A DNA stretch of 64,000 nucleotides from Promethearchaeati archaeon SRVP18_Atabeyarchaeia-1 (GTDB lineage: Archaea; Asgardarchaeota; Atabeyarchaeia; Atabeyarchaeales; Atabeyarchaeaceae). Both the position numbers and the translations under genes were made by a program. The notes beneath the pieces are model-generated. The model saw only the letters and a list, made by a program, of their open reading frames with translations, was not told the DNA's origin and made no database searches. Location of the stretch: the NCBI GenBank assembly GCA_037308085.1, contig CP147779.1, positions 864,001 to 928,000 of the forward strand, written 5' to 3'. This document shows, in pieces, positions 1 to 64,000 of this stretch (positions within the stretch are counted from its first letter, which is position 1; each line of letters starts with the position of its first letter).

Positions 1-20
1 TTCTGGTCCTTTTCATGTAA

Positions 21-950
21 TTGCTGGAGGAAATTTGTATGTCGTTTCTGAAATTGGGTAAGTGCGAAGTTGAGGATACATATGCTGAAGCATTCGACAT
101 ATGGGTTAGCCGGATACTTATCACGGCAAAGAATGAGAAGTGGGCTATTGAAGCAGCTAACTCGGCAATAGGTTTCGCGACATCCATAATCTTCTGCCCG
201 GCAGAAGCTGGGATAGAGAAGATGGTGAGTCCGAAGGAAACGCCGGACAGCCGACCTGGAGTAATTATGCAGATTTGCCACCCCAGCAAGAAGAAGCTGG
301 AAGAGCAGGTGCTGGAAAGGGTGACGCAGTGTATGCTAACTTGCCCAACGACAGCAGTGTTCAATGCCCTAACTGGAGGGGAACTCACATTCGACACGGG
401 AAAGAAAACCAAGTTCTTCGGGGATGGCTTTGAGACTAAGGGTGATTTGGTTGGAAGAGCCATTTGGCATGTTCCAGTCATGGAAGGCGATTTTATAATA
501 GAGGAGAACTTTGGAGCAAAGAAAGGCGTTGGCGGTGGAAACATGCTGATACTCGGGAGGACTCCAGATGCCGCTCTCGAGGCAGCCGAAGCCGCAATAA
601 AAGCTATACACAAAGTAGAGGGAGTAATAACACCCTTCCCCGGGGGGATCTGCCGATCAGGCTCCAAGGTAGGATCGCTGAAGTACGCCAAGTTCCTCAA
701 GGCGTCAACCAATCACCCCTTCTGTCCGACGCTTAGAGGCAAGACGCCTGACTTCAAACTTCCTGATGACGTCCAATCTGTTTATGAGATCGTAATGGAT
801 GGGGTCTCAATAGAAAGCATAAAGAACGCGACAATTGCTGGGGTCAAGGCAGCATCATCTGTGAATAATGTAAAGCGAATAACAGCCGCAAACTACGGGG
901 GAACATTGGGACCTCACAAGATATACTTGAAGGATGCTTTGAGCCAATAG
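21..950 (+). CDS. ftr: Formylmethanofuran--tetrahydromethanopterin formyltransferase
   Basis: EDTYAEAF, ATSIIFCPAEAGIE, TPDSRPG, LTCPTTA, SGSKVGSLKY, STNHPFCPTL and ANYGGTLG motifs of Ftr; true start may be ATG at 39. Confidence 0.95.
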   Translation: MLEEICMSFLKLGKCEVEDTYAEAFDIWVSRILITAKNEKWAIEAANSAIGFATSIIFCPAEAGIEKMVSPKETPDSRPGVIMQICHPSKKKLEEQVLERVTQCMLTCPTTAVFNALTGGELTFDTGKKTKFFGDGFETKGDLVGRAIWHVPVMEGDFIIEENFGAKKGVGGGNMLILGRTPDAALEAAEAAIKAIHKVEGVITPFPGGICRSGSKVGSLKYAKFLKASTNHPFCPTLRGKTPDFKLPDDVQSVYEIVMDGVSIESIKNATIAGVKAASSVNNVKRITAANYGGTLGPHKIYLKDALSQ

Positions 951-971
951 AGGTCCTCCATACCTCGTCTA

Positions 972-984
972 TTTCCATTTTTTT
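972..984 (+). terminator. Putative archaeal oligo-T terminator after ftr
   Basis: TTTCCATTTTTTT about 20 nt after the stop codon. Confidence 0.5.
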
Positions 985-1495
985 GGTAGTCTTCAGGTAG
1001 TGCCTGCTCTGTGATTACAGACTTTCTCCTCAGCTAGCCTCTTGCATATGGTTCTTATGATTAGCCATGGCATACGTCTTGGCGAATTCCTGCCTCTGGT
1101 AGTCATTTACTGTCAAGGTAATTTGGGCTCAAAACTATCAGTCTGATTCTGTCCTACATGATGTGCCCGAAGGCATGATAGGGTGCATCTAGGGACGCGA
1201 GAGTTCTTCGCCTCATGAGGGTGATGAGAGACTTCGCGTATGGTTTTATCAAACGCGCGCTATGGCATCAAAGTTGCGTATAGCACAGTGTGCTCTGCTC
1301 ATCCCTGATGAAAATAGAAATGCCCAAGCACGTCTTACGTAAGCCACGAATTAGGGAGGAAGGAGGGGTGTCTTGGAATGTTACTTGACATGGTGAAACA
1401 TACTCTATTTCCGATTGTTGTTCCTCGCCTGATAGGCGACCTACCTTAACCAACCATGTCATATCGCTCGATGTTCGAACAGCATTCTTCGCTGG

Positions 1496-1942
1496 CTAGC
1501 CAAGATCTATCTCTAGGTCTTCCTTGACCGTCTTCAGCACGCTGTGCGGGATGACTTTAGCGACACCCCTTACTGACGAGACCCATTTTATGAACTCTGA
1601 TGCGTCTTCCTTATCTCTGCACCTCGCCATTGCGGCAATCTCAAACTCGCCAGTGATGTGGTGCAGATAGCAGAGATTCATGCAATTTGACAAGGTGGCT
1701 GAAACCTCATTTATGGCAGATGGACAATTAAGCTGAATCAAAAAACAGATCCCATAATTCCTGCCAACAGCGTCAGGGTCAACAACCACAGTGAATCTCT
1801 TTATCGTTCCAGTGTTCTTCATCCGCCTCACACGCCTTGTGACCGTCATCACTGTAGTATTGAGCTCATCTCCGATTTCGCGGTAAGACATCCGGCCGTT
1901 TTCCTGTAAGAGCATTAGGATTTGGATATCCAGTTTGTCCAA
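1496..1942 (-). CDS. Lrp/AsnC family transcriptional regulator
   Basis: N-terminal wHTH (DKLDIQILMLLQENGRMSYREIG) plus RAM domain (HITGEFE). Confidence 0.9.
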   Translation of the reverse strand: MDKLDIQILMLLQENGRMSYREIGDELNTTVMTVTRRVRRMKNTGTIKRFTVVVDPDAVGRNYGICFLIQLNCPSAINEVSATLSNCMNLCYLHHITGEFEIAAMARCRDKEDASEFIKWVSSVRGVAKVIPHSVLKTVKEDLEIDLG

Positions 1943-1993
1943 CCGGCGATGCGTCTCTCCTGTCTCCCTCTGCCGATATTCATGTATCGCGCA

Positions 1994-2563
1994 CTAAAGT
2001 GTGCCTCTATAGTGAATCGTCGTTGGGCAACCAACACATTTTCGAGTCTTATATCGAGCACAAGGCCTGCAATCAACATCGCAAGGCGCAGTGGTTCTTC
2101 CTTTGTGAGTGAGGTGCTCTCTTACTGGCAGGAACGAGGAAAAGTGGATGTCACCAATCGGGTAGAACTCCGACCTGCGTATTCCTCCTCCACTTCTCAG
2201 AGAACATTTCTCCGTGGATATGCTCTCGAGAGTATCTTGATCTTCAGCAATGACGAGAGCAATGAGGTTATAGCCTCCTATTGCCTTGAAAATGTGGATC
2301 ACCCTGGGGCAATCTTTGAATCGGTTGAGAAGGTTCTGTGTCGCTTCTGCACTCTCCATTTCGAGCATCACGACGGCGGGGGAAAGCCTTAGTGAAGCTG
2401 GATTGAGCAGGGCTGATACATTGATGATGCCTTGCTTCATGAGTCTCTGCATCCTCTTCTTGATTCCCATGCTTGTGAATCCAATGTTCTTGGCAAGCTC
2501 CTCTAGTGTCGTGCGCCCGTTCAGCTGAAGCTGCGAAATTATCTTTCGGTCAACGTCATCCAA
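1994..2563 (-). CDS. Lrp/AsnC family regulator with C-terminal Cys-rich tail
   Basis: DDVDRKIISQLQLNGRTTLEELA HTH; tail PCDVDCRPCARYKTRKCVGCP. Confidence 0.85.
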   Translation of the reverse strand: MDDVDRKIISQLQLNGRTTLEELAKNIGFTSMGIKKRMQRLMKQGIINVSALLNPASLRLSPAVVMLEMESAEATQNLLNRFKDCPRVIHIFKAIGGYNLIALVIAEDQDTLESISTEKCSLRSGGGIRRSEFYPIGDIHFSSFLPVREHLTHKGRTTAPCDVDCRPCARYKTRKCVGCPTTIHYRGTL

Positions 2564-2680
2564 GTGCAGAACCTCGTTTGGTTTCTAAACAATATACATA
2601 AATATGGGTTAGATATTAAACACTTTCGGCTATAATGTGATTGGCTGGTCGCGTCTAGCGTAGACAAGGGAAGATAAGCT

Positions 2681-3595
2681 ATGAAGAATGGGTGTGACGG
2701 CAAATGTGATTCCTGCTCGAAGACTGAGGCATGCAACGATCCAAGAAGGCAGAGCTATGAAAGGGAACAGCGTCTCAAACTCAGAATGAGCAGGATTAGG
2801 CACAAGATTGCTGTAATAAGCGGCAAGGGAGGAGTCGGCAAAAGCACTGTCACTGTGAATCTCGCCGTGGCGTTCGCAATGCGTGGCCACGCCAACTCCG
2901 TGGGCATCCTTGACGCAGACATTCATGGTCCCTGTGTGCCTAATATGCTGGGTCTCAAAGGTCAGAGGCTCCTACCTGATCCTGAAGGAATGCTACCTGT
3001 GATAGGTCCTCTGGGGATCAAGGTCGTGTCCATGGCATTTCTGCTTCCAAATGATGAGGCGCCCGTGGTTTGGCGTGGTCCGCTAAAGATGGTAGCCATT
3101 GAACAGTTCCTTTCCGACACGGTGTGGGGAGAACTCGAGTTCCTATTCATAGATCTTCCGCCTGGAACTGGCGACGAACCCTTGAGCATAATGCAGTTAA
3201 TCCCAAGTATGGATGGCGTAGTAATAGTTACAATGCCTAACAAGGTTGCACAAGATGTGGTGAAGAAGGCTGTCACATTCGCCCAACATTTGGGCATTCC
3301 CATAATTGGCGTAATTGAGAATATGAGTGGCTTCGTCTGCCCGAAGTGCGGACATGAAATCGACACCTTCAAGACTGGCGGAGGGCAGAAAATGGCAAGA
3401 GACTTCTCGATTCCTTTCCTAGGGAGTATCCCAATCGACTCGGAGATTTGCCAGGACTCTGATAACGGAACTCCTTTCATAATCGAGCACGCAGACTCCG
3501 CTGCGACAGACGCGTTCAATGAAATCACTAGAGGGATTGAGCACTTCTTGGAGCACAGAAAGCGACTGGAAAGTGCACAAGCCAAGACATCCTAG
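2681..3595 (+). CDS. Mrp/NBP35 (ApbC) Fe-S cluster carrier ATPase
   Basis: N-terminal Cys cluster, SGKGGVGKS, DADIHGP, WRGP, DLPPGTGD, ENMSGFVCPKC. Confidence 0.93.
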   Translation: MKNGCDGKCDSCSKTEACNDPRRQSYEREQRLKLRMSRIRHKIAVISGKGGVGKSTVTVNLAVAFAMRGHANSVGILDADIHGPCVPNMLGLKGQRLLPDPEGMLPVIGPLGIKVVSMAFLLPNDEAPVVWRGPLKMVAIEQFLSDTVWGELEFLFIDLPPGTGDEPLSIMQLIPSMDGVVIVTMPNKVAQDVVKKAVTFAQHLGIPIIGVIENMSGFVCPKCGHEIDTFKTGGGQKMARDFSIPFLGSIPIDSEICQDSDNGTPFIIEHADSAATDAFNEITRGIEHFLEHRKRLESAQAKTS

Positions 3596-3655
3596 GGAAT
3601 CAGACAGCTTGACATACCCAGACATGACAATGAGCTGCTAACACAGGGTGATTGA

Positions 3656-4053
3656 ATGAAAATACGCGTATCTGCAGCATCCGACAATCTGGAAGCTCAG
3701 GTGAATCCAGGATTTGGTGGATGCCCATACTTTGTCATCGTGGATACTGAATCCATGAAATTTGAGGCAATTCTGAATCAGGCTTTTGATGCAATAGGTG
3801 ACGCTGGAATCCAGGCAGCTCAAATCACAGCAGGGAAGGGCGCCAGAGTACTCACAGCTGGGAACGTCAGTCCAAATGCCTTTCAAGCGCTCTCAGCAAC
3901 AGGGATAAAAGTGGTCATGTTCGCTTTTTGAACCGTGAAGGAGGTTGTTGAAAGATGCAAGGGAGGGAACTGGTAGAGACAAGTGCACGGACCGTTCGTG
4001 GGCGCTTCGGTATGGGTATAAGAGCAGGACGAAGTCAGGGACGAGTGCAATAA
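3656..4053 (+). pseudogene. Degraded NifB/NifX-family (FeMo-cofactor domain) gene
   Basis: NifX-like sequence continues past TGA 3929-3931 (TVKEVVERCKGG) and, after a frameshift near 3965, into a Gly/Arg tail (ELVETSARTVRGRFGMGIRAGRSQGRVQ) ending at TAA 4051-4053. Confidence 0.7.
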
Positions 4054-4154
4054 TGCAGACAAAAAACCGGGAACGATAGAGGATTTGATGAGATTAGGAC
4101 GAGGAAGGACTTGATGAACTGCTTCGACAACTCAAGGAAGAAGGAGGTGATAAA

Positions 4155-4529
4155 GTGGGAGCTAGGATTGTGGTTCCGACTGTAGATGAAAATGGTCTGA
4201 GCGCTCAATTAGCAGACCATTTCGGGAGGGCACCTTATTTTGCAGTGATCGAGTTGGGCGAGAGCAATGAGGTTTCAAACGTAAGAACTGTTAAGAATGT
4301 CGGCGAGCATTTTGGCGGAGGAGGACATGCTCATGAAGCGATTTTGCAGCAGAAACCAAGTGCCGTCATAGTTCGTGGGATGGGTCCAAGAGGTCTAAGC
4401 AGTTTCCAAGACGCAGGAGTGGCAGTTCTGAGGGCTAACGCGAACACGGTCAAAGAAGTGATTGACGCATACAAGGATGATGAGCTTCAGGAACTCACAG
4501 AGGGATGCCATGAGGCGCAGCACAAGTGA
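4155..4529 (+). CDS. NifB/NifX family protein
   Basis: HFGRAPYF, GMGPRG, NTVKEVIDAY motifs; RBS GGAGGTGA upstream. Confidence 0.9.
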   Translation: MGARIVVPTVDENGLSAQLADHFGRAPYFAVIELGESNEVSNVRTVKNVGEHFGGGGHAHEAILQQKPSAVIVRGMGPRGLSSFQDAGVAVLRANANTVKEVIDAYKDDELQELTEGCHEAQHK

Positions 4530-4819
4530 TTTAGTCTCGGTTTACCATTAGGACTGTCCTAGAAGACATACGCCAATCTCCGCGCCTTTGTTTTCAAATA
4601 GCCGGGTGACATTATGTCAAATCTGCAATCCACCAGAAGAGATTAGACGAATTGGCAAAGCGTTAGAAAATGGAGGAGAACTAGACTCAAATACAGCCAA
4701 GCGCGCGCTGTATTCCCGCCTGATTGTACTCTTGTGAGAGATGTTACTACGAAGGGGAGAGCGAGTGCAATCTCCTCGATGGACCAAAGGCTTTCGTTCT
4801 CTCAGGGTTCCATTGCCTA

Positions 4820-4975
4820 CTCTATCGATTCTCATGTGAGGTTCTGTCAAGTCTTCGGTTGAAGGCTTAACTGGCTTGCATCGACTTTCAGGATTGCCTC
4901 CTGCCGCTGTGAGGGTTCCTGCACCATCGCTTCACCTGCAAGTCCCGACGGGCCGAACCGCAGCCCTGCGCTAGC
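4820..4975 (-). ncRNA. Predicted orphan omegaRNA (reRNA) scaffold plus guide
   Basis: Nucleotide conservation with the tnpB 3' end at 35438-35566; TnpB omegaRNAs overlap the 3' end of tnpB and take their guide from the flank; boundaries inferred. Confidence 0.55.
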
Positions 4976-5096
4976 ATCCCGCTCTTATCTCCCCCCGCAT
5001 TCAGCTATGGAAAGCCACATGCCGCGAAAATGAGAGAATGCTTAGACGCCCAGAGTTCTTTCCACCATATAAATCAACCGCAGACTTGATAGAAGC
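4840..5096 (-). mobile_element. MITE-like internal-deletion derivative of a TnpB element that retains the tnpB 3' end / omegaRNA region
   Basis: 4840-~4970 aligns with 35438-~35566 and encodes a tnpB tail (AGLRFGPSGLAGEAMVQEP...DASQLSLQPKT*); 23-bp inverted repeats 4840-4862 and 5074-5096 (20/23 match); direct repeat TCATGTGA at 4832-4839 and 5097-5104. Confidence 0.85.
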
Positions 5097-5104
5097 TCAT
5101 GTGA

Positions 5105-5119
5105 CAAAGGTTTAAAATA
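5105..5119 (+). promoter_or_regulatory. Putative BRE/TATA promoter of cdhAB
   Basis: CAAAGG followed by TTTAAAATA upstream of cdhA. Confidence 0.55.
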
Positions 5120-5166
5120 AGGTAGGTTCAAGTGGTCTCTGACTAGAATATGGTTAATCGCTAATT

Positions 5167-7569
5167 ATGAGATATTATGTCACTCTTGATGATAGAATCT
5201 TGAAGGAGGATAATCATCGAATGGCAAATAAACCTGCGAGGCTTAAGGCCAACGAAATACAGTCTAGTTTTGGTGTCATCAAAGGCTTAGATCTGAGCAT
5301 CGGCAAAATAGTGATGGAAGAGGAAGCTGAATGGGAGCCAATGGGTCCTACTCCCTTCCCTGCGGTTGAAACCTTGCGGTCATGGGATCAGAAGTTGCTG
5401 GCGAGGTACAAGCCTTTCTACACACCGATCTGTGATATGTGTTGCCTTTGCACAATGGGCAAATGTGACCTAACAGCGGGCAAGAAAGGAGCGTGCGGTA
5501 TAAACATAGGCACGCAACAAGCGCGTATGTCCCTGATGGCGGGGCTTATGGGCTGTACGGCTCACCTTGCTCATGCCAGACACCTAACGGAGCATCTTAT
5601 CAAGAAATATGGTCCATCTACTCCCATCTCACTCGGGACTGAAATAGATGTCGAAGCTCCCAACATGAGACTGGTTCTGGGGGTAAAACCGAAGACACTT
5701 GAAGATCTAGAGGAGGGTATATCCTACTGTGAGCGCGAGGTGACTCAACTACTGGCTTCCACTCACACTGGACAAGAAGGTAGTAACCTGGACTATGAGT
5801 CGAAACTTCTCCATGCAGGCATGCTAGATATGGTTGGCATGGAAATCGCAGACATCGCTCAGATATCAGCTTATGGTTTCCCCAAGGGCGCATCTGATGC
5901 TCCTTTGGTCGACTGTGGCATGGGCACAATAGATGCAACAAAACCCATGATTCTATGTGTAGGGCACAACGTCGCATCGGGCGTCGAGATAGCAGATTAC
6001 CTGCGCGCGAATAAGTTGGATGAGAAGGTTGAAGTCGGCGCAATTTGCTGCACGGCACTTGATTTGACAAGATATTACACAAGGGCGAAAGTCGTGGGTC
6101 CCCTCTCTCAGCAATTAAGATTCATAAGGTCGGGCATTGCAGACGTAATAATGACTGATGAGCAATGTGTGAGAACTGATATCCCGGAGGAAGCGCAGAC
6201 TGTCAAGGCACCTGTTATTGCCACCAACGCAAAGATATGTTATGGTTTCCCAGATCGCACAAGCGATCCAGTTGATCAGATAGTGAAAGATGTAGTTTCA
6301 GGGGCTCAAAAAGGTGTGCTTATACTCGACCCGTACAAAGCTGCCGAAGTAGCCGTGAAGGTCGTTGTCAGCATTGCACCTAAGAGAGCCAAGTTCAAAG
6401 CTCTTCCTGATACAAGCAAAATCCCAGAGATCGCTAAGAGTTGCACAGGCTGCCAGAGCTGTCGAAGGGCATGTCCAAATGATCTACACACTGACGAGGC
6501 TGTCCAACTGGCCAAGAAAGGAGACCTTTCCAAGCTGGCTGATCTATACGAGTACTGTATTGGATGCGGAAAGTGTGAGCAAGCCTGCAACAAGGACATA
6601 CCGGTGACAAGCTTGATAACAGTTGCCGCGGAACGAAAGGTGAAAGAAGAGAGATTCAAGCTGCGAAGTGGTCGAGGTCCAGTACGCGACACGGAGATTC
6701 GCAATGTGGGCGCACCGATTGTATTGGGTGAAATACCTGGCATAGTTCTGTTCGCTGGTTGCTCTAACTACCCCAATCACTTGGAAGTCGGCGAAATGGC
6801 GGCAGAGTTCTTAAAACGGGGGTTCATAGTAACAGCTACCGGCTGCTCAGCAATGGACATATCGAGATACAAGACAGAAGAAGGCAAATCGCTCTACGAG
6901 GAATATCCAGGTGACTTCGACAGAGGTTGCTTGTCGAATGTTGGTTCATGCGTGTCTAATGCACACGTCGCTGGCGCGGCCATCAAGGTTGCAAGCATTT
7001 TTGCAAGGAGACCACTGAGAGGGAATTATGAGGAGCTAGCTGATTACGTCTTGAATCGCGTAGGGGCAGTTGGAATCGTGTGGGGAACTTACAGTCAGAA
7101 AGCCGTATCGATTGGGACAGGAGCCAATAGACTTGGCGTTCCGGTAATCCTGGGCCCTCACGGCAGCAAATACAGACGCATGATGGTTGGACGCGCTGAC
7201 AAGGATGACGACTGGTATGTCTACGATGCCAGAACAGGCGACCGAACATATGTAGGACCCGTTCCCGAGCACTTGGTGTACGCTGCTGAATCCAAAGAGG
7301 AAGCTATGATCATGGGCGTAAAACTCTGTCTAAGAGCAAACGACACATTCAAGGGACGAAGTGTCAAGTTGTCTCACTACGTCGACCTAACCAGAAAACT
7401 ACTCGGCAAAGATTATCCAGACGACATTCACAAATTCATTCGCATCGAGTCAGACATCCCACTAGTATACAAGGAAGACTTAACGAAGATACTACAAAGC
7501 AAAGGGTGGAAACCAACAACAATACCCGACCCAACACTCCTGAAAAGACTGGTAAGGACAAGCGAATGA
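5167..7569 (+). CDS. cdhA: CO dehydrogenase/acetyl-CoA synthase complex subunit alpha
   Basis: CDMCCLCTMGKC, HTGQEG, VGHN, ICCTA, two 4Fe-4S motifs, GSCVSN; probable start ATG 5221 after GAAGGAGGA. Confidence 0.96.
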   Translation: MRYYVTLDDRILKEDNHRMANKPARLKANEIQSSFGVIKGLDLSIGKIVMEEEAEWEPMGPTPFPAVETLRSWDQKLLARYKPFYTPICDMCCLCTMGKCDLTAGKKGACGINIGTQQARMSLMAGLMGCTAHLAHARHLTEHLIKKYGPSTPISLGTEIDVEAPNMRLVLGVKPKTLEDLEEGISYCEREVTQLLASTHTGQEGSNLDYESKLLHAGMLDMVGMEIADIAQISAYGFPKGASDAPLVDCGMGTIDATKPMILCVGHNVASGVEIADYLRANKLDEKVEVGAICCTALDLTRYYTRAKVVGPLSQQLRFIRSGIADVIMTDEQCVRTDIPEEAQTVKAPVIATNAKICYGFPDRTSDPVDQIVKDVVSGAQKGVLILDPYKAAEVAVKVVVSIAPKRAKFKALPDTSKIPEIAKSCTGCQSCRRACPNDLHTDEAVQLAKKGDLSKLADLYEYCIGCGKCEQACNKDIPVTSLITVAAERKVKEERFKLRSGRGPVRDTEIRNVGAPIVLGEIPGIVLFAGCSNYPNHLEVGEMAAEFLKRGFIVTATGCSAMDISRYKTEEGKSLYEEYPGDFDRGCLSNVGSCVSNAHVAGAAIKVASIFARRPLRGNYEELADYVLNRVGAVGIVWGTYSQKAVSIGTGANRLGVPVILGPHGSKYRRMMVGRADKDDDWYVYDARTGDRTYVGPVPEHLVYAAESKEEAMIMGVKLCLRANDTFKGRSVKLSHYVDLTRKLLGKDYPDDIHKFIRIESDIPLVYKEDLTKILQSKGWKPTTIPDPTLLKRLVRTSE

Positions 7570-7579
7570 TTAGTAATTA

Positions 7580-8146
7580 GTGAGGTGTAGAATCAAGTTG
7601 TCTAATCGCACAATGCCATGGCAAACCGCAAACGTTCCAGGTCCGAAATTCGCGATGGATCTCAAAGGCGAAGTAGCAGGGAAAATGATCCAGAAAGCAA
7701 AGCGCCCACTCCTAATCGTAGGGATGAATTCTGTCAAGGACGAAGTTGCGGGGCGAAAACTCATAGAGTACGCCATTGAAATGGGAAAGGCGGGAGTCAA
7801 GATAGTAGCTACAGCCCACATGGTGAAGGAGTTCTCTAATCGTGGTTACAAAGTCGATGCAGACATGCCTGTAGTGAACATAACCGACAGATTGAAAGAC
7901 CCAGAATGGAAAGGTATCGATGGGCGTGGCCCCTACGACATAGCAGTCTTCTTGGGCGTCCCTTACTACTTTGAATCACAGATGCTCTCGACATTGAAAA
8001 ACTTCGCCCCGGGTCTTAACACGGTAGCCATCGATGCCCAGTTTCAACCCAATGCCAAGTGGTCATTTCCAAATCTCAAAGGCAAAGACTACGAAGAAGA
8101 GCTAGCAAGCATGATGGCAGCCCTTAGAGAGAAAAAATCCGCATAG
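7580..8146 (+). CDS. cdhB: CODH/ACS complex subunit epsilon
   Basis: KAKRPLLIVG, DPEWKGIDGRGPYD, QPNAKWSFPN; follows cdhA; true start probably 7607-7613. Confidence 0.93.
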   Translation: MRCRIKLSNRTMPWQTANVPGPKFAMDLKGEVAGKMIQKAKRPLLIVGMNSVKDEVAGRKLIEYAIEMGKAGVKIVATAHMVKEFSNRGYKVDADMPVVNITDRLKDPEWKGIDGRGPYDIAVFLGVPYYFESQMLSTLKNFAPGLNTVAIDAQFQPNAKWSFPNLKGKDYEEELASMMAALREKKSA

Positions 8147-8163
8147 CCCCAAGGCTGGCAAAT

Positions 8164-8180
8164 TCTCCTTTTCTTTTTTT
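8164..8180 (+). terminator. Putative oligo-T terminator after cdhB
   Basis: Pyrimidine/T tract (CTTTTCTTTTTTT) about 20 nt after the stop codon. Confidence 0.55.
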
Positions 8181-8502
8181 GGGGCATGCATCTGCTACAA
8201 AAAAAAGTAAGTCACAGATCTATTCGCTTCTCTGCAGACGCTGTGAGAATTATGCTGAGATTTGGCTTACGATATGCTTTGAAAGAGTCCTAGACTAGCT
8301 ATTAATTCCGATCGGGGTTAGACGGATCCAGTCTAAGCACAGCTTTGCAGCGAATTGGGCAAGTGATGTAGTTGAGAAGCTAAACTACTGAAAACTTATA
8401 AGTATTGAGCATTTCTCTTTGAAGTGATAATTCCATTCTGCTCATGATAAATATTATATGAATCTATTAAGAACGTAACTAGCTGTCGGAGAGTGATTTA
8501 AG

Positions 8503-9918
8503 TTGAGTTCGAAGGGACTTTTTTCGGATATACCCGTTGACGTTGGAGTCGTTTACGAAGGCGAAAGGATTCGGACACAGCAGATGCAAGTCGAACTTGG
8601 CGGACCGAATGAAGAGCGAAAGTTCGAATTGGTGCAAGCGAGGAAGCCCGAGGAAGTCGAAGACGGCAAGTTTGTCGTAGTAGGGCCCGATCTGAAGGAC
8701 ATGAAAGAAGGCACGCACTACCCGTTGGGAATCTTGGTCGAAGTATCAGGGAAGGAAGTTGAAAAAGATCTAGAATCGGTTATCGAGCGCAGAATACACC
8801 AGTATACCAACTATGTCCAAGGTCTGATGCATCTAAACCAGAGATATGACATCTGGCTTAGGCTGGGCAAAGACTCGTACAAGAAGGGATTCAACTCCTT
8901 CAAGTTCCTTGGGAAGGTTCTCCAGAGACTCTACAAGGCGGAGCTTCCAATAATCGATAAGATCCAGGTCACTTTCATAACGGATCCAGAAAAAATGAAG
9001 GACTGGTATGACAAGGCAATTCAGATCTACGAAGCCCGAGACGCTAGGGCAAGGAAGCTCAAGGAATCTGAGGTGAAGGAATTCTACGGCTGTGTTCTTT
9101 GCCAGTCATTCGCTCCGACTCATGTCTGTGTGATAACCCCTGAGAGAGTTTCACTTTGCGGTTCGATTAACTGGTTCGACGCTAGGGCTGCCGCAAGGGT
9201 TGACCCCAAGGGTCCCAACTTCATGATACCAAAGGGTGAACTACTTGACCCGGAACACGGAGAGTATTCTGGTGCAAATGAAGCAGTTCAGAAGAAGTCT
9301 CTCGGTGGCGTCAAGAAGATCTACCTACACAGTATGTTTGGGCATCCACATACTTCATGTGGATGCTTTGAGTCAATTGCTTTCTACATCCCCGAAGTCG
9401 ATGGAGTGGGAATAGTCGACAGACACTACAAGGGAAACGCGGTCAATGGTTTGCCTTTCTCATCCATGGCCAACGAAACAGGGGGTGGCAAACAAGTAGA
9501 TGGATTCGTCGGCATAGCAATTGAGTACATGCGTTCACCCAGCTTCTTCAAGGCCGACGGTGGTTGGAACAGAGTGGTTTGGCTCCCTTCAGTGGTTAAG
9601 GACCGAGTGAAGGATGCCATACCCGCAGAGCTGAAGGACAGAATCGCGACCGAGAAGGACGCCCAGACGATCCAGGACTTGAAGAGTTTCCTTAAGACAA
9701 AAGGGCACCCAGTGGTTTCCAGATGGCCTGCTGAAGAAGCAGTCGCTGCTGCACCCGCAGTCGCTGGGGCTGCTGCCCCAGAGGCAATGCAGCCTATGAT
9801 GACCGGCTCCACCATAACTCTTCCTATGGGTGGAGGCGGGGCGATGGGTGGCTACAGATTGACACTCAAGAACGTAAAGATAGTGGCGAAGAAACTGATT
9901 CTGAAGAAAGCCAAATAA
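8503..9918 (+). CDS. cdhC: Acetyl-CoA synthase (CODH/ACS subunit beta)
   Basis: YEGERIR, HLNQR, FYGCVLCQSFAPTHVC, PHTSCGCFE A-cluster motifs. Confidence 0.96.
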   Translation: MSSKGLFSDIPVDVGVVYEGERIRTQQMQVELGGPNEERKFELVQARKPEEVEDGKFVVVGPDLKDMKEGTHYPLGILVEVSGKEVEKDLESVIERRIHQYTNYVQGLMHLNQRYDIWLRLGKDSYKKGFNSFKFLGKVLQRLYKAELPIIDKIQVTFITDPEKMKDWYDKAIQIYEARDARARKLKESEVKEFYGCVLCQSFAPTHVCVITPERVSLCGSINWFDARAAARVDPKGPNFMIPKGELLDPEHGEYSGANEAVQKKSLGGVKKIYLHSMFGHPHTSCGCFESIAFYIPEVDGVGIVDRHYKGNAVNGLPFSSMANETGGGKQVDGFVGIAIEYMRSPSFFKADGGWNRVVWLPSVVKDRVKDAIPAELKDRIATEKDAQTIQDLKSFLKTKGHPVVSRWPAEEAVAAAPAVAGAAAPEAMQPMMTGSTITLPMGGGGAMGGYRLTLKNVKIVAKKLILKKAK

Positions 9919-9979
9919 TCTGAACGAGACAGCAACACACCAAAACTGAACAAGATGCATCGATGGAGGAAAAGAGAAT

Positions 9980-11182
9980 TTGCCAAAAGAAGAAATCGAC
10001 AAATTGGGTGAAGCCTTGCTCAAGGCACTGCACGAAGCAAACGAACTGACTCTTGAGGACGCCGAGATTAACGCCGAGGAACTCATAATCGACCTGATTC
10101 CTTTTGTTCAGGCAGCTGTCGGGGTACCCACGCAGCTCCCCCCCTCATTGGGGGTAAGTGTCCCACCGGTTCTCAAATATATTGAATCATCTTTCCAAGC
10201 GCCCAAACTCGAATTGACTGGTAAGATCAATGAAGTACGGTACGGTGGCTCGAAAACCAGGAAGAAGGTAGTGATCGGGGGAGAAACGACACTACCATTT
10301 TACAGGTTCATGGCTGCTGCTCCTCACAGACCAGCGGTCACATTCGACATATTCGATATGCCACAGCATCTGCCTAAACCGATCAAGGTGAACTTTGAGG
10401 AGGTTATGGAGGACGCCGGCGAATGGGCAAAGCGTGCGGTTCAGCGATTCGGAGCGGACGCCGTAACCATCCATCTGGTAAGCACAGATCCCTACATCAA
10501 GGATACCTCTGTGGAACAATCCGCTAAGACTGTTGAGAGGGTGCTCCAAGCAGTAGACGTTCCAGTACTGGTAGGTGGGTCAGGCAACAAGGAAAAGGAT
10601 CCCGCTGTGCTTGAGAAGGCAGCTGAAGTAGCCCATGGCGAAAGGGTTTCACTAAACTCCGCGGCCCTAGACTTAGACTACAAGAGGATTGCGCGCGCTG
10701 CGAAAAAGTATGACCAGATTGTACTTTCCTGGACCCAACTCGACATGAATAACCAGAAGAAACTAAACACGCTGCTACTGGATGAAGGTCTGCCGCAGAA
10801 TCAAATCGTAATGGATCCAACCTGCGCCGCTCTGGGCTATGGACTCGAATACTCATTCAGCATCTATGAACGTTTAAGGATTGCAGCCCTGAAGGGCGAC
10901 ACCGTACTCGCAAACCCCATGAGCGCCGGAGCAACCAACGCTTGGGGAGCCAGAGAAGCTTGGATGAGTGAGAAGAAAGTTCCGGCGTGGGGTCCAAGTG
11001 AGTTGAGGGGAACGCTTTGGGAAGCGCTGACCAGTTTGACATTATGCCTAGCTGGGGGCAACATTTTCATGATGTTGCATCCCAACAGCGTTAGAATGTT
11101 CAAGACGATGATAGACTACTTGACGGCCGAGCCAAAGGCTCTAGCCTCGTCGGTTGAGAACTGGATTGCAATGAAGTCCTAG
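9980..11182 (+). CDS. cdhD: Corrinoid Fe-S protein small subunit (CODH/ACS delta)
   Basis: GGSGNKEKD, DPTCAALGYGLEYS, NAWGAREAW, MMLHP. Confidence 0.95.
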   Translation: MPKEEIDKLGEALLKALHEANELTLEDAEINAEELIIDLIPFVQAAVGVPTQLPPSLGVSVPPVLKYIESSFQAPKLELTGKINEVRYGGSKTRKKVVIGGETTLPFYRFMAAAPHRPAVTFDIFDMPQHLPKPIKVNFEEVMEDAGEWAKRAVQRFGADAVTIHLVSTDPYIKDTSVEQSAKTVERVLQAVDVPVLVGGSGNKEKDPAVLEKAAEVAHGERVSLNSAALDLDYKRIARAAKKYDQIVLSWTQLDMNNQKKLNTLLLDEGLPQNQIVMDPTCAALGYGLEYSFSIYERLRIAALKGDTVLANPMSAGATNAWGAREAWMSEKKVPAWGPSELRGTLWEALTSLTLCLAGGNIFMMLHPNSVRMFKTMIDYLTAEPKALASSVENWIAMKS

Positions 11183-11206
11183 AATGTTAGGAGGGTTCAA
11201 TTAGAA

Positions 11207-12997
11207 ATGTCAAAAAGACCAAGTCCTTTGGAACTCTACAAGTATCTTCCGCAGACCAACTGCCGTAAGTGTGGCGAAGATAGTTGTATGGCCTTTGCCA
11301 TGAAACTCATTGATCGTTCAGCTGAGATAAACCAATGTACACCACTCTATGCTCCAGAATTCAAGACAAAGCTGGAGACGCTCGAGAAGCTAACTACACC
11401 TCCCGTTCGCGTGGTGAGAATAGGTGAGGGACCCCGCGCCGTCAAGATAGGCGGAAAGGAAGTCGTCCACAGACACGAACTAACGTACATCAATCCCACC
11501 GCTATAGCCATCGATGTCCACGACGAGATGCCCGAGGAATTGATGATTCAGAGAGTCAAGACGTCAACTCAGTTCAGTATTGTAAGGATCGGGAAGGAGT
11601 TGAAACTGGACCTCATCGCGGTAAGGAGCGTCTCAGGTGATCCGAAGAAATTCGCGAAGGCAGTTGAAGTCGTCGGGAAGAACACTACCATGCCGATGAT
11701 ACTCTGCTCGCTGGATCCCACGGTTCTGCGAGCGGGTCTCGAAGTAGCCAAGGGTAAACGGCCACTCATCTATGCTGCCACAAAGGACAATTGGAAAGAC
11801 GTCGTGTCTTTGGCCGTTGAATTCGGTTCTCCGGTCACGGCCTTTGCCCCGGGGGATCTGAGCGTTGCCAAGTCCTTGGCCGTAACTCTTAGCAGAGGTG
11901 GCGCGCCCGGCGTCGTAATAGACCCTGGAACGGTATATGGTGAGGGATCACTAGCTCAGTCACTTGACAGGTTTGTCATGTTAAGAAGGGCAGCAATTGA
12001 AATGGGTGACGGAGATGTCGGCTGGCCGCTGATGGGGGTGCCTGCCGTCGTATGGGCCAGAAAGAACGGAACGCTTACGAACGAAGAAGCCATTGAATTG
12101 GCATCGAGGGAGTCTATACTAGCGGCTGCGCTCGTGCTGAGGTATGCTGACGTAATAGTATGCCACACTCCAGACATGTGGGCCATGCTTCCAGTTGTAG
12201 CTCTCAGACAGAATGTGTACGCCGATCCGAGGATACACCCTGCCGTCGAATCTGGTCTAAAGACCGTTGGTGCGCCAAACGAGTTATCTCCAGTGTTCCT
12301 GACAACCAACTTTGCTTTGACCTACTTCACGGTCAGATCCGACATTGAGCAGGCAAAGATGGATGCTTGGATGTTGGTTCTGGATACTGGAGGAATTGGA
12401 GTCGAGAGCTCATCGGCAGGTGGACAACTCAACGCTGGCGCTGTCGGAGAACTAGTGAAATCATCGGGCATAGAGTCAAAGGTTGGTCATAGAGCACTAA
12501 TAATACCTGGAATGGCAGCACGGTTCCAAGGTGAGATGGAAGACACTACCAAATGGGACATATTTGTTGGACCTAGAGATTCATCAGCCATACCGGATTT
12601 CGTCAGGGAGAAATACATTATCAAGCCTGGTCTCAGATTCACAGGGGAGCCAAAGGGAGATTCGCCTGTACTGCTCACCACGAACGCGATAAAGTCGTAC
12701 TACAGTTTGAAGGTTCCACTGGAAGGAAAGGTGGATGCGTGGATCCTAACCCTAGATACAGGTGGCAAGGATCTGGAACAGGCAATGAGTGAGAAGCTCA
12801 TTACGGCACAAGCAGTGGCATCGCTGATGAAAGAAGCTGAAATAGAAAAACAAGTCAAACAGAAGAGGCTCGTAGTGCCAGCCCAGGCTGAGAGCCTGAA
12901 GAACGACATCAAGAAAGTAACAGGTTGGGATGTGATCGTAGCTCCATCCGACCTAAGCAAACTTGCTGCTTCCTTGAAAAAGCCTGCGGGCAAGTGA
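11207..12997 (+). CDS. cdhE: Corrinoid Fe-S protein large subunit (CODH/ACS gamma) with a duplicated C-terminal domain
   Basis: LPQTNCRKCGEDSCMAFA Fe-S motif, TTNFALTYF, VGPRDS; extra repeat from ~12620. Confidence 0.95.
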   Translation: MSKRPSPLELYKYLPQTNCRKCGEDSCMAFAMKLIDRSAEINQCTPLYAPEFKTKLETLEKLTTPPVRVVRIGEGPRAVKIGGKEVVHRHELTYINPTAIAIDVHDEMPEELMIQRVKTSTQFSIVRIGKELKLDLIAVRSVSGDPKKFAKAVEVVGKNTTMPMILCSLDPTVLRAGLEVAKGKRPLIYAATKDNWKDVVSLAVEFGSPVTAFAPGDLSVAKSLAVTLSRGGAPGVVIDPGTVYGEGSLAQSLDRFVMLRRAAIEMGDGDVGWPLMGVPAVVWARKNGTLTNEEAIELASRESILAAALVLRYADVIVCHTPDMWAMLPVVALRQNVYADPRIHPAVESGLKTVGAPNELSPVFLTTNFALTYFTVRSDIEQAKMDAWMLVLDTGGIGVESSSAGGQLNAGAVGELVKSSGIESKVGHRALIIPGMAARFQGEMEDTTKWDIFVGPRDSSAIPDFVREKYIIKPGLRFTGEPKGDSPVLLTTNAIKSYYSLKVPLEGKVDAWILTLDTGGKDLEQAMSEKLITAQAVASLMKEAEIEKQVKQKRLVVPAQAESLKNDIKKVTGWDVIVAPSDLSKLAASLKKPAGK

Positions 12998-13027
12998 CCT
13001 ACCGGCTATCAACCTGACAGCCGATCC

Positions 13028-13042
13028 CCTTTCTTTTTCTTT
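13028..13042 (+). terminator. Putative oligo-T terminator after cdhCDE
   Basis: CTTTCTTTTTCTTT tract after the stop codon. Confidence 0.5.
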
Positions 13043-13703
13043 GCCTCCAACGGACGAGAAGCTGATCCGTGTCCTGCAACGATTTCTATGCGTGTTTTAG
13101 CAAGAAGAGCTTCAAAAAGAGGTAGATGGGACGTAACCTAGCGTACCACATCAATTGCGTGTCCCTAAGAGAGTCCAGATGTTCGTGCGGTTTTCCTGCT
13201 ACCGTTCAATCTCAGAGCGTTCTTTGTCTGATACTTCTTCTGCGTTCGCTCACGGTGATAGGTATTTCAATGGGTTCCTGAACCGCTGCCATTTCCTCTA
13301 ACTCCTTTTCTATTAGAGGGACACAAAGGTTGCAGACACCAGATAGACAAATATCGATTTTATAGCTGTCACAAGGTAGTTTCACGATGGATATCACCCA
13401 CCGGCCACTACTTTACGATCATAAAATAGTGAAACCGCAATATTTAAGTGTTATCACATTTCTCCGAATATGAACTGTTACATCGATAAATGTCGTAGTT
13501 TACCTTTTTTCGGGGTGCAATAGGCTTTTTACCGATTGCGAAGGCTTTTCTATCCCGTTGCAGGTTCCACGACAGGTGACTAGGTTCCTCAAGCCGCACT
13601 TCAAGGCAAGAGCGAAAATTACAATAGAATTGCCAAGTACTATCTTGCCTTGTTGAGTTATCTACGATAGAACGGTTATATTGTATAGTGCACACATAGA
13701 ACT

Positions 13704-15524
13704 ATGCCAATCGTGACTCACCTTCAACTATGGAATAGCGCGAATGGTGAACAAGAAATGCTTGATAGATCATCATCGACGGAGGATTACTGGAAGAGCA
13801 AATTGGAGGAGATTGCCAGGCGTAAGACGCGTTCCACCTCCCTTTATAGCGAGAAGGCTTTGAAAAAGATCAAGGAAAGACAGACTCAATGGGAAGAGAG
13901 CACCCTTAGACAATACGCTTCGAAGAACCCCGAATCGAAGCAGAAGTTTGAGAACCTATCTGGAATAGAGGTCAAAAGGGTATACACTCCGTGCGACGTT
14001 CCATATCTGGACTATGAAGAGAGTATAGGTTACCCTGGGAGTCACCCATTCACGAGAGGCGTCTACCCTACCATGTATCGGGGTAGAATCTGGACGATGA
14101 GAATGTTCTCTGGATACGGAAATGCAGAGGACACGAACAAGCGGTGGAAGTACCTTCTTGAGCAAGGGGAGACTGGACTGAGCACAGCATTTCATATGCC
14201 GACGATCTATGGGTACGATTCGGACAGTGTTCGAGCATATGGAGAGGTTGGCAAATGTGGAGTCGCTATTGACTCACTCAAAGACATGGAGACACTTTTC
14301 GACGGGATCCCATTGGATCAGGTTAGCACTTCAATGACGATCAATGCTCCTGCTGCCGTGCTTACGGCAATGTATGTGGCTGTGGGCGAGAAGCAAGGCG
14401 TCCCTCAGGAGAAGTTGAGGGGGACTATCCAGAACGATCTTCTGAAAGAGTACATTGCACAGAAGTCTTGGATATTCCCGCCTGAGGAATCTCTTAGGAT
14501 CATGAGAGATATACTAGTTTATTGTTCAAGACACATGCCCTTATGGAATTATGTCAGCATAAGTGGGTACCATATTAGGGAGGCGGGCGCGACTGCGGTT
14601 CAGGAATTGGCCTTCACACTGGCAGATGGATTTGCATATGTTGACCTTGGAGTTAGGGCTGGACTTAGTGTCGACGATTTTGCTCCGAGACTCTCGTTCT
14701 TCTTCAATTCCCATAACGACTTCTTCGAGGAGATTGCAAAGTTTCGAGCTGCCAGAAGGATATGGGCGACGGTAATGAAAGACAAGTACCACGTCAAAGA
14801 TCCAAGGTCACAGCTACTTAGGGTCCATACCCAGACGGCAGGCTGTTCCCTTACATGGCAACAACCATTGGTAAACATCGTTAGGGCCGCGTACCAGGCT
14901 CTGGCAGCGGTGCTGGGCGGCACACAGTCACTACACACTGACTCCTACGACGAAGCTTGGGCAGTTCCGTCGGAGCAAGCTGCGCTGATAGCACTCAGAA
15001 CACAGCAGGTGTTAGCCGAGGAGACTGGCGTTGTCAATACAATAGATCCGTTGGCAGGTTCATACTACGTCGAGTGGCTGACAAGTGAGATGGAGGAGCA
15101 GGCATACAAGTACTTCGATAAGATAGACTCTATGGGAGGAGTGCTGGAGGCAATAAAGAACGGGTACCTTCAGCGCGAGATAGCTGACAGCTCGTACAAG
15201 TATCAGAGAAAAGTGGATCACGAGGAGATACCAATTGTCGGCGTCAACAAGTATCGCATGAAAGGTGAAGAGCCGATAAATTATCTCAAAGTGGATCCTG
15301 TAGTTCAAGATAAGCAAATCCAAAGAATCAGGAAACTGCGTGAAGATAGAGACAAATCACGTTGGGAGACATCCATGGATGAACTGAGAAGAGCCATGAG
15401 AGATCAGAGTGCAAACCTTATGTACTCGATTCTGGAAGCCGTAAAATCATATGCTACTATCGGCGAGATCATAGGTCTGGGGAGAGAGGTATTCGGAGAA
15501 TGGAAGGAGCCCACACTCTTCTAA
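13704..15524 (+). CDS. B12-dependent acyl-CoA mutase large (substrate-binding) subunit, isobutyryl-CoA mutase-like
   Basis: [60 protein letters not shown]; true start probably near 13758. Confidence 0.9.
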
Positions 15525-15581
15525 GTCGCGTGATGCTCGAGTCGTATTGTGGAGGTTAGTCTGACGGAGGGTTTGTAGCCA

Positions 15582-16007
15582 ATGACGAAATCTCACATTA
15601 GGATCAGAGTTCTCGTAGCAAAGCCGGGGTTGGATGGTCACGACCGGGGTGCCTTGGTCCTGTGCAGGGCTTTCAGAGATGCTGGGGCTGAGGTAATTTA
15701 CACGGGTCTGCTTGCGACCCCTGAACAAGTCGCGCAATCAGCCATCGATGAGGACGTCGACGCGGTGATGTTGTCGCTTCTCAACGGTGCCCACATGGTT
15801 GCGTTTCCAAGGGTTGTGAGTTTATTGAAAGAGCGGGGAGCGGAGGACATTCTCGTTTTTGGAGGCGGAATAATACCTGAAGAAGACAAGCCACCACTAG
15901 AGAAACAAGGCGTAATGGGAAACTGGGGTCCTGGCACTCCCCTCGATTTGATCGTAGGTACCGTCTTCAGAAAGGCGGAGGACCGCAGAAAGAAATCTAG
16001 GAATTGA
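15582..16007 (+). CDS. Acyl-CoA mutase cobalamin-binding small subunit
   Basis: KPGLDGHDRG (DxHxxG), SLLNGAH, FGGGIIP. Confidence 0.95.
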   Translation: MTKSHIRIRVLVAKPGLDGHDRGALVLCRAFRDAGAEVIYTGLLATPEQVAQSAIDEDVDAVMLSLLNGAHMVAFPRVVSLLKERGAEDILVFGGGIIPEEDKPPLEKQGVMGNWGPGTPLDLIVGTVFRKAEDRRKKSRN

Positions 16008-16105
16008 GAGAGCGAGATTCAATTATAACTCACGTCTTACCTATAGCTGTCTTAAATCCTTCTCGACAAGAGGAGATGCCCAATTAGCGAGCTTAGGCAG
16101 GTGCT

Positions 16106-17080
16106 TTGATCATGAGCCCAGATCTCGTGGATCGGTTACTGAACGGAGATCGGAGAGCCCTAGGAAAACTGATGACTCTGGTCGACGACGGGACTCTAGA
16201 AGGCAAGCAAGCAATAGTGAGACTATTCCCGAAGACAGGGCGCGCGCACATAATAGGCATAACTGGATCCCCTGGAGTGGGCAAGAGTTCCCTGATAAAT
16301 GGTTTAGTGAGGAAATTCAGGGAACAGAAGAAGACGGTCGGCATAGTGGCGGTAGATCCGTCAAGTCCATTTAGCGGAGGGGCACTGCTGGGCGACCGAA
16401 TCAGGATGCAGGATCATTTTACAGACGAAGGGGTATTCATACGTAGCTTGGGTTCAAGGGGATCGCTTGGGGGCTTATCCAAGTCGGTCAACAATATAGT
16501 CATGCTGCTCGATGCCTTTGGCAGAGATTTCATAATAGTTGAGACCGTCGGTGCTGGGCAAGTGGAGGTAGACATAGTCAAAGTCGCGCATACGGTCTTG
16601 GTGGTGATGTCCCCAGGGTATGGTGACATTATTCAGATGCTGAAGGCAGGAATAATCGAGATTGGCGACATATTTGTAATCAACAAATCGGATCTCGAAG
16701 GAGCTCACCGAGTTGTTGAAGGATTAATGTCTGTGCTGGAGTACAACCAGGATAAGAAAGGATGGAAACCCCCAATAATAGAGACAGTTGCAATCACCAA
16801 CCAGGGCATAGCTGAGCTAGACGACGCAGTTTTGAGACATATGGAATACCTCCAGCAAAGTGGTCTATTGAAGGAGAGAGAAAGCAGGAGAGTAGAGGAT
16901 GAGATCATAAAGCTGGTTAACGACCAAGTGTATGAGAAGATCGTGGAAGGTGGCTCAGAAGAGGACGACCTGAAGACAATCGTGTCAAAAGTCCTCTCAA
17001 AGCAATTGGATCCCTACTCCGCGGCTGAAAAGCTTGTCACGAAACTTGGGATGCTGCACCGAGAGCGCTCCCACAGATAG
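16106..17080 (+). CDS. meaB: MeaB/ArgK GTPase metallochaperone
   Basis: GSPGVGKS, DPSSPFSGGALLGDRIRM, ETVGAGQ, NKSD. Confidence 0.95.
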   Translation: MIMSPDLVDRLLNGDRRALGKLMTLVDDGTLEGKQAIVRLFPKTGRAHIIGITGSPGVGKSSLINGLVRKFREQKKTVGIVAVDPSSPFSGGALLGDRIRMQDHFTDEGVFIRSLGSRGSLGGLSKSVNNIVMLLDAFGRDFIIVETVGAGQVEVDIVKVAHTVLVVMSPGYGDIIQMLKAGIIEIGDIFVINKSDLEGAHRVVEGLMSVLEYNQDKKGWKPPIIETVAITNQGIAELDDAVLRHMEYLQQSGLLKERESRRVEDEIIKLVNDQVYEKIVEGGSEEDDLKTIVSKVLSKQLDPYSAAEKLVTKLGMLHRERSHR

Positions 17081-17101
17081 ATAGGGAATTCTTCGGGCAG
17101 C

Positions 17102-17833
17102 CTACTCTTGTCGAAGCGCGTCAGAAATAATAGGCTCTTTGACGTCAATTAGTGTGATTCTGTGGGCGGCCGGAAGCGAAACATTATAGACAGGAACACC
17201 TTTCGCCACAGCGAATGGTATTCCCATGTGGGCGTGCGCGCACACAGCGAAGGTGACCCTGCCTACGGCGAGGATCCTTTCACATTTTTGAGAACCAATG
17301 TAGGGATAGAAGGTTCTTCTCTCTCCCTTTAGGACACGGTAGGTCGGCGGATAGTGTGTTAGAAGTATCCTGACATCGGCCACCAGCCTTCCTAGTATTC
17401 CTGACAACCTGCTGATCCTCTGACTGTATACCTCTTCTATGCCTGGAATGTTTTCGGCTTGCCACGGGGTAGGTAAATCCAACGAGCCTTGAGAGCCAAC
17501 GATTCCGACATTCAAGCTGCCCACCTGGAGTAAAGTGCTGGAGTCATCCAGAAACTTGATCCTGTTCCCCGCAACGATCTTCATCTGATCCCGAATTTCG
17601 GAATACTCCTCGTTGCCAAAGCAGCCTATTATGGGACAACAGATGCCATTATCCTCGAATACGGCCAAGACGCCGGCTAGGTTCTCAATGCCGCCCCTAA
17701 GGATCAGATCACCAGCGAGAAGAAAGAGGTCGATGGTGGAGGATTCAACAGATCTCATGGCTATCCTGAAATCGTCAAGGAACTTCGGCGAGTGTATGTC
17801 TCCAGTTGCCGCAATAGTAGCCAAGGTTTTCAT
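17102..17833 (-). CDS. Calcineurin-like metallophosphoesterase
   Basis: GDIH, AGDL, GNEE, THYPP, AHAH. Confidence 0.85.
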   Translation of the reverse strand: MKTLATIAATGDIHSPKFLDDFRIAMRSVESSTIDLFLLAGDLILRGGIENLAGVLAVFEDNGICCPIIGCFGNEEYSEIRDQMKIVAGNRIKFLDDSSTLLQVGSLNVGIVGSQGSLDLPTPWQAENIPGIEEVYSQRISRLSGILGRLVADVRILLTHYPPTYRVLKGERRTFYPYIGSQKCERILAVGRVTFAVCAHAHMGIPFAVAKGVPVYNVSLPAAHRITLIDVKEPIISDALRQE

Positions 17834-18108
17834 TCCTCACGCGGGCAAAGGGCATTGTTGCCCTCGGTTTGAATAGATCAGTTAATAGGGGAAACGCCTT
17901 TCACTTTCTCTGCGAAGAAACCTCATAATCACCTCTTACTGTTGGTGATAGATGGGGCGCATCGCAAGTTGACGCAGAGATTTCTGGCGGCGTTTCGGTA
18001 TGAGATGCCAGATATTGTTCCAGTTTTAGATTCACTAGATGATTCTCACATAGGTATTTGAAGAATGTTAGATGGTGAAATGTTGTCCCGTTCATGCTCA
18101 GAGTCTGA

Positions 18109-18687
18109 GTGGATCTTTGTGAGGTGCCTTCTATGAAAAACGTGGTAGAATTCATGGAGCTGATTTCCTCGTTGAAGGAGCTTCAGCGCACAGGCTGGAA
18201 ACAGCACGAGGTCACCGGGATCATTGATACGACCGCATCACACACCTTAGGCGTAGTCTTTCTTTGTTGGCTGTTCTCCAAGGTGGAACGGGTAGGCGCG
18301 GAGAAGATGCTGAAGATGGCCTTGGTGCATGACCTGGTGGAGAGTGTGACAGGAGATCTGACCCCGCATGAATCCAAGCGGATCGACAGAGACAAACTTG
18401 AAGAAAGTGGCTTGAACACGGTAGAAAAGAGCCTACCCTCTCAGCTTACAAAAGAGACCCGGAGCTTGATCGAGGAGTTCCGCACGGGGCTAAGCAAGGA
18501 GGCTAAGCTGGTTAGAGCCTGCGACAAGCTTGAGACTCTTTTTCAAGCCCATTTCTACAGAAAAGCGAATCGCCTAAGCGAAGCCAGCTTCAGAGAGTTC
18601 TTGAGATACGCGCAAAAGGCGTGTACGGAAGGGTTGGCTAAGAAACTCCTTGTCCATGTGAGAGACGCGGCAGAAGAGCAGATTTAG
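18109..18687 (+). CDS. HD-domain phosphohydrolase (YfbR/HDDC2-like)
   Basis: LKELQRTGW, SH, LVHDL, DKLE; probable start 18133. Confidence 0.85.
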   Translation: MDLCEVPSMKNVVEFMELISSLKELQRTGWKQHEVTGIIDTTASHTLGVVFLCWLFSKVERVGAEKMLKMALVHDLVESVTGDLTPHESKRIDRDKLEESGLNTVEKSLPSQLTKETRSLIEEFRTGLSKEAKLVRACDKLETLFQAHFYRKANRLSEASFREFLRYAQKACTEGLAKKLLVHVRDAAEEQI

Positions 18688-18888
18688 CGCGTGCAATGAG
18701 GCTGACTCCTCAAAGGGGGTCGCAGTCCGCCTAGTGCATCGTTGAAAGAGATAGAACTGGAGAACGGTTTTTGATGTTGACCGCTGGAAAGGAATATGGT
18801 GTCTATCCTCAGCTAACAAAAGAAGATAAAAGTTGTTTGACCCCAAGAGATTGGGTTCTATTCAGTGAATAGGAGCGGCTCCTTATCA

Positions 18889-19266
18889 CTAGAAGGCGTC
18901 GCGGATGCTGGCTGCGGCCCTTGCTACGTCTGCGTAGCCAACTTGTGGGTCGCCTTGTGCTGTAACGTAGGCTATGAGGACCCCCTTTTCTCCTACAGTA
19001 GACATGACTATGTGTCCTTTGCCGGCAACGTTCTTAGCTATCAGCCTTTCTTCAGTTGCCTGCAGAGTCGAGTACCTGACGCTTTGAACAGAGACTGATG
19101 GGGCCTTATTGCGCCAGGAATTGATGAGTTCAGCGCCGTCTACCTTCCAGTTCTGCGTAGCGTAAACCACTCTACCATTGGAATCTATAACCGCAATAGC
19201 TCCTATTGTGTTGTTTACTGAAACCAGGTCCTTAACAACATCATCTATTTGTCCGCCCAATGCCAA
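18889..19266 (-). CDS. Asgard-type profilin
   Basis: AIAVID..G...YATQNW.VDG, QSVRYS....EERLIAKNVAGKGHIV, VLIAYV...GD match the motif layout I recall for Odin/Loki profilins. Confidence 0.85.
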   Translation of the reverse strand: MALGGQIDDVVKDLVSVNNTIGAIAVIDSNGRVVYATQNWKVDGAELINSWRNKAPSVSVQSVRYSTLQATEERLIAKNVAGKGHIVMSTVGEKGVLIAYVTAQGDPQVGYADVARAAASIRDAF

Positions 19267-19474
19267 TTACCCCCAAATTGTGACTATCTGTTACAGGGTT
19301 TTTAATCTTTGGAGCTTCAGGCTGTCTCATTATCATGCCATAACAGTTTCTGTCTCTTCCGATGTGTATCTAGCATTACAGTTGGAACTATTAATATTCC
19401 TTTCTAGAACGTTGCGACTCTCCCAAAGAATATACTAGATCGATGCATCTGTCGCTAGCAAAAGCCTCTGAAGC

Positions 19475-21244
19475 TCATTCTTCCTTCACGGTCTTCAGCT
19501 GTTTCCTATACATATCAACGATTTCTTGGGATGTCGTTGCTTCCTCAGGTCCCTTGTCTTCCCGCCATTTCCCCGTGAACCTTGGGAACCTAACAGCGAG
19601 TCCGCTCCCCTTCCTGATCATGTTCATGGCACAGGTGTGAATAGGGCTCAACGTGATCTCGTCCCCAATGATCTCAATAACTCTTCCTGGAGAAAACCAG
19701 ACATCAGCTTCGAGTATCGCATCTACCCTGCCGTGCCTATGGAGTATCTTAAGCTCCTCCATCACCTTAGGTATTCTTGACAGTGCTTCATCCGTAAAAC
19801 CTGTTCCAACCTTGCATACCGTCTTGAAGGAGTCAGCTTCCTCATCATATACTGCAACGAGTATAGCCCCGTAGGTCCCCGCTCTCTTTCCTCTGCCTCG
19901 AAATGCGCCAACGATGACGACTTCAATCGGCTCCACCATTTTAGATTGATAAGAGCGCTTCAGCTTAATCCAGTTCCAGCCACGGGCACCAGCTTGATAG
20001 AAACTGTTCTCAGAAACAGACTTCAGAACCAGCCCTTCACAGCCGGCTTCGATTGCTTCCTCGAAGAAAACCTCGATCTTATTCACATCATCACTTACAA
20101 GCGCCTCAGCCAACTTGACCCTGTCACTCTGGTCTATGATCTTCTCTAGAATCTTCCTTCTTTCAGAGTAGGGTGCCGTAGTTGTGTCTTTTCCATCAAC
20201 ATAGAGAACATCAAAAGAATACAGCCCCACCGGGTACTTGTCAATTGCTTCTTTAACACCGTATTTCCTCCGCCGATGCATCAATTCTTGGAATGGCTTG
20301 AACTCTCCTGCGTCCAAGTCGAGAGCCACACACTCACCTTCAAGAATTGCATCCTTCGCCTTCACATACTTCTTCGCCAGCTCACAGACGTCAGGATACT
20401 GATCTCCAATATCCTCCAACCTCCGCGAGAAGAGTCTGACTTCCTCGCCTTTCTTGTGAACTTGTATTCTTTCCCCGTCGTACTTGTATTCACATGCCGC
20501 TCTGCCGCCAAGTTTCTCAAGTATCTCTTTTGCCGAGGTAAGCCGCTGAGCGAGCATCGGTCTTATCGGACTACCCACCCTTACTCGGAACTTCTTGATC
20601 GCCGCGATCCCCTGAGTCGCAAGGGTCTTCGCAACAAGCCCTATGTCAGAACTGAGGTTATAGGCAGTTTCAATGTAAGTCCTATTAGATTTACTTTCCG
20701 TAAACGCGACAGCAAGCGCGTCCAACAGCGTCATGTCAGCTATACCAAGCCTCAGAGTCCCAGTCGCCATCCTTATTATGTACTTGGCCTCACCAGGGGA
20801 AGCTCCCGTCAGTAGACCTGACAAGAGCTTGTTCTTTATCTCCTGCGACTTGGTGCCCGAAGTCTTTGCAATCTTGTCCAAAGTGTCGTAAACATGGTCG
20901 ACCGTTAGCTCCGTTGCCCTGCCAAGAGGTGCCTGCGTTCTCTGCTTCGCGAGTGCCTCCACAGTCAATCCGAGGTCTCCCGTCTCCTTCAGCTTCTCCT
21001 CAATAAGACTTGCAGATTCCCCAAAAGCGGTTGCGATCGCCTTGATGGCCGTTTTCTCAGCTATCCCAATCTCAATAGGTACGAATAATGGGTACAGGCG
21101 ACCAAGCGTCAGGTAGGCTACTCTATCGATGATGTCCTTTGGAGTCTGTTTTATTAGATGCACCAAATAATCCGTTATCTCGAGCCTCTTCGTTGTACTC
21201 TCAATTCTATTATACGCTTCAACAATCTCAGAGTAAAGCAGCAT
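19475..21244 (-). CDS. lig: ATP-dependent DNA ligase
   Basis: EYKYDGER adenylation motif, EGLVLK, WIKLK, VRFPRF. Confidence 0.97.
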   Translation of the reverse strand: MLLYSEIVEAYNRIESTTKRLEITDYLVHLIKQTPKDIIDRVAYLTLGRLYPLFVPIEIGIAEKTAIKAIATAFGESASLIEEKLKETGDLGLTVEALAKQRTQAPLGRATELTVDHVYDTLDKIAKTSGTKSQEIKNKLLSGLLTGASPGEAKYIIRMATGTLRLGIADMTLLDALAVAFTESKSNRTYIETAYNLSSDIGLVAKTLATQGIAAIKKFRVRVGSPIRPMLAQRLTSAKEILEKLGGRAACEYKYDGERIQVHKKGEEVRLFSRRLEDIGDQYPDVCELAKKYVKAKDAILEGECVALDLDAGEFKPFQELMHRRRKYGVKEAIDKYPVGLYSFDVLYVDGKDTTTAPYSERRKILEKIIDQSDRVKLAEALVSDDVNKIEVFFEEAIEAGCEGLVLKSVSENSFYQAGARGWNWIKLKRSYQSKMVEPIEVVIVGAFRGRGKRAGTYGAILVAVYDEEADSFKTVCKVGTGFTDEALSRIPKVMEELKILHRHGRVDAILEADVWFSPGRVIEIIGDEITLSPIHTCAMNMIRKGSGLAVRFPRFTGKWREDKGPEEATTSQEIVDMYRKQLKTVKEE

Positions 21245-21453
21245 GATCCTATCCTCCTAGAAACAGACGGCAGGAACTTGGATTCTAAGGATCGTGATTC
21301 CTTGGGTGAATTCTTCAATTGCCAAGAGGGAATTCTTGGCAGTATCAACTCTCTCCACATTAACATAAAAATGTTGCCGAAAACAACTTTTATATAAACC
21401 ACGTCTCATTACATACCAGAAGAGGACCACAAATCTTACTATACTTTACTCTC

Positions 21454-22077
21454 TTGCCTCTGTTGAATCATGTTTCACTCACGGAGAGTGCGAACCAAGT
21501 AATGACGACAACCATAGGGATCGTTTACGACGGCGGGGTGGCGCTGGGCTCCGAAAGTCGCGCCACAGAAGGCTACTTTATTGCGAGCAAGGAAGCCCCC
21601 AAGATATACAAGATAAACGACAAGATTGGCATGACGATCTCAGGGGGAGTAGCTGACTGCCAGCAGATGGTGAAAAACATTCGGGCACTCACAAATATTA
21701 GAAGAATGGAGACGGGACGAGGTGTCACCGTGAAATCAGTCGCACAGCTCACATCGGTTATACTTTTCCAGAACAGACTCACCCCGTATATTTCTGAGAT
21801 GATTGTAGGCGGAGTTGATGACACTGGTCCCCATCTCTACATACTCGATCCTCTTGGCTCGCTTATCCCGGAAGAACACTACACCGCAACAGGCTCAGGG
21901 TCGGTCGTAGCCCTCGGAGTACTGGAGAGCCAATACAAAGATGGAATGAGCTTGGACTCGGTCATAAAACTCATCACAACGGCAATCACTGCCTCAAGGG
22001 CAAGAGACATCGCGTCAGGCGGTCCATTGCAGATCATAGCGATAACAAAAAGTGACGGCTACAAGAAGATCCAGTGA
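21454..22077 (+). CDS. psmB: Proteasome beta subunit
   Basis: TTTIG N-terminal nucleophile, E17/K33 equivalents, SGGVAD, TGSGS; probable start ATG 21502. Confidence 0.93.
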   Translation: MPLLNHVSLTESANQVMTTTIGIVYDGGVALGSESRATEGYFIASKEAPKIYKINDKIGMTISGGVADCQQMVKNIRALTNIRRMETGRGVTVKSVAQLTSVILFQNRLTPYISEMIVGGVDDTGPHLYILDPLGSLIPEEHYTATGSGSVVALGVLESQYKDGMSLDSVIKLITTAITASRARDIASGGPLQIIAITKSDGYKKIQ

Positions 22078-22143
22078 GACAACATTGCCGCCAGCCCGCT
22101 CTTCATCCGTGAACTATGAGAAATCAGGAAGCATAGTCTAGTC

Positions 22144-22581
22144 ATGCACCTGTTCTCCCGATTAGGAGAGGATATCAAATTGAGCTCCGAAATCATAGGC
22201 AGGGACTCGGCCAAGGGAAGATTGATCCGAGAGTACATCGAAAAGGATCCTCTCAGATACGAGCTCTTCAAGGCCCTGTCAGACGGAAGGTGGCACTCGA
22301 CGCTGGAGTTGTGGAGGACGGTAAGGCGCGTCAAGAAGTTTGGACAACTCGTTGGCCTCGTAAGAGTCGGGAAAATACTAGCGCAATTCCAGAGTGTAGC
22401 AGGAGAGGACATCCTGGAGAGAAGGGAGGGCTTAGACATAAGCGAATGGAGAGTCAGTTCTCTTTTTCAGTCGATAGTGAGTGACATAATCCAGTCCATG
22501 TCACAACTGGACGAGGAGAAGAAAGTCGAGACTACGGACGAACAGCCGGAAGACGAGGAACAGAGGCGAGAGGAAACCTAG
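22144..22581 (+). CDS. Hypothetical protein, possible winged helix with acidic tail
   Basis: DPLRYELFKALSDGRWHSTLEL HTH-like segment; follows psmB. Confidence 0.55.
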   Translation: MHLFSRLGEDIKLSSEIIGRDSAKGRLIREYIEKDPLRYELFKALSDGRWHSTLELWRTVRRVKKFGQLVGLVRVGKILAQFQSVAGEDILERREGLDISEWRVSSLFQSIVSDIIQSMSQLDEEKKVETTDEQPEDEEQRREET

Positions 22582-22602
22582 TGAGTCACGCGAATAATGA
22601 AC

Positions 22603-23232
22603 TTACCATATTCCGTAGTTCTCAAGCACACCCGTGGGGCGAACTGCAAGCCAAGGTATTGACGCATCCCAGATGCTTTGCTCAGTGTTGATGAGCGCTG
22701 CGGTTATGATTATCGCCGTCCACCCAGTTATGCCGTCAAGGGAAATATAGCTAACACTAGGTGCGAAAATTGTCAGGAAAATAGCTATGTTGAATCCTAT
22801 CATTACGATGTCCCGAACTAGTACGGCAAGAGCCATGGAGACAGCATAAGTCCTTGGTCTGGTAAGTTGGATCGATAACCCTTGCTTTCCGGGTCTTGCT
22901 CCCCGGCGTGAGAACTTAAGGAACAAAGTGGGAATTACTATCATCGGGGCTGTCGCAGCAAACTTCATAAGAGGTCCCCAAGGCGTGAAGGGATCCACTG
23001 GGAGAAGAGCAATTGTACCAACCACTGCAGCTATTAACCCGCTTCGCATTCCAAACATGAGAAAGCAAGTGACCCAGAATATGCTGACAGGGTCTATCAG
23101 AGCTATTCCCCATCCTGGAACCCTGGGCAAATATGGCGCTGAAATCACAGCTATGACCGCCGATGCGGCGCCGAATATGGCGGCCCCAGTCACTTCAATT
23201 GTCCTTGTTCCGAGAGCTCCTTTCCCACTCAA
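22603..23232 (-). CDS. ECF transporter S component-like membrane protein
   Basis: About 6 hydrophobic helices; AAIFGA, IDPVSI, GPLMK. Confidence 0.7.
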   Translation of the reverse strand: MSGKGALGTRTIEVTGAAIFGAASAVIAVISAPYLPRVPGWGIALIDPVSIFWVTCFLMFGMRSGLIAAVVGTIALLPVDPFTPWGPLMKFAATAPMIVIPTLFLKFSRRGARPGKQGLSIQLTRPRTYAVSMALAVLVRDIVMIGFNIAIFLTIFAPSVSYISLDGITGWTAIIITAALINTEQSIWDASIPWLAVRPTGVLENYGIW

Positions 23233-23411
23233 AGTGAGTACACCTTTGTTTGATTCGTACGCTCTGACGCTTAAGGATTAGGATATGTTGTCAGATAGTA
23301 CATATATAAGATTTTAGTATATACTCGATCATGAGTAACATAATGTTCACAACCATAAACACAGATATATTACCGAGATTGATTGAAACTTACCCAGAAG
23401 TCTGAGGGTGG

Positions 23412-24344
23412 ATGATAACGCTTAGCGATCCATTTGGAAGGGGAATCTCCAACATACGGATCTCTCTAACCGAGCGCTGCAATTTGAATTGTAGCTACTG
23501 CCACAAAGAGGGGCATTCCAGCAAATCTGGTCGCGAGCTCTCCCCAAGCGAAGTCGAGAGACTAATGCGGGTAGCCACTTCACTCGGCATAAACCGCGTC
23601 AAACTTACAGGTGGAGAGCCCACCCTTCGTGGTGATCTTGTCGAGATAATAGGTCGGATCGCTTTGATTCCAGGTATTGGCGAGATCTCCATGACCACCA
23701 ACGGCACCCTTCTCGAGAATCTTGCAACGGAACTAAAGAGAGTTGGCCTGGGAAGGGTGAATGTGACAATAGACTCGCTGAAACCAGAAGTCTACTCGAG
23801 AATAACCGGACATGATTCGCTTGATGATGCCATTCGAGGATTAGAAGCCGCGGTTACGGCAAAGCTGACTCCGGCAAAGATCAATACTGTCGTTCTCAAA
23901 TCCGTTAATGAGTCAGAGGTGCAAGATCTGATCAGCTTCTCGTCGAAGATGGGTGTAATTCTGCAACTAATCGAACTGGTATCTAAGAACGATCATACTG
24001 GCTTCTATCGCAAATATCACTATGACCTAGGTCCCATAGAGGATTCACTAAGAAGAGAATCCGTGAAGGCAATCGACAGGGTGATGAACAAGAGAAGAAA
24101 GTATATTCTTCCCAACGGATCTGAAGTAGAAATTGTGAAACCGATGCATAACACCGAGTTCTGCTCCAATTGCCACCGAATCAGGTTAACGAGTGACGGA
24201 CAGCTGAAGCCATGCCTAATGCGGGATGAAAACCTCGTCGACGTAATATCCCCTCTGCGACGCGGAGCCACAGATTCACAATTGGCTGCGCTTATCAGAG
24301 AAGCAGTTCAAAGACGCGAGCCCTACTACAGAGCCACTCTTTAG
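23412..24344 (+). CDS. moaA: GTP 3',8-cyclase (molybdopterin biosynthesis)
   Basis: CNLNCSYCH radical SAM motif, LTGGEP, FCSNCHRIRLTSDGQLKPCL. Confidence 0.95.
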   Translation: MITLSDPFGRGISNIRISLTERCNLNCSYCHKEGHSSKSGRELSPSEVERLMRVATSLGINRVKLTGGEPTLRGDLVEIIGRIALIPGIGEISMTTNGTLLENLATELKRVGLGRVNVTIDSLKPEVYSRITGHDSLDDAIRGLEAAVTAKLTPAKINTVVLKSVNESEVQDLISFSSKMGVILQLIELVSKNDHTGFYRKYHYDLGPIEDSLRRESVKAIDRVMNKRRKYILPNGSEVEIVKPMHNTEFCSNCHRIRLTSDGQLKPCLMRDENLVDVISPLRRGATDSQLAALIREAVQRREPYYRATL

Positions 24345-24460
24345 CTTTACACTAGTTTCTTGGCTTCAAAGTCTCGACTTCGTAACTCCAAAGTTTTAAA
24401 AGGATACGGCGATACTTCTTCCTACACAAAACTGTCGATGCAGAGCACTGATTCGGAGGA

Positions 24461-24661
24461 ATGATTTCTATGCCACGTAGAGGTGGCGGTGCTTTCAGTA
24501 GCAGGAAGAAGAGTCTCATACTCCTATCACGTGAGGACGTCCTTGGCAAGTATAGGATTATTGTGGCCACTTGCCCCGATAAGCGTGGAGCATCTTGCAT
24601 GATAACTTATGGATCCTGCAAAGCCATCAACTGCCCGAAAGTCTTCAAGGTTCCACCATGA
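24461..24661 (+). CDS. Small basic Cys-containing hypothetical protein
   Basis: GGAGGA RBS, four Cys residues, co-oriented between moaA and GGGPS. Confidence 0.45.
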   Translation: MISMPRRGGGAFSSRKKSLILLSREDVLGKYRIIVATCPDKRGASCMITYGSCKAINCPKVFKVPP

Positions 24662-24692
24662 TTAGGACAACTTTTTTTGACTTAAGGTTCTC

Positions 24693-25505
24693 GTGAAACT
24701 AGACAAGAGAGAAACGGCTGGTATTCAAATGCCAGGAGAGCGCATCTGGAAATACATTACCGACGCCTTAAGCAAAGATCACGTGCTGCATCTTTCCCTC
24801 ATAGACCCGGACCCATTAACGGTGACGGCTGAGCAAGCTGGGAAGATGGCAGAGCTCGCTGCAGAAGCTGGCACTGATGGAATAATGGTCGGGGGATCAA
24901 CGGCGTTTGGCATACTTGATGAAACTGTGAAAGAAATTAAGTCAAGGGTGGACGTACCCGTAATACTTTTCCCCGGGAACGTAAACGGGCTGACAAAGTA
25001 CGCTGACGCAGTCTTCTTCATGAACCTTCTCAATTCACGTAACACCTACTGGATGATGGAAGCAGCGATGCTCTCAGCCCCCGCAGTAAGAATGCTGGGG
25101 CTCGAAACTATCTCGATGGCTTACCTTGTCGTTGAACCTGGGGGTACGGCAGGATGGGTTGGAGAGGCCCGTCTTATACCCAGGGACAAACCCAAGATAG
25201 CTGCTGCCTATGCTCTGGAGGCCGAGATGGTAGGATACAAGCTGGTATACCTAGAGGCTGGCAGTGGCGCTAGCGCCTCAGTCCCGCCAGAAATGGTCAA
25301 GCTAGTTTCGGGCATTATAGAGTTGCCTCTCGTTGTCGGTGGAGGCATTGTCACGACCGAGCAGGCAGTGGCATTAGCGAAGGCTGGCGCCAAGATCATA
25401 GTGCAAGGCAACATAATAGAGAAGACCGTGATTAAGGACAAGGGCAACCTGCTCAAGGAGACCATAACGCGGATTAAGGAAGAAGGTAAGAAGAAAGGGC
25501 ACTAG
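24693..25505 (+). CDS. Geranylgeranylglyceryl phosphate synthase (group II)
   Basis: LIDPD, IMVGGS, LFPG, LLNSRN, YLEAGSGA, VGGGI; probable start 24729. Confidence 0.93.
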   Translation: MKLDKRETAGIQMPGERIWKYITDALSKDHVLHLSLIDPDPLTVTAEQAGKMAELAAEAGTDGIMVGGSTAFGILDETVKEIKSRVDVPVILFPGNVNGLTKYADAVFFMNLLNSRNTYWMMEAAMLSAPAVRMLGLETISMAYLVVEPGGTAGWVGEARLIPRDKPKIAAAYALEAEMVGYKLVYLEAGSGASASVPPEMVKLVSGIIELPLVVGGGIVTTEQAVALAKAGAKIIVQGNIIEKTVIKDKGNLLKETITRIKEEGKKKGH

Positions 25506-25530
25506 CGGGCAACTTGTTGTGGACCAGATT

Positions 25531-26328
25531 CTAGCTTATGTAGTCGGTCTCCGCACCAGATCTCTTCTGAGCCTTTACGCCGTAGGCTTCCAGCAATTTC
25601 TCAATGGCCGACGACAGCTTTGAAGAATCTACTTCGAGTTTGAAGGATGCATTCAGGAGGTCTATCAGTGCTTTTGATGCGCTTGGGTCGCTGGGTAGCG
25701 CTTGGCAAGCTTCTGCCAGCAATATGCAGCCAGGTGTTTTGCAGAGCCTATCCGTCAAAGATGGTGTAACCCCGTTCATGCCAAATATTGTTCCTTCGGT
25801 TAGTACGTGGGCCCCATGGCTAACAAAGAAATTTAATAGTCGCTTCGTTGTGGCGGCAGCGTAAACCTTTGGATTCACGTTGATCATGGCGACTGGCGAA
25901 GCGGCAAGAGAGACAAGTGCCTTAACGCCAAGATTCTTCAAGCGCTCCACAAGAAAAAGAGAGAACGTGTTTATTCCGTCGCCATTCGTAGGTTGCCCAT
26001 CCCCGGTGACGAAAATGAAGTCTCTTGTTTTTCCATTCCAAATGTAGGCGCAAGTCTTCAGCGCAGTCATGTAGCCGAGCTCATCAACCTTCACATGAGG
26101 AAGAAGATCATAGAAATAGAACTCGTACATCTTCTTCGGCTTCAGTTCCTCCAGTATGTAGTCAAGCGCCGCCTTTCCACACATCGCGACGCCTGGCATA
26201 CCCTGGATGCAGATGGGCTTCCTTAGGTCAGATGAATTGCGGACGGCGCCTTCCCCTTCCACGGTTACGACCTTGAAGCCCGTAGAGTAGTCCTCGGCTT
26301 CCATTACAATTCTAACCTCATCAAACAC
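25531..26328 (-). CDS. PAC2 family proteasome assembly chaperone
   Basis: QGMPGVAMCGK, TGDGQP, GTIFGMNG, DPSASK. Confidence 0.85.
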   Translation of the reverse strand: MFDEVRIVMEAEDYSTGFKVVTVEGEGAVRNSSDLRKPICIQGMPGVAMCGKAALDYILEELKPKKMYEFYFYDLLPHVKVDELGYMTALKTCAYIWNGKTRDFIFVTGDGQPTNGDGINTFSLFLVERLKNLGVKALVSLAASPVAMINVNPKVYAAATTKRLLNFFVSHGAHVLTEGTIFGMNGVTPSLTDRLCKTPGCILLAEACQALPSDPSASKALIDLLNASFKLEVDSSKLSSAIEKLLEAYGVKAQKRSGAETDYIS

Positions 26329-27493
26329 GCATTCAATATGACTAGCACAGTAACGCTTTTCTTATTTTCGATCTCTCTCCCCCCCAATGCTGTCTTAATA
26401 AATGAATTAAATGAGAGAGTCTATTGATTGACTGACGAACCTAGAATCTTCATTGCGATAGGTCGTGTTGATGTCTCTATTAATATGTCACGAAGGACCG
26501 TCGGTCACTCGTACCTAGCAAGCGGGGCACTTTGGTAGGCTGGCAATGTCTTTCTCGTACGGATCCTCTGGCTCCGGATATGTTATTTCCAAGTTAAGTT
26601 GTAGGCTACGTTCCTTGGAAGCTGAAGAGATTCCAGCTAAGGTTTTGTCCTCAACTTCAGCTTGCGTTAACCCGCTTAACAACTGGCATTAATTCCAACC
26701 CCTCCTGTAAAAGAGCGGTCTGAGTGACAGATTAGTCACTTGAACGAAAATAGGTGGTCACATTAGTGGTCTCTTTAAAGGGACTCAAACAACGATAGGG
26801 TGAAGCCCTGCCTTTGACTCGCAGAGCAAGGAATGTGAAGCAATGGTGGATCTGCTCATAGTGGAATCGTGAAGACAAGCCCACGAACCCGATAAGATAA
26901 CAATACTGGCGCTAAAGATCCTTGGAGGTCACCGACGAGTTCAGTGACAGAGCGAATCCTCTAGCAAGCTTGGAGCTCATCGGCACTATTGAAATAGAAT
27001 TAGCGAAAAGAGCATCCGCTAACCGCGTCGCACTAGGTCACTCTGTGAAATGAGTGGTACTGACACTGGGGATGAGGTGGGCGAGGTAGAGAGAATGTGC
27101 TCCGGAAGTGGAGAGAGATTGCGCGAGAACACTAAGAACTCAGGGAAGTAGAATAAAGGAGGCAACCACCTGGAATAGCGTTTGAAGGAACACGAAGCGG
27201 CGCTGAGCAAACCAGAAGAGGCCTCTTCGACAAAATCAAGTGAGGAACCCGTAGCTTTCATTGATGGAATCGAATAGCGAAAGCTGACATGGAAAAGGGA
27301 AAGAAGCTGGACGATGAAAAACCTCAACATCTCACGATGGGTGCAGAGCACACAACAGCCTAGGAGGGTCGGAGAGCAACAGACGATCCAACAACATCAA
27401 ACGAATCGGAGACTGAAGTAAAGATGGAAGAGCATAACACGAATACGAGGACCCAGTAAACCAGCCAGGGAATCCAGATTTCTCAATAAGGAG

Positions 27494-29098
27494 ATGAGAG
27501 TTCTGACCGAGAGAAAGGATCATAGGTACGGAAAGCGGAGAGACAGGAAAACTGTGGAGGAACCGCAACAGAGAGCAGAGCAACAGCAAGGCAATTCGAA
27601 TGATAGCAAACGCCCAGAGATTCCAACAACTGAACCGCGGTGCACTAATCAAGACAAAGAAAGCGAGCCAACGACCGAGCATCAAGATGATGAACACAAT
27701 TCTCTCAAATTGACTGATAACCTAAGAGTGTTCATCAAAGCCAACCGTGAGCTCCTGATGAAAGAAGGAATAACTCTTGAGAACGATGAAGCAAGACTGG
27801 ACAACAAGACACTCGTGAAGCTGGGAGAGAGCGAAGGATTCACAATAATCTATGAAAACCAGTACTACAAGATCACAACGGTGGAGAAGGAAAAGATAGG
27901 AAACCTGGAACTTCATAAATACAGAACAAAGCAAGGAGAAGAATTCCTACACGTACCAAAAGAAAACATGATAATTCCGCCCTATGAGACAGAGTGGTAC
28001 GCGTTGCCACGAGCCGCCGACATATATCTCGATAAGGAATACAAGCGTGAGTTACTCGAAGCTGCATTAGATAAAGCGGGAGGGCAAGTAGCGCTCCGAG
28101 AGGAGATGAGGAAGAAACAAACACGAATTGGCGCCAGTTTCTTAAGGGATCATCTGCACGGACGAGTGGATGGTATGACGGTTGAGAAGTTGATGCTAAT
28201 CCTAGCATACTTAGGAAGGGGCATTAGTGAGCCGAATAGACACATCACGGCAATAGGATGCGGGAGAGCGGTTGAGAACCCAAACCTTCCTCTTAATCTA
28301 AATAATATTGATGGAGCTAGGCTCCTCGCGGCAAGATTCTCGGACGGATCACTGTACGTTTCTCAAGGCAAAGGACCGGTATTTGACTATGGCAACAACG
28401 ACGCGAACCAAAGGAAAAGGATCGCAGAATCAATAACAAACGTTTTCGGTGAAGCGAGAATACTCAATAGGGGGAAAGTTAGAGCCCTTTGCGGTAGGGT
28501 GCGCACATCAACATACGTCATTGGACGCACACTACAGAGATCAGGAGCGATTGCTGGCGAAATTGTTAGGCAGAACCCAGAGATACCTGCATTCATACTG
28601 CAAGGATCAAAGGAATTGAAACGAGAGTGGCTAAGGCAAGCCTTCGGGGATGAAGGATCAACGTGGCCTCAACGCGGTCTAGTGAAGTTGTCGAGAGCGG
28701 TGAATGCGACTCATAGACTGTCGGATCAGCAGAGAGATTTGCTAGACGCTAGTAAGGAATGGAAGAGAAAATTGTTCACGGACGCATGCAAGAAACAGAT
28801 CAAGTATTGCAGATTCAGTGACTTGCCTAGGGACATCCAGGAAACGTTGAAGCTTGAATATCCAAGACTCCTAGAGTCAGAAGCGAAAATGCTTCGCGAA
28901 GATTTCGGCATAAACAGCAATAGTTTTCCAAACGAGGTATACGAGGGAGAAGCCGGCTATAGTGTCAACTGGGTGTTGCAGACAACTTCCAGAAGAGATA
29001 GCAGAATCTTCTGCAGTGAAATAGGGTTTCCACAGAATAGGAAGCAGAAAGTACTTGAAGATGTGCTGAAAATGAAGGGGGTCGATCGTCAGCGATGA
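27494..29098 (+). CDS. Free-standing two-motif LAGLIDADG-like protein with charged low-complexity N-terminus
   Basis: LLAARFSDGS and WLRQAFGDEGS motifs; ending IGFPQNRKQ as in DOD domains; no intein termini. Confidence 0.65.
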   Translation: MRVLTERKDHRYGKRRDRKTVEEPQQRAEQQQGNSNDSKRPEIPTTEPRCTNQDKESEPTTEHQDDEHNSLKLTDNLRVFIKANRELLMKEGITLENDEARLDNKTLVKLGESEGFTIIYENQYYKITTVEKEKIGNLELHKYRTKQGEEFLHVPKENMIIPPYETEWYALPRAADIYLDKEYKRELLEAALDKAGGQVALREEMRKKQTRIGASFLRDHLHGRVDGMTVEKLMLILAYLGRGISEPNRHITAIGCGRAVENPNLPLNLNNIDGARLLAARFSDGSLYVSQGKGPVFDYGNNDANQRKRIAESITNVFGEARILNRGKVRALCGRVRTSTYVIGRTLQRSGAIAGEIVRQNPEIPAFILQGSKELKREWLRQAFGDEGSTWPQRGLVKLSRAVNATHRLSDQQRDLLDASKEWKRKLFTDACKKQIKYCRFSDLPRDIQETLKLEYPRLLESEAKMLREDFGINSNSFPNEVYEGEAGYSVNWVLQTTSRRDSRIFCSEIGFPQNRKQKVLEDVLKMKGVDRQR

Positions 29099-29476
29099 GG
29101 GCCAACTTATCTCGAAGACAAGCTAGTATTCGTCAAGAAGGGGAGCAGGTTCTGCAAGGCAGATGAGATGGCATAGCAACCAGTTGAGAAGGATCGAGAC
29201 CAGAGGGAGCAAAACAAGCGATTTCATTCGCAAAAGTGAACATAACAATGCACTTGTCTTACCACCACACAAATGAGATATATGGACATGACCGCTATGA
29301 ACTGCTCACTGAGGAGGACAGCGAAATCGACTAAGCTCTATTAGACAAATTCCTGAATGAACAATGTCCCCAAGAACCTCGATTGGAGAATCGATCACTA
29401 CCCTCTCTAGATAAGGAGCAAGTTTGTTGAGGGCAACGAAGATCGCTGCTGGCGTCCACCTGGTACTGTCGTTCTG

Positions 29477-30160
29477 TTATTCCTGGTGCTCAGTCTGGGA
29501 GGCGCCCTTTTCCTCTAGATGTTGCAGAACTGGATCCACAATGCTCCATATCTCGTCGGCTATCTCTCCTGGAGAACGCTTGTCGTCACCGTTTATTACT
29601 CGGACATTTTGTCGTCCACTAAAATGCCCAAGAAAGATCCGTCTCACTTTCTCCAAGTAGTCTCTTCTCTCAAAATGATTTGGCTCTGAATTTCTACTGT
29701 GTACGATCCTACGTAACGCGACTTCTGGACTTATATCAAGAATAAGCGTGATATCAGCCTCAGGCGCGATATCTCTATTCACTCTCTCGACATAATCTGG
29801 GTCGAGCCCTAGCGCCCCTTGATAAGCAACATTGGAGAAATAGTACCGATCCATAACCACCACTGACTTCTTCTCCAATGCCGGTTTGATGTTGTCTCTT
29901 ACATCCTCTATCCGGTCACGGAGGAAGAAGTCTAACTCTTCCATCGGCTTTATCTTGTCCCGACCTTTCTTTGCCAAGTTTCTTATCTTCTTTCCCCACT
30001 CTCCATCCGTTGGCTCATGAAAGAAACTGCTGAGAAACCCAAGCTCATCAAGTCTGTCTCTGAGTCTTTTGGATTGAGTGGTTTTTCCTGCCCCGTCTAT
30101 CCCCTCTAGAGCAACAAGTACTCCTCTTCTCAAGAGCCTGCGCCCCGGTGCCTCTAACAA
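29477..30160 (-). CDS. tmk: Thymidylate kinase
   Basis: EGIDGAGKTT, HEPT, MDRY..S..AYQG. Confidence 0.95.
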   Translation of the reverse strand: MLEAPGRRLLRRGVLVALEGIDGAGKTTQSKRLRDRLDELGFLSSFFHEPTDGEWGKKIRNLAKKGRDKIKPMEELDFFLRDRIEDVRDNIKPALEKKSVVVMDRYYFSNVAYQGALGLDPDYVERVNRDIAPEADITLILDISPEVALRRIVHSRNSEPNHFERRDYLEKVRRIFLGHFSGRQNVRVINGDDKRSPGEIADEIWSIVDPVLQHLEEKGASQTEHQE

Positions 30161-30315
30161 AAATAATCCCTCATCACTCTATAGCGTTTGGTATTATATA
30201 GGTGCGAAATAAAAGCTTTTGGATTTCTTTGTTGTCTAATCTTATTCCTTGTTGCCCTATTAAATCCGCACCCAATCATCTATTAGCACACCTGCCATAA
30301 TCAGCGATCTGTCAT

Positions 30316-30519
30316 TTGGGCGTTATAGTCTATTCAAGAATGAACGCTTCATCCCTGAAGAGGTTCCATAGACCCCGTCGAGCGGCTTTGATACTATACC
30401 TTCACCTTAGCAGGGTAAAGAACTGGGGATACCCGATTGTTGACACATCCGGATCCATAGACGAGACGCAGAAGAGAATAAAGGAAATCGTCACACCATT
30501 TCTTTCGAAGTCAAAGTGA
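30316..30519 (+). pseudogene. Possible C-terminal fragment of an NMP kinase
   Basis: IVDTSGSIDETQKRIKEIV resembles dTMP-kinase C-termini; no P-loop upstream. Confidence 0.3.
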
Positions 30520-30583
30520 GAAAGCACAGTCCTCTGAGATTCCTGACAATATGGTATCGGTCCTTGGGAGAATCTCGCGGGGT

Positions 30584-30973
30584 CTAGCGTATCCTCTTCT
30601 GGGCCAATAAGAGAGAGATTTTCTGTGCCACTCCTTTCATGACGATAAATATCATTCCCAAGTTCGAGTCACTCTTGGCCATCACTGTTAGAAGTGCATC
30701 CTCTCCAGCGTGCTTAAGAATAACGTAGCCTTGATCCCCTTGTATCAGGATCTGCTGAAGTTTCCCTCTGGCGAGTTCACTTGCAGCTCTCTCACTAACC
30801 CCTAATATGGCGGCAGACATCGCTGCTATGATGGAGTCATCCACGTCCTTTGGCATTGCAGAGGCTATGGGGAGTCCCTGAACGCTAACTATGGCGCTCG
30901 CTTCGACACCAGGCGTACCATCACCGAGTGATTTCAAGACTCTTTGTATCTCATCAACTGTGTCACTTGACAA
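30584..30973 (-). CDS. Roadblock/LC7 domain protein
   Basis: SAIVSVQGLPIAS, IAAMSAAIL, EL..G.LQQILIQG, NLGMI. Confidence 0.92.
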   Translation of the reverse strand: MSSDTVDEIQRVLKSLGDGTPGVEASAIVSVQGLPIASAMPKDVDDSIIAAMSAAILGVSERAASELARGKLQQILIQGDQGYVILKHAGEDALLTVMAKSDSNLGMIFIVMKGVAQKISLLLAQKRIR

Positions 30974-31280
30974 ATTCTCAACAGCCCCAGATAATGATCC
31001 TGCTCAGAATAGTGTAGATTGTGCTTGGGCAAGGGGTTTGTATGTCGCTTCCTTACTGGTTCTCCCCGTGTCCCCTTTGTCTTACGCCTCGATACTTTAC
31101 TTGAAGTTAGCCGAGAGCCTGCAACGGTAAGCTTTTTATGCCAAGAGAGTTTCAAGCTCCTTAGCATCCTAGTTAATCTCGCCTCTAATTTATAAATATA
31201 GTTGTCTCCTCAGGCTGCGTGACTAGTTCCAAGCTAATTGTAGCGATAGGCAACGATTATTGATGGAGGTTCGGTAAGAC

Positions 31281-32252
31281 TTGAGTAGCAACGACAAGAA
31301 TTCCAAGCAAGTCGCAAAAGCAAAGGCTACTAAGGAGCCTACTGATGAAAGTCAGAAAAAAGAGGAAATCCTTGGAAAATACAAAAAGGCGGCCGCGATA
31401 GCGAAAGAGGTTCGTGAAGCGGCAAAGCCTATTGTCAAAGTGGCAATCCCCCTGATCGATTTAGCAGAGAAGATTGAGACGCTGATCCTGGAGAAAGGCG
31501 GCAACTGGGCGTTTCCATGTGGTATCTCAATAAACAATCTGGCCGCGCATTACTCTCCACCGCCAGGTGACAAGAGCATGATCGGAGAGAAAGATGTTGT
31601 GAAAGTGGACTTTGGGGTACACATAGATGGCTATATTGCTGACACTGCCTTCACGGTAAGCTTTGACCCCGCCTATCAAAAACTTGTAGAAGCGGCCGAA
31701 AAGGGAGTGAAGGTGGCAATCGAGAACCTAAAAGCAGGAGTTGAAACAAGAAGAGTCGGCGCACTAGTTGAAGTCGCCATAAGGGAAATGGGATACAAGC
31801 CAGTCAAAGAACTTACTGGACATCTTCTTGAGCAGTACGAGGTTCACGGTCCAAAAATCATCCCGAGCGTCGGATCAGCTGGCAGCTCAAAACTTGAAGA
31901 AGGGGAATTCTACGCAGTCGAAACATTTGCCACAAATGGCTCGGGAAGTATTCACGAAACTCCCTACAGCTACATATACAGACTAATGCCAGTGAGAACT
32001 CCCGTCAGGTTCGGTGGTTCAAGGCAGATCCTCTCAATTGCAAATAAGAAGTATAAGACTCTCCCATTTGCGGAAAGGTGGATAGCAAAGGAAGCATCAA
32101 CCGTTCCCCTGAAGTTCGCACTCAAGGAGCTAATAGGATCTGGCGCGCTCTACGAGTACCACGTGCTTGCTGACAGGAAGGATAGCATGATCGCCCAAGC
32201 GGAACAAACGGTCTTGATTACCAAGGATGGATGTGAAGTTCTAACCTCCTGA
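31281..32252 (+). CDS. map: Methionine aminopeptidase type II
   Basis: AFPCGISIN..AAHYSP, DFGVHIDGYIAD, LTGH, AVETFAT, AQAEQT. Confidence 0.95.
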   Translation: MSSNDKNSKQVAKAKATKEPTDESQKKEEILGKYKKAAAIAKEVREAAKPIVKVAIPLIDLAEKIETLILEKGGNWAFPCGISINNLAAHYSPPPGDKSMIGEKDVVKVDFGVHIDGYIADTAFTVSFDPAYQKLVEAAEKGVKVAIENLKAGVETRRVGALVEVAIREMGYKPVKELTGHLLEQYEVHGPKIIPSVGSAGSSKLEEGEFYAVETFATNGSGSIHETPYSYIYRLMPVRTPVRFGGSRQILSIANKKYKTLPFAERWIAKEASTVPLKFALKELIGSGALYEYHVLADRKDSMIAQAEQTVLITKDGCEVLTS

Positions 32253-32392
32253 GGAATTTAGGCCTATATTGCTCACCATTTCAGACCCAGCCGGGGGATA
32301 GTCTCCTCTCTCAAGAGTGCCGCTCATGGTGGAGTTATTAGGAGGAAGAACAAATATCCTCTTATTCAAATGAGAGCACCGCAGAAGAGGCT

Positions 32393-33796
32393 GTGAATCT
32401 CGCATTAAGACGTGGAGCCAGATACGCAGATGCTAGAGTCCAGTTTGAAGAAAGCACTGGATTTATTGTTAGCGAGGGATTGGTTGAGGAAGGGGGATTC
32501 GCCTCAGTTCAAGGTATCGGATTGCGCGTTATCGTAGATGGAGCTTGGGGCTTCTGTTCAATGGATGGGGTAATGTCTGAATCCAAGCTCGGTCAAGTCG
32601 TGGACAGGGCGGTCAGGATTGCATCCCAGAGTTCAAAAGGTGCTCTTTCTCCTGTTGACATGGCTCTGGCGAACCCAGTTCGCACGAGAGTCGTTCAAGA
32701 AGGTGACAGCTCTGATAACGTCAGAGACTTTCCTTTCGAAACCGTGTTAGAACCTTTCAAGGAATGCGATCGACGGGCAAGGTCGGTTGGTAGTGAGATA
32801 CGTGCCTTATCACTTTCATTTGCTGTCGACCGTGCCATAGATACCTTCGCTAGCAGTGAAAATACCTGCATCACCCAGGTATACAACGCCTACCTTGGAA
32901 CACTATTCGTAATAGCTTCAGATTCAGGCAACACAGAGTACTACCCGTATGATTTTGGGGGTCTCGGAGACTATCACGAGTACCTCGATACGTGTCTCCC
33001 TCCCTTGGTGGAGGAAATTGCCATGAAAGCACGGCTTCTGAGCAAATCAAGAAGCCTAACTCAATCTGCGGATTTCAAGACAATACTAATGGATCCAGGT
33101 TTTACGGCTCTGTGGGTACATGAAGCGATTGGTCACCCGCTTGAGGCAGATAGGGTTCTCGGGGGAAAAGGTGATCCACAGAATGCGCCTTGGACATACA
33201 AGGAGCTGGGGAAGAAGGTTGCTGGCGTCCTCCTCAACGTAGTAGATGATCCTAGCTTAGGAACTCCGGCACATTACAAATACGATAGTGAAGGAATAGA
33301 GGGAAAAAGAAAGGTTTTAGTTGGCAAAGGTGTATTGAAGGGCTGCATCCATAGCCGAGAGACGGCAAGAGCATTTCAGGCTGAGCCAAATGGCGGGGCT
33401 CGGTCGCCCTCGTACCACTTCACTCCAATGCCAAGAATGAGCAATACCTACATTGAATCTGGTGACTGGGCTTTCGACGAAATAGTAGAAGACACGAAAG
33501 ACGGGATCTATGTGGTCGGCGGCATGACTCCGATATTAGACAGCAGAGCGTATGAATGGAAACTAAGCGCAAAAGAAGCATATATCGTGTCAAAGGGCGA
33601 AACTGGTCAGATGCTCAGAAGAGTGATCGTCTCAGAGGTAACACCGGATTTCCTGATATCCATAGACGCAGTCGGAAAAGACCTGCAGATGTCCGTGACG
33701 CCCGATTGCGCCAAAGGCAGCCCAATTCAGACGCTGCCAGTAGGAAACGGCGGGCCGACAATCCGAGGTAAAGCATATGTGTCGGGGGTTGCGTAG
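32393..33796 (+). CDS. tldD: TldD-type metalloprotease
   Basis: HEAIGHPLEAD, DSEG, PRMSNT, CAKG, GGP; start may lie slightly upstream. Confidence 0.9.
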   Translation: MNLALRRGARYADARVQFEESTGFIVSEGLVEEGGFASVQGIGLRVIVDGAWGFCSMDGVMSESKLGQVVDRAVRIASQSSKGALSPVDMALANPVRTRVVQEGDSSDNVRDFPFETVLEPFKECDRRARSVGSEIRALSLSFAVDRAIDTFASSENTCITQVYNAYLGTLFVIASDSGNTEYYPYDFGGLGDYHEYLDTCLPPLVEEIAMKARLLSKSRSLTQSADFKTILMDPGFTALWVHEAIGHPLEADRVLGGKGDPQNAPWTYKELGKKVAGVLLNVVDDPSLGTPAHYKYDSEGIEGKRKVLVGKGVLKGCIHSRETARAFQAEPNGGARSPSYHFTPMPRMSNTYIESGDWAFDEIVEDTKDGIYVVGGMTPILDSRAYEWKLSAKEAYIVSKGETGQMLRRVIVSEVTPDFLISIDAVGKDLQMSVTPDCAKGSPIQTLPVGNGGPTIRGKAYVSGVA

Positions 33797-33801
33797 GGAC
33801 C

Positions 33802-35187
33802 TTGGACAGCATTAGGCATCTACTTTCGCAGGCGAGCAGCGGGAACGTCGAGCTTGAAATATTCCTGCTGAAGAGGGACCTCATATCTGTGCGCTTCTCT
33901 GGCAACGAAATCGTGGAAGCCCAGAACACATTGGAAGAGGGAACTGGAATTAGACTTGTGAGGGACGGCAGATTAGGGTTTGCGCTTACAAACAACCTGA
34001 GCCCCGACGCGCTTGACAAATCCTTCAGATCTGCTCTTGCTATGGCCAAAACCTCCTCGAAGATACCTAATTGGCATGGCCTACCTCAAGGGCAAGATCA
34101 CGGCGCAGATGCGAACGGAGAGCGGACCCAGGACAATGGCTCGGAGGCCATGACTTCCGAGGAAACAATCAACCGTGCACTGAGAATGATCAAAGAAGTG
34201 ACTTCCAGTAACGGTGACCTTACATTAACAGGTGTCCTGATCACCGTCCATGAAGAATTCTCCATACTAAACTCAAATGGTCTTGATCACCTTCTTGAGC
34301 CCAGCTCAATCATCTATTCCCGCCTAATTCTGGAAACTAGAAGAGGCGAACGCTACTCTAGCATAACAAGCCAGTTCTGCTCGCGTAGATTGTCTGACTT
34401 CAACCCCGAGAAGGAGGTTCACGAAGTCATCTCCTCGGCTTCAAAGCTAGCGAGGCTTCAAAGGATAGAAGTACCAAGAGGAAAACGTGATGTGATCCTG
34501 TCACCTGAATCTGCGGGCGCCTTTACATGCTACCTCATAGGTCCCATGATTACTGGAAAGTCGGTACAGGTTGGGGCATCATGCTTAACGAATATGACTA
34601 ACAAGAGAGTTGCATCGGAATCATTTTCGCTGATCGATAATGGACGGGCACCAGGCGGATTAGCAAGCGCCGAGGTCGATGACGAGGGCACACCCACGCG
34701 GTTAACGAAGGTCGTCGAAAGGGGTGTGCTCAAAACATTCCTGAATGACACCCTTAGTGCAAGCTTGAACGAGACCGACACGACCGCAAATGCCAGGAGA
34801 GCATCAGACACACTCGGAAGAACCTACATGACGCCACCTGAGCCGCTGCCAACAAACCTGATTGTCGAAAAGGGGAATCACAGTCTCGATGAACTCGTCG
34901 AGGCAACGAAGACGGGGATCATAATAAACTCGATCGGATACACCTTTCACCTAGTTCCAGAACTCGGTTACTTCAACATAGTGAGCAACTCCCCTGCACT
35001 AGTTGTCGAGAATGGTAAAATAAAGGGATATGCTCAAAACACAGCCTTTACAGGTAAGCTCGTGGAGACTCTAATGAACATAGATGGAATTGGAAAAGAC
35101 GTTCGGCAATCAGCATCTCTAGGCTCAATGGTCTGCTTTTCTCCTTATCTAAGAATCAGAGATGCCGATGTTGAACGTGCAAAGTAG
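33802..35187 (+). CDS. pmbA: TldE/PmbA partner subunit
   Basis: GIRLVRDGRLGFA, DDEGTPT, no HExxxH; tandem with tldD. Confidence 0.85.
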   Translation: MDSIRHLLSQASSGNVELEIFLLKRDLISVRFSGNEIVEAQNTLEEGTGIRLVRDGRLGFALTNNLSPDALDKSFRSALAMAKTSSKIPNWHGLPQGQDHGADANGERTQDNGSEAMTSEETINRALRMIKEVTSSNGDLTLTGVLITVHEEFSILNSNGLDHLLEPSSIIYSRLILETRRGERYSSITSQFCSRRLSDFNPEKEVHEVISSASKLARLQRIEVPRGKRDVILSPESAGAFTCYLIGPMITGKSVQVGASCLTNMTNKRVASESFSLIDNGRAPGGLASAEVDDEGTPTRLTKVVERGVLKTFLNDTLSASLNETDTTANARRASDTLGRTYMTPPEPLPTNLIVEKGNHSLDELVEATKTGIIINSIGYTFHLVPELGYFNIVSNSPALVVENGKIKGYAQNTAFTGKLVETLMNIDGIGKDVRQSASLGSMVCFSPYLRIRDADVERAK

Positions 35188-35417
35188 AGAGACAAGAAGC
35201 CGGTCTCAGCATAATCGCCTATCGACGCCCAGGTTCGATCGGCCTTCTTTGTGAAGATAGTAAACGAACTTGGTATTTAATGCGTCCCGAACATATGATT
35301 ACTGATTGGCACTATAGGCAAGTCCGAAACAGAGAGAGTAGGATGTGCTCAAGGTCACCCCTTTCTTCGTCTAGTTCCCTTTTCCAGCACTCTTCGGTTC
35401 ACAATTCGCAGTCGATA

Positions 35418-35570
35418 TCGCACCGATTAAATGCTATGGTTCTGTTAACTCTTCGGGTGGTGAGTTAACTGGGTGGCATCTGCTCCGGGGATTACCTTTT
35501 CGCCTCCAGGGTTCCCCTTCACCACTTCACCTGCCACTCCCTTCAGGCTGAACCGCAGCCCTGCACCGAC
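35418..35570 (-). ncRNA. Predicted omegaRNA overlapping the tnpB 3' end; guide 5'-AUAGCAUUUAAUCGGUGCGA
   Basis: Segment conserved with the 4840-4970 copy; conservation stops at ...CAGAACC; boundaries inferred. Confidence 0.6.
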
Positions 35571-36695
35571 AATATTCAAAGCCGCGTTCACGTCCCTGTC
35601 TACGAGCTTCCTGCAGCGTGGACAGTAGACCTTCCTCCCCGCGCATTCGACTATCTTAGAGCCACATATCGCGCAGGTTGAGGAAGTCTTGCTTGGATTA
35701 ACGTAAAACACGTGGATTCCCTCCCAGTGTGCCTTGTAATCTATTTGCCGCTGCAGCTCGGCGTAGCTCCAGCTGTTCATCCTTGCCCTGTAGTCCTTGC
35801 CCTGCCAGTTTCCCCTCCTGTAGAGTTTACGGATGCCTCTAATGTCCTCCGTGACTATGCCGAACTGGTTTTCCTTCGCTTGCTTCACTATCCTTGCTGA
35901 AGTGTTGTGCAGGATCCAGTTTACCTTGTTCTTCTGGATTCTTCCATATTTGGAGTAGAGCTGTCTCTTGACGCGGCAGTCGTCTCGCTTGAAGCCGCGC
36001 TTTGCTTGCCTGCAGTTCTCCTTGACCACGGTCGCCCTCGACAAGTCATACCTCTTCACATCTCCAGCCGAGGACGCAGTGGTTACATTGTCGAGGTTGC
36101 GGTCTACCCCGACTAGCCCCACAGGCTCAACCTGAGCAACCTCTTTCGTGAAGGCTAGTGACACGGCGGAGGCGGTCAAGCAGGCCGAGCGCACAGCACA
36201 CCCCTCAATAGACTGTAATGTGTAGGAGTTCAGGGGGATGTAGATGTATTCTCTTACCCTTACGGGTAGTCTGAGCTCGCCGTTGGTTATCCTGAAGCCG
36301 TAGCAGTCGGTCAGCATGAGCCTTGCTGCATGGGGCTTCTTCATCCTCTGCTGCTTCCCCAGCGCGTGCCTGTGGTTCCGGAGGATGCCCGCGGCCTTGC
36401 TGATCGCCGTCAAGCGGTAGTAGGTTGGCACGTCGTATCCTGCGAGTTGATGGTAAGCCTTCTTTGAGAGCGCCTTCATCGACGTAACATTCTCAGCTAG
36501 GCCAATTCGTATGCAGTCATTCACCATCTCTCTAAACTCGTTCAGGAGGTCGAGTAACTGAGGAGATGGCGTGTAGCTCTGCTTGACCGCCTTGACCGCT
36601 TGCATACCCAAGAAAGAGACTATTTCGGCTAATAAAACCACCATATGACCAAGGGGCTAGCAGCGCCAACTATCACTCGAAGAGTTATCAGAGTG
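35438..36695 (-). mobile_element. TnpB-only element with terminal inverted repeats and an 8-bp target-site duplication
   Basis: Inverted repeats 35438-35459 and 36674-36695 (17/22 match); AATGCTAT at 35430-35437 and 36696-36703; contains tnpB only, no transposase. Confidence 0.8.
35445..36605 (-). CDS. tnpB: RNA-guided endonuclease TnpB (IS605 OrfB / Cas12f-like)
   Basis: RuvC triad intact (GVDRN, TEDI, DRDVNAALNI); Zn ribbon CAIC...CPRC; TTTTATTA at 36637-36630 favours a leaderless start at 36605 over 36644. Confidence 0.93.
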   Translation of the reverse strand: MQAVKAVKQSYTPSPQLLDLLNEFREMVNDCIRIGLAENVTSMKALSKKAYHQLAGYDVPTYYRLTAISKAAGILRNHRHALGKQQRMKKPHAARLMLTDCYGFRITNGELRLPVRVREYIYIPLNSYTLQSIEGCAVRSACLTASAVSLAFTKEVAQVEPVGLVGVDRNLDNVTTASSAGDVKRYDLSRATVVKENCRQAKRGFKRDDCRVKRQLYSKYGRIQKNKVNWILHNTSARIVKQAKENQFGIVTEDIRGIRKLYRRGNWQGKDYRARMNSWSYAELQRQIDYKAHWEGIHVFYVNPSKTSSTCAICGSKIVECAGRKVYCPRCRKLVDRDVNAALNIVGAGLRFSLKGVAGEVVKGNPGGEKVIPGADATQLTHHPKS

Positions 36696-36703
36696 AATGC
36701 TAT

Positions 36704-36716
36704 CAATCTTTATATA
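36704..36716 (+). promoter_or_regulatory. Putative BRE/TATA promoter of the metV-metF operon
   Basis: CAATC followed by TTTATATA upstream of the gene at 36826. Confidence 0.5.
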
Positions 36717-36825
36717 GAGATTTTTCTCTCTTTTCGCACAGATAAGATAATAAATTCGGCACACCGTTCATATTCGTTTAGACTATGATCTAATTCTGCC
36801 TGATGTTCAAGTCTGACCTATATCA

Positions 36826-37518
36826 ATGTATAAGCCCGGAGGTAGAATTCGAGCAATGATAATAACTGAGCAAAAGAAGTTTGAGGAAGTAGTAGAGAAA
36901 CTAGCACCCTTCAAGAAAGTCCTGGTGGTCGGGTGTGGACACTGTGCGACGGTCTGCCAGACTGGCGGGGAAGACCAAGCCAAGGCTATGGTGTCAAAGC
37001 TCAAGGAATCAAAAGGCCCAACAGGAATGATGGTGAACATGGCGGTCGTCGAAGAACCTTGTGACATAAGAATCCTGAAGCGGGACATGAAGAAGGCGAA
37101 GAAGGAATTCGACGAAGCAGATGCAATTTTGGCAATGGCATGTGGAGTTGGGAGCCAGACGCTCGCGACGGTAGTCAACAAGCCGGTTGTTCCAGCGCTA
37201 AACACTCTGTTCCTAGGGCAAGTTGAGAGAATTGGTAAGTTTGAGGAGATGTGCCGCGCTTGTGGGAATTGTATTCTCGCTGATACTGGCGGTGTCTGCC
37301 CTATTACTCGTTGCGCAAAGGGATTAATGAACGGTCCGTGTGGTGGCATGAGTAAGGGGAAATGCGAGGTAAACAACTACACCAAGGACTGTGGTTGGGT
37401 TCTGATCTACAATAGGCTGAAAGACCAAGGAAGGCTCGACCTATTCAGACAGTACAGGCCACCAAGAGACTACGCTCTATCAGGCTATCCAAGGAGCGTG
37501 GATACTCGAGCAACCTGA
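36826..37518 (+). CDS. MetV-like (MTHFR C-terminal domain) Fe-S protein
   Basis: GCGHCATVCQTGG, ACGVG, CRACGNC...GGVCPITRCAKGLMNGPCGG; probable start 36856. Confidence 0.9.
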   Translation: MYKPGGRIRAMIITEQKKFEEVVEKLAPFKKVLVVGCGHCATVCQTGGEDQAKAMVSKLKESKGPTGMMVNMAVVEEPCDIRILKRDMKKAKKEFDEADAILAMACGVGSQTLATVVNKPVVPALNTLFLGQVERIGKFEEMCRACGNCILADTGGVCPITRCAKGLMNGPCGGMSKGKCEVNNYTKDCGWVLIYNRLKDQGRLDLFRQYRPPRDYALSGYPRSVDTRAT

Positions 37519-37571
37519 GCAAAATCAGAGAGAGACCAGAGCCACAATATCATGCTAGAGGTGAGCGAATA

Positions 37572-38498
37572 ATGGTACAAGCTTATAGTAGCCTTATGAA
37601 GGAAATAGTCAAGGGGAAGTTTGTCTATACTGGCGAATTGGAACCAGAGAAGACAACAGATATGACCCAAGTAATAAGTGATGCGAAAGAACTGAGTGGA
37701 TACGCTGTAGCCTGTAATGTTACTGACAACCCGAAATCATGTGGCTACCTTAGTAGCCTTGCGGCCTCATATATAGTTCAACGCGATGCAAATATGGAGG
37801 CTGTCTACCAGCTGACTTGTCGGGACAGAAACAGGCTAGCATTGATCTCTGACCTGCTTGGAGCGGGGGCGCTCGGAATTCATAACGTTCTAGCTCTCAC
37901 AGGCGACCACACGATGGTAGGTGACAATCCTGCCTCTAAACCCGTGTTCGATCTTGACTCAGCGCACCTGACATCTCTCATAAAAATGATGTCCGAAAAG
38001 GAAGTGGATCTAGCGGGCAGCAAGATTGAGAATCCTCCTAAGATAAACGTCGGGGTTGCAGCAAATCCAAACGCGGATCCACTTGAGCCAGAACTCCTTA
38101 AGCTTGAGAGAAAGGCAAAGGCAGGAGCAGACTTCGTCCAAACGCAAGTTGTCTTTGACATCGAGAAAGCAAAGGGTTTCTTGAGAGAAGCGTCTTCGTT
38201 CAACGTTCCATTGCTGATAGGAATATTCCCACTGAAGAACTTCGGAATAGCGGACTTCTTCAACAAGAACGTCCCTGGCTGCTCGGTCCCATCCGAGATC
38301 TTGGACAGACTGAAGCAAATGAAGGAGAGCATCCAAGACAAGGAAGAAAGAAAGAGAAAGATAGACGAGATGAACGTAGAATACTTCACCGACTTCATTA
38401 AGGAGCTCAAGAAGACAAAGGGTTGCAGAGGCGTCCACGTAATGGCTGTCGGCTACGCAAGCGTGACCAAACAATTAATAGACCGAGTAGGGCACTAG
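37572..38498 (+). CDS. metF: Methylenetetrahydrofolate reductase
   Basis: TGELEP, VTDN, CRDRNRLAL, LTGDH, DLDS, AGADFVQTQ. Confidence 0.9.
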   Translation: MVQAYSSLMKEIVKGKFVYTGELEPEKTTDMTQVISDAKELSGYAVACNVTDNPKSCGYLSSLAASYIVQRDANMEAVYQLTCRDRNRLALISDLLGAGALGIHNVLALTGDHTMVGDNPASKPVFDLDSAHLTSLIKMMSEKEVDLAGSKIENPPKINVGVAANPNADPLEPELLKLERKAKAGADFVQTQVVFDIEKAKGFLREASSFNVPLLIGIFPLKNFGIADFFNKNVPGCSVPSEILDRLKQMKESIQDKEERKRKIDEMNVEYFTDFIKELKKTKGCRGVHVMAVGYASVTKQLIDRVGH

Positions 38499-38516
38499 TC
38501 TCACTGCTTTCACTTT

Positions 38517-39083
38517 TTGAGACGGAAAAATCGGGGGTACCAAATGAGAATCTGTATCCCCCTCAAATCCAATACTGATACACCCAGGAAGTGGGTCGCC
38601 AAGGTTTCGTATAAGAATAGGCTAGCCTTCTACGCGGTGGGTTCTACATTAGATGAGGCGTTGGCGAACATTAGCGAAAAGGCTGATACACACTTCTCAA
38701 ATCTGGCTAGCCTAAGGGGGCTTCAAGTGGAGTTCAAGCGCATTGGACTAGCTGAGATTGACATAAATGAGGCGTTCGTAATTGATTTTCTCGTAAGATC
38801 CTCGGCGGAGTGCAAGATCGGGACCAATATTCCGTCTGAACTTATACTGCCTCTTCAAATGGCTCTCTGTCCCGTGGTTGATATGTACGATGAGGATCCG
38901 TGGCTCTCAGAGTGCAGAGGTCTATTCGCAAAGGAGGAGGCCTGCTATCTCGCTAACAAAGGTCTTATGGGGCCATATTCTGTGGCAAAGCTCAAAGAAG
39001 ACGATAATGGAGAACTCGTCTGGGATATATCGTCAAGAACAGTGAAAAAAGAGCATCTTTCCGTCAAGGTTTTCATTAGCTAG
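38517..39083 (+). CDS. Hypothetical protein
   Basis: Open frame co-oriented within the metF cluster; no recognised motif. Confidence 0.55.
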   Translation: MRRKNRGYQMRICIPLKSNTDTPRKWVAKVSYKNRLAFYAVGSTLDEALANISEKADTHFSNLASLRGLQVEFKRIGLAEIDINEAFVIDFLVRSSAECKIGTNIPSELILPLQMALCPVVDMYDEDPWLSECRGLFAKEEACYLANKGLMGPYSVAKLKEDDNGELVWDISSRTVKKEHLSVKVFIS

Positions 39084-39117
39084 CTCTGGCACCAGCAGGC
39101 GAACTCGATTATGAGAG

Positions 39118-39975
39118 GTGATGCTGACGAAGTTAACTAGGCTTCTAGGCAACGAGGAATTCCTAACGCTTGCCGAGCTGACATTCTCGGAAGAGATAGA
39201 CCGGACAGCATTTATGTGTGAAGCTAGAAGACTTTCTCGATTTATCGATGCGATAGTGGTGTCAGACTACTCCTTTGGGCTCCCGACCATGAACCCCATA
39301 GTTCCCGCCCTCTGGCTGGGCGATGAGAACATTGAATCGGTGATGGGATTCTACATTGAGCATAGAAACCCCAAGGCGATATTCTCAGACGTGCTTGCAG
39401 GCGTGGAGAGTAACTTGGTTAATGTGATAATCACATCTTACGAGAGTCCGAAGGACTATGGAACCTGCTTAGAATTGGTTGATGGGATAAAGGCGACCCT
39501 AGAGAAACAGTCAAAGACCAGGCTGAGTGAGCCACGGAGACTGGTCAACATAGGGCTTACCTCCGGCTATATGATCGAAAGACCAGAAGAGAGCGTCGCT
39601 CTTGCGAGGAGGTACGGGGTCGACTTTGTCTGTCCACCAGAGACTTACGATATTCCAGGCATACTTGAGCCCTTAGTGAAAAGAGCAAGATCCACCGGAA
39701 TGCATGCAATACTTAGGACAACCCTATTCACCTCGGGGAAGGCGGTCAAGTTTGCTCGCAAGTTCATCCCTGAGATGTTTGTGCCCGATGGATTTGTACG
39801 AGCGTTGGAGAGCTCAGCGAACCCTCTTGAAATAGGCATGAGGTTCGTCATGGATTTTGTCGAGAACGCTAGGAGCCTCAAAGCATGTGGAGTCTACTTG
39901 ACCGTCCCCCAGAAAACCGAAATCTACAGGCACTTGCCTAGCATAACTGGCAAGAAAGTCTACCAGACGGATTGA
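39118..39975 (+). CDS. Divergent MetF-like (FAD-linked TIM-barrel) protein
   Basis: LAEL, DAIVVSD, HRNPKAIFSD, GVDF, VPDGF pattern; lacks the GD motif. Confidence 0.65.
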   Translation: MMLTKLTRLLGNEEFLTLAELTFSEEIDRTAFMCEARRLSRFIDAIVVSDYSFGLPTMNPIVPALWLGDENIESVMGFYIEHRNPKAIFSDVLAGVESNLVNVIITSYESPKDYGTCLELVDGIKATLEKQSKTRLSEPRRLVNIGLTSGYMIERPEESVALARRYGVDFVCPPETYDIPGILEPLVKRARSTGMHAILRTTLFTSGKAVKFARKFIPEMFVPDGFVRALESSANPLEIGMRFVMDFVENARSLKACGVYLTVPQKTEIYRHLPSITGKKVYQTD

Positions 39976-40085
39976 AAGCTGTGGAACCACGTAGTAATAA
40001 TCCCAAATTGAACGGCAAGAGACGAGACAATTCATGGACTAACTGTGTTCCGACTGCGGCTGCTAAAACCTTGTCTCTTAAGTCA

Positions 40086-40595
40086 TCAAGTTTCTGTTTC
40101 ATGCAGCTGATCATCCATCCTTCTCGAGATCGGCAGCGGAACTACTGGAGTCCCCTCAACTTTTAGTGGTCTAAGTGCGATGCAACTGTTTATTGACAAG
40201 ATGCCCTTGACAAGTCTCAGGCCCTCGATGAATCTTGTAAGATCAGTTAGACTCCCTGTTTCAACTTTCAACCATATTCCACATTTGCCACTCATCCAAT
40301 AGGCCTCGGTGACTAGCGGGGAGCCTACAAGCCCCTCTATTACCTCGCTCTCGTGTCGAGAGGCCGTACTCACGGTTATGTACGATATTACTGCTCTCCC
40401 TGTCTTCTCAGGATTAAGAGCGATCGTGAATCGATCAATAACCCTATCCCTGACTAGTCTTTCGACGCGTTTCCGGACAGCCGATTCTGAGAGACCGATG
40501 GAGTTGGCGATCTCTGCATAGGGCGCCCGCCCATTCCGCAGCAGGCAGTCAATAATCCTCTTGTCCTTCCTGTCTGTATTGTCTGACGAAGCCAT
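40086..40595 (-). CDS. Lrp/AsnC family transcriptional regulator
   Basis: GRAPYAEIANSIGLSESAVRKRV HTH plus RAM domain; divergent from the mer unit. Confidence 0.9.
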   Translation of the reverse strand: MASSDNTDRKDKRIIDCLLRNGRAPYAEIANSIGLSESAVRKRVERLVRDRVIDRFTIALNPEKTGRAVISYITVSTASRHESEVIEGLVGSPLVTEAYWMSGKCGIWLKVETGSLTDLTRFIEGLRLVKGILSINSCIALRPLKVEGTPVVPLPISRRMDDQLHETET

Positions 40596-40960
40596 TTTCT
40601 CCTCCTCCTAGAGCTGTTTTCAACTGTGTCGTCCCATCATAAAAACCTTTTCATCGCTCTATCTGGCGTTTGATGACGAATTCAGGACTTGAAATGGTGA
40701 AGACTGCCGATTTAGGTCTAGTTTGCACCGAGATACCGTTTCTCATCATTCATTTGCACGGGTATCACGCTGAGAATAGTCTCGATTGTGCAGGATATGT
40801 AGCGGTTTGAGAAGTTTCTCGTCGATTGTGGTTTAGAATCAGAAGCCAATAGCCTCGTTTGATGGCGTTTTCCATACTTTTTGGTTACGCTAGATAGTTA
40901 TTCGGGTGTCCCATAAGGTCTGTCAAATATGAATGTAGAACTGAACCGCTTGGAGGAGAT

Positions 40961-41299
40961 ATGGAGTTGTCGCAAAAACATCTTAAGGAAATTGCTTTGG
41001 TTGCTCTTGCAAGGGAGCTTCCAGACGTGGTTAAGTCAATCGGTAAGGGGGAAAGAGAGGCTATAAGCGAGGAATCAATCGACCTGATACTTCAGTCGCA
41101 GAGGAACCCGCTGCCTCAGGGTCTAGCTTGGTCGATACTTCGCTTGATGGGCTATGAAAAGGAGACCTCAGATGCAGGCATCGAGAAACTCTTGGAAGCC
41201 GGCATGATGGTGGAACCAGAGCAAACGATACAGCTTCTTGAGAAGCATGGAGAGAGGGCTGCGGCCAACGCGCTAAGGAGAATAATCTCGACAGATTGA
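40961..41299 (+). CDS. Hypothetical protein upstream of mer
   Basis: GGAGGAG RBS; co-oriented with mer. Confidence 0.65.
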   Translation: MELSQKHLKEIALVALARELPDVVKSIGKGEREAISEESIDLILQSQRNPLPQGLAWSILRLMGYEKETSDAGIEKLLEAGMMVEPEQTIQLLEKHGERAAANALRRIISTD

Positions 41300-41340
41300 G
41301 ATTGGGTTAAATATAGCAAAACAGGGGAAGGTCGATTACG

Positions 41341-42330
41341 ATGAAATTCGGTATCGAATTTGTTCCGAATAGTCCGATAGACGAAGTCCTGAAGTGGGCG
41401 ACTGTGGCCGAGCAGGAGAAGTTCGACTACATCTGGATAACAGACCACTTCAATAACAGAAACACCTATGTAACTCTGACATCGATAGCCATGAAGACTT
41501 CATCAGCGAAGATAGGTCCTGGTGTGACCAACCCCTACCTCATCAATCCAGCATGGACCGCTTCCGCTGTCGCTAGCCTCAATGAGGTGTCCAAAGGTAG
41601 AGCAGTTCTGGGGATCGGAGCGGGAGATCGAACCACATTATCGTATCTTGGCTTGGAACAGAAGAGTCCGGTATCCGCATTGGCTGAGTGTGTAGACATA
41701 ATAAGAGGATTGCTGAAAGGCGAAGAGGTCAGGATTCCAGGAAAGATATTCAATGTAACTGGTGCGAGGTTAAACTATCATGCAGACTTCGTACCTATCT
41801 ACCTCGGTGTTCAAGGACCCAAGATGATGCGGTTGGCAGCGAAGATCAGTGATGGTGTCTTGATAAATGCATCCCACCCTACTGACATCTCGATGGCAGT
41901 GAAGGAAGTGCGGAACGGTCTTGACGAGGCTGGGAAATCTTCCTCACAGTTTGACATGGCCGCCTATACCAGTTTCTCGGTTAGTAATGACCCGGCAGAA
42001 GCTGCCAAACTGGCTAGACCTGTCGTGGCGTTCATTGCTGCAGCCAGTCCGGACGCCCTTCTGGAACGCCATGGGATCCCCGCTGAACGCGTTAAGGTAA
42101 TCAGAGAAGCGCTAGCGAAGGGTCAATTCAAGGAAGCATTCAAAGCTGTCGACGATGAGCTATTGGAAGTTTTCTCGATAACGGGAACCCCCGCCCAATG
42201 TACAGAGAGAATATCCAAGATTATTAGGGAAGGGGTGTCCCAACTCGTAATTGGTTCACCGATAGGGGTAGACAAGGTAAAGACACTTGAATCGATCGGG
42301 TCTGAAATCATGCCACAGTTCCTTCAATAA
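41341..42330 (+). CDS. mer: F420-dependent methylene-H4MPT reductase
   Basis: MKFGIEFVP, WITDHFNNRN, GPGVTNPY, QGPKM, LINASHP, VIGSPIG. Confidence 0.95.
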   Translation: MKFGIEFVPNSPIDEVLKWATVAEQEKFDYIWITDHFNNRNTYVTLTSIAMKTSSAKIGPGVTNPYLINPAWTASAVASLNEVSKGRAVLGIGAGDRTTLSYLGLEQKSPVSALAECVDIIRGLLKGEEVRIPGKIFNVTGARLNYHADFVPIYLGVQGPKMMRLAAKISDGVLINASHPTDISMAVKEVRNGLDEAGKSSSQFDMAAYTSFSVSNDPAEAAKLARPVVAFIAAASPDALLERHGIPAERVKVIREALAKGQFKEAFKAVDDELLEVFSITGTPAQCTERISKIIREGVSQLVIGSPIGVDKVKTLESIGSEIMPQFLQ

Positions 42331-42447
42331 GGAAATCAGATCACACAACAACACAGGACTCATGTCTTGTCCCGCTTTCTTCTTTTCTTATTTAACATGC
42401 AACTGACTTGAAAGAAGAGTTGGGAGCCTCTGCTTCTGTGCAGGCTC

Positions 42448-43371
42448 TCAGGACGATGTCTTCAATACGTCAAATCTGGTTGCAACAATGTTGCATCCGA
42501 AAACTCCTTTGACTGCCTTAAGCTCTTTGACGAGCATGTTGATCAGATTCCTGTTGGCATCTGCGATTTCTTTATCCCTTGATTCTGCCTTCGTATAGCC
42601 TTGCCCTAGCTGCTTGATCTTGCTCAGGAAGTCCTCGGGTGGCTTTGAAGCAGGGTACAGCTTTCCAATCCAGTTGATTGTCTCTTCTGAGTCGATTGGG
42701 TAGAGCGTAACGATGAGTGGAATTCCCATCGCGCTTGCCAGATTGGCAACCGCCTTTGCTTTTTCGCTTTCATAGATAGGTGTAGTAAGGAAATATGATG
42801 CGCCAGCGTCCTTCTTCTTCCTCATCAAGGTTTCCGCAATTTCAAGTCTTGCAGGATCAAATCCGACGACTGCGCCGACCTCGAAGCCTGTCGATTTGGG
42901 TATCTCTTCTCCGGAGAAGATTTTCCCTTCGTTCATCTCCTTGATCATTTTCAATAGCTGGATTCCATCTAGGTCGAAGACTGGTTGTGCTTTGGTATAT
43001 TTTCCAGTCGTTGTGTGGATTCCAGTTGAAACTAGGATGTTGGTCAATCCTAGTTGGCTGCCTGTCAGGATATCAGAGAATATTCCAAGTCTGTTCTTGT
43101 CTCTTGCATCCACGGCATATATAGATTCGAGCTTCAGCCTTTCCTTCATCAGGTAGGATGGAACGAGCGTGTTAAGAGACAATGACGCCTTTGCATCACG
43201 GCTCACGATTATTGCGTCCACAGAGGCTTGCAGACCCTTTGCCCTATCCAGAAGCTTCTCTATTGATGTCTGACTATTAACTTCGAGCTCTCCTAAGGTC
43301 ACGAACTTTCCTTCTTTCAGTTTTCCGACAAAACCGCTTGGGCTCTTAGGCATTGGAATAAAGACCTCCAC
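42448..43371 (-). CDS. Divergent MetF-like protein
   Basis: LGELE, RDKNRLG, PVFDLDG, AGASYFLT; catalytic GD appears as GI. Confidence 0.75.
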   Translation of the reverse strand: MEVFIPMPKSPSGFVGKLKEGKFVTLGELEVNSQTSIEKLLDRAKGLQASVDAIIVSRDAKASLSLNTLVPSYLMKERLKLESIYAVDARDKNRLGIFSDILTGSQLGLTNILVSTGIHTTTGKYTKAQPVFDLDGIQLLKMIKEMNEGKIFSGEEIPKSTGFEVGAVVGFDPARLEIAETLMRKKKDAGASYFLTTPIYESEKAKAVANLASAMGIPLIVTLYPIDSEETINWIGKLYPASKPPEDFLSKIKQLGQGYTKAESRDKEIADANRNLINMLVKELKAVKGVFGCNIVATRFDVLKTSS

Positions 43372-43391
43372 AAATCGTTCTGATCAGTCCT

Positions 43392-44063
43392 CTACTCTGT
43401 CCACACGACTTCGCCGAGCGTGGCTTTTAGAGATCCGTCTCTCTCAGGTTGGTACTTCTTGAAGCTATCGAGTCTGCCAAGTTGGCTCAGTCTATCCCAT
43501 ATCATAGTCCATACACAGTCGTTTTTTCGGTCCCCAACTTCGCATTTTCCATCCGCCATTGTTTCACATGGTCCGTTTAGAAGTTGCTTCGGGCATCTGG
43601 ATACTGCGCATATGCCTCCGGTGTCAAACAGTGTACATGATCCGCACATTCTGCATCTCTCATAGAATCGACCTAGTCTCTCTACCATGCCGAGAAACTT
43701 CGTGTCGAGCGCCGGAACAACGACTTTGCCAGTCAAGTCAGAGATCGATTGGACACCAACTCCACAATTCATAGCGAGGATAGCATCAGCCTCGCCAATC
43801 TGTTTCTGGAGTGTCTTTAGATCCCTTTTTGATATTCTGATGTCGCAAGGTGATTCGACGGCGAGGGTTCCGAGGATCTGCTTCTTATCCTTCAGGTTCT
43901 CAACCATCTCCTTGATCTCCTCTTCGCCGCCAGTCTGGCAAAGCGCAGAACATGTGTTGCAGCCTACAATCACGATCTTATCATATCCTTCAAGCATCCT
44001 CAGTATATCATCCAATGGTTTTTGAACAGTAATTATCAAACTCGAGGTCACCTCCAAAATCAT
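43392..44063 (-). CDS. Second MetV-like Fe-S protein
   Basis: GCNTCSALCQTGG, NCGVG, CRMCGSC, CPKQLLNGPC; paralog of the gene at 36826. Confidence 0.9.
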   Translation of the reverse strand: MILEVTSSLIITVQKPLDDILRMLEGYDKIVIVGCNTCSALCQTGGEEEIKEMVENLKDKKQILGTLAVESPCDIRISKRDLKTLQKQIGEADAILAMNCGVGVQSISDLTGKVVVPALDTKFLGMVERLGRFYERCRMCGSCTLFDTGGICAVSRCPKQLLNGPCETMADGKCEVGDRKNDCVWTMIWDRLSQLGRLDSFKKYQPERDGSLKATLGEVVWTE

Positions 44064-44072
44064 CCTGAGTAG

Positions 44073-44738
44073 TTATCCCGTCCTTCGTCCCGCGTCTCCA
44101 GTTCTCCCAATCTCGTTCATACCGATCTCAAGTCCTTTGAGGACATTCGGCATACTTCCCCCGAATTCCTCTTCCATAGCTTCTCTTATGTCACCGCTGC
44201 TTAGCGGCATCTTGCCCATGCCTAGTGCACCCCCCAGCATTATCATGTTTGACATAGAGAAATCACCGAACTCGTTCTTTGATATCTCATTAGCCCTGAT
44301 TGCTCTGACATCGTCAGAGAAAGTCTTCATAATGTTGATGACTTCATCAAAAGTCGCTCCCTTCCATTTCTCAGACACGGCTTGGGGTGGAAGTATTTCA
44401 TACAGGTTGACCAGAACAGAGGTTTTCCCGGAGGCGAACTTCGCGCTTCGAAGTGCCTCATTAGTTTCCAAGGCTATAATTAAGTCAGCCCCTGCCATTG
44501 GGATGAGTGGAGAGATTACGCTCGTCCTCTCGTTTCGCTCTTCACCTGGATCCAACATTACATACCTAACGGAATTATCGACTGATCCCTCTCTTTGGGA
44601 GGCTCCACGGGTTTCGGTGCCGACGACTATCCAGCCCTTCCTTTGCCCTGCCTTTTTCAAGATATTTCCGATAGTCATTATTCCTTGGCCGCCAACACCG
44701 ACCACGAGAACACTATACTTTCTCAAACTGCTCCACAA
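44073..44738 (-). CDS. iorB: Indolepyruvate:ferredoxin oxidoreductase beta subunit
   Basis: GVGGQG, ETRGASQREGSV, ALETNEALR, NMIMLG. Confidence 0.9.
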   Translation of the reverse strand: MWSSLRKYSVLVVGVGGQGIMTIGNILKKAGQRKGWIVVGTETRGASQREGSVDNSVRYVMLDPGEERNERTSVISPLIPMAGADLIIALETNEALRSAKFASGKTSVLVNLYEILPPQAVSEKWKGATFDEVINIMKTFSDDVRAIRANEISKNEFGDFSMSNMIMLGGALGMGKMPLSSGDIREAMEEEFGGSMPNVLKGLEIGMNEIGRTGDAGRRTG

Positions 44739-45095
44739 CCCTCTACCCTATATGAGCGGATTCGAGCGGTCGTTTTTGGAGGGCTGAGCTTTTTGCTTAC
44801 TCGGTTTTGCTCTTTGGCATCTTGCTTGGTATTACTGGTTGGGTGGGGCGCTGGTTTTGCCATGCCCCTTATTAAGTCCTGAGAGCACACTTTGCTGTTT
44901 TACGAATGCGCGCGCGAAATGCCCTTCATCTATATCGCCAGTTCTAGCTTGATCCGCTATCCCTGTGTTGTTCTCCTATTCTTATTTACCTTTGTTATTT
45001 TCGGGGGGAGCAGATCATGTTCTTGTTTCCTGCTTTTGGTTTCGTGTGGGGATCTGGGAGGTGCCCCAATTTCAATTTGTGCCAGCTGATGAGTA

Positions 45096-46352
45096 CTAAC
45101 GAGGCGTATTTGCTTCGGCAGGACTCTTGTTTGGCTTCGGTATATTGAATGCTAATATCACTAGGAATAGTTCTCTGTTCTTGTCGTTTGGCTGGTGAAA
45201 CACATAGTCGAATCGCGTCTCCCCTTCAACCCTTCTGAATTTCAGATCGTACCTTCGTTTGTAGCACGGGTGGGACTCAACCACGGGGCGGATTTTGTTT
45301 AGCACCGAGCTGAAGTCTTGGTTCTTGTTGAATAGAAGTATTGCTGTTTTTGTGTCTCGCCAGCTCGTGTATCCCAATAGCTGGCCAATCGCCTTGAGGA
45401 GCGCCTCATCCCCTCTCCAAAACTTACATTCCGCGATGAATACGTTTTTGCCTCCAGCGCGTATGAGAATATCTGTTTTCCCGAGATAGTTAAAAGTCTC
45501 CCCCGTGGCCTGCCCCTCGTAATAGACATTCAGTAACATCAGGAAGATATTTCTAATCTCTTCTTCCTTAAGTTTGAGGAATGTTGTTGGGTTTCTTTCC
45601 ATTACAAGAGACATGTTCGAAATACTATCTAGGATGTTTCCGAAGTCCTCTTCGTGTAGAGTCGGTTCGGGCTCGTATTGTCTTGCGGTGACCCTAGGAG
45701 GCGCTAGTACGATTTTCTTTCGAATGGATGGAATCGCGTACGTTTTCACTAGATCGTCGCGACGCTTTATCGGAATTCCAAGAGCGCTTACCAATCCAGA
45801 GGCAGCCAAAAGCGTCTTCTTTCTTTCAGTGATGGTTTCTCTGATTATTGTTTCAATCGACTTGTTGTAGTTGTCAAGATCATGTTTCGTCCATTCCATG
45901 TGTCTCTTCAATTCCATGAGATCCCGTTCATATCTGTGTTTCAGTTCCCGCGGATTATCATATTCGGTTACATCATAGGACAGATGGATTTCCTGCCCCA
46001 CGATTTCTCCAGCAGGATGAACCGTCGAAAACTGCGTTGCCCCGTACTCTAACAGATCTCCGTCTCCATCAAATGGAACAGCGATCACTATCCTCGTTCC
46101 TCTCTGGCGATAAGGTAGGCTTCTGCTAGCAGTCTTTACTTCACTAAAATCGTCTACTTTGGGATCGCCCTCATGAAGTGTTGGTATTTGGTAACTGTAT
46201 TTCGAGATGAGGTACTGACAAAGGTCGCTCTCACTTGCGTTTAGGATGTAGTTCTTGTCATAGCCTTCGATTTCCTCTATCAAGCTTCGTTGCCTTTGCT
46301 CCAAGAGATTGCGAAGGGCACCTCTCTCAGAGAAGAGAAGATGGGGGCTCAT
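45096..46352 (-). CDS. Hypothetical protein with C-terminal PD-(D/E)XK nuclease-like domain
   Basis: EEEIRN...GETFNYLGKTDILI....NVFIAECKFW; QLLGYTSWRDTK. Confidence 0.7.
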   Translation of the reverse strand: MSPHLLFSERGALRNLLEQRQRSLIEEIEGYDKNYILNASESDLCQYLISKYSYQIPTLHEGDPKVDDFSEVKTASRSLPYRQRGTRIVIAVPFDGDGDLLEYGATQFSTVHPAGEIVGQEIHLSYDVTEYDNPRELKHRYERDLMELKRHMEWTKHDLDNYNKSIETIIRETITERKKTLLAASGLVSALGIPIKRRDDLVKTYAIPSIRKKIVLAPPRVTARQYEPEPTLHEEDFGNILDSISNMSLVMERNPTTFLKLKEEEIRNIFLMLLNVYYEGQATGETFNYLGKTDILIRAGGKNVFIAECKFWRGDEALLKAIGQLLGYTSWRDTKTAILLFNKNQDFSSVLNKIRPVVESHPCYKRRYDLKFRRVEGETRFDYVFHQPNDKNRELFLVILAFNIPKPNKSPAEANTPR

Positions 46353-46624
46353 ATTAGGTCACCTTTCAGAACGGACGGAAAAGATGGACGGTGCAATGAG
46401 TCCGTGTCAGCAGGTCTGCCAATAGCAGCATATCTTTGCAGATCTTGTAATCCGCAAGAAGTATCTCCCGCTTGCTCCAATCCGAGTTCATGAGCTAGAG
46501 TCACTCTCAGATATCTTTTAAGTCGTGCGCCATGCCTTGTTGCAGTTCGGGTGGATTCTTGATCCTATCTGTTCTCTAATGAACAACATCCCAGTAGTGG
46601 CGACAGATCTCGCTGAGCTTTGCG

Positions 46625-46927
46625 TTATACTTTTCTCTGCTTACTTTCCTGTCGTCGCTGTTCTCTGCAAACGCTTCTCATTTGGCTAGTAATGAGCCGC
46701 GCAGTTTGAACGTCTTGGTGGCTTAGCGTAACCTCCCTCGTCTCTGTGTGCTTGTTTGGTGTCACCGCCTCAGCATAGAAGATGAACCCTTTAACGTCTT
46801 CCCAGAGGACAACGTAACAGCTTTTCATCACTTTGTAGTTTGTGGGGTGGTTGTGGATAACGAGTAGTTGCTCCATTCTGAAATCAGGTGGGTCGAAGAC
46901 GATGAAGTGCCCCCTCTGATCGCACAT
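46625..46927 (-). CDS. Small hypothetical protein in island
   Basis: Open frame downstream of the AbrB-like gene; no motif. Confidence 0.3.
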   Translation of the reverse strand: MCDQRGHFIVFDPPDFRMEQLLVIHNHPTNYKVMKSCYVVLWEDVKGFIFYAEAVTPNKHTETREVTLSHQDVQTARLITSQMRSVCREQRRQESKQRKV

Positions 46928-47055
46928 GGGGCATCGGGGTTTGAGCGATGTCTAGGTGTGGGTACGTGGGGGACCCCCACGAATCCCCCACGATGTGAAG
47001 CGACCGCCGCGCCAGATGAAAAGGAGGGTTGCCCGATTTGTTGGGCGGGTTATCG

Positions 47056-47253
47056 TTATTGCCTTAATGGGTTAAGTGTTACTGCTATGTTTCCTTCTCT
47101 TCGGATCTCTATGTTCCATTGGAGCTTATCGCCCTGTTTCAGGTTGAGCATTTTGACGAGGATTTGGGGGACCGTTGTTTTGAGGCTGTTGACGGCTTTG
47201 CCAGCGGCCTTTGATAGGGTTGTTGTCTCGATCACTGATATTCGTCTCTCCAC
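47056..47253 (-). CDS. AbrB/MazE/SpoVT-type DNA-binding protein
   Basis: SLKTTVPQILVKMLNLKQGDKLQW swapped-hairpin signature. Confidence 0.8.
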   Translation of the reverse strand: MERRISVIETTTLSKAAGKAVNSLKTTVPQILVKMLNLKQGDKLQWNIEIRREGNIAVTLNPLRQ

Positions 47254-47349
47254 TCAGTTTCGCATTTTGGAGTCTTGTGGCTTCGTTAATGATTAGGCAT
47301 ATTCAATAGTGTCTACATTCACGAAATACTTATATACATTCATATCTAA

Positions 47350-47369
47350 TTAACGTATAGTTACGTTAA
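47350..47369. promoter_or_regulatory. Palindromic candidate operator between divergent island genes
   Basis: TTAACGTA-TAGT-TACGTTAA perfect inverted repeat next to TTATATA (47330-47336). Confidence 0.55.
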
Positions 47370-47398
47370 CAAATACGATAAAAACGAGGCACCGTATA

Positions 47399-48718
47399 AT
47401 GTGCGCGAAGGCACACGAATTGGATTTCTCTGCTGTCGACGCTGAGGAGATCGCTTATCTGCAGGGCTTGTACTTGGCTGACGGCTGTAGGTATACAAGC
47501 GTGGGCTGCAGGTGGGGCACGACGCGTTACTACGTGGGCTTCTTTCTTCAAGGAGATCAAGGAGCAATTGTCGAGAAAGTTGTCAGGATTCTGAGGCGGC
47601 TGGGTCCCACTCCGTACATGGCAAAGCCTTCGCGTGGCGAGTGGATGTTTGATATTAGGGTAGCATCGAAAAGTCTCTATCATTTTCTACCGAACAAAGA
47701 GAGCCTTAGAGAGAACCATGAAGCAAGGGAACGGTTCTTTTCGCGTAGCGGTCTTCTCGGCGCTAGGCTCGGCGTGCCCTTCCTAGCTGGTCTTCTGGAC
47801 GGAGATGGCTCGCTTGGTGTGAGGATCAACAAGACAGGTTCCTATTTTGGAACTTTAGTGAAATGGGATTGGTCGCTTACACAGAGCGAGTATAAACACG
47901 CGTTTCTCGTGCACTATGTTAAGAGGTTTGTTGATTCGCTCATGCCAATTGAGAAAATCGGCGTGACGATTGGCGCGGTTCCTAGCGTCGGCGCAGTCAG
48001 GGCGCAGATTCGCAAGTCTGGAGCAATTACTCTCCTAGGAGCAGGTCTTAGCGAGTACTCCTGGAAGGTTGCAAACTGGGCTGAAAAGGTAGCTCAACAA
48101 AAGTCAGAGCGCGAGGAGTACTTCACTACCGGACAGCTTGCACGGATTCTCGGTGTGCGCCGCCATGCTGTGTTGGGATGGGTTAAGAAGGGCAAGCTGA
48201 GGCAGCTAAGAGGAACCTTGAAAACTCGGAATTCACCTAATGCTCAGTCTCGCTACTATATTCCAGTCGAAGAGGTTGAGAGGTTCATAAAAGTGTTCAA
48301 GGAGAGAGAGGAGAAAGTCGAGAAGATCAAGGCGAGTGGAGTGAGTTTGTTGGACGCGTCTATGATGTTGGGTATCCCACACACCACTCTGTTTCGGTGG
48401 TACCAGCATGGAAAGGTTCAAGCCACTTTAGTGCATGAGCCAAAGGGTTTCAGAAACACATACTTGGTCGTTGCGAGAGGAGAGATCAAGAGACTTAGGT
48501 TGGCGATTTCTGGGAATCGTGGTTCTCTGATGTCGCGAGGGGCGGTGAATGTTGCTCAGAAGTATACGCTCATAAAAGAGAAGGCGGAGAGTGAAATGGC
48601 AAAGTCTAGCAGGGGGCCAGCCCATGGTCATAATAGGAAAGCCATTGTTCGGAAGGCTAAAGACACGAAGAAAAAAGTCGTGCCAGATCAGCTAGCAAGC
48701 ATACGGGACATAGATTGA
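47399..48718 (+). CDS. LAGLIDADG domain protein fused to two excisionase/MerR-like HTH domains
   Basis: AYLQGLYLADGC and FLAGLLDGDGS; YFTTGQLARILGVRRHAVLGWVKKGKL and VSLLDASMMLGIPHTTLFRWYQHGKV. Confidence 0.8.
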   Translation: MCAKAHELDFSAVDAEEIAYLQGLYLADGCRYTSVGCRWGTTRYYVGFFLQGDQGAIVEKVVRILRRLGPTPYMAKPSRGEWMFDIRVASKSLYHFLPNKESLRENHEARERFFSRSGLLGARLGVPFLAGLLDGDGSLGVRINKTGSYFGTLVKWDWSLTQSEYKHAFLVHYVKRFVDSLMPIEKIGVTIGAVPSVGAVRAQIRKSGAITLLGAGLSEYSWKVANWAEKVAQQKSEREEYFTTGQLARILGVRRHAVLGWVKKGKLRQLRGTLKTRNSPNAQSRYYIPVEEVERFIKVFKEREEKVEKIKASGVSLLDASMMLGIPHTTLFRWYQHGKVQATLVHEPKGFRNTYLVVARGEIKRLRLAISGNRGSLMSRGAVNVAQKYTLIKEKAESEMAKSSRGPAHGHNRKAIVRKAKDTKKKVVPDQLASIRDID

Positions 48719-48721
48719 GGC

Positions 48722-48961
48722 ATGCTGAAGGCAAGGATGACAAAGACAGTGAGCGCAGCTGAACTCTCGTTTGAGATAGGCAGAAGTATTCCGCTTCCCC
48801 AAGGAGCCAAGTTGTTCGAGAAAGCTCTCAAGGAACATCACATTCTCAATGTTTGGAACAAGCATAGAGAGCACATCGTCCCATACTCACTGTTCTTTTC
48901 CCTACTAGGAGATATTGACAACGTTTTGCTAGGATCAAAAAAAGAAAAGTTCAAATTGTGA
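48722..48961 (+). CDS. Small hypothetical protein
   Basis: Starts 3 nt after the LAGLIDADG-HTH stop codon, with GAGG RBS. Confidence 0.45.
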   Translation: MLKARMTKTVSAAELSFEIGRSIPLPQGAKLFEKALKEHHILNVWNKHREHIVPYSLFFSLLGDIDNVLLGSKKEKFKL

Positions 48962-49056
48962 GGAGGCTCATCATTCTCGGAACCCCTCGAACTCCGTCTT
49001 CTTAATCGTTTGTGCAAACTAGAAGGGAGGTCACACACGGTTTCTTCATGCTGGTG

Positions 49057-51009
49057 TTAGAGGTGAGGATTCACAGTAGTCTTGGTGATCGCCATTCCGC
49101 TTCTGCAGACCTCTTTGCAGGCGCCGCATAGATTGCACCTAGCATCTTCGATGTAGGCGAACTCTTTCCCATCTTCTTCCTTTCGTATTAGGGCTGGGCA
49201 GGCGAAGCGTCTGTAGCACTCCTCGCAGTTCTGGCACCGGTCAGGTTCGATGGCGTAGTAGGAGTATTTCCCTTTTTCGCGCTCAGCTGCCCTGATGGGA
49301 TCTGTCCTCCTCTTGGCAGGCAATGCGCATTCACGTTCCGATATGAGAACGCGTACGCCTTTCTCTTCCAGTGCCTCAGTTATCACTTCTATTGCGTGCC
49401 GTATGTTGTACGGATCAAATGCCCTTACATGCTTCACACCACAGGCCTTCACTATGTCCCTCAGATTCACAGCTGGTGAAACTTCTTCTCGCAGACTGCT
49501 GATTCCCGAAGCCGGTGTAGGTTGTCCACCAGTCATGGCAACCCACTTGTTGTCCATTATTACTATGAGGACATTCGCATTGTTGTAGACAGCGCTAATC
49601 AACCCTGGAATACCTGCATGTAGAAAGGTGCTGTCGCCAATCATTCCAACCATCGTGTCCTTGACCTTGAAACTCATCCCTGCAGCTATGTTGAAGCCCG
49701 CCCCCATGCAGAGAAGCCAATCCTGCAACGTGTATGGAGGAAGCGCGAGTGTAGCATAACAGCCAATGTCTCCACCGAAAACGACCTGGCCTTTTCCTCT
49801 AGCCTGCACGAATTCCTGTGCTGCTCGTTTCAGCGCGTATGCCGTCGCCCTATGCGGACAACCGGGGCACAGACCAGGATTTCTTAGGAGCGCCTTGCCT
49901 AGCGCTTTGCTGTACTTCGTTTGTATCGCGGCGTAGTCAACTGGCTCCTTAACGCCGCTCGTTCTACTCATTCCCCTTATGACTAGGTCAGTGTTCAGCT
50001 CTCCAACAGCGGGGAATAGGTCTTTTCCATGTACCTCTCTAAGCATTTTCTTCTCGAACAATATTCTCTTGATCTCTGCCTCAACGAACCCTTCTAGCTC
50101 CTCAACTACCATTACCTTCTCAAGACCTTGAGCGAATTTTTCTATCAAGTCTGGGTTAATCGGGTAAACCATGCCAAGCTTAAGGATCGGGTAATCATGA
50201 ATTCCAAGAGCGTCCAAGGCTTCCATCGTATAGTTGAATGAGGAGCCAGCTGCGATGACTCCTGTCTTTGCCTGACCCGGTATGATCCTATTGAGGTCAG
50301 TCATCTCACCGGCTGCCTTTTCAGCTTTCTGGATTCTGCTTAGCAGCCTTCCCTTGTTTCCCACGGCTACAAGTGTGGCAGATACGTACTTTCCAGGTGC
50401 TTTCTTGAATTGCCCTTCCGCTTTAGGGGGTGTGAGTTTCCCTAGAGTCACTTCGCCAATGCCATGGAGTGTTCTGTGAGTTGAATTTAGGATTATGGGA
50501 AGATCGAACTTCTCTGAAAGTTCATACGCCTTCAGAGTGAAGTCTTTGCATTCCTGCGAGTTCGATGGTTCAAGGCAAACCGTGTGAGCATGTAACGCAT
50601 AGTACCTGTTATCCTGCTCGTTAGTTGAACTGAGGCAACCTGGATCCTCGCCGACAAGGAGCACGAGACTTCCGGGTTGAACACCGATGTAACAGAGCGT
50701 GAAAAACGGATCAGCGGCGACGTTCATACCGACATGTTTCATTGCGCATAGCGACCTAACGCCAGCCCATGCGCCACCGATGGCATTCTCAAGTGCCACG
50801 GCCTCATTCGTTGAATACTGAAAATGTAAGCCTGGCAAGTCCTTTGCGACATCAGATATAGTGTCTCCAACCTCTGAAGCTGGCGTGCCTGGATACGTTG
50901 TAACCATGCCTACGCCTGCCTCTAGAGCTCCACGAGCTATGGCCTCAGCACCAAGCATGAACACTTTCTCACCAGGAGAATCCTTTAGGACAAAATGAGT
51001 CGAAGGCAA
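49057..51009 (-). CDS. iorA: Indolepyruvate:ferredoxin oxidoreductase alpha subunit
   Basis: YPGTPASE, MKHVGMNVAAD, LCPGCPHR, GDIGCY, GDSTFLH, AMTGGQ, C-terminal ferredoxin. Confidence 0.95.
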   Translation of the reverse strand: MPSTHFVLKDSPGEKVFMLGAEAIARGALEAGVGMVTTYPGTPASEVGDTISDVAKDLPGLHFQYSTNEAVALENAIGGAWAGVRSLCAMKHVGMNVAADPFFTLCYIGVQPGSLVLLVGEDPGCLSSTNEQDNRYYALHAHTVCLEPSNSQECKDFTLKAYELSEKFDLPIILNSTHRTLHGIGEVTLGKLTPPKAEGQFKKAPGKYVSATLVAVGNKGRLLSRIQKAEKAAGEMTDLNRIIPGQAKTGVIAAGSSFNYTMEALDALGIHDYPILKLGMVYPINPDLIEKFAQGLEKVMVVEELEGFVEAEIKRILFEKKMLREVHGKDLFPAVGELNTDLVIRGMSRTSGVKEPVDYAAIQTKYSKALGKALLRNPGLCPGCPHRATAYALKRAAQEFVQARGKGQVVFGGDIGCYATLALPPYTLQDWLLCMGAGFNIAAGMSFKVKDTMVGMIGDSTFLHAGIPGLISAVYNNANVLIVIMDNKWVAMTGGQPTPASGISSLREEVSPAVNLRDIVKACGVKHVRAFDPYNIRHAIEVITEALEEKGVRVLISERECALPAKRRTDPIRAAEREKGKYSYYAIEPDRCQNCEECYRRFACPALIRKEEDGKEFAYIEDARCNLCGACKEVCRSGMAITKTTVNPHL

Positions 51010-51229
51010 CCGGAACCTAACCTCCAGACAGGTCTAGATGCGAGTACATTCACTCAGACTGTCACTTTGAGATCTACAACAGTTTATACTTTTGCCCTTA
51101 CCGATTTCTGACAGTTCCTGGGTGATGGTGAGGATTTCTTGAGTCGCTTTCAAGATAAGTCTGTGTAACCTCTACCTGTAATGAGCAACCAGGTAGCTAA
51201 TATTCCCATCAGTCTTTCTGGATGGGTGC

Positions 51230-51745
51230 TCAGAGTTTCTCAAATGCCTCTTTGAGTTGTCGATGCCATTTCCGGATCTTCTCTCTGTAAGCGACCTGCT
51301 CGTCAAGATCGAGATATCTCTCGGGATCCTTGGTTAACATCCTGGCAAGAATCTCCATCTCATATGTGTCGAAGTTCCCAATTCTCTTGTTGATTTCTTC
51401 TTTGGCTGAAGTCAAAGCTTTCGAAATCTCTATCGATGTGCTTCGTAGACTCTTGATCACTGTGCGGAGTATCCCGCTTGCTAAAACCTCTGATCGCTCC
51501 GCAAATAGCAGTTCTTCAGTCGGGGAAGAAGGGAAATCTAATGGTGGTCTCTGATCTTCAGGAACACCCAAGATGTCCATTAGAGTCATGATCAGCTTGA
51601 TATGGGATTCGCCGAGAGCTGAAATTCGGATGATAGCTTCTTCCAAGATGCGCAGTGACTTTGAGAGATTCCTATTCATACCCTCCATGGACTTCTTGAC
51701 CGAGGTCAATACTCTGAGGGTCTCATCTTCCTGATTCCGCGTCAT
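51230..51745 (-). CDS. Hypothetical helical protein, tandem paralog 2
   Basis: Colinear similarity with 51784-52299 (MDILG.PE, ASG.LR, AKEEI/SKEEI, EM.ILAR, KIR.W). Confidence 0.8.
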   Translation of the reverse strand: MTRNQEDETLRVLTSVKKSMEGMNRNLSKSLRILEEAIIRISALGESHIKLIMTLMDILGVPEDQRPPLDFPSSPTEELLFAERSEVLASGILRTVIKSLRSTSIEISKALTSAKEEINKRIGNFDTYEMEILARMLTKDPERYLDLDEQVAYREKIRKWHRQLKEAFEKL

Positions 51746-51783
51746 TCCATTTCCCCAGCATCATCTCTATCCTTAGGTTGGGA

Positions 51784-52299
51784 TCACGATCCAGAGAAAG
51801 CGTTCCTCAAACGGAGAGTCCACTCTCTTATCTTGTTTCGGAGTGCTTCTTGTTCGTCGGAGCTGAGAAATCGATCGGGGGACTTGCTGAAATCTCTCGC
51901 GAGAATATCCATCTCTGCAAAATCAAAGTGGTCGGTTGCCTTGAGAATCTCCTCTTTTGAGCTATTGATGGCTCGAGCGATGTCCCCACATGGTTTTCTC
52001 AGGCTTCTGATTATTGGGCGCAGCAGTCCGCTCGCCATTGTCTCAGCTCTCGCAGCTCCCGATATCGCGCCCAGCTGCTCCGGGAGAGAAGTCAAAGAAG
52101 AGCCTAGCTCTTCAGGAATGCCCAGAATATCCATTATTGTCTCGGCCAATCTGGAATGGATTTCGCTGAGAGCTAATATCCGGGCGGTCGCCTCGTCTAG
52201 TCTTGCCAGCGCCTCAAGAAGCTTCTCATTTATCCTGTCGAAGGATCTCCGCATAGAGGCGAGCGTTTTTAGGGTTCTTCCCTCCGATTCCACGACCAT
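51784..52299 (-). CDS. Hypothetical helical protein, tandem paralog 1
   Basis: A start at 52299 after GAGGAGGA gives 171 aa, the same length as its neighbour. Confidence 0.8.
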   Translation of the reverse strand: MVVESEGRTLKTLASMRRSFDRINEKLLEALARLDEATARILALSEIHSRLAETIMDILGIPEELGSSLTSLPEQLGAISGAARAETMASGLLRPIIRSLRKPCGDIARAINSSKEEILKATDHFDFAEMDILARDFSKSPDRFLSSDEQEALRNKIREWTLRLRNAFSGS

Positions 52300-52755
52300 T
52301 ATCAAGCGTCCTCCTCTTAATCTCTTCGAGCCGGAAACATCTCCCCGACAAATCGATCTATCTAGTAATTGAATGTTCAGTCTTACATCATTTTGGTTCC
52401 ATGATTGCCCAAGCACTCCAGATATATATGTATGGCGTGAGATTAGAAAACAGTTTCCATTCTCTTCTGGGCGGGCATTTCTTTATCCGAGGGTATCTCT
52501 TTCAAAAGCATTACTTCCCTTCTGTTATGGCAACAATCGCGGTTGGGCTGCGCCTGGTTTTCTTACCCAATGGAGTGACATAATTCGGTCCAGAATACTG
52601 GATCTTGTCCACAGCTCCTGATCGGGAAGAAGATTCTTATACTGTTTTACAGTTCCATTTTACGGGTCAAGCAAATATGCCCAGCACGTTGGTTTGGCGA
52701 GCTGAGAACTCTTCGTTTTGCGGATCTTGGCTGTAGTGGATTATGGTGACTGCCG

Positions 52756-54219
52756 ATGGCTCCCTCTGGTCTTAGCGATGGAAGGGCTTCAGTCGTGTCA
52801 GCTAAGACACCTGTGACTGATTCTGGTGAACTTATGAAATTCTTCTCGCCAAGGAATGTAGCGGTTGTCGGCGGTTCAAACAACCCAAGTAGGTTTGGCT
52901 ACAACGTCATGAAAAATCTTATTGAGGCGGGTTTTGACGGAAACATATATCCTGTGAGCCTCAAGGAAGACTCCGTGTTTGGAAAGCGCGCGTATAGAAG
53001 CGTGCTAGACATACCTGGATCAATAGACCTTGCGGTCATTATCATACCTGCAGCTACAGTTCCAGATGCCATTGAAGAATGTGGAAAGAAGAGGATTAGT
53101 GCTGTCAGTGTACTTTCTGGGGGATTCAGTGAGGTCGGAAGCAGGGGAGTGGAACTCGAAAAAGAGATTTCTGGGATTGCCAAGAAGTATGGAATTAGAA
53201 TAGTAGGACCAAACTGCGTTGGCACAATGAACACTTACAGCAATCTGAATGCGTCATTCATAATGTACGCAGCGAAGGGCAATCTTGGACTCATCACTCA
53301 AAGCGGAGCACTTGGGGCAAGCTGCTCCTACATCTCAAGAAGAGAGATGCTGGGTTTCAGCAAATTCGTGAACCTGGGAAATGCCTGTGATGTATCGGTC
53401 CCAGAGGTGATAAGGCACTACGCATTAGACCCGGAAACCTCTGTCATCGGGATATATTTGGAGGGCGTGAAAGATGGTCGCAAGTTCGTTGACGCAATAG
53501 GCGAGGCAACACCCGTCAAACCAATAATCATCGTCAAGGCTGGTCGAACAGAAGCAGGAGCCAAAGCCGCGTCGTCCCACACAGGATCACTTGCGGGATC
53601 AGATAAGATCTATGAGGGACTATTCAGGCAAAAGGGGGTAGTCAGGGCCAACTCGCTATTTGAACTCATAGACATAGCCAAAGCCTTCACCAAGCAACCA
53701 CTGCCAAAGGGAAAACGCGTAGGGATAATAACCAACGCGGGAGGCGCGGGTGTGCTAGCCACGGATGCCTCCTCAGAGAGAGGCTTGATCGTCCCATCAC
53801 TATCAGAGGAGACCATAGGTAAGCTCAAATCATTTCTCCCAGATGTTGCCACCCTAGTCAACCCCGTCGACATCATAGCAAGCGCCAATAAAGAAATCTA
53901 CCGAAGGACAACAGAAACTGTTGGTTCCGACAAGAATGTAGATGCTCTGATAGTCAATTGCGTAGTTCCGACTTTCTTGGGCATGAAACCTAGCGAGCAT
54001 GCCGAAGGAGTTGCCGAAGCATACCAGAACAACCTCAAGGGTTTCGGAAAACCGATAGTCTGCTGCTGGATGGCCGGAGACCTCGCCGACCCTGGAAGAG
54101 AAATCCTCGAAAACGCAGGCATTCCAGCATACGCCTCGCCAGAGAAAGCGGCAATCGCCCTGTCATGCATGGCGGGTTACCGAGAATTCGCCGAAAGAGT
54201 GAGACTGAAAGGAAAATAG
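52756..54219 (+). CDS. acdA: ADP-forming acyl-CoA synthetase alpha subunit
   Basis: GPNCVG, QSGA, NLGN, AASSHTGSLAG (phospho-His), TNAGGAGV, NPVDI; probable start 52834. Confidence 0.92.
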   Translation: MAPSGLSDGRASVVSAKTPVTDSGELMKFFSPRNVAVVGGSNNPSRFGYNVMKNLIEAGFDGNIYPVSLKEDSVFGKRAYRSVLDIPGSIDLAVIIIPAATVPDAIEECGKKRISAVSVLSGGFSEVGSRGVELEKEISGIAKKYGIRIVGPNCVGTMNTYSNLNASFIMYAAKGNLGLITQSGALGASCSYISRREMLGFSKFVNLGNACDVSVPEVIRHYALDPETSVIGIYLEGVKDGRKFVDAIGEATPVKPIIIVKAGRTEAGAKAASSHTGSLAGSDKIYEGLFRQKGVVRANSLFELIDIAKAFTKQPLPKGKRVGIITNAGGAGVLATDASSERGLIVPSLSEETIGKLKSFLPDVATLVNPVDIIASANKEIYRRTTETVGSDKNVDALIVNCVVPTFLGMKPSEHAEGVAEAYQNNLKGFGKPIVCCWMAGDLADPGREILENAGIPAYASPEKAAIALSCMAGYREFAERVRLKGK

Positions 54220-54285
54220 TTACCTAGGGACGCCTGCATAGCAGAAAATCATTGGAGGCTGAAGTCGAGGCCATTCTACTCAAGC

Positions 54286-55386
54286 TTGCCCGAGCTTATC
54301 CAGAAATCGACAATGAGTAACCTGTGGCATGGCCAAGTAATGGTGGAAGTATTGTCAAGCCATTCCAAGACCTTCAGAGAAGGAGATTTCATCGAAAACC
54401 GCGACAAGCTGATCTTTGATGTCAAGGGAATGCTGCATCCGCCGGACAGAGTGATAGCTTTCCTCAGGTACTACCCCTCCAGCATTGGAGGAAGGGAAAG
54501 GGGAGGAATAAGATACGAGAAAGTCTACTCTCTGGTTGAGCGTTTCAGTATCCTGAAGAGCAAGGCACCTTCGTACGTATACTTTGACAAGGTTTTGGGC
54601 TCGGTCATGCAGGGAGTTCCGGTGGGAGATGTGCAACGCCTTTACCAGCCAATCGAGAAGTTAATGGAAATGTCGGCTGCCCGGGGGAATCTGGATCCAG
54701 TTCAAAGACAATCCTTGGACTTCTGCGAACTATTGTCCAAGTCGGCAGGCATTGCTCTGAACAAGCTCGGGGTAACAGGCTCAATCCTTGTCGGGCTTCA
54801 CGGCAAGGATTCCGACATTGACGTGATCGTATATGGCACAAGAAGCTGTTCCTCCGTGTATAGAGCAATCGGCTCGCTCTATTCGGATTCGGAGTCACAG
54901 GTAAGGGCATACACCAAGGACGAACTCGAGAAACTTTTCAGGTTCAGGGCATCGGACACATACACAGAGTGGGAGTCATTCCTACGAACAGAAAGCAGGA
55001 GAAGGCTCCAAGGGATTTTCAGGGGGCGTGACTATTTTCTCCGTTTCATTAAGGACTGGGGGGAGGTGCCTGGACACTATGGCGACGCGGTTTACAGTTC
55101 CTTGGGCAAAGCGACGATAAGAGCCAAGGTGATCGATGATACTGAGTCACTCTTTACACCGTGCTCTTACAAGGTCAGGGATACTAGGTTCGTAAGTGAA
55201 GAAAACCACAATCAAGCGCCGATTGGTGAAATCTGCTCCTTCAGAGGGCGATTCTGCGAAATAGCCAGAAGAGAAGAATACGTGACAGGCAGGGGGAAAC
55301 TGGAACTCGTAAGCTATAAGTCGGGCGACAGCCACACTCGCCTGGTGGTTGGCGAAGACAAAGAAGATTTTCTGACCCTGCTTTGA
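54286..55386 (+). CDS. Pol-beta superfamily nucleotidyltransferase (archaeal COG1665-like), copy 1
   Basis: HPPDRVIAFLRY, GVTGSILVG...SDIDVIVYG, GKLELV. Confidence 0.8.
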   Translation: MPELIQKSTMSNLWHGQVMVEVLSSHSKTFREGDFIENRDKLIFDVKGMLHPPDRVIAFLRYYPSSIGGRERGGIRYEKVYSLVERFSILKSKAPSYVYFDKVLGSVMQGVPVGDVQRLYQPIEKLMEMSAARGNLDPVQRQSLDFCELLSKSAGIALNKLGVTGSILVGLHGKDSDIDVIVYGTRSCSSVYRAIGSLYSDSESQVRAYTKDELEKLFRFRASDTYTEWESFLRTESRRRLQGIFRGRDYFLRFIKDWGEVPGHYGDAVYSSLGKATIRAKVIDDTESLFTPCSYKVRDTRFVSEENHNQAPIGEICSFRGRFCEIARREEYVTGRGKLELVSYKSGDSHTRLVVGEDKEDFLTLL

Positions 55387-55428
55387 AGCGCCGACAAGAA
55401 ACATGGGAACCGGAGGGGAACCGCCGCA

Positions 55429-56490
55429 ATGGAAGTGTCAAGGAAACCCAAAGACCGTGACTTCGTGAGAACCAACGATGATCTGCTGTTCTGTGTCGTC
55501 GGGTATAGTCACCCGCCTGATAGACTACTCGCTTACCTCAAGTACGTTCCGAGTGAGAAGGGGCTATGGGCTTCAGGTAGTCAGCACTTTCAGAGAATGA
55601 TACCGTTCTACTCTTCCAAAGTGGTGAGCAGCACATTCTCTTACTTGAAGGAGAAATACCCGCAGTACCTATTCTACTCCCCAGTAAATAGCATAACCTT
55701 CTCCGCCGTCCCGCATTCCGAAATCAAGGAATACTATAAACCAGAACAGAAACTGGGAGAGATGATCGAAAGGGGATCAGAGCTTGACAAACTGCAGGAA
55801 AAAGCTATCGGGCTTGCAGAATACCTGTCTGCGGAATCTGGGGTGCCTATTGACAAGATCGGTGTTACCGGCTCAATATTGCTCGGAATACAGAACGTCT
55901 CAATATCAGATATCGACTTGACTATATACGGACGGCACAATTCTCTACTCCTCAAGCAAGCTCTGATCCAAGAACACGGGAAGACTGGAAGCGCAATAAG
56001 AAAACTAACCAAAGACCAGTCTAACGAATGGTGCAGAAAGAAAGCAAAGCAGTTCTCAATTGACTACCTATCAGCAAAAAAAATTCTTAGCAGAAAGTGG
56101 AACTTCGGATTCTACATGCAGAAAGCATTCTCAGTTCACCCAACGAAGCTCGACGCCGAGATAACCGAGAGGTACGGTGAACCGCAGTTCATTGCTGGGG
56201 AAAATGTGGAGATCGTAGCTAGGGTTGAAGATAACACGCAGGCCATTTTCAACCCCTCGACTTACAGGGTAGGCGAAGTCCAGATTCTCAAGGGGCCAAC
56301 CGTCGCCGACTTGGAAGAGGTAGTCTCCTTCGAAGGAGTATTCTCGGACATTGCTTCTCCCGGTGAAAGAATCAAGGTGAAAGGCAAGCTGGAACTAGTT
56401 ACAAACACAAGAATCGGGGGGAAGTACCACAGAGTCGTAGTGGGCTCGGATAACGTGTCCCTCCCAGAATACTTACTTCCTATTCACTGA
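55429..56490 (+). CDS. Pol-beta superfamily nucleotidyltransferase, copy 2
   Basis: HPPDRLLAYLKY, GVTGSILLG...SDIDLTIYG, GKLELV. Confidence 0.8.
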   Translation: MEVSRKPKDRDFVRTNDDLLFCVVGYSHPPDRLLAYLKYVPSEKGLWASGSQHFQRMIPFYSSKVVSSTFSYLKEKYPQYLFYSPVNSITFSAVPHSEIKEYYKPEQKLGEMIERGSELDKLQEKAIGLAEYLSAESGVPIDKIGVTGSILLGIQNVSISDIDLTIYGRHNSLLLKQALIQEHGKTGSAIRKLTKDQSNEWCRKKAKQFSIDYLSAKKILSRKWNFGFYMQKAFSVHPTKLDAEITERYGEPQFIAGENVEIVARVEDNTQAIFNPSTYRVGEVQILKGPTVADLEEVVSFEGVFSDIASPGERIKVKGKLELVTNTRIGGKYHRVVVGSDNVSLPEYLLPIH

Positions 56491-56514
56491 TCGAGATCAT
56501 GCGAACCAGAATAC

Positions 56515-56590
56515 TTCTCAATCAGACACAAAGAGGCTTCGGAAAGGCGTTGCACGCCTGTCCCTGCCGGCAGCCCTGTTCATTAAGGTT
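56515..56590 (-). promoter_or_regulatory. Candidate SECIS element in the vhuU 3' UTR
   Basis: AUGA (56583-56580)...CUGAU (56525-56521) enclosing GGGCU/AGCCU, CGG/CCG and AGGCGU-GCA-ACGCCU stems, ~20 nt after the vhuU stop; folded by eye only. Confidence 0.5.
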
Positions 56591-56604
56591 TCACACCGGC
56601 TAGT

Positions 56605-56754
56605 TCATCCAGATCCGATTTGAACTTCTTTGTTCATTAGCTCTTTACCATTCTCGTCAACCACGAGGAGATGGGCTGCGCATGAAAGTCAGCAATCGTA
56701 ACAGCGCACTACCATTTCCAGGAGGTTGAGTACTTTCTCGTCGACTTCTGGCAT
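56605..56754 (-). CDS. vhuU: Selenocysteine-containing hydrogenase peptide VhuU (49 aa; UGA at 56691-56689)
   Basis: [49 protein letters not shown]; supplies the L2 motif missing from the upstream large subunit; GAGGA RBS. Confidence 0.92.
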
Positions 56755-56784
56755 CGGTTTATTTTCCTCTAGTTTCTGTGAGTC

Positions 56785-58149
56785 CTAAGCTGCGATCATA
56801 GGCTTCGGCAGCTTCAACTTTTCATGTGCCTTGTCTTCAATCACCTGCTTTGCAATGATCTTCAGAGACTTCTCTATTGCCCCGATGTTGTGGTTCGTGG
56901 CAACTATCAGGTTTGCCTTGGTAATTATTCCTTCCTTGTCTGTCCAGTAATTGTGTATAAGAGTCCCTCTTGGCGCTTCCACCACTCCAACTCCGCACCC
57001 CTCGAGCGGCTCGACCGTTTCGAGCTTATAGTCCTTGCTGACAATGTCTGGATCCTCGAGCAGTCTCTTGGCACTCCCCACAGCGTCAAGTAACTCGATA
57101 ACCCTCGCCCAGTGATACGCGAATGTTGCATGGCAGGGTCTTCCAAGCTTATCTCTGAACTGCTTAAGCGCTTCGTTTCCACGGGGAGTAGCCATCTTGT
57201 CAACGACGTTTATTCTCGCCAATGGACCTGCTCTCCAAATGCCGTTGGGGTACCCTGCTGGCTTATAGAATAGGTGTGTGGCATAGCAATGGGGAACTAC
57301 CTTTTCTCCCGCGACATCCATGTATTTGCTGCTTGGGACGTCAGCCTCAATCTTTCCCGAGGGCGACATGACTCTAATGTTGCCATCATAGAAGTTGTGT
57401 ACGCCATTCTTCGCTAATCCAATGTAGTATGTGTCTACGACGCCGATCTTTGTTACAACATCCCAGTAGTCTTGGACTATTTTCTGCAGTAGCCCAGCGC
57501 TGAACTCGGCTAGCTCCATTGCCCTATCCATCCTTTTTATCCACTCGTCTCTCTGCTCTTCTGTTAGTCCCTTTGTCATGCCTCCGGGTATTGCTGTGAC
57601 TGGGTGGACTGATTTCCCTCCAACGACTGCGCACAACTCTTGGCCATGCTTCATTAGTTCAATAGCCTTCTTTCCTGCATCAGGGAGCTTGCTGATGACC
57701 GTCACAACGTTGCGGGTCTCCGGTGGAGCGAAGGGTCCCAGAAGGAAGTCCGGTGCAGCTAGAACGTAGAGGTGAAGTGCGTGACTGCTAATCTGCTTCG
57801 CCAGGAGAAGCAACTCTCTCAGCTTCTTCGCTGGTTCAGGCGGGTTGACTTTCCAAGCATCTTCAACAGCCTTCACAGAGGCTAGGTGGTGAGGTTCGGG
57901 GCAGATGCCACATATGCGAGGCGCTATAATGCGGGCATCTTCCGCCAATCTGCCTTCAAGAAACTTCTCGAAGAATCTCGTGGAGTTGACGTTGAACTGA
58001 ACGTCAGCGACTTTTCCCTTATTCATCTTTATTGTTATCGAGCCGTGCCCCTCAAGGCGAGTTATGGGTTCGATCTTGATCTCGTCTTCCTTTTGTTCCT
58101 TAGCCACACTTTCCTTCTGCTCCTTGGCAACGCTCGCTCTACTTTTCAT
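56785..58149 (-). CDS. vhuA: F420-non-reducing [NiFe(Se)] hydrogenase large subunit lacking the C-terminal L2 motif (VhuA type)
   Basis: EPITRLEGH, PRICGIC (L1), VEAPRGTL, IVATNHN; no DPCxxC. Confidence 0.92.
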   Translation of the reverse strand: MKSRASVAKEQKESVAKEQKEDEIKIEPITRLEGHGSITIKMNKGKVADVQFNVNSTRFFEKFLEGRLAEDARIIAPRICGICPEPHHLASVKAVEDAWKVNPPEPAKKLRELLLLAKQISSHALHLYVLAAPDFLLGPFAPPETRNVVTVISKLPDAGKKAIELMKHGQELCAVVGGKSVHPVTAIPGGMTKGLTEEQRDEWIKRMDRAMELAEFSAGLLQKIVQDYWDVVTKIGVVDTYYIGLAKNGVHNFYDGNIRVMSPSGKIEADVPSSKYMDVAGEKVVPHCYATHLFYKPAGYPNGIWRAGPLARINVVDKMATPRGNEALKQFRDKLGRPCHATFAYHWARVIELLDAVGSAKRLLEDPDIVSKDYKLETVEPLEGCGVGVVEAPRGTLIHNYWTDKEGIITKANLIVATNHNIGAIEKSLKIIAKQVIEDKAHEKLKLPKPMIAA

Positions 58150-59077
58150 CTTTTCTCACACTCCTGAGCTTGGAAAGCGCTGATGAAGCATATGTGAACT
58201 TGTATAGTTGCCCTACAGGGTCTCTGAACGAACCAAGCATCTTCTGCAGATCCATGTCTGCTATCCCCCCGAATGTTCCGATTAGCCTTGACCCCTGATC
58301 AATTACCCCTTCAGGAGGGCCGCTACACCCCTGACATGGATTGTTCGCTGTTGGACACTGAGCGCCACATCCTGCACGGGTTCCAGGACCCATACAGAGA
58401 TAGCCCTGATTCAGAAGGCACTTCTCCGGATCTGGTCTCCCTTCAAAGTCTCTGTGAAACACCTTGATATTCTTCTCTTCCTTCTTTCTCTCACACTCAT
58501 CGCAGACGCTCTTTATTGAATGTTCAATGGGCTTCCCATTTAGAAGCGACAGAGTAGCGCTAGCGATCTGTTCGGACGTGGGAGGGCAGCCCGGAAGGTA
58601 TGCATCAACCTTGACAAGCTGGTCATTACGAGGGACGAACTTGTTAATCCCAGGAACATTTTCAGACGGGATTATGCCTTTTTCGAGGACTGTCTCAGAC
58701 TTTATGTACTTCCTTTCAAAAAGATCCTTCCTGGGATACAGGTTTGCTATGCTTGGTACTCCACCATAGGTCGAGCACGTGCCAAGGGCAACTAGTGCCT
58801 TGGCCTTTTCCCTGCATAGCTTCAGGAGATGCACATCCTCTTGAGTGCGGCAGAGCCCCTCAACGAACGCCGCATCGACCCCACCTTTAGGCAACTTCTC
58901 CAAGTGTTCAAGCTTGAAATCAACTGCGGCGACCCAGTATTGAATGTCGAGCAGAGGCAGTACGTCAAGCAGTTTCTCATTCAGATCCAGAAGTGATTGG
59001 TGACATCCCCAACAGCTTGATAACTGCATGAAAATGACTTTCGCTTTGTTAGGCATGATTTTTCCACTTCCTCTCAA
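58139..59077 (-). CDS. mvhG: F420-non-reducing hydrogenase small subunit
   Basis: SCWGC, GTCSTYGG, PGCPP, VCDEC, CMGPGTRAGC; probable start 59056. Confidence 0.93.
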   Translation of the reverse strand: MRGSGKIMPNKAKVIFMQLSSCWGCHQSLLDLNEKLLDVLPLLDIQYWVAAVDFKLEHLEKLPKGGVDAAFVEGLCRTQEDVHLLKLCREKAKALVALGTCSTYGGVPSIANLYPRKDLFERKYIKSETVLEKGIIPSENVPGINKFVPRNDQLVKVDAYLPGCPPTSEQIASATLSLLNGKPIEHSIKSVCDECERKKEEKNIKVFHRDFEGRPDPEKCLLNQGYLCMGPGTRAGCGAQCPTANNPCQGCSGPPEGVIDQGSRLIGTFGGIADMDLQKMLGSFRDPVGQLYKFTYASSALSKLRSVRKDEK

Positions 59078-59547
59078 AGCAGATCCTTTTCGTCCAGAGT
59101 CTTCCCTGGTTTACTACCTCTCAGCGGGTTCGGACCGATTTTCTTGAGTACTCCAACGTAGTCTCTCATGACTTCGGCTAACTTGCTTCCCTCACTTGCA
59201 GATATCCACTCAAGCCGAATCCGCTCAGGCTCAAAGCCTGCCTGCTGGACGAGCTTCCTCAAGAGATGCACGCGGCGTTCGGTCTTGTAGTTCCCATTGA
59301 CGTAGTGGCAGTCGCCCGGGTGACACCCTGAGACAAGTACCCCATCGGCGCCGAGTTCCAGCCCCTTGATCATGTAGGCTGGATCAAGACGGCTTGTGCA
59401 CATGACTCTGACAAGTCTCAGGTTAGGAGGATACTGTATTCTGCTGGTGCCAGCCATATCGGCGCCGGCGTAGGTGCACCAGTTGCATACGAGGCCAAGT
59501 ACGAATGGTTCAAATCCGTCGTTTTTTCCGCTACTTTCCTTGGTCAC
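59074..59547 (-). CDS. mvhD: F420-non-reducing hydrogenase delta subunit
   Basis: CNWCTYAGAD, RVMCTSR, GCHPGDCHY, WISASEG. Confidence 0.95.
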   Translation of the reverse strand: MTKESSGKNDGFEPFVLGLVCNWCTYAGADMAGTSRIQYPPNLRLVRVMCTSRLDPAYMIKGLELGADGVLVSGCHPGDCHYVNGNYKTERRVHLLRKLVQQAGFEPERIRLEWISASEGSKLAEVMRDYVGVLKKIGPNPLRGSKPGKTLDEKDLL

Positions 59548-59560
59548 CTAATACCCTCTC

Positions 59561-61519
59561 CTATTGAATCTGCTTCTCAGCTAGCAGCGCTTCTATCTGA
59601 GCAAAGATCTGCGAGTCCTTGAAATGGTTCTGTGTTATGCAGCCACTTGGACACGTTGCAACACAGCACCCGCATCCCTTGCACTGCACGCTGTTAATCT
59701 TCGCTTTTCCTTCTTCTATGGATATTGCGCCAAATGGACACATGTCTATGCAGGACAAGCAGCCACTGCACTTCTCGGAATTGACGACGCTGTAGAAAGG
59801 CTCAACTTCAACCTTCCCCTTTGACATCAGCGACGCAGCGCCGGATGCTGCTCCCTTCGCTTGAGCAACAGCATCAGGAATGTCTTTCGGTCCTTGCACA
59901 GCTCCCGATATGAAGATTCCATCAGTGAGCGTATCGACTGGTCTAAGCTTAGGATGAGCCTCAAGATAGAAACCATCTGCGCTGCGTGATATCTTGAGTA
60001 GGTGCTGAACTTCTTCCGCATCCTTCCTCGGGACGAGTCCCACACTGAGCACAACAAGGTCAGCGTCGAGCTCGACGGGTCTTCCGAGTTCTGTGCTTTC
60101 GGCTCTCACGATCAAGTTCCTAGTTGTCGGGTCCTCTAGGACTTCTGCTGCTCTGCCTCGGATGTAGGTAATGCCGTATTCTCTCTGAGCGCGCTCATAG
60201 AATTCCTCGTAACCCTTACCGAACGCGCGAACGTCCATGTATAGTACATAAACATTCGTGTCTGGATGGTGCTCCTTGAGTTGCCTCGCGTGCTTTGTCG
60301 CATACATACAGCAGACTCTTGAGCAGTAAGCGTTCTTCCTGACGTTCCTCGATCCCACGCACTGGATGAATACTACTCTCTTGGGCACTTTAAGATCCGA
60401 AGGTCTCACAACCTCTCCACCAGTAGCCCCGAAGGCGCTAAGCATTCTTTCAACCTGAAGACCAGTTACGACGTTCTCGTATGTTCCGTATCCGTATTCT
60501 CCCGTCGGGTCGTACGGGTCGAAGCCAGTCGACGCTATTATCGTTCCAGCCTCGACTTCTTCCTCCGTGGGTTGCTGGTTGAAGTCTATTGCTTCGGGCT
60601 CGCAGGCTTTTACGCATAGTTTACACTTTATGCACTTGTCCATGTCAATTGTGTACTTATTTGGAACAGCCTGCGGGAACGCCATGTAAATCGCCTTCCT
60701 TGGCTTCAGACCCAGCTCGAATTCATTGGGAACACTAACGGGGCACACTTCTTCACACTTCCCGCATCCGTTGCACTTGGATTCGATAACGTATCTGGGT
60801 TTCTTCTCTATCTTGACCTTGAAATTCCCAACATAACCATCAATACTCTTGACTTCCGAGTATGCATGAAGCTTGATGTTTGGGTGGCGACCAACCCCAG
60901 TCATCTTTGGAGTGAGAATGCAGGCCGAGCAGTCCATTGTCGGAAAAGTCTTGTCGAGCTGGATCATACGCCCTCCAATGGTGGTATTTTTCTCGACTAA
61001 GTGAACTTCAAACCCAGCTTCGCCCAAGTCCAAGGCTGCAGATATCCCAGCTATTCCTCCACCGATTATGAGGCAGCTTTTCTTAACTGGAACTTCGATG
61101 GGTTCAAGCGGCTCTATGTTGGAGGCTTTTGCCACCGCAGATCGCATTAGATCCTTTGCGATCTCAAAGGCCTTCTCAGGCTCGTGCATATGGCACCATG
61201 TGTCGTGTTCTCTGATGTTTGCCTGTTCGAACAAGTATGGGTTTATGCCCGCGGCCCTGATGGCATTCCTAAAGGTGGGCTCATGCATTAGCGGGCTGCA
61301 GGCAGCTACAACTACGCGGTTCAATTTGTGCTCCTTAACGTCATTTCTTATCATTTCTTGGCCAGGGTCGCTGCACATGAACCTGTAGTCCTTGGCCAAA
61401 ACGACATGGGGCAGCTTCGAAGCGTACTCCGCAAGCTCCTTGACGTTGATGACGCCTGCGATATTAGTTCCACAATGACAAACATAGACACCGATTCGAA
61501 GTTCAGACTCGTCGCTCAT
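59561..61519 (-). CDS. hdrA: Heterodisulfide reductase subunit A
   Basis: VCHCGTNI, AACSP, GGGIAG, DKTFPTMDCSAC, QCVGSR, CSRVCC, ferredoxin domains. Confidence 0.96.
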   Translation of the reverse strand: MSDESELRIGVYVCHCGTNIAGVINVKELAEYASKLPHVVLAKDYRFMCSDPGQEMIRNDVKEHKLNRVVVAACSPLMHEPTFRNAIRAAGINPYLFEQANIREHDTWCHMHEPEKAFEIAKDLMRSAVAKASNIEPLEPIEVPVKKSCLIIGGGIAGISAALDLGEAGFEVHLVEKNTTIGGRMIQLDKTFPTMDCSACILTPKMTGVGRHPNIKLHAYSEVKSIDGYVGNFKVKIEKKPRYVIESKCNGCGKCEEVCPVSVPNEFELGLKPRKAIYMAFPQAVPNKYTIDMDKCIKCKLCVKACEPEAIDFNQQPTEEEVEAGTIIASTGFDPYDPTGEYGYGTYENVVTGLQVERMLSAFGATGGEVVRPSDLKVPKRVVFIQCVGSRNVRKNAYCSRVCCMYATKHARQLKEHHPDTNVYVLYMDVRAFGKGYEEFYERAQREYGITYIRGRAAEVLEDPTTRNLIVRAESTELGRPVELDADLVVLSVGLVPRKDAEEVQHLLKISRSADGFYLEAHPKLRPVDTLTDGIFISGAVQGPKDIPDAVAQAKGAASGAASLMSKGKVEVEPFYSVVNSEKCSGCLSCIDMCPFGAISIEEGKAKINSVQCKGCGCCVATCPSGCITQNHFKDSQIFAQIEALLAEKQIQ

Positions 61520-61825
61520 AATCGCTTACCTGCCAGATCCTTAACACCGAATAAACAGGTTAAATGACGGTAGAATGTTTTCATGTAAACCGACATTAGC
61601 CATTTATATCTTTACTTCGGGCAGGTTATATTTCCGTGTTCTCGTTCGATGTTCAAACAACCAACATAATTGGCAGTTCTCGACATCTGGCTTCTGAACT
61701 CTTATCTCTCATCTTATATGTAAGTTTGTCCTCGGACTCAACGTCAAACTATGACAACTGGTTCTACGTTTCCTACAGAGCGCTTGGAATCTGTGAACAT
61801 TGGATCATTGATTGGTAATCTTTGG

Positions 61826-62704
61826 TCATGAGACTTTCTCAAGCAAACCTTTCGTCTTGATTTTGTGCAGAGAGAGTCCTAGCTCCTCGGAATTCATTCC
61901 AAACGCTATTCCAATCAATTCCGGCAAATATAGAACGGGTAGGTTGTAGTCCGCTTTTTTCGCGCTTCTCAGTTCGACTTGACCAGTGTCAAACTGTAGA
62001 AAGCATGTTGGGCACAGAACAACAAGACAATCTGCAGAGGATCTTACAGCTTGTTGTATCTTCTCGTAGGTGAAGTCGAGTGATCCGTCTTTGTCAATGC
62101 CTCTTATTGTGGCACCACAACAGGCAAGTTTCTTCAGGTATGGAACGCTGCGTGCACCAGTTGCTTCAACCAGTTCGTCTAGGAGCCGTGGTTCCTCAGG
62201 GTTGTCAACGCGCAAAATAGAGCTTGGTCTGAGAACGTGGCAGCCGTAGTGAGTAGCCACATTCAGCCCGTTCAAGCTTGTGATGGTGTTCTCCCTTATC
62301 CTCTGTGGTCCTATCTCGTTGTGTAGGACCTCGAGCAGGTGCTTGACCTCGATCTTGCCCTTGAATGTTCTGCCTATCTTGGCAAGCATTGAATTTACGT
62401 CGGCCCTGAGTTTCAGATCCTTCTTGAGAGTCTCGTTGACAGTCTTCAGGGTTTCAAAGCAGCCGTTACATAATGTGAGTATATCGGTGTTCATTTCTTC
62501 AGCTATCGCTATGTTTCTCGCTCCCAGGGCTAGCCATGTTGCATAGTCAAGAGACTGAATTCCTACAGGGTCGGGACAGCAGCTAGTTTCTTTCATCTCC
62601 AATAGTTTGACACCAAGCGCACCCAGTACTCTCCTCGCTGATGCCTCCAAATTCGGGAGCCTAAGAGGAATCATGCAACCCAAGAACAATGCGTAATCTT
62701 TCAT
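61826..62704 (-). CDS. hdrB: Heterodisulfide reductase subunit B
   Basis: FLGC, SCCP, CNGC, HYGCH, CCGA, CPTC CCG domains. Confidence 0.95.
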   Translation of the reverse strand: MKDYALFLGCMIPLRLPNLEASARRVLGALGVKLLEMKETSCCPDPVGIQSLDYATWLALGARNIAIAEEMNTDILTLCNGCFETLKTVNETLKKDLKLRADVNSMLAKIGRTFKGKIEVKHLLEVLHNEIGPQRIRENTITSLNGLNVATHYGCHVLRPSSILRVDNPEEPRLLDELVEATGARSVPYLKKLACCGATIRGIDKDGSLDFTYEKIQQAVRSSADCLVVLCPTCFLQFDTGQVELRSAKKADYNLPVLYLPELIGIAFGMNSEELGLSLHKIKTKGLLEKVS

Positions 62705-63261
62705 TGGTCGGCCCCCTCATCCTTATGATCCTCAAGTAGTTTGTCGATTCCTGTCATCTTAACTATGGTGCGCACTTCGTCGACGTTGGCTACGGGCGCT
62801 GGGGGGAGATCGAGCGCCTCTCTTCTCTTGGCTATTGCTGACATTAAGGGAATTGACCAGCCTGTTGCGCATATCTGTTTTAGCTCCTCCTTGATGTACT
62901 CCTTCACATCTCCATCTTGTGCCGCCTTATTGCGCAAGGCTAGGACGACATGTGATGGTTTGACATCCTGGGGGCATCGTTCCTGACAAGTGTGGCAAAG
63001 TAAACACAGCCATATGGTTTGCTTTGGTATCTTATCCTCCCGTTTTGAGAGGAACCTCTGAACCATTTTTCTTGGGTTGAATTCTGGGTTTTTCTTGGCC
63101 ATGGGGCAGCCGCCCGTGCAAGTGCCGCACTGGTAGCAGGGCTTTACTGAGCTTTCACTTTCGGTTCGCAGAGCCTCGCCTATCATGCTCAGTCCTCCGT
63201 GAGGTTTCGCGGCTTCAGCGTCTGCCTTGGGCTGTTCCATAGGCTCTTCCCCTTCCCGCAA
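62701..63261 (-). CDS. hdrC: Heterodisulfide reductase subunit C
   Basis: CYQCGTCTGGCP, WLCLLCHTCQERCP. Confidence 0.93.
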   Translation of the reverse strand: MREGEEPMEQPKADAEAAKPHGGLSMIGEALRTESESSVKPCYQCGTCTGGCPMAKKNPEFNPRKMVQRFLSKREDKIPKQTIWLCLLCHTCQERCPQDVKPSHVVLALRNKAAQDGDVKEYIKEELKQICATGWSIPLMSAIAKRREALDLPPAPVANVDEVRTIVKMTGIDKLLEDHKDEGADQ

Positions 63262-63271
63262 ATCACTTTAC

Positions 63272-64000
63272 TCAGCTTAGAAATGATTCCTGTGATAGAA
63301 TGCCTCTGACGGCTTGAAAAGCTGTCGAACTATCAGGTAGTTCGAGCAATGAACGCCCTTCCATATTATACTTTGCTATCATATCGTCGCTGGGTATCGT
63401 GCCACCGTAACTAGCTCCCACCTCGTCAGCCTTGGCCCTAATCTTTTCTCCAACGTCCTCCGACAAACGATTACCCAGAACAACTACTTTCTCAATCTTA
63501 CCCTCGATCTTGCTTGTGAACCTCTTTATTCTAGCAGCAGTTTCCAGACCCATCTTTGAGGAGTCGGTGAGGATGTACATCAAATCAACGTTCCGAGAAG
63601 TTCTTCTGGTTACGTGTTCGAGCCCTGCGGGAAGATCCATTAGAATCAATCGGTAATTCTTGGAAAGTGTGTCAACGATGTTTGCAAGCATGACGTTAGG
63701 CATGCAGAAACAGCCTTCTTTCTCCACGGCTCCCATCACAAGGAGATCGAATTTTTCTCCCTCATGCAGTAAACCGAAAACTTTTGTCTCCAGAAAGGCA
63801 TCTTTATTGAAGTCTCGAGGTAGATCATCGATCCTGTCTTTCAGCTCGTGAACCGCCATAGCTACTGTGCCTTTAACTTGAATGTTAAGAACTTCAGGCA
63901 TGTTTGCATCTGGGTCGGCATCGACAACAAGAATATTGTCCATTCCATCTGATAAGAAGGACTTCAGCACAAGAGCCATGAACGACGTTTTGCCAACTCC
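63272..64000 (-). CDS. cooC: CooC-type nickel-insertion ATPase (5' end outside the window)
   Basis: GVGKTS at the window edge, DADPDAN, GCFC, DLPAGLEH. Confidence 0.9.
   Translation of the reverse strand, partial: GVGKTSFMALVLKSFLSDGMDNILVVDADPDANMPEVLNIQVKGTVAMAVHELKDRIDDLPRDFNKDAFLETKVFGLLHEGEKFDLLVMGAVEKEGCFCMPNVMLANIVDTLSKNYRLILMDLPAGLEHVTRRTSRNVDLMYILTDSSKMGLETAARIKRFTSKIEGKIEKVVVLGNRLSEDVGEKIRAKADEVGASYGGTIPSDDMIAKYNMEGRSLLELPDSSTAFQAVRGILSQESFLS

Follow-up and report, generated by a model that had tools for sequence, protein, structure and literature searches.

What moves a 257-bp insertion that carries no gene, and does the guide-RNA-like region inside it still serve a nuclease? The locus that raises this question lies in a window of 64,000 nt, the whole stretch of contig CP147779.1 that we analyzed, in the closed genome (2.81 Mb, 49.6% GC) of an Asgard archaeon of the Atabeyarchaeia group. 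Coordinates are window positions unless they are marked as genome positions. The initial annotation described the insertion as a MITE that had lost tnpB but kept the omegaRNA region, and proposed that its RNA could load a TnpB protein in trans. Our analyses of the genome and its relatives bear out the sequence features on which that description was built, and they point to a mobile element of another kind than the description implied.

Copies, ends and parent of the MITE

A BLASTN search of the whole genome found seven copies of the MITE, 257–269 bp long and with sharp boundaries. The copy in the window (M1; 4840–5096, minus strand), delimited by these alignments and by its terminal inverted repeats (TIRs), is 72–78% identical to the other copies, and no ORF of at least 60 aa was found within it. 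The TIRs are 23 nt long and lie on the minus strand at 4840–4862 (right end, IS6 type, beginning GGTTCTGTCAAGTCT) and at 5074–5096 (left end). They agree at 20 of 23 positions by eye, as the initial annotation had stated; a repeat search gave arms of 34 nt with 82% identity. The reported duplication, TCATGTGA, is present at 4832–4839 beside the right end and at 5097–5104 beside the left end, identical at 8/8 positions. Directly 5’ of the left copy, at 5105–5107, is the reported TTG, a TAM-like motif that is CAA on the plus strand and TTG on the element’s sense strand. The insertion is therefore small and non-coding, has TIRs and a duplication, occurs in seven copies and has a longer relative, to which we refer as family 1; these are the features by which a MITE is recognized.

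The full-length family-1 element in the window is 1258 bp long (35438–36695, minus strand) and contains only tnpB. Its TIRs, also of the IS6 type, are at 35438–35460 and 36673–36695, its duplication, AATGCTAT, is at 35430–35437 and 36696–36703, and a TTG (as CAA) stands beside it at 36704–36706. The tnpB gene occupies 35445–36605 on the minus strand from a likely start at MQAVKAV, and the listed ORF extends to 36644. The family-1 protein matched Cas12f1-like_TNB in Pfam and guided_TnpB in NCBIfam (123.7 bits), its closest solved structures were those of TnpB and Cas12f proteins, and the RuvC motifs (including DRDVN) and a CxxC...CxxC zinc finger are visible in its translation. Three family-1 tnpB copies are intact and, judged by dN/dS values of 0.23–0.30 among them, are under purifying selection. 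Among the genome contigs searched, the nearest relative of this TnpB was in a Promethearchaeati (Asgard) MAG.

We compared the MITE with this element to assess how the shorter form was derived. The homology noted earlier between 4840–4970 and the final ~130 nt of this full-length element (35438) was recovered by BLASTN against the whole genome at 72.7% identity over 132 nt (E = 3.6e-12). The complete MITE aligns to the last ~250 nt of its parent minus ~45 nt, together with ~45 nt of the parent’s left end. A genome-wide count of copies and comparison of their breakpoints had been suggested as a check, and the breakpoints proved to be non-random: those of the internal deletion are identical in all copies (7/7). 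The MITE is thus an internal deletion derivative of a tnpB element, as had been supposed. The claim that the TIRs co-vary also held, in that positions 9, 12 and 20 differ between the MITE and the full-length element and change at both ends of each. We consider it probable, jointly with the rest of the explanation developed below, that a single internal deletion, in a tnpB-only element with IS6-type ends of its own, gave rise to the MITE. It was not found in the two close relatives that we searched, and its spread therefore looks confined to this lineage.

No gene survived this deletion, and what the MITE retains is just a promoter-like box and the scaffold of a TnpB guide RNA. The box, the TATA-like TTTATATG, lies at 5066–5073 on the minus strand, just inside the left TIR, and is a putative archaeal promoter; TTTATAT is unchanged in five of the seven copies and variant in the other two. 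The core of the omegaRNA-like scaffold spans 4840–4975 on the minus strand. Adjoining it at 4976–5050, on the same strand, is the 5’ hairpin of the retained RNA, which is homologous to the part of tnpB that codes for the zinc finger, and it is after this hairpin that ~45 nt of the parent are missing. The retained part corresponds to the expected omegaRNA scaffold, as first proposed: the 3’ structured RNA, which overlaps both the tnpB end and the element’s right end, is retained whole.

The motif CCACCATAT, which had been pointed out near the left end, is present at 5062–5070 in the MITE and at 36638–36646 in the full-length element. We considered whether it could be a remnant of coding sequence and rejected this, as the motif lies upstream of the likely tnpB start. 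As left ends throughout the family share it, it is best read as a conserved subterminal or promoter-region motif of the left end.

IS6-type ends and insertion by duplication

Orthologous sites in relatives provided a direct view of the insertion at M1. In a genome from another genus of the same family (G002) the site is empty and reads ...GATTCTCATGTGACAAAAG..., with a single copy of TCATGTGA and CAA. The site is also empty in a genome of the same genus (G001), where a diverged 8-mer, TCGTGTGA, is found with CAA. These empty sites show directly that the MITE inserted with duplication of 8 bp, and that the TTG is older than the insertion. At the site corresponding to the full-length element at 35438, the intergenic DNA of G002 was too diverged for base-level alignment, and the size difference fits absence of the element. 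Contigs from four DNA runs of two studies all carried the MITE at the M1 locus; none skipped it, and no polymorphic empty allele was found among them.

We scanned the genome for four TIR variants, allowing up to five mismatches. The scan yielded 69 matches, with ~3 chance matches expected by calculation, and these bounded four kinds of element: the family-1 tnpB elements and their derivatives; the seven MITEs; a second tnpB-only family (family 2; 11 copies of ~1292 bp), whose TnpB is ~40% identical to that of family 1; and two large elements, one of 6.5 kb (genome 549276–555829) with the duplication TGGAGAAC (8/8) and one of 4.4 kb (genome 614149–618567) with a duplication matching at 7/8 positions. 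When the 8-nt flanks of all 69 matches were compared in all 2346 pairs, 21 pairs agreed at 7/8 positions or better, compared with 1.8 expected, and in 16 of these 21 the partners were the two ends of one element. Two MITE copies, M2 and M5, have no duplication (2/7); M5 also lacks the TTG, and M4 has TTA.

In all, ~16 tnpB-only elements in two families bear IS6-type ends. Their TIR sequence, GGTTCTGT(T/C)A..., has the GG tips and the CTGTT motif which, together with inverted repeats of 15–20 bp, 8-bp direct repeats and a DDE transposase, are hallmarks of the IS6 family (PMC7986276). The whole genome contains two PF13610 (DDE_Tnp_IS240) genes, one in each of the large elements. One encodes a full protein of 383 aa with an N-terminal SWIM zinc finger; the other encodes a truncated version of 251 aa. 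The best NCBIfam match of the 383-aa transposase was transpos_IS6 (E = 6e-35), at 120.7 bits and thus under the 125-bit equivalog cut-off. On these shared sequence features we class the tnpB elements, and with them the MITE, as non-autonomous elements of the IS6 type. Because their ends are shared with the transposase-bearing elements, the most likely mover is the IS6 transposase, with its SWIM and DDE domains, acting in trans. The IS6 (DDE) features of the ends, together with the duplication, make this mover different in kind from the one implied by the framing of the initial annotation.

The alternative would be an IS200/IS605-type element moved by a Y1 TnpA through peel-and-paste. TnpB with its omegaRNA is the classic cargo of IS200/IS605 elements, and the genome has three Y1 tnpA genes. 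However, IS200/IS605 and IS607 elements have neither TIRs nor duplications (PMC13565253), whereas the MITE has 23-bp TIRs and an 8-bp duplication, the latter seen against empty sites, and this duplication separates the TAM-like motif from the left end. On these grounds the MITE does not fall within IS200/IS605 (IS1341 group or PATE). The three Y1 loci, moreover, are single-copy, mutually unrelated and away from the TIR-bounded elements. We rejected Y1 TnpA as the mobilizer of the MITE, and the probability that we would still assign to it is close to nil.

A structured RNA and an oriented TAM-like motif

The last ~135 nt of the seven MITEs and of four family-1 elements were aligned as a seed set, for which RNAalifold predicted 31 pairs. 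In this alignment 97.7% of cells pair, versus 25–41% when the partners were slid by 1–3 columns; nine pairs are changed on both sides, and the observed covariation was reached by none of the shuffled alignments (0/500). In the predicted scaffold, a first hairpin whose CGGUUC loop is invariant is joined by a long-range stem, an inner stem and a terminal hairpin. The right-end TIR at 4840–4862 has a double role in this fold, providing the 3’ side of the terminal hairpin as well as the RNA’s GAACC tail. When the MITE RNA was folded as a single sequence, it was no more stable than shuffled sequences (z = -0.95), so it is covariation, and not stability, that supports the structure. The invariant loop of the first hairpin contains the complement of the GAACC tail, which immediately precedes the guide. 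We infer that GGUUC of the loop and GAACC of the tail, both of them invariant and so devoid of covariation, would form a 3’ pseudoknot; prokaryotic omegaRNAs have such a pseudoknot (PMC13565253).

A covariance model built from the seed set (R1) matched over its full length at the 3’ end of each TnpB locus to which it was applied, including family 2, two relatives, metagenome contigs, and homologues at 57–70% protein identity. At the MITE scaffold (genome 868840–868973) the model scored 143.7 bits. In 25 loci outside the seed, 90.2% of cells pair and 19 of the 31 pairs show double changes; fitting this alignment to the model biases it towards the structure, but with slid partners the share of paired cells was far lower (30–44%). 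Searched against the whole genome, the model identified 25 scaffolds, every one inside a TIR-bounded element. Those of the family-1 type comprise nine without tnpB and three with an intact family-1 gene. In the window, no Rfam family reached its gathering threshold, and only chance-level matches were returned at E <= 10.

The folding of scaffolds that had been proposed as a check on the initial annotation therefore found compensatory changes in abundance, both in the loci outside the seed and within the MITEs. Among the seven MITEs alone there are eight pairs with compensatory changes, one of which reads C-G, U-A, G-C and A-U across the copies. Because the copies share one deletion origin, these changes argue that the pairing stayed under constraint after tnpB was lost, although part of the covariation among MITEs could have come from gene conversion with full-length elements.

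In position, on the tnpB strand and overlapping both the tnpB 3’ terminus and the right end of the transposon, and in its conserved secondary structure with covariation, this RNA looks like an omegaRNA. The sequence past its end would be the guide. The predicted 20-nt guide, just past the right end at 4820–4839 on the minus strand, is UCACAUGAGAAUCGAUAGAG, exactly as first read, and its first 8 nt are the duplication. Since the TTG lies 5’ of the duplication, the empty site (TTG, 8-mer and flank) would present a TAM followed by the full match to this guide. We found no second site in the genome matching the first 16 nt of the guides with 0 or 1 mismatch, which fits a self-directed role rather than regulation of the host.

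The TTG is found at -11 to -9 of the left end, the tnpB-upstream end (LE), where it abuts the 8-bp duplication on the 5’ side. Random insertion would put a TTG there at ~1 in 50 sites. It occupied exactly this offset in 11/18 left ends of family-1 elements, MITEs and solo ends (binomial P = 4e-15; genomic TTG frequency 0.019), and lay no more than one base from it in 16/18. An offset scan showed no enrichment of TTG at other offsets, and none on the right-end side. In family 2, TTA is found at the same place in 6/11 left ends (P = 2e-10). About half of the flanks have an AT-rich, TATA-like stretch 2–3 nt upstream of the TTG; at the MITE locus this stretch is the promoter-like box of the adjacent gene, which encodes an 800-aa protein of the Prismane/CO-dehydrogenase family.

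There was a possibility that TTG and TTA reflect target preferences of the IS6 transposase and are unrelated to TnpB. Target preferences exist among some DDE transposases, and the TIRs of the two large IS6 transposons come in variants that correspond to the two TnpB families, so that a pair of transposases differing in target preference can be imagined. The motif could be compared within one type of TIR by means of the family-1b left ends, which comprise five solo ends, a derivative of 381 bp and copies in G001, and which have the GTTACC type found in family 2 and in the 4.4-kb IS6 transposon. Despite this shared TIR type, TTG occurs in 6/10 family-1b ends and TTA in none, whereas TTA occurs in 7/12 family-2 ends and TTG in none (Fisher p = 0.0006). 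The motif therefore appears to track the type of TnpB and not the type of end. It is also one-sided, always on the tnpB-upstream side, and a symmetric DDE synapse is not expected to sense orientation. Finally, it adjoins the first base that a guide would match, as is required of a TAM. We consider a transposase preference an unlikely source of the motif, which looks as a TAM should and is treated here as a candidate TAM.

The same geometry of motif and duplication is seen in relatives. TnpB homologues at 57–70% identity from a Bathyarchaeota MAG, a Thaumarchaeota MAG and a metagenome contig have IS6-type ends and 8-bp duplications. In the Bathyarchaeota locus (L064) the TIRs match at 19/26 positions, the duplication at 8/8, and the motif is ATG; in the Thaumarchaeota locus (L065) the values are 18/26 and 8/8, with TTG. 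Two metagenome contigs gave 17/26 and 8/8 with TTA (L063) and 21/26 and 7/8 with TAG (L070). At four of nine distant homologue loci only the right end was recognizable, and a metagenome scan for the right-end pattern identified four loci, one with a weak duplication and one with an apparent 5-bp repeat.

An IS6-type transposase gives no evident reason for a TAM beside the insertion, so the frequency of the motif needs an explanation. We estimate that homing in a polyploid cell could raise TAM occupancy only about ploidy-fold, and that homing after insertion may, by itself, fall short of the ~85% TAM occupancy unless drive is very strong. One of three things must then hold: a much stronger drive, insertion directed to the TAM, or an unusual, oriented preference of the transposase.

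A candidate guide-RNA cassette between IS6-type ends

The best explanation overall, and one that we regard as probable, is that the insertion is an IS6-family MITE which is moved in trans and supplies omegaRNA to family-1 TnpB in trans. The suggestion of the initial annotation that the MITE RNA could guide TnpB in trans is plausible on the sequence evidence. In outline, the IS6 transposase with its SWIM and DDE domains would move the MITE in trans, and the TATA-like box in the left end would drive a minus-strand transcript through the scaffold into the flank. The resulting omegaRNA would carry the guide given above, starting with the duplicated 8 nt, and would be loaded in trans by one of the three intact family-1 TnpB proteins made elsewhere. 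Because an empty site offers TTG and the full guide match, the complex would cut element-free copies of the locus, which have TTG, the 8-mer and the downstream flank (TTG + TCACATGAGAATCG...). The occupied locus would be spared, since there the match to the guide stops after 8 nt, at the left TIR. With an occupied copy as template, repair could then spread the insertion among chromosome copies, or restore it. Loss of the insertion by recombination between the two 8-bp repeats would recreate the exact target, and cutting could restore the insertion in this case as well.

A broader proposal, which we offer tentatively and rate well below the explanation above, is that there is a functional link between an IS6-type DDE transposon and TnpB with its guide RNA. 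Insertions would be directed to, or would survive only at, sites with a TAM exactly 5’ of the future duplication; the duplication would be the seed of the new guide; and gene-less MITEs would supply promoter and RNA while borrowing both transposase and TnpB. If this is true, the result would be a drive, through homing or retention, for a transposon that is replicative and is never excised, and possibly a TAM-dependent choice of insertion sites by a DDE element.

The presence of a structured RNA in a mobile element need not mean that the RNA is used. TIRs alone should suffice for transposition, and the MITE could be a deletion derivative that is merely movable by the IS6 transposase, its RNA region functionless and its pairing inherited from the tnpB parent or maintained by gene conversion. 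The few copies (seven), their age (72–78% identity) and the failure to find the MITE in close relatives are consistent with passive carriage of this sort. Three observations weigh against it: compensatory changes distinguish MITE copies of one deletion origin; the oriented TTG rule is the same in the MITE as in tnpB-bearing insertions; and the scaffold is retained in three of the four other independent deletion derivatives. We accordingly doubt this reading, which we place level with a transposase preference for TTG. A function of another type, to which we give considerably less credence than to passive carriage, would be that the MITE RNA is a decoy that titrates TnpB from the full-length elements, or that it guides repression of the promoter of the neighbouring CO-dehydrogenase-like gene. 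Orphan family-1-type scaffolds outnumber intact family-1 tnpB genes (9 versus 3), the MITE lies ~70 nt upstream of the gene for the 800-aa protein and beside that gene’s TATA-like box, and RNA-guided repressors derived from TnpB are on record (10.1101/2023.11.30.569447). The guide, however, matches its own flank only, the catalytic motifs of TnpB are retained, and the contexts around the other copies are unrelated. Supply of omegaRNA in trans to family-1 TnpB remains the reading that we favour.

We compared the MITE with known systems in which TnpB or its RNA travels on transposons. Meers et al. (2023, 10.1101/2023.03.14.532601) state the idea of protein-less IS200/IS605 PATEs that encode omegaRNAs and need TnpB in trans. 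The MITE is like a PATE in being protein-less, in retaining both transposon ends and the guide-RNA scaffold, and in relying on transposase and TnpB in trans. PATEs, however, bear subterminal hairpins, lack both TIRs and a duplication, and are inserted next to the TAM by a Y1 TnpA, whereas the MITE has IS6-type TIRs, an 8-bp duplication and a candidate TAM outside the duplication. There are also branches of TnpB with DDE transposases (Altae-Tran et al. 2023, PMC10691335), for which a review names ISL2, IS630 and IS1031 (PMC13565253). In these branches, DDE transposons bounded by TIRs contain a TnpB whose 3’ end is <250 bp from the transposon end, and solo TnpB elements share ends with transposase-bearing ones, implying mobilization in trans. 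The DDE families named in the main texts of PMC10691335 and PMC13565253 do not include IS6. In contrast to those branches, the present transposase never adjoins tnpB, and these main texts describe neither a MITE that has no gene but carries an omegaRNA nor the geometry of TAM and duplication.

For the IS6/IS26 family itself, a review (Varani et al. 2021, PMC7986276) records two MITEs, 227 and 336 bp long, and lists just one member that carries a passenger gene; no member that it records has TnpB or a guide RNA. In the present genome, by contrast, tnpB or just its RNA lies between the ends, and the transposase carries a SWIM zinc finger at its N terminus. Fanzors, the eukaryotic TnpBs, are likewise RNA-guided nucleases in transposons with TIRs and duplications; but their 5’ duplication is part of the TAM and their 3’ duplication lies in the RNA scaffold (PMC13565253), whereas the present duplication is variable, follows the candidate TAM and equals the first 8 nt of the predicted guide. 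Judged by titles and abstracts, the papers found to name both TnpB and the IS6 family concern only Deinococcus insertion sequences or antibiotic-resistance genomics. What appears to be new is an OMEGA module, and a MITE reduced to its RNA, within IS6-type ends, with a duplication that would become the seed of the guide.

TnpB is understood as the partner of transposases that excise scarlessly (IS200/IS605 and IS607), where it re-cuts the vacated site, and in that setting the transposase itself guarantees an adjacent TAM. IS6-type elements duplicate 8 bp and are thought to transpose replicatively. Within IS6-type ends there is no evident guarantee of a TAM, yet a TAM-like motif is present, oriented and specific to the TnpB family. 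This raises the testable question of whether TnpB may help to choose, or to fix, the insertion sites of a DDE transposon. The MITE itself would be a natural minimal guide-RNA cassette, composed of a putative promoter, a scaffold and the flank, that has been multiplied without its protein.

Large IS6-type transposons and their cargo

The genome's only IS6 DDE transposase genes lie in two large transposons (genome coordinates refer to the whole contig). The first, L005, is a 6.5-kb IS6-type transposon outside the window (genome 549276-555829), flanked by a perfect 8-bp duplication, TGGAGAAC. Alongside its SWIM and DDE transposase, it carries a 995-aa Eco57I/MmeI-like restriction-modification methylase as cargo; two further proteins had no match in Pfam. 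Cargo-bearing IS6 elements have been reported to be very rare (PMC7986276). The second, L006, is a 4.4-kb element (genome 614149-618567) whose TIRs are perfect and match the type seen in family 2, one of the two tnpB-only families. Its IS6 transposase is truncated (251 aa), and its cargo comprises an HxlR-like wHTH protein, a weak aspartyl-protease-like ORF and a DUF4325-like ORF.

In both transposons, a second TIR copy with the same orientation lies internally, 65-78 bp from the right end (genome 555751 in L005 and 618502 in L006). The copy at 555751 is of the type found in the MITE, the gene-less IS6-type element, and is preceded by CTTG and 8 nt. These inner copies could represent a nested remnant or additional transposase binding sites.

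Full-length and deleted tnpB elements

The full-length tnpB element in the window (35438-36695) has a PmbA/TldD-family peptidase gene on one side and, on the other, a gene encoding a methylene-tetrahydrofolate reductase C-terminal-like domain. By size comparison only, it is missing from the corresponding interval of the related genome G002. Elsewhere in the genome there are four independent deletion derivatives, three of which have kept the RNA scaffold: those of 381 bp (763237-763617), 365 bp (2751691-2752055) and 733 bp (2135115-2135847). Most of the scaffold is gone from the 966-bp derivative (1254037-1255002), which scored 40 bits with the RNA covariance model, compared with ~140 bits for intact scaffolds.

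Related ends were also observed outside this genome. On metagenome contig Ga0315280_10089747 (L060), an ~800-bp derivative has good TIRs and a TTG at the usual offset; its flank repeat is only 5 bp (AACAT), at odds with the 8-bp rule. The left end of one element in the related genome G001 (L023:1385-1464), where a hairpin resembling that of a right end comes after the left TIR, also scored 29 bits with the RNA model.

Insertion flanks

In about half of the family-1 and MITE left-end flanks, a TATA-like AT-rich stretch (TTTAAAT, TATAAA) precedes the TTG by 2-3 nt, as at window 5108-5125. This points either to a preference of the insertions for promoter-proximal DNA or to a recognition motif that extends beyond TTG. 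The 8-bp flanks of two MITE copies, M2 (genome 673143-673403) and M5 (genome 2198749-2199010), do not match, and no partner flank for either was found among other element ends; rearrangement between copies is a possible source of the mismatch.

OMEGA-type nucleases across the genome

TnpB-like matches number ~42 across the genome and fall into several unrelated families. Three IS200/IS605 elements with a Y1 tnpA are present, each as a single copy. OMEGA-type nucleases are unusually abundant in this genome.

Follow-up and report, generated by a model that had tools for sequence, protein, structure and literature searches.

The TnpB element described here occupies positions 35438-36695, on the minus strand, of the window (the whole 64,000-nucleotide stretch of DNA that was analysed). 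It is 1.26 kb long and its cargo consists only of a tnpB gene and a putative guide RNA. Along the element strand the order is TTG-ATAGCATT-(element)-ATAGCATT-TAATCGG, with the following features at the locus.

36704..36706, minus strand: TTG triplet (CAA on the plus strand), directly 5' of the left-end duplication; a candidate TAM
36696..36703, no strand: left-end copy of the target-site duplication, 8 bp, AATGCTAT on the plus strand
36674..36695, minus strand: left-end terminal inverted repeat, CACTCTGATAACTCTTCGAGTG on the element strand, with a second, subterminal copy of the motif after it
36631..36638, minus strand: TATA-like TTTTATTA, about 26-33 nt before Met14; judging by its letters, a possible internal promoter
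35445..36605, minus strand: tnpB coding sequence, 386 aa from Met14 (the longest open reading frame extends to 36644, 399 aa)
35438..35567, minus strand: omegaRNA-like scaffold, about 130 nt, overlapping the 3' end of tnpB, with a terminal hairpin and AGAACC at the boundary
35438..35459, minus strand: right-end terminal inverted repeat, GGTTCTGTTAACTCTTCGGGTG reading inward on the plus strand
35430..35437, no strand: right-end copy of the target-site duplication, 8 bp, which would be guide bases 1-8
35418..35437, minus strand: predicted guide segment, comprising the duplication and the next 12 nt of flank, as the canonical TnpB/omegaRNA layout would place it

The duplication is exact, with AATGCTAT at both 35430-35437 and 36696-36703, and the inverted ends match at 17 of 22 positions (35438-35459 against the reverse complement of 36674-36695). 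Both had been claimed in the original prediction; the 8-mers were read directly and the match of the repeats came out the same when re-measured. The ends start GGTTCTGTT, as in IS257 of the IS6 family, and are short inverted ends of the kind that defines that family; its 8-bp target duplication is likewise found around the TnpB element and its relatives. There is no transposase gene within 35438-36695, where tnpB is the sole long open reading frame.

Homologues of tnpB begin at Met14 (36605), the likely start codon. The product scores 73.2 bits against PF07282 (cut-off 26.3) and 123.7 bits against the NCBIfam guided_TnpB family NF040570 (cut-off 100), and it matches TnpB and Cas12f structures in the PDB. 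The D-E-D triad is intact, as predicted from the first reading: D181, E266 and D351 (DRDVN) are invariant in an alignment of 13 sequences, as are the zinc-finger cysteines C324/C327/C341/C344 (CxxC...CxxC). Between the stop codon and the end of the element lie 7 nt, a distance kept in every intact copy, and dN/dS between tnpB copies is 0.14-0.31. The gene is under purifying selection.

Copies, duplications and empty sites

BLASTN of the element against the whole 2.81-Mb source genome (G000) gave three full copies including the studied element, the other two being 85-87% identical to it, two truncated copies and six miniature copies; a seventh miniature copy, and the left ends of these elements, came from further searches. 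The miniature copies, about 260 bp long, retain the two ends together with the last ~130 nt. A second family in the same genome consists of eleven 1.29-kb tnpB elements with about 40% protein identity and GGTTCTGTTACC-type ends. Every copy breaks off abruptly at ...ACAGAACC. The only further tnpB-less element with these ends in G000 was a single 201-bp candidate with no clear duplication, and a scan of genome contigs with the single TnpB protein found one locus, in a MAG of the same genus. As the copies in G000 are only 72-87% identical by BLASTN to the studied element there is no sign of recent movement, which counts against the explanation we favour below.

One of the miniature copies lies in the window and had been noticed as a second, diverged copy at 4832-5107 with the same layout and another 8-mer.

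4840..5096, minus strand: miniature copy, 257 bp, with both ends and the omegaRNA part and no tnpB

It is flanked by TCATGTGA at 4832-4839 and 5097-5104, with CAA (TTG on the element strand) at 5105-5107.

A census of the ends showed that the flanking 8-mers match at 7-8 of 8 positions in 16 of the 24 tabulated G000 elements, each with a different sequence, and that TTG precedes the duplication in most copies of the studied type. Two relatives of the host, a Promethearchaeati MAG (G001) and the sister genome Candidatus Atabeyarchaeum deiterrae (G002), bear out the Asgard assignment; all four of their copies with both ends resolved have 7-8/8 duplications. Because these sharp ends are found, beside differing 8-mers, at more than 20 genomic sites, coincidence is excluded for the pattern of ends and duplications. 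We also considered the 8-mer as an IS605-type target or as part of the right end, and rejected this reading as the 8-mer differs at every copy.

The unfilled counterpart of the miniature copy was found in G002 at about 835894-835902, where the sequence reads ...GATTC TCATGTGA CAAAAG... and holds the 8-mer once. At this empty site TTG+TCACATGAGAATCGAC matches the right flank of the miniature copy for 15 bases. The search for empty alleles suggested in the original prediction thus recovered a site with a single 8-mer rather than both, and the duplication is real. Judged from sequence, the duplication and the empty site together are the signature of a staggered-cut, DDE-type insertion. The intergenic region orthologous to that holding 35438-36695 is colinear and uninterrupted in both G001 and G002. 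The studied stretch also occurs in wetland and freshwater-sediment metagenomes from two studies, and in the second of these, contigs span the two filled junctions with no difference. Among the public runs listed as containing it, none is an RNA run. No contig from four DNA runs joined the empty-allele junction, and as contigs drop rare variants this is uninformative on its absence.

The GGTTCTGTTAAC ends recur in metagenomic relatives that are 50-73% identical. Their labels are Bathyarchaeota and a Thaumarchaeota MAG, for which the context was checked, and Njordarchaeota, from protein names only. About half of those with clean ends have perfect 8-bp duplications and the rest have none; these many clean-ended metagenomic copies without a duplication are the only hint of replicative, cointegrate-forming transposition. 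More distant Asgard tnpB genes, at 24-37% identity, had no GGTTCTG ends.

A probable IS6-like partner transposon

Two genes in G000 match PF13610, the IS6/IS240 DDE family. The intact one, at G000:549896-551047, encodes a transposase of 383 aa with SWIM and zinc-ribbon motifs at its N terminus, scoring 65.4 bits against PF13610 (cut-off 27); its best NCBIfam match is the IS6 family NF033587, at 120.7 bits, just below the cut-off of 125. It lies inside a 6,554-bp (6.55-kb) element, G000:549276-555829, flanked by a perfect 8-bp duplication, TGGAGAAC. The ends of this element, GGTTCTGTTAACTTGTTGGGTGA and GGTTCTGTTAAGTCTTCGGGTGA (GGTTCTGTTAAC...), are near-identical to those of the TnpB element, and both align with them, the second subterminal copy of the motif included. 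A second element, of 4.4 kb, carries a split transposase between GTTACC-type inverted ends of 65 bp. G001, G002 and G011 encode homologous transposases; the transposase-bearing element of G002 is 6,159 bp long with a perfect TGGATTTC duplication, and G001 also holds such an element.

The end of IS257 is GGTTCTGTTGCAAAGTT (PMC4856351), and its first 9 bases are common to the partner-type ends. Another Asgard genome contains an ordinary 1.2-kb IS6-like insertion sequence with GGTTCTGGT ends and an 8-bp duplication. The family described here resembles IS6 (IS26, IS257/IS431, ISS1) in its GGTTCTGTT ends, its 8-bp duplication, the PF13610 transposase of the partner and the frequency of copies without a duplication. 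It differs in that classical IS6 elements are about 0.8 kb, carry only a transposase and have no reported target motif, whereas the partner found here is a cargo transposon of 6 kb whose transposase is extended at the N terminus by a zinc-finger/SWIM part, and the non-autonomous derivatives carry tnpB and/or omegaRNA.

These matching ends and the perfect 8-bp duplication around an intact gene suggest that the IS6-like transposase of the 6.55-kb element is the likely mobiliser of the TnpB element in trans, as a DDE enzyme had been predicted to be. The autonomous copy expected to go with it was found in part: a transposase-bearing element with matching ends exists, but none in G000-G002 has tnpB and the transposase within one pair of ends. 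At G001:C238 tnpB lies beside the transposase, since a transposase-bearing element has inserted into a tnpB copy.

The omegaRNA-like scaffold and the flanking motif

The scaffold sequence is kept in full copies and in the miniature copies that lack tnpB, which retain, apart from their ends, only the omegaRNA-like fold. In an RNAalifold analysis of 17 copies the fold has 25 pairs, nine of them with compensatory changes. Within it 97% of cells are paired, compared with 26-45% in slid controls, and double-change cells number 44, where shuffles have 13 (0/500). This appears to be a structured RNA that overlaps the 3' end of tnpB and abuts the right boundary, and we read 35438-35567 as an omegaRNA-like scaffold; an Rfam search of 35300-36850 matched no family.

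The last stem of the predicted fold is formed by bases 7-12 of the right inverted repeat pairing with an upstream GTTAAC, and it covaries, taking the forms GTTAAC, GTTACC and GTCGAG in different subfamilies. Only six bases, AGAACC, separate it from the flank. We read this as a transposase-binding end built into the omegaRNA scaffold, or the reverse.

The original prediction placed a TTG outside the duplication. To follow this we counted the three bases directly 5' of the left-end duplication, on the element strand, in G000-G002. Next to elements of the studied TnpB type the triplet is TTG in 9 of 15 by strict count (background 1.9%, P=1.6e-12), rising to 12 of 15 after 1-nt boundary corrections to three elements, the P value referring to the strict count. 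Next to the second TnpB type it is TTA in 7 of 12 (background 0.9%, P=3.5e-12). The preceding base is usually C or T, giving YTTG for the studied type and YTTA for the second. The third base is G in 13/15 elements of the studied type and 0/12 of the second (P=6e-6). The motif is also one-sided, with TTR at 20/27 left ends and the mirror-image YAA after the right-end duplication at 2/27 (P=8e-7). The TTG thus lies on the left-end side in most copies, as claimed, which would make the duplication guide bases 1-8. Among the metagenomic relatives the triplet varies more: TTG, ATG and TTA dominate, and ACG, AGG and TTT also occur.

The end type could be confounded with the TnpB type. When GTTACC-type ends are held constant, elements of the studied type have xTG in 4/4 cases (G001, L086) and elements of the second type have G in 0/12. 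On these counts the motif is associated with TnpB type, not end type. The position of the triplet fits a TAM: it is precisely the one required next to a target that begins with the duplication.

Mechanism, alternatives and meaning

Our best explanation, which we consider probable, is a non-autonomous TnpB/omegaRNA transposon with IS6-like ends that is moved in trans and whose insertion sites follow a logic of TAM, guide and homing. The two parts of this explanation differ in strength. It is very likely that the structure is that of a non-autonomous IS6-like element carrying TnpB and omegaRNA and mobilised in trans; the reasoning on TAM and homing is plausible, and on balance we lean towards it.

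The mechanism we infer, from the choice of transposase to TAM identity, guide use, cleavage and homing, would run as follows. The element has inverted terminal repeats of the IS6-like DDE kind, with the tnpB gene and the putative omegaRNA between them and no transposase of its own, and the 383-aa IS6-like (DDE and zinc-finger) transposase of the 6.55-kb transposon most likely moves it in trans. A staggered 8-bp cut at insertion would leave the 8-mer duplicated on both sides. With the scaffold ending 6 nt from the right boundary, a read-through guide would consist of the duplication and then the right flank. The unfilled allele, YTTG followed by the 8-mer and the right flank, would then be a full target beside a candidate TAM. 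In the filled allele the match after the left-hand YTTG would be 8 bases long and no more, and on the right AACC would stand in place of a TAM. Only empty alleles would therefore be cut by TnpB, and the insertion would be spread or retained when a chromosome copy that has it serves as the repair template. The motif itself could have arisen through target choice or through the survival of those insertions that lay beside a TAM. IS6-family elements are thought to be replicative movers with no need for 'restorative' homing, and this too counts against our explanation.

The foremost alternative keeps the same carrier but takes YTTR to be a target preference of the IS6-like transposase, or a tolerance for promoter-adjacent insertion, and not a TAM; differences between the left and right ends would determine the orientation, and TnpB would be cargo unrelated to the landing site. 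It draws on the three transposase-bearing elements that lack tnpB, in which TAATAAATCTAG, ATTTAAGGATTA or ATTTTAAACTTG, an AT-rich TATA-like run and then TAG, TTA or TTG, stands directly before the duplication on one side, although that side was picked post hoc, with two chances each and n=3. A similar AT-rich TATA-like run lies 2-6 nt outside the triplet on most left-end flanks, and a bias towards AT-rich or promoter-proximal sites may indeed belong to the transposase or to insertion tolerance. The end type also agrees with the third base (GTTACC with TTA, GTCAAG with TTG), but at constant end type the third base tracks the TnpB type, as above. Also against this alternative are the place of the motif, which directly adjoins the duplication just as a TAM would have to adjoin a guide-matched target, the retention of the omegaRNA even in miniature copies, and the purifying selection on tnpB. 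We therefore think it unlikely, if worth keeping in view.

Much less probable is that TnpB, bound to the right end of the element or to its RNA, docks on TAMs and steers the DDE transpososome to land beside them, as a CAST-like precursor. The enrichment of the motif, about 74% against a background of about 3%, one-sided and at a fixed distance, would suit steering and is stronger than simple neutral drift with drive would easily give. Against this, there is no sign of contact between TnpB and the transposase, which is encoded on a different element, the enrichment is not absolute (there are CTA, ATG, TAC, ACG and AGG cases) and transposase-bearing elements without tnpB land at similar sites.

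That the element is instead of the IS200/IS605 (IS1341) type moved by a Y1 TnpA, or of the IS607 type moved by a serine recombinase, with the 8-mer coincidental or part of the element, is extremely improbable: three Y1 transposases and three serine recombinases are encoded in G000, some beside other tnpB genes, but their chemistry gives no such signature, the 8-mer is different at every copy and single in the empty site, the inverted ends are common to a DDE-bearing element, and both families lack duplications and inverted ends (PMC13565253), a misfit already pointed out in the original prediction.

The explanation we prefer, a TnpB/omegaRNA element carried between IS6-like ends, has published counterparts. 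Altae-Tran et al. (2023) describe six DDE-associated prokaryotic branches of TnpB (DDE-1 to DDE-6) that have inverted terminal repeats, as well as solo TnpBs whose ends are those of DDE-bearing elements (PMC10691335). Our element likewise has inverted repeats and a solo TnpB sharing its ends with a DDE-bearing element, and the published systems resemble it further in having the 3' end of tnpB near the transposon end. The only DDE partner named in the main text of PMC10691335 is IS630, and a 2026 review lists ISL2, IS630 and IS1031 (PMC13565253); IS6, IS26 and IS240 are unmentioned in that main text and in the review. An IS6-like partner, a variable 8-bp duplication at the guide start and a motif outside it go undescribed in the same main text, and compared with the systems described there the transposase of our family was never found in one unit with tnpB.

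The ISDra2-type IS1341 group is similar in its canonical D-E-D RuvC, DRDxN motif, zinc finger, omegaRNA over the 3' end of the gene, guide from the right flank and T-rich motif 5' of the target (TTGAT in ISDra2). It differs in having subterminal hairpins and neither inverted ends nor a duplication, and its Y1 HUH enzyme inserts 3' of a fixed 4-5-nt site that is the TAM, whereas here a variable 8-mer lies beside the motif.

A further comparison is with Fanzor1, a TnpB-family nuclease that is also carried on duplication-making DDE elements, the TIR/TSD transposons of eukaryotes (Mariner, hAT and others). The TAM of Fanzors includes a short fixed duplication (TA, TTAA), and about 6 residues separate their catalytic E from the zinc finger that follows (PMC13565253). 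In our element the variable 8-bp duplication would lie in the guide with the motif outside it, E266 is at the canonical TnpB place, 58 residues before C324, and the host is archaeal rather than eukaryotic or viral. The likeness implies no link of ancestry. The original prediction overstated the case in treating such carriers as known for eukaryotic Fanzors, given the six prokaryotic branches reported in the main text of PMC10691335.

The general kind of element, a DDE-associated TnpB, was thus published in 2023. In the literature we found nothing naming an IS6-like TnpB carrier or a TAM outside the duplication, no mechanistic link between TnpB and the IS6 family, and nothing relevant on Atabeyarchaeia and TnpB. 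The IS6-like carrier, the omegaRNA-only miniature copies, the duplication inside the predicted guide and the type-specific outside motif look undescribed.

The family illustrates how the end bound by a transposase can come to contain a guide RNA. It is widespread in archaea, in records labelled Asgard, Bathyarchaeota and Thaumarchaeota, and therefore adds compact TnpB/omegaRNA pairs with short predicted TAMs. In IS605 and IS607 elements the transposase itself inserts beside the TAM, so the share of TnpB in site choice and in retention is inseparable from that of the transposase. Here the DDE cut gives a variable 8-bp duplication with the candidate TAM outside it, and the same transposase would also move elements without tnpB. 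The family thus offers a direct test of whether TnpB homing or the transposase shapes where elements persist.

We suggest, tentatively, that the cut site and the recognition motif are physically separate, and that the one-sided motif is a read-out either of survival through TnpB homing or of TnpB-steered landing. If the first is true, the survival of random IS6-like insertions in these archaea is decided by TnpB homing. If the second is true, TAM-bound TnpB steers the DDE transpososome, and the element would be a nuclease-active forerunner of RNA-guided transposition.

Apparent promoter-proximal landing sites

Most copies have an AT-rich run resembling a TATA box (TTTAAA, TATAAA) 2-6 nt outside the TTG/TTA triplet, on the left-end (candidate-TAM) side only. 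Two flanks serve as examples:

window 36707-36720, beside the tnpB element
window 5108-5120, beside the miniature copy without tnpB

The elements seem to land right beside promoters and in a single orientation. The flank to the right of the tnpB element, window 36704-36760 (CAATCTTTATATAGAGATTTTTCTCTC...CGCACAGATAA), is conserved in both the related Promethearchaeati MAG (G001) and Candidatus Atabeyarchaeum deiterrae (G002), while the surrounding intergenic DNA is not. This conserved stretch might represent either a promoter/leader or a small RNA.

Larger elements and rearranged copies

Two larger elements lie elsewhere in the genome (G000):

G000:549276-555829 (L005:77-6630), the IS6-like transposon of 6.55 kb and likely trans-acting mobiliser, which lies outside the window
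G000:614149-618567 (L003:250-4668), a 4.4-kb element with GTTACC-type ends

The cargo of the first includes a 995-aa ORF for an Eco57I/MmeI-like (type IIG) methylase-endonuclease; its 219-aa, 156-aa and 83-aa ORFs had no match in Pfam. The second has 65-bp inverted ends and the duplication TGAAAAA[A/C], and carries a 251-aa DDE fragment, whose N-terminus has apparently been split off, together with ORFs for an HxlR-like regulator, a DUF5678 protein and an aspartyl-protease-like product.

Rearranged copies were seen in G001. At L017:1385-1430 (contig C62), the left end of one copy repeats, in inverted orientation, the final ~45 nt of its right end, terminal omegaRNA hairpin included, which gives this copy unusually long inverted repeats. 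On the 4077-bp contig C238 (L063), a transposase-bearing element stops at 3463 and directly abuts a piece from the interior of a tnpB copy, a nested arrangement in which the likely mobiliser has inserted into one of its own passengers.

About half of the distant relatives have clean inverted ends (20-22/22), yet lack a flanking duplication:

L094, L100, L102, L115, L122-L124, clean-ended loci on metagenome contigs

Such loci could stem from intramolecular events of the IS26 kind or from copies recombining with one another.

TnpB carriers in one genome

The 2.8 Mb of G000 hold about 46 TnpB-domain matches. Classical tnpB pairs adjoin Y1 genes at 1573364 and 1955413, and serine-recombinase genes at 1500766 and 1969633. 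As these two pairings are also present, three TnpB carrier types coexist in this genome.

Follow-up and report, generated by a model that had tools for sequence, protein, structure and literature searches.

Two insertions of one TnpB-type element family lie within the 64,000-nt stretch of DNA analysed here (the window), each directly beside a TATA-like box upstream of a host operon. Across the genome, the adjacency of this element family to TATA boxes is beyond chance. It is probably explained, in our judgement and with moderate confidence, by a landing preference of the transposition machinery combined with a one-sided TAM filter. Under this explanation the adjacency would follow from the choice of landing site and not from regulation of the neighbouring operons.

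Direct reading of the plus strand gives AATGCTAT-CAA-TC-TTTATATA at 36696-36716 and TCATGTGA-CAA-AGG-TTTAAAATA at 5097-5119, and the base-level layout given for both sites in an earlier note on this DNA is exact. The note had also described the elements as directed away from their host operons, and the sequence confirms this orientation for both. Element 1 (35438..36695, minus strand) is a 1258-bp tnpB-only unit with terminal inverted repeats of ~22 nt. Its boundaries were established from four aligned genomic copies and from the empty sites in two relatives, G002 (a complete genome from the same family) and G001 (a genome of the same genus). Its 8-bp target duplication, AATGCTAT on the plus strand, is present at 36696..36703 on the left-end side and a second time at 35430-35437 on the right-end side, and a TAM-like TTG on the minus strand (CAA on the plus strand) follows at 36704..36706, in the BRE position of the metV promoter.

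Element 2 (4840..5096, minus strand) is a 257-bp miniature that consists of a left end, a TATA-like box, an omegaRNA scaffold and a right end, and is one of seven guide-RNA-only miniatures in the genome. No tnpB ORF is present in 4840-5096, and the homology to element 1 covers only the last ~190 bp of tnpB and the ends. Thus, of the claim that both TnpB-family insertions abut a host TATA box, the adjacency stood, but the description of the second as a tnpB-bearing insertion did not. The target duplication TCATGTGA is found at the right end (4832..4839), where it supplies the initial 8 nt of the predicted guide, and at the left end (5097..5104); it measures 9 nt when C5096/C4831 are included and 8 nt otherwise. 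The TAM-like TTG on the minus strand (CAA on the plus strand, 5105..5107) is the start of a CAAAG BRE-like element.

Alignment of four close genomic copies defined the ~22-nt terminal inverted repeats as (N2)CTCTGTTAACTCTTCGGGTGA on the left and TCACCCGAAGAGTTAACAGAACC on the right. In each of the four, an 8-nt repeat particular to that copy flanks the ends, and on the left-end side TTG comes before it. A sister family, ~35% identical at the protein level, is built in the same way but has TTA in place of TTG. In contigs of four public runs over 35150-37150, both junctions of element 1 are covered by contigs of an independent study, but none of the contigs joins across the element or shows an empty allele.

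The operon downstream of element 1 comprises metV (DUF5981) and metF (MTHFR), assigned by Pfam matches (36856..38498, plus strand), with a conserved metV ATG at 36856; both this start and a GGAGG motif are seen in the alignment with relatives. The second operon contains cdhA and cdhB, which encode the alpha and epsilon subunits of CO dehydrogenase/acetyl-CoA synthase (Pfam Prismane and CO_dh; 5221..8146, plus strand), and its cdhA ATG at 5221 is preceded by GGAGG. The TATA-like box upstream of metV-metF, TTTATATA (36709..36716, plus strand), is conserved in G001 and G002, and the one upstream of cdhA, TTTAAAATA (5111..5119, plus strand), is identical in both relatives. In this genome the 8-mers most enriched in upstream regions are CTTAAATA (10-fold), TTAAATAG and CTTATATA. 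Both boxes agree with the TATA consensus of the genome (CTTAAATA, CTTATATA) and persist in the relatives.

A weak C-R-A-A-A signal is found genome-wide at positions -7 to -3 upstream of TATA-like boxes. The statement that the TAM occupies the BRE position agrees with this signal: CAA coincides with it exactly for cdhA (CAAAG-GT-TTAAAATA) and with a shift of 2 nt for metV. The duplication preserves 13 nt upstream of each TATA box in the pre-insertion form, so the BRE position is unchanged. For the annotation of the genome, the core promoters of cdh and metVF are intact but severed from their former further-upstream sequence. A second A/T-rich block, GATAAGATAATAAATTC at 36742-36759, lies downstream of the flagged TATA box and is conserved in all three genomes; it may be the actual metV promoter or a leader element.

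At both loci G002 has an uninterrupted intergenic region with a single copy of each duplicated 8-mer and nothing inserted. The site is likewise empty in G001 at the metV and the cdhA promoter junction, the upstream flank at cdhA being arranged differently. Both TATA-like boxes are kept at the empty sites of the two relatives. We therefore regard the repeats as true target duplications, the insertions as recent and lineage-specific, and the TATA boxes as belonging to the host. An origin of the TATA box and the TTG from the element itself is ruled out by the same empty sites.

The sole gene of element 1 is tnpB (35445..36644, minus strand; 399 aa from the first ATG), identified by Pfam and by motifs. 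Its product matches Pfam PF07282 (Cas12f1-like_TNB) at 1.9e-20, and phmmer aligns it to solved TnpB and Cas12f chains with a best value of 1.2e-11. It contains the GVDRN, TEDI and DRDVNAA (DRDVNAALNI) motifs and a CxxC...CxxC zinc finger. In an alignment to a solved chain the E and the final D match their equivalents, and the first D was judged from its motif alone; on this footing the D-E-D catalytic triad appears complete and the nuclease looks catalytically intact. The true start is probably the second ATG at 36605 (MQAVKAV), where the homology with the sister family begins, and the TATA-like TTTTATTAG ~27 nt upstream of it suggests a leaderless transcript.

A locus search for sequences related to this TnpB returned one locus only, and in a search of 400 genomes of the phylum this TnpB subfamily was confined to the window's own family. 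TnpB copies of ~25% identity elsewhere in the genome have different ends. A 1308-bp TnpB element in G001 (L023, G001:C62:6991-8298) carries the right-end (guide-RNA hairpin) signature at both ends; its 8-bp duplication, TTCTAATC, is perfect, and one of its sides has TTG. Two close TnpB relatives (L017 and L042, 72-73% identity) have ATG instead of TTG beside the left-end duplication, so the TAM may be WTG in part of the family.

The predicted omegaRNA scaffold (35438..35680, minus strand) lies inside the 3' end of tnpB and was delimited by conservation in full copies and miniatures; it ends at the right end of the element, 7 nt past the tnpB stop codon. Scaffold-like sequence is conserved in 13 copies, miniatures among them, and its terminal hairpin shows compensatory changes. 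Rfam gave zero matches within the window at the gathering threshold. By the geometry common to all copies, the predicted guide is the flank that adjoins the right end (35418..35437, minus strand), which in element 1 opens with one of the two 8-nt copies of the duplication (35430-35437). One run, labelled metatranscriptomic but probably DNA, yielded a 216-nt contig that is limited to 35462-35677, within the predicted scaffold, and shows no differences; this contig could reflect a stable small RNA or an assembly break at a repeat boundary.

The ends of the elements read GGTTCTGTTA(A/C)C, start with GG and are flanked by an 8-bp duplication, as in the IS6 family. Only two DDE_Tnp_IS240 (PF13610) genes were found in the genome, and both are enclosed by the ends that also bound the TnpB elements. 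One belongs to a 6.5-kb unit (L015, G000:C1:549276-555829) that carries a 383-aa SWIM-finger DDE_Tnp_IS240 transposase, encoded at genome 549896-551047, together with an Eco57I-like type IIG restriction-modification gene and is flanked by the duplication TGGAGAAC. The other, a shorter DDE_Tnp_IS240 gene, is accompanied by an HxlR-like regulator in a 4.4-kb unit (L016, G000:C1:614149-618567). Each of the two units has its own 8-bp duplication, and both lie a few nt from a TATA-like tract. The TnpB elements themselves encode no DDE_Tnp_IS240 transposase, which is present in trans only, and the three Y1 TnpA genes of the genome are located elsewhere. Six checked metagenome elements of 3-5.7 kb with these ends encode homologues of the transposase (30-66% identity). 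On the strength of the ends and the duplication that they share with the IS240 units, the TnpB elements look like non-autonomous passengers on IS6-like ends. An assignment to IS200/IS605, including the IS1341 group, is ruled out by the ~22-nt inverted repeats and the 8-bp duplication.

A fuzzy inverted-repeat scan of the genome found 28 left-end junctions, which divide into a TTG type (17) and a TTA type (11). In 15 of the former, TTG adjoins the duplication; the sequence at the right-end side is random. The TAM-like motif is one-sided, restricted to the left-end flank, and in the sister family it is mostly TTA. By criteria set after inspection of the data, eight of these 17 are positive, with an A/T run of at least 7 nt that stops 1-3 nt short of the TAM (gaps of 1, 1, 1, 2, 2, 2, 2 and 3 nt). 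The remaining nine have no A/T run within 30 nt, which makes the distribution bimodal. A TAM with a long fixed sequence was ruled out, since positions -4 and -5 vary and these 9 of 17 copies are without an A/T run.

As the null we took 14,661 intergenic TTG sites. An A/T run lies within 5 nt of 3.9% of them and within 3 nt of 2.7%, and the corresponding binomial p values under the post hoc criteria are 9e-8 and 6e-9. A grid of 12 run-length/gap definitions, run to offset the post hoc choice, gave p values from 6e-9 to 8e-5. In terms of occupancy, insertions were found at 8 of ~272 intergenic TATA-N1-3-TTG sites versus 9 of ~14,400 other intergenic TTG sites, and the excess over intergenic TTG sites is 12- to 20-fold. 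The earlier note had proposed to compare TATA distances for all copies against intergenic TTG sites. With 8/17 TTG-type copies against ~4% of such sites, the adjacency is enriched, and its alternative of an AT-rich intergenic bias proved too weak for a spacing of 1-3 nt. No enrichment was seen at the right-end sides (1/12) or in the TTA family (1/11 on each side).

All 17 TTG-type junctions lie outside genes or at a gene edge, and in six of the eight positive cases the site looks onto a divergent host gene no more than 150 nt away. The statistical part of the proposal that insertion is directed to promoters is borne out: the frequency is far above the intergenic TTG expectation and the boxes mostly face a divergent gene. 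TTG is found 1-3 nt from mixed A/T runs at 9.1% versus 4.7% naively expected, a ~2x excess that fits the BRE-like CAA and helps to account for the orientation of the left end towards the promoter. The genes next to the other promoter-side copies encode a DtxR/FeoA regulator, GrpE, NAD kinase, TrkA, a solute-binding protein and an acyl-CoA dehydrogenase; a specificity for C1 metabolism was ruled out, as the checked neighbour genes are functionally unrelated.

An independent set was assembled from relatives and from a metagenome scan for the end motif, and comprised 21 distinct insertions with these ends. Perfect 8/8 duplications were found in 16 of these 21 insertions from relatives and metagenomes, or in 16 of 22 when the pairs are counted as tabulated. 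In 8 of the 21 insertions an A/T run of at least 7 nt lies within 5 nt of the trinucleotide flanking the duplication on at least one side. The expectation is 2.2 from noncoding positions of the same contigs, a null drawn from little sequence (P ~3e-4), and 1.3 from all positions. Four of the eight positive insertions are without a guide-RNA signature, and three of these are confirmed transposase carriers. The left-end trinucleotide in this set is TTG, ATG or TTA; the right-end one is random.

The A/T profile over 93 sides has a peak at positions -10 to -6 (0.67-0.75), a dip at -5 (0.44) and a rise at -3 and -2, and it is similar on both sides of the duplication, transposase-only elements included. 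Such a position-specific and roughly symmetric signal points to the transposition machinery, and a one-sided trinucleotide is the pattern expected of a TAM filter imposed by TnpB. The left-end-specific excess had no clear replication outside this genome (1/6 TTG-type copies). Since the search of 400 genomes found the TnpB subfamily only in the window's family, the TTG-type replicate set amounts to six copies with one positive, and the left-end-specific excess thus rests on one genome. Contigs from soil metagenomes contain ~390-bp miniatures with the same ends (L045, L046, L060, L067, L099 and L108), which have a guide-RNA-like right end and mostly perfect 8-bp duplications; this end type is therefore widespread beyond Asgard archaea.

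In the explanation that we prefer, element 1 (tnpB and omegaRNA) and element 2 (omegaRNA only) would be passengers whose IS6-like DDE transposase is supplied from elsewhere in the genome. The IS6-like machinery would produce the 8-bp duplication and favour an A/T-rich, TATA-like tract ~4-6 bp outside it; in a genome of 50% GC, such tracts would mostly be core promoters. Insertions would persist only where TTG lies directly beside the duplication on the left-end side. We infer that this filter acts through homing, in which TnpB would cut unoccupied copies and so drive repair that draws on the filled one. Since CAA, the reverse complement of TTG, is similar to the first bases of the local BRE, the left end would come to face the promoter. 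With BRE and TATA box kept intact by the duplication, the insertion would presumably be tolerated. Several observations count against this explanation. The left-end-specific excess lacks clear replication outside this genome, the sister family with a TTA TAM, which presumably uses the same transposase, is TATA-adjacent in only 1 of 11 cases, and the bimodal spacing fits a discrete recognition of promoters better than a graded sequence preference.

That spacing is an argument for integration directed by host factors, where TBP/TFB at the core promoter, or histone-free promoter DNA, recruits the transposase or transpososome and so holds the insertion point at a constant spacing upstream of the BRE and the TATA box. 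Ty3 integrates in a comparable manner at TFIIIB-bound sites in yeast. The spacing is indeed tight, with gaps of 1-3 nt or nothing within 30 nt. The adjacent boxes correspond to the promoter consensus of the genome and not to oligo-T terminators, they are conserved at the empty sites, and 6/8 face a divergent gene start within 150 nt. However, about half of the copies are distant from any TATA-like tract and the TTA-type family shows no enrichment. The signal, moreover, occurs on either side of the duplication and is roughly symmetric, as for a transposase dimer that reads DNA shape. On balance we consider direction by host factors possible but not likely.

A bolder version, which we regard as doubtful, has the family tethered to TBP/TFB on BRE/TATA, with a TAM that evolved as the complement of the BRE start and an RNP that competes with TFB. 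If it were true, every promoter would offer safe landing and, while empty, a target for cleavage; the family would then parallel Ty3/TFIIIB targeting in a prokaryote and might mark a step towards regulators of the TldR type.

The earlier note had asked whether binding through the seed only could regulate the two operons: TnpB with its own omegaRNA would bind the TAM and the 8-9 nt of the left-end duplication with no cleavage, occupy the BRE and modulate metVF and cdh. Both premises are sound. By sequence, the TAM and the guide match persist at the filled site, 8 nt in element 1 and 9 nt in element 2, and overlap the BRE position; the TnpB looks catalytically intact and its scaffold is conserved. 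ISDge10 TnpB with a 10-nt guide engages DNA with no cutting, and reporter activation over a guide range of 8-20 nt was maximal at 10 nt (PMC13507860), and natural oppF-type TldRs use 9-11-nt guides on promoter elements (doi 10.1101/2023.11.30.569447), so that short guides can bind without cutting. Yet 8 nt is shorter than the lengths shown to work. A match of this kind arises automatically at the filled site of any duplication-making TnpB element, and selection is not needed for its presence. Matches of TAM+8 occur elsewhere in the genome, with 1-3 further ones per guide, and older TATA-adjacent copies have mismatches in the repeat (e.g. position 4 at genome 1809377). The neighbouring genes are functionally unrelated with no C1 bias, the nuclease is not inactivated, unlike in TldRs, and the insertions are missing from the nearest relatives, G001 and G002. 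The regulatory geometry thus looks like a by-product of insertion, and we consider regulation of these operons unlikely.

An assignment of this TnpB to the TldRs was rejected, as its nuclease motifs are intact, it has only the 8-9-nt duplication matches and it is not conserved across relatives. The guide of element 1 also has a TTG with a 10-nt match within a coding region (G000:C1:812566, minus strand); ~0.08 such matches are expected by chance, and this one is better than the left-end junction itself.

Random insertion, with survivors retained in harmless A/T-rich intergenic DNA upstream of promoters, would need no targeting at all. It would agree with the location of all 17 junctions outside genes or at their edge, and insertion downstream of a TATA box would break expression and thereby enrich survivors upstream. 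The null, however, was already restricted to intergenic TTG sites; dropping the sites downstream of promoters at most approximately doubles the 3-4% expectation, against 47% observed, and a spacing of 1-3 nt is not predicted. We judge such an origin improbable. We give very little credence to promoter capture, in which the host TATA box is needed for transcription of tnpB and omegaRNA and a box 1-3 nt before the TAM sets a start site ~10 nt inside the left end: TATA plus ~24 nt does fall within the left end and several adjacent boxes read in the direction of the element, but capture does not require the narrow spacing and was set aside as unnecessary, all families having a left-end TATA-like box of their own (family A, CTTTATTAG ~27 nt before the second ATG; family B, TTTAAATA; miniatures, TTTATAT).

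Most work on TnpB concerns IS200/IS605 elements, whose insertion does not duplicate the target. In the present family the duplication supplies the first half of the guide, and roughly every second copy has its TAM on the BRE of a host promoter. As in the IS6 family (IS26, IS240 and archaeal members), the inverted ends start with GG, the target duplication is 8 bp and the autonomous relatives encode a DDE_Tnp_IS240 transposase. Classical IS6 elements are ~0.8 kb in length; in contrast, the autonomous relatives found here measure 3-6.5 kb and carry cargo such as the Eco57I-like restriction-modification gene. We know of no reported target preference for classical IS6 elements. In eukaryotes, promoter-targeted integration is represented by Ty3 at TFIIIB sites and by Tf1 at Pol II promoters. 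Their insertions likewise keep a narrowly defined spacing to core promoter elements and leave the gene unharmed, but the symmetric A/T signal of the present family suggests recognition at the level of DNA.

Among TnpB carriers, the closest comparison by ends is the IS630-linked DDE-6 branch, which has symmetric ends (Altae-Tran et al. 2023, PNAS, PMC10691335). That DDE-associated TnpB likewise resides in an element of the cut-and-paste type with symmetric inverted ends, and not in IS200/IS605 or IS607. The present elements differ from it in their IS6-like ends with an 8-bp duplication (DDE_Tnp_IS240), in a transposase that is never part of the same element and in a landing biased to TATA boxes. 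A 2026 review describes prokaryotic TnpB carriers as being without inverted repeats and duplications (PMC13565253). In Fanzor1 of eukaryotic DDE transposons the target duplication is likewise part of the TAM/guide geometry, its 5' copy being read as part of the TAM and its 3' copy lying in the scaffold (PMC13565253); here, in contrast, the TAM is outside the duplication, and the duplication is the first 8 nt of the guide. Element 2 resembles the PATEs of IS200/IS605 (Meers et al. 2023, doi 10.1101/2023.03.14.532601) in that it keeps the ends and the guide-RNA scaffold and has lost the nuclease gene, but it has inverted repeats and a duplication in place of the IS200/IS605 hairpin ends.

In TldRs, too, a TnpB-type RNP combines a short guide match with a TAM on a promoter (Wiegand et al., doi 10.1101/2023.11.30.569447). 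TldRs are nuclease-dead and immobile and have conserved host targets, whereas this TnpB retains catalytic motifs, is mobile and owes its match to insertion. DDE-borne TnpB, guide-RNA miniatures and insertion at promoter edges are each of a kind already known. The family offers a testable case in which the landing-site choice of a transposase is coupled to the TAM requirement of a nuclease, and shows how a mobile RNA-guided nuclease could reach a promoter with a short guide match, a possible origin of TldRs.

Follow-up and report, generated by a model that had tools for sequence, protein, structure and literature searches.

The window, by which we mean the whole stretch of DNA analysed (64,000 nucleotides), carries a hydrogenase operon, and Pfam matches and translation give the gene order hdrA-mvhD-mvhG-mvhA and then vhuU, a minus-strand gene of 49 codons and a stop at 56754-56605 (Table 1). 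The large subunit, mvhA/vhuA, has its N-terminal ligand motif RxCGxCxxxH in the form RICGICPEPHH, with cysteine columns that are invariant in 37 relatives; at the other end, as an earlier note on this DNA had observed, the DPCxxC motif is missing, and the 454-residue translation stops at ...KLKLPKPMIAA, with a TAG exactly 30 nt ahead of the vhuU ATG. That note had also pointed to an unlisted 49-codon ORF at this distance and at the right coordinates, leaving the strand unstated; translation settles it as minus, where the ORF is clean, and the plus-strand reading of 56605-56754 is nonsense. How does a gene at the end of such an operon go unlisted? We think that gene finders overlook it because one of its codons is a UGA that would be read as selenocysteine (Sec). 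As a separate matter, translation from the annotated start of mvhA (58087-58149, minus strand) places extra N-terminal residues ahead of the conserved IKIEPITRLEGHG, and these contain SVAKEQKE-SVAKEQKE, a perfect tandem repeat; the solved homologues start about 20 residues after this annotated N-terminus.

Table 1. Features of the vhu operon and of the RNA element at its end (window positions)
Feature	Position	Strand	Basis
hdrA, 652 aa, uninterrupted ORF, Cys form	59561..61519	-	Pfam Fer4, Pyr_redox_2 and FAD-binding matches
mvhD/vhuD, 157 aa	59074..59547	-	Pfam PF02662 FlpD, E = 4.6e-51
mvhG/vhuG, hydrogenase small subunit, 312 aa	58139..59077	-	Pfam PF01058 Oxidored_q6, E = 9.6e-25
mvhA/vhuA, truncated [NiFe(Se)] large subunit, 454 aa	56785..58149	-	translation; PF00374 NiFeSe_Hases; 9sfi_g
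vhuU, predicted selenoprotein with the last two Ni/Fe ligands, Sec22 and Cys25, plus His28	56605..56754	-	translation, alignments
vhuU start codon ATG	56754-56752	-	translation
vhuU Cys21 codon TGC, at the Pro position of canonical D-P-C/U	56692..56694	-	codon census, alignments
vhuU in-frame TGA, predicted Sec22, terminal Ni ligand	56689..56691	-	aligned to Sec (X) of 9sfi_M and Cys of MvhA/FrhA; conserved TGA
vhuU His28 codon	56673-56671	-	translation
vhuU 21-residue C-terminal extension past His28, presumed maturation endopeptidase substrate	56608..56670	-	solved VhuU ends one residue after His; two HycI genes in the genome
vhuU terminal TGA	56607-56605	-	translation
SECIS core AUGA, overlapping the vhuU stop codon	56605..56608	-	sequence; arrangement published for Loki VhuU.1 (PMC4989117)
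SECIS upper stem (56604-56596 with 56570-56563) around a 25-nt A-rich apical region, possible CCU/AGG ministem	56563..56604	-	folding, covariation
3' GA of the kink-turn quartet	56561..56562	-	G/A-A-C follows the stem in relatives
Small GC hairpin immediately 3' of the SECIS, AGGCGU-GCAA-CGCCU	56545..56559	-	same place in relatives
Lower helix, 3' strand UCUUUG, pairing with CAAAGA at 56632-56627 inside the coding sequence	56529..56534	-	folding of relatives

That the small ORF is VhuU, as had been proposed, is borne out by alignment: it lines up both with 9sfi_M, a solved VhuU chain of 27 residues (...LRAYDP-X-YSCAAH), and with the C-terminal ends of MvhA and FrhA in their full-length form (RAYDPCLSCATH). 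In these alignments, the C-terminal ligand motif [C/U]xxCxxH falls on VhuU as U22-L-S-C25-A-A-H28, and the canonical Asp-Pro ahead of its first ligand is altered: the Asp is kept, and the Pro has become Cys. The best solved relative of VhuA is likewise a truncated protein, the 418-residue VhuA 9sfi_g (E = 2e-132, chain residues 4-415). A pattern for the motif written at the level of codons has a single match in this genome; of 400 genomes scanned from the phylum, 195 match it, and the reversed pattern used as a control matches none, which is far above chance.

The mvhA and vhuU genes share a reading frame at this locus, and for that reason, we could model VhuA and VhuU together, as the earlier note had suggested, in the form of a read-through fusion (AlphaFold, with natural fused homologues as alignment rows). 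Confidence in the model is moderate (pLDDT 69, pTM 0.73). It superposes on full-length MvhA (5odc_F) with Z = 37.2 and an rmsd of 2.8 A over 421 residues, and because the superposed range (model residues 22-488) takes in the VhuU segment up to Sec, VhuU would supply the missing end of the fold together with two of its four metal ligands. In other words, the large-subunit fold is, in the model, completed by the VhuU peptide. At both metal-ligand segments, the pLDDT falls below 50, so the model gives no direction for the Cys21 side chain. We also considered read-through as biology and set it aside: the frame relation of the two genes varies among relatives, and the shared frame here is therefore incidental.

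Is the internal UGA really selenocysteine? TGA is an ordinary stop in this genome, where it terminates 361 of the 995 ORFs of 300 aa or more. Among 400 genomes of the phylum, 332 matched the VhuU peptide in a six-frame protein search, and of the roughly 150 best matches listed, all except one contain exactly one in-frame TGA; such conservation, in hundreds of genomes, is why we do not take the TGA for a sequencing error. We find it hardly credible, then, that the codon is a real stop or an error and the ORF a remnant or artefact, a reading that has in its favour only that the ORF is missing from gene callers' lists and against it that the TGA and the frame downstream of it (LSCAAH plus the tail) are conserved in hundreds of genomes, that a SECIS and the full Sec machinery exist in this genome and that a hydrogenase deprived of VhuU would miss two of its four metal ligands. 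Sec decoding of the vhuU UGA is well supported, as the earlier note had read it.

That note had gone on to say that Sec machinery should exist elsewhere in the genome, and so it does. The genome, a single contig of 2.81 Mb, encodes SepSecS (382 bits in the genome search), EFsec (289 bits), PSTK (147 bits) and a selD that has an in-frame TGA of its own. SepSecS and EFsec lie at 197-200 kb, and their counterparts lie at about 209 kb in a sister genome that is also a single contig. Two HycI genes are present as well. The selD gene (G000:C1:940244-941125, plus strand) is found 12 kb past the end of the window; Sec-containing SelD has been published for Asgard archaea.

The tRNA-Sec took more finding. 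ARAGORN, run with and without introns, reported no tRNA-Sec in the genome; a strict 9/4 structural scan returned no candidates, because the gene is split by inserts; and the best Rfam match was an intron-bearing tRNA-Val. The gene was located through a weak match to RF01852 beside SepSecS, a match of only 21.3 bits in Rfam on account of the introns, and was identified by structure, synteny and conservation. It adjoins SepSecS at G000:C1:196286-196463 (plus strand; about 178 nt, outside the window; L001:511-688). Its 9-nt acceptor strand, GGCGCCCGA, is fully complementary to UCGGGCGCC (9/9), which is followed by G-CCA, with G as the discriminator and the CCA encoded; the anticodon arm is ACCGGA-CUUCAAA-UCCGGU, and the T stem has 4 bp. 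Three inserts split it, in the D loop, the variable arm and the T loop, and in two sister genomes, the exons are invariant and the inserts variable. A T-loop intron has been published for the tRNA-Sec of Loki (PMC4989117). Introns are a general habit here: ARAGORN counts 9 intron-free tRNAs in the genome and 22 when introns are allowed, and most tRNA genes carry introns, some of them at noncanonical positions.

The other requirement is a SECIS, and a candidate begins at the stop codon of vhuU itself. Its upper stem comprises nine positions with an A.A and an A.G mismatch and shows compensatory changes in 7 of 8 predicted pairs among 29 relatives. The element fits an eSECIS-like type II core (AUGA...GA, stem, CCU/AGG ministem), for which the published model has a GA_[G/A]A core, an upper stem of 7-15 bp with at most 2 mismatches and a ministem of 2-8 bp (PMC11227280). 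The predicted apical loop above the ministem is 8 nt (UAAUGAAC) in a single-sequence fold, and the type II model of Huang et al. 2024 gives 2-6 nt. Rfam, searched over the whole window at the gathering score, returned no match, and no curated SECIS family fits. Judged from its sequence, the element at the 3' end of vhuU is the published lokiSECIS/eSECIS-like element, and the doubling of AUGA as the VhuU stop codon has itself been published as an oddity (PMC4989117; PMC11227280).

Around this hairpin lies a larger structure. Unconstrained folding of 113 nt around the stop codon gave a three-way junction common to 30 of 31 relatives, in which a lower helix joins the last eight or so vhuU codons to a distal 3' segment and encloses both the kink-turn hairpin and the small GC hairpin, whose loop is often GCAA. 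The final codons of the 21-residue extension thus double as the 5' strand of this helix, and the SECIS RNA may put some constraint on the conserved ...IGSG peptide at the C-terminus. The stability of the lower helix exceeds that of shuffled controls in all 31 loci (mean z = -2.8, with 23 of the 31 below -2), and at many positions counted in codon register, it has 3-5 Watson-Crick pair types. In the minimum-energy fold of this genome's own sequence, the helix is short (CAAAGA/UCUUUG) and is rivalled by an alternative pairing. Huang et al. 2024 describe a lower stem with UGG_CCA pairs for the VhuU family; we found in their paper no mention of a hairpin inserted between the kink-turn GA and the lower helix (PMC11227280). 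Here the junction occupies 56529-56632 (minus strand), and it is in the same place in loci L022-L050, L086 and L185.

We now come to the residue that first drew attention to this gene, the cysteine directly before Sec. The earlier note called the change from Pro to Cys unusual, which it is against every solved relative and against the methanogen and bacterial ones and is not across the Asgard clade, where it is the norm. The first 30 relatives all read D-C-U-L-S-C-[A/S/G]-A-H. In a census of the Asgard phylum in which the codon before the TGA was left free (195 of 400 genomes matched), D-C-U accounts for 146 of the 150 matches listed, among which both TGT and TGC codons are used; the non-Cys forms in that list are two D-P-U from one genus, one D-N-U and one D-F-U. 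The Asgard-wide comparison of UGA and Cys for which the earlier note had called thus finds both the TGA and the C-U pair conserved across the phylum. A second extra Cys noted earlier, in R-C-Y (residue 18), is indeed present here, but it varies as C, S or N and occurs in D-P-U forms too. This genome has two further [NiFe] large subunits, and both retain DPC.

Outside the phylum, we scanned species genomes globally for motifs whose pre-Sec codon does not begin with T, a design that leaves Cys out, and obtained at least 120 loci. D-P-U is found in 119 of the 120 listed and D-I-U in one, and because Cys codons were excluded by design, this count is no sign that D-C-U is absent outside Asgard. The D-P-U loci listed are mostly fused Sec-MvhA of about 440-480 aa from Desulfobacterota, plus split methanococcal VhuU. 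The exception, a split Sec-VhuU of a Methanobacteriota metagenome-assembled genome (L082, JAMOPY010000041.1), reads RSYD-I-U-LSCAAH, is the only non-Pro form among those 120 and sits on a long branch next to Methanococcales. Fused full-length Sec-MvhA with D-P-U and an in-frame TGA (L053-L172) is very common in Desulfobacterota, in the genomes of more than 110 species. Another Asgard genome has a split VhuU paralogue with Cys for Sec and the extra Cys kept (RAYD-C-C-LSCSAF; G118:C227, L187:1868-2020, plus strand); in this paralogue, Phe stands in place of the invariant His (D-C-C-L-S-C-S-A-F).

A maximum-likelihood tree of 37 large subunits gathers the Asgard sequences in one clade (100/100); its sister group is the split methanococcal forms, and the fused forms of bacteria lie outside. 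Within that clade, the D-P-U genus is nested as sister of a D-C-U family (100/99), and the simplest history would be one change from Pro to Cys at the base of the Asgard clade followed by one reversal. Near-invariance over so wide a phylogenetic span, with synonymous codon turnover, is why we consider Cys21 to be under purifying selection. By these comparisons, D-C-U is real, old and the norm for the Asgard clade rather than something special to this genome. The Pro of D-P-C/U, by the same evidence, is a conserved feature and not a ligand, a position at which P, C, N, F and I are all found in nature.

What, then, is the cysteine for? The reading that we favour, with somewhat better than even confidence, is that Cys21 is a tolerated structural replacement with no chemistry of its own. 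P, N, F and I occur naturally at this position, and a nested lineage has gone back to Pro; from this, we argue that the enzyme can work without the Cys21 thiol. A search for a partner cysteine found, among the 37 large subunits, no VhuA Cys column that tracks the D-C-U type, and the sole Asgard-enriched VhuA Cys (position 175) is shared by the D-P-U revertants. Near-invariance, we must also argue, is not what one expects of a neutral residue, and with synonymous codon turnover, it does not obviously fit a purely space-filling role. The retention of the Cys21 equivalent in the Cys-for-Sec paralogue (D-C-C) counts against a purely structural role as well.

Might the Asgard Cys21 then be functional, whether by forming a selenenylsulfide reversibly with Sec or by serving transiently as a fifth ligand, so as to protect or reactivate the [NiFeSe] centre or to aid metallation of the free 49-residue peptide? 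We hold this possible, although we would not count on it. If it were true, the archaeal lineage closest to eukaryotes would have its own, new way to tune the active site of a hydrogenase.

As a resolving or protecting thiol, a role that we regard as rather doubtful, Cys21 would form the selenenylsulfide with Sec22 on oxidation, shield Se and Ni and speed reactivation. The analogy is with thioredoxin reductase, for which selenenylsulfide chemistry of an adjacent Cys-Sec pair is established (PMC10779653), and Sec in [NiFeSe] enzymes has been linked to protection from oxidative damage (PMC13188914). Cys in 146 of the 150 genes listed, through synonymous codon changes, and its retention in the D-C-C paralogue speak for such a thiol; yet Sec is here a Ni ligand and would have to come off the metal to make an Se-S bond, one Asgard genus has returned to Pro, N, F and I are found in nature, and the Asgard hosts are strict anaerobes.

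We think it unlikely that Cys21 helps in metal delivery or maturation, for example by binding Ni transiently or by giving HypA/HypB or the endopeptidase a handle. Such a function could matter for a free 49-residue peptide that needs to be metallated and docked, the change from Pro to Cys sits in the split-gene lineage, Sec is reported to be directly involved in [NiFeSe] maturation (Marques 2017, as cited in PMC10779653), and where residue 18 is Cys, the motif becomes C-x-x-C-U-x-x-C. However, residue 18 varies (C, S or N), and the split methanococcal VhuU keeps D-P-U and matures normally. What remains of our weighting goes to some role other than a structural, protective or maturation one. If Cys21 has chemistry of its own, it would be a new second-sphere or redox feature of [NiFeSe] catalysis; if, as we favour, it is a structural replacement, it is a lineage marker.

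Taken as a whole, the best explanation, of which we are highly confident, is that vhuU encodes the Sec-VhuU of a split group 3c [NiFeSe] hydrogenase and that Cys21 is an old Asgard substitution. The enzyme would work as follows. VhuU is the C-terminal piece, encoded by a gene of its own, of a group 3c (Mvh/Vhu-type) large subunit, and in making it, the ribosome would read the internal UGA as selenocysteine, directed by a eukaryote-like SECIS that begins at the gene's own stop codon, with EFsec bringing the Sec-tRNA(Sec) made by PSTK, SepSecS and SelD. VhuU would dock onto VhuA, where Sec22 and Cys25, with the two Cys of RICGICPEPHH, would hold the Ni-Fe centre, and the 21-residue tail past His28 would probably be removed by a HycI-type endopeptidase once nickel is inserted. 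With MvhG, MvhD and HdrA, we infer, the enzyme passes electrons from H2 into flavin-based electron bifurcation. As for the Cys that replaces Pro ahead of Sec, it would have become fixed a single time, at the root of the Asgard Vhu clade.

Much of this belongs to a family already published. A 2016 paper described Sec-VhuU, with this SECIS, in Lokiarchaeota (Mariotti et al., PMC4989117), a group for which the earlier note had mentioned Sec-VhuU; in 2024, 68% of Sec-using Asgard genomes proved to have it (Huang et al., PMC11227280), and it is among the selenoproteins listed for the complete genomes of Atabeyarchaeia and Freyarchaeia (Valentin-Alvarado et al. 2024, PMC11291895). The supplement to this last paper numbers SepSecS and EFsec as genes 201/202 in 'Atabeya-1' and 212/213 in 'Atabeya-2', which agrees with where they lie here (197-200 kb) and in the single-contig sister (about 209 kb), so that the genome analysed is probably Atabeyarchaeia-1. 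It is also in the literature that Asgard group 3c hydrogenases, complete [NiFeSe] enzymes though they are, come out of standard gene calling looking truncated and short of ligands. In the main texts of these three papers, and in a 2026 review, the motif is written simply as UxxC, with no mention of proline, an adjacent cysteine or a selenenylsulfide, and the searchable literature holds nothing relevant on a vicinal Cys-Sec pair or selenenylsulfide in [NiFeSe] or Asgard hydrogenases. Within that literature, the conserved Cys beside Sec is the only unreported point.

How does this system compare with its known relatives? From the published Asgard VhuU selenoproteins, the gene itself is no different: the subunit is split, about 50 residues long, with one Sec, an AUGA over the UGA stop, an intron-bearing tRNA-Sec and an mvh/hdr context; the apical region, however, is here 25 nt long and resembles type II, and the form reported to predominate in the family is type I. 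The Methanococcales VhuA/VhuU (PDB 9sfi/9t1s, chains g and M) share the split large subunit, form the sister clade in the tree and have a VhuU with Sec, Cys and His and a C-terminal extension, but theirs reads RAYD-P-U-YSCAAH and goes with a GAA_A-type archaeal SECIS (PMC11227280), in contrast to D-C-U and a kink-turn SECIS here. The fused Sec-MvhA of Desulfobacterota has the same motif frame (...EMAVRAYD-P-U-xSCATH) with an in-frame TGA but is a single bacterial polypeptide of about 440-480 aa, the outgroup in the tree, with Pro before Sec in the loci listed. Thioredoxin reductase, finally, also places a Cys directly before Sec, in Gly-Cys-Sec-Gly, a resemblance of two residues only: its fold is unrelated, and its pair sits on a flexible tail that cycles as a selenenylsulfide (PMC10779653), whereas the Sec of VhuU would be a Ni ligand in a buried active site.
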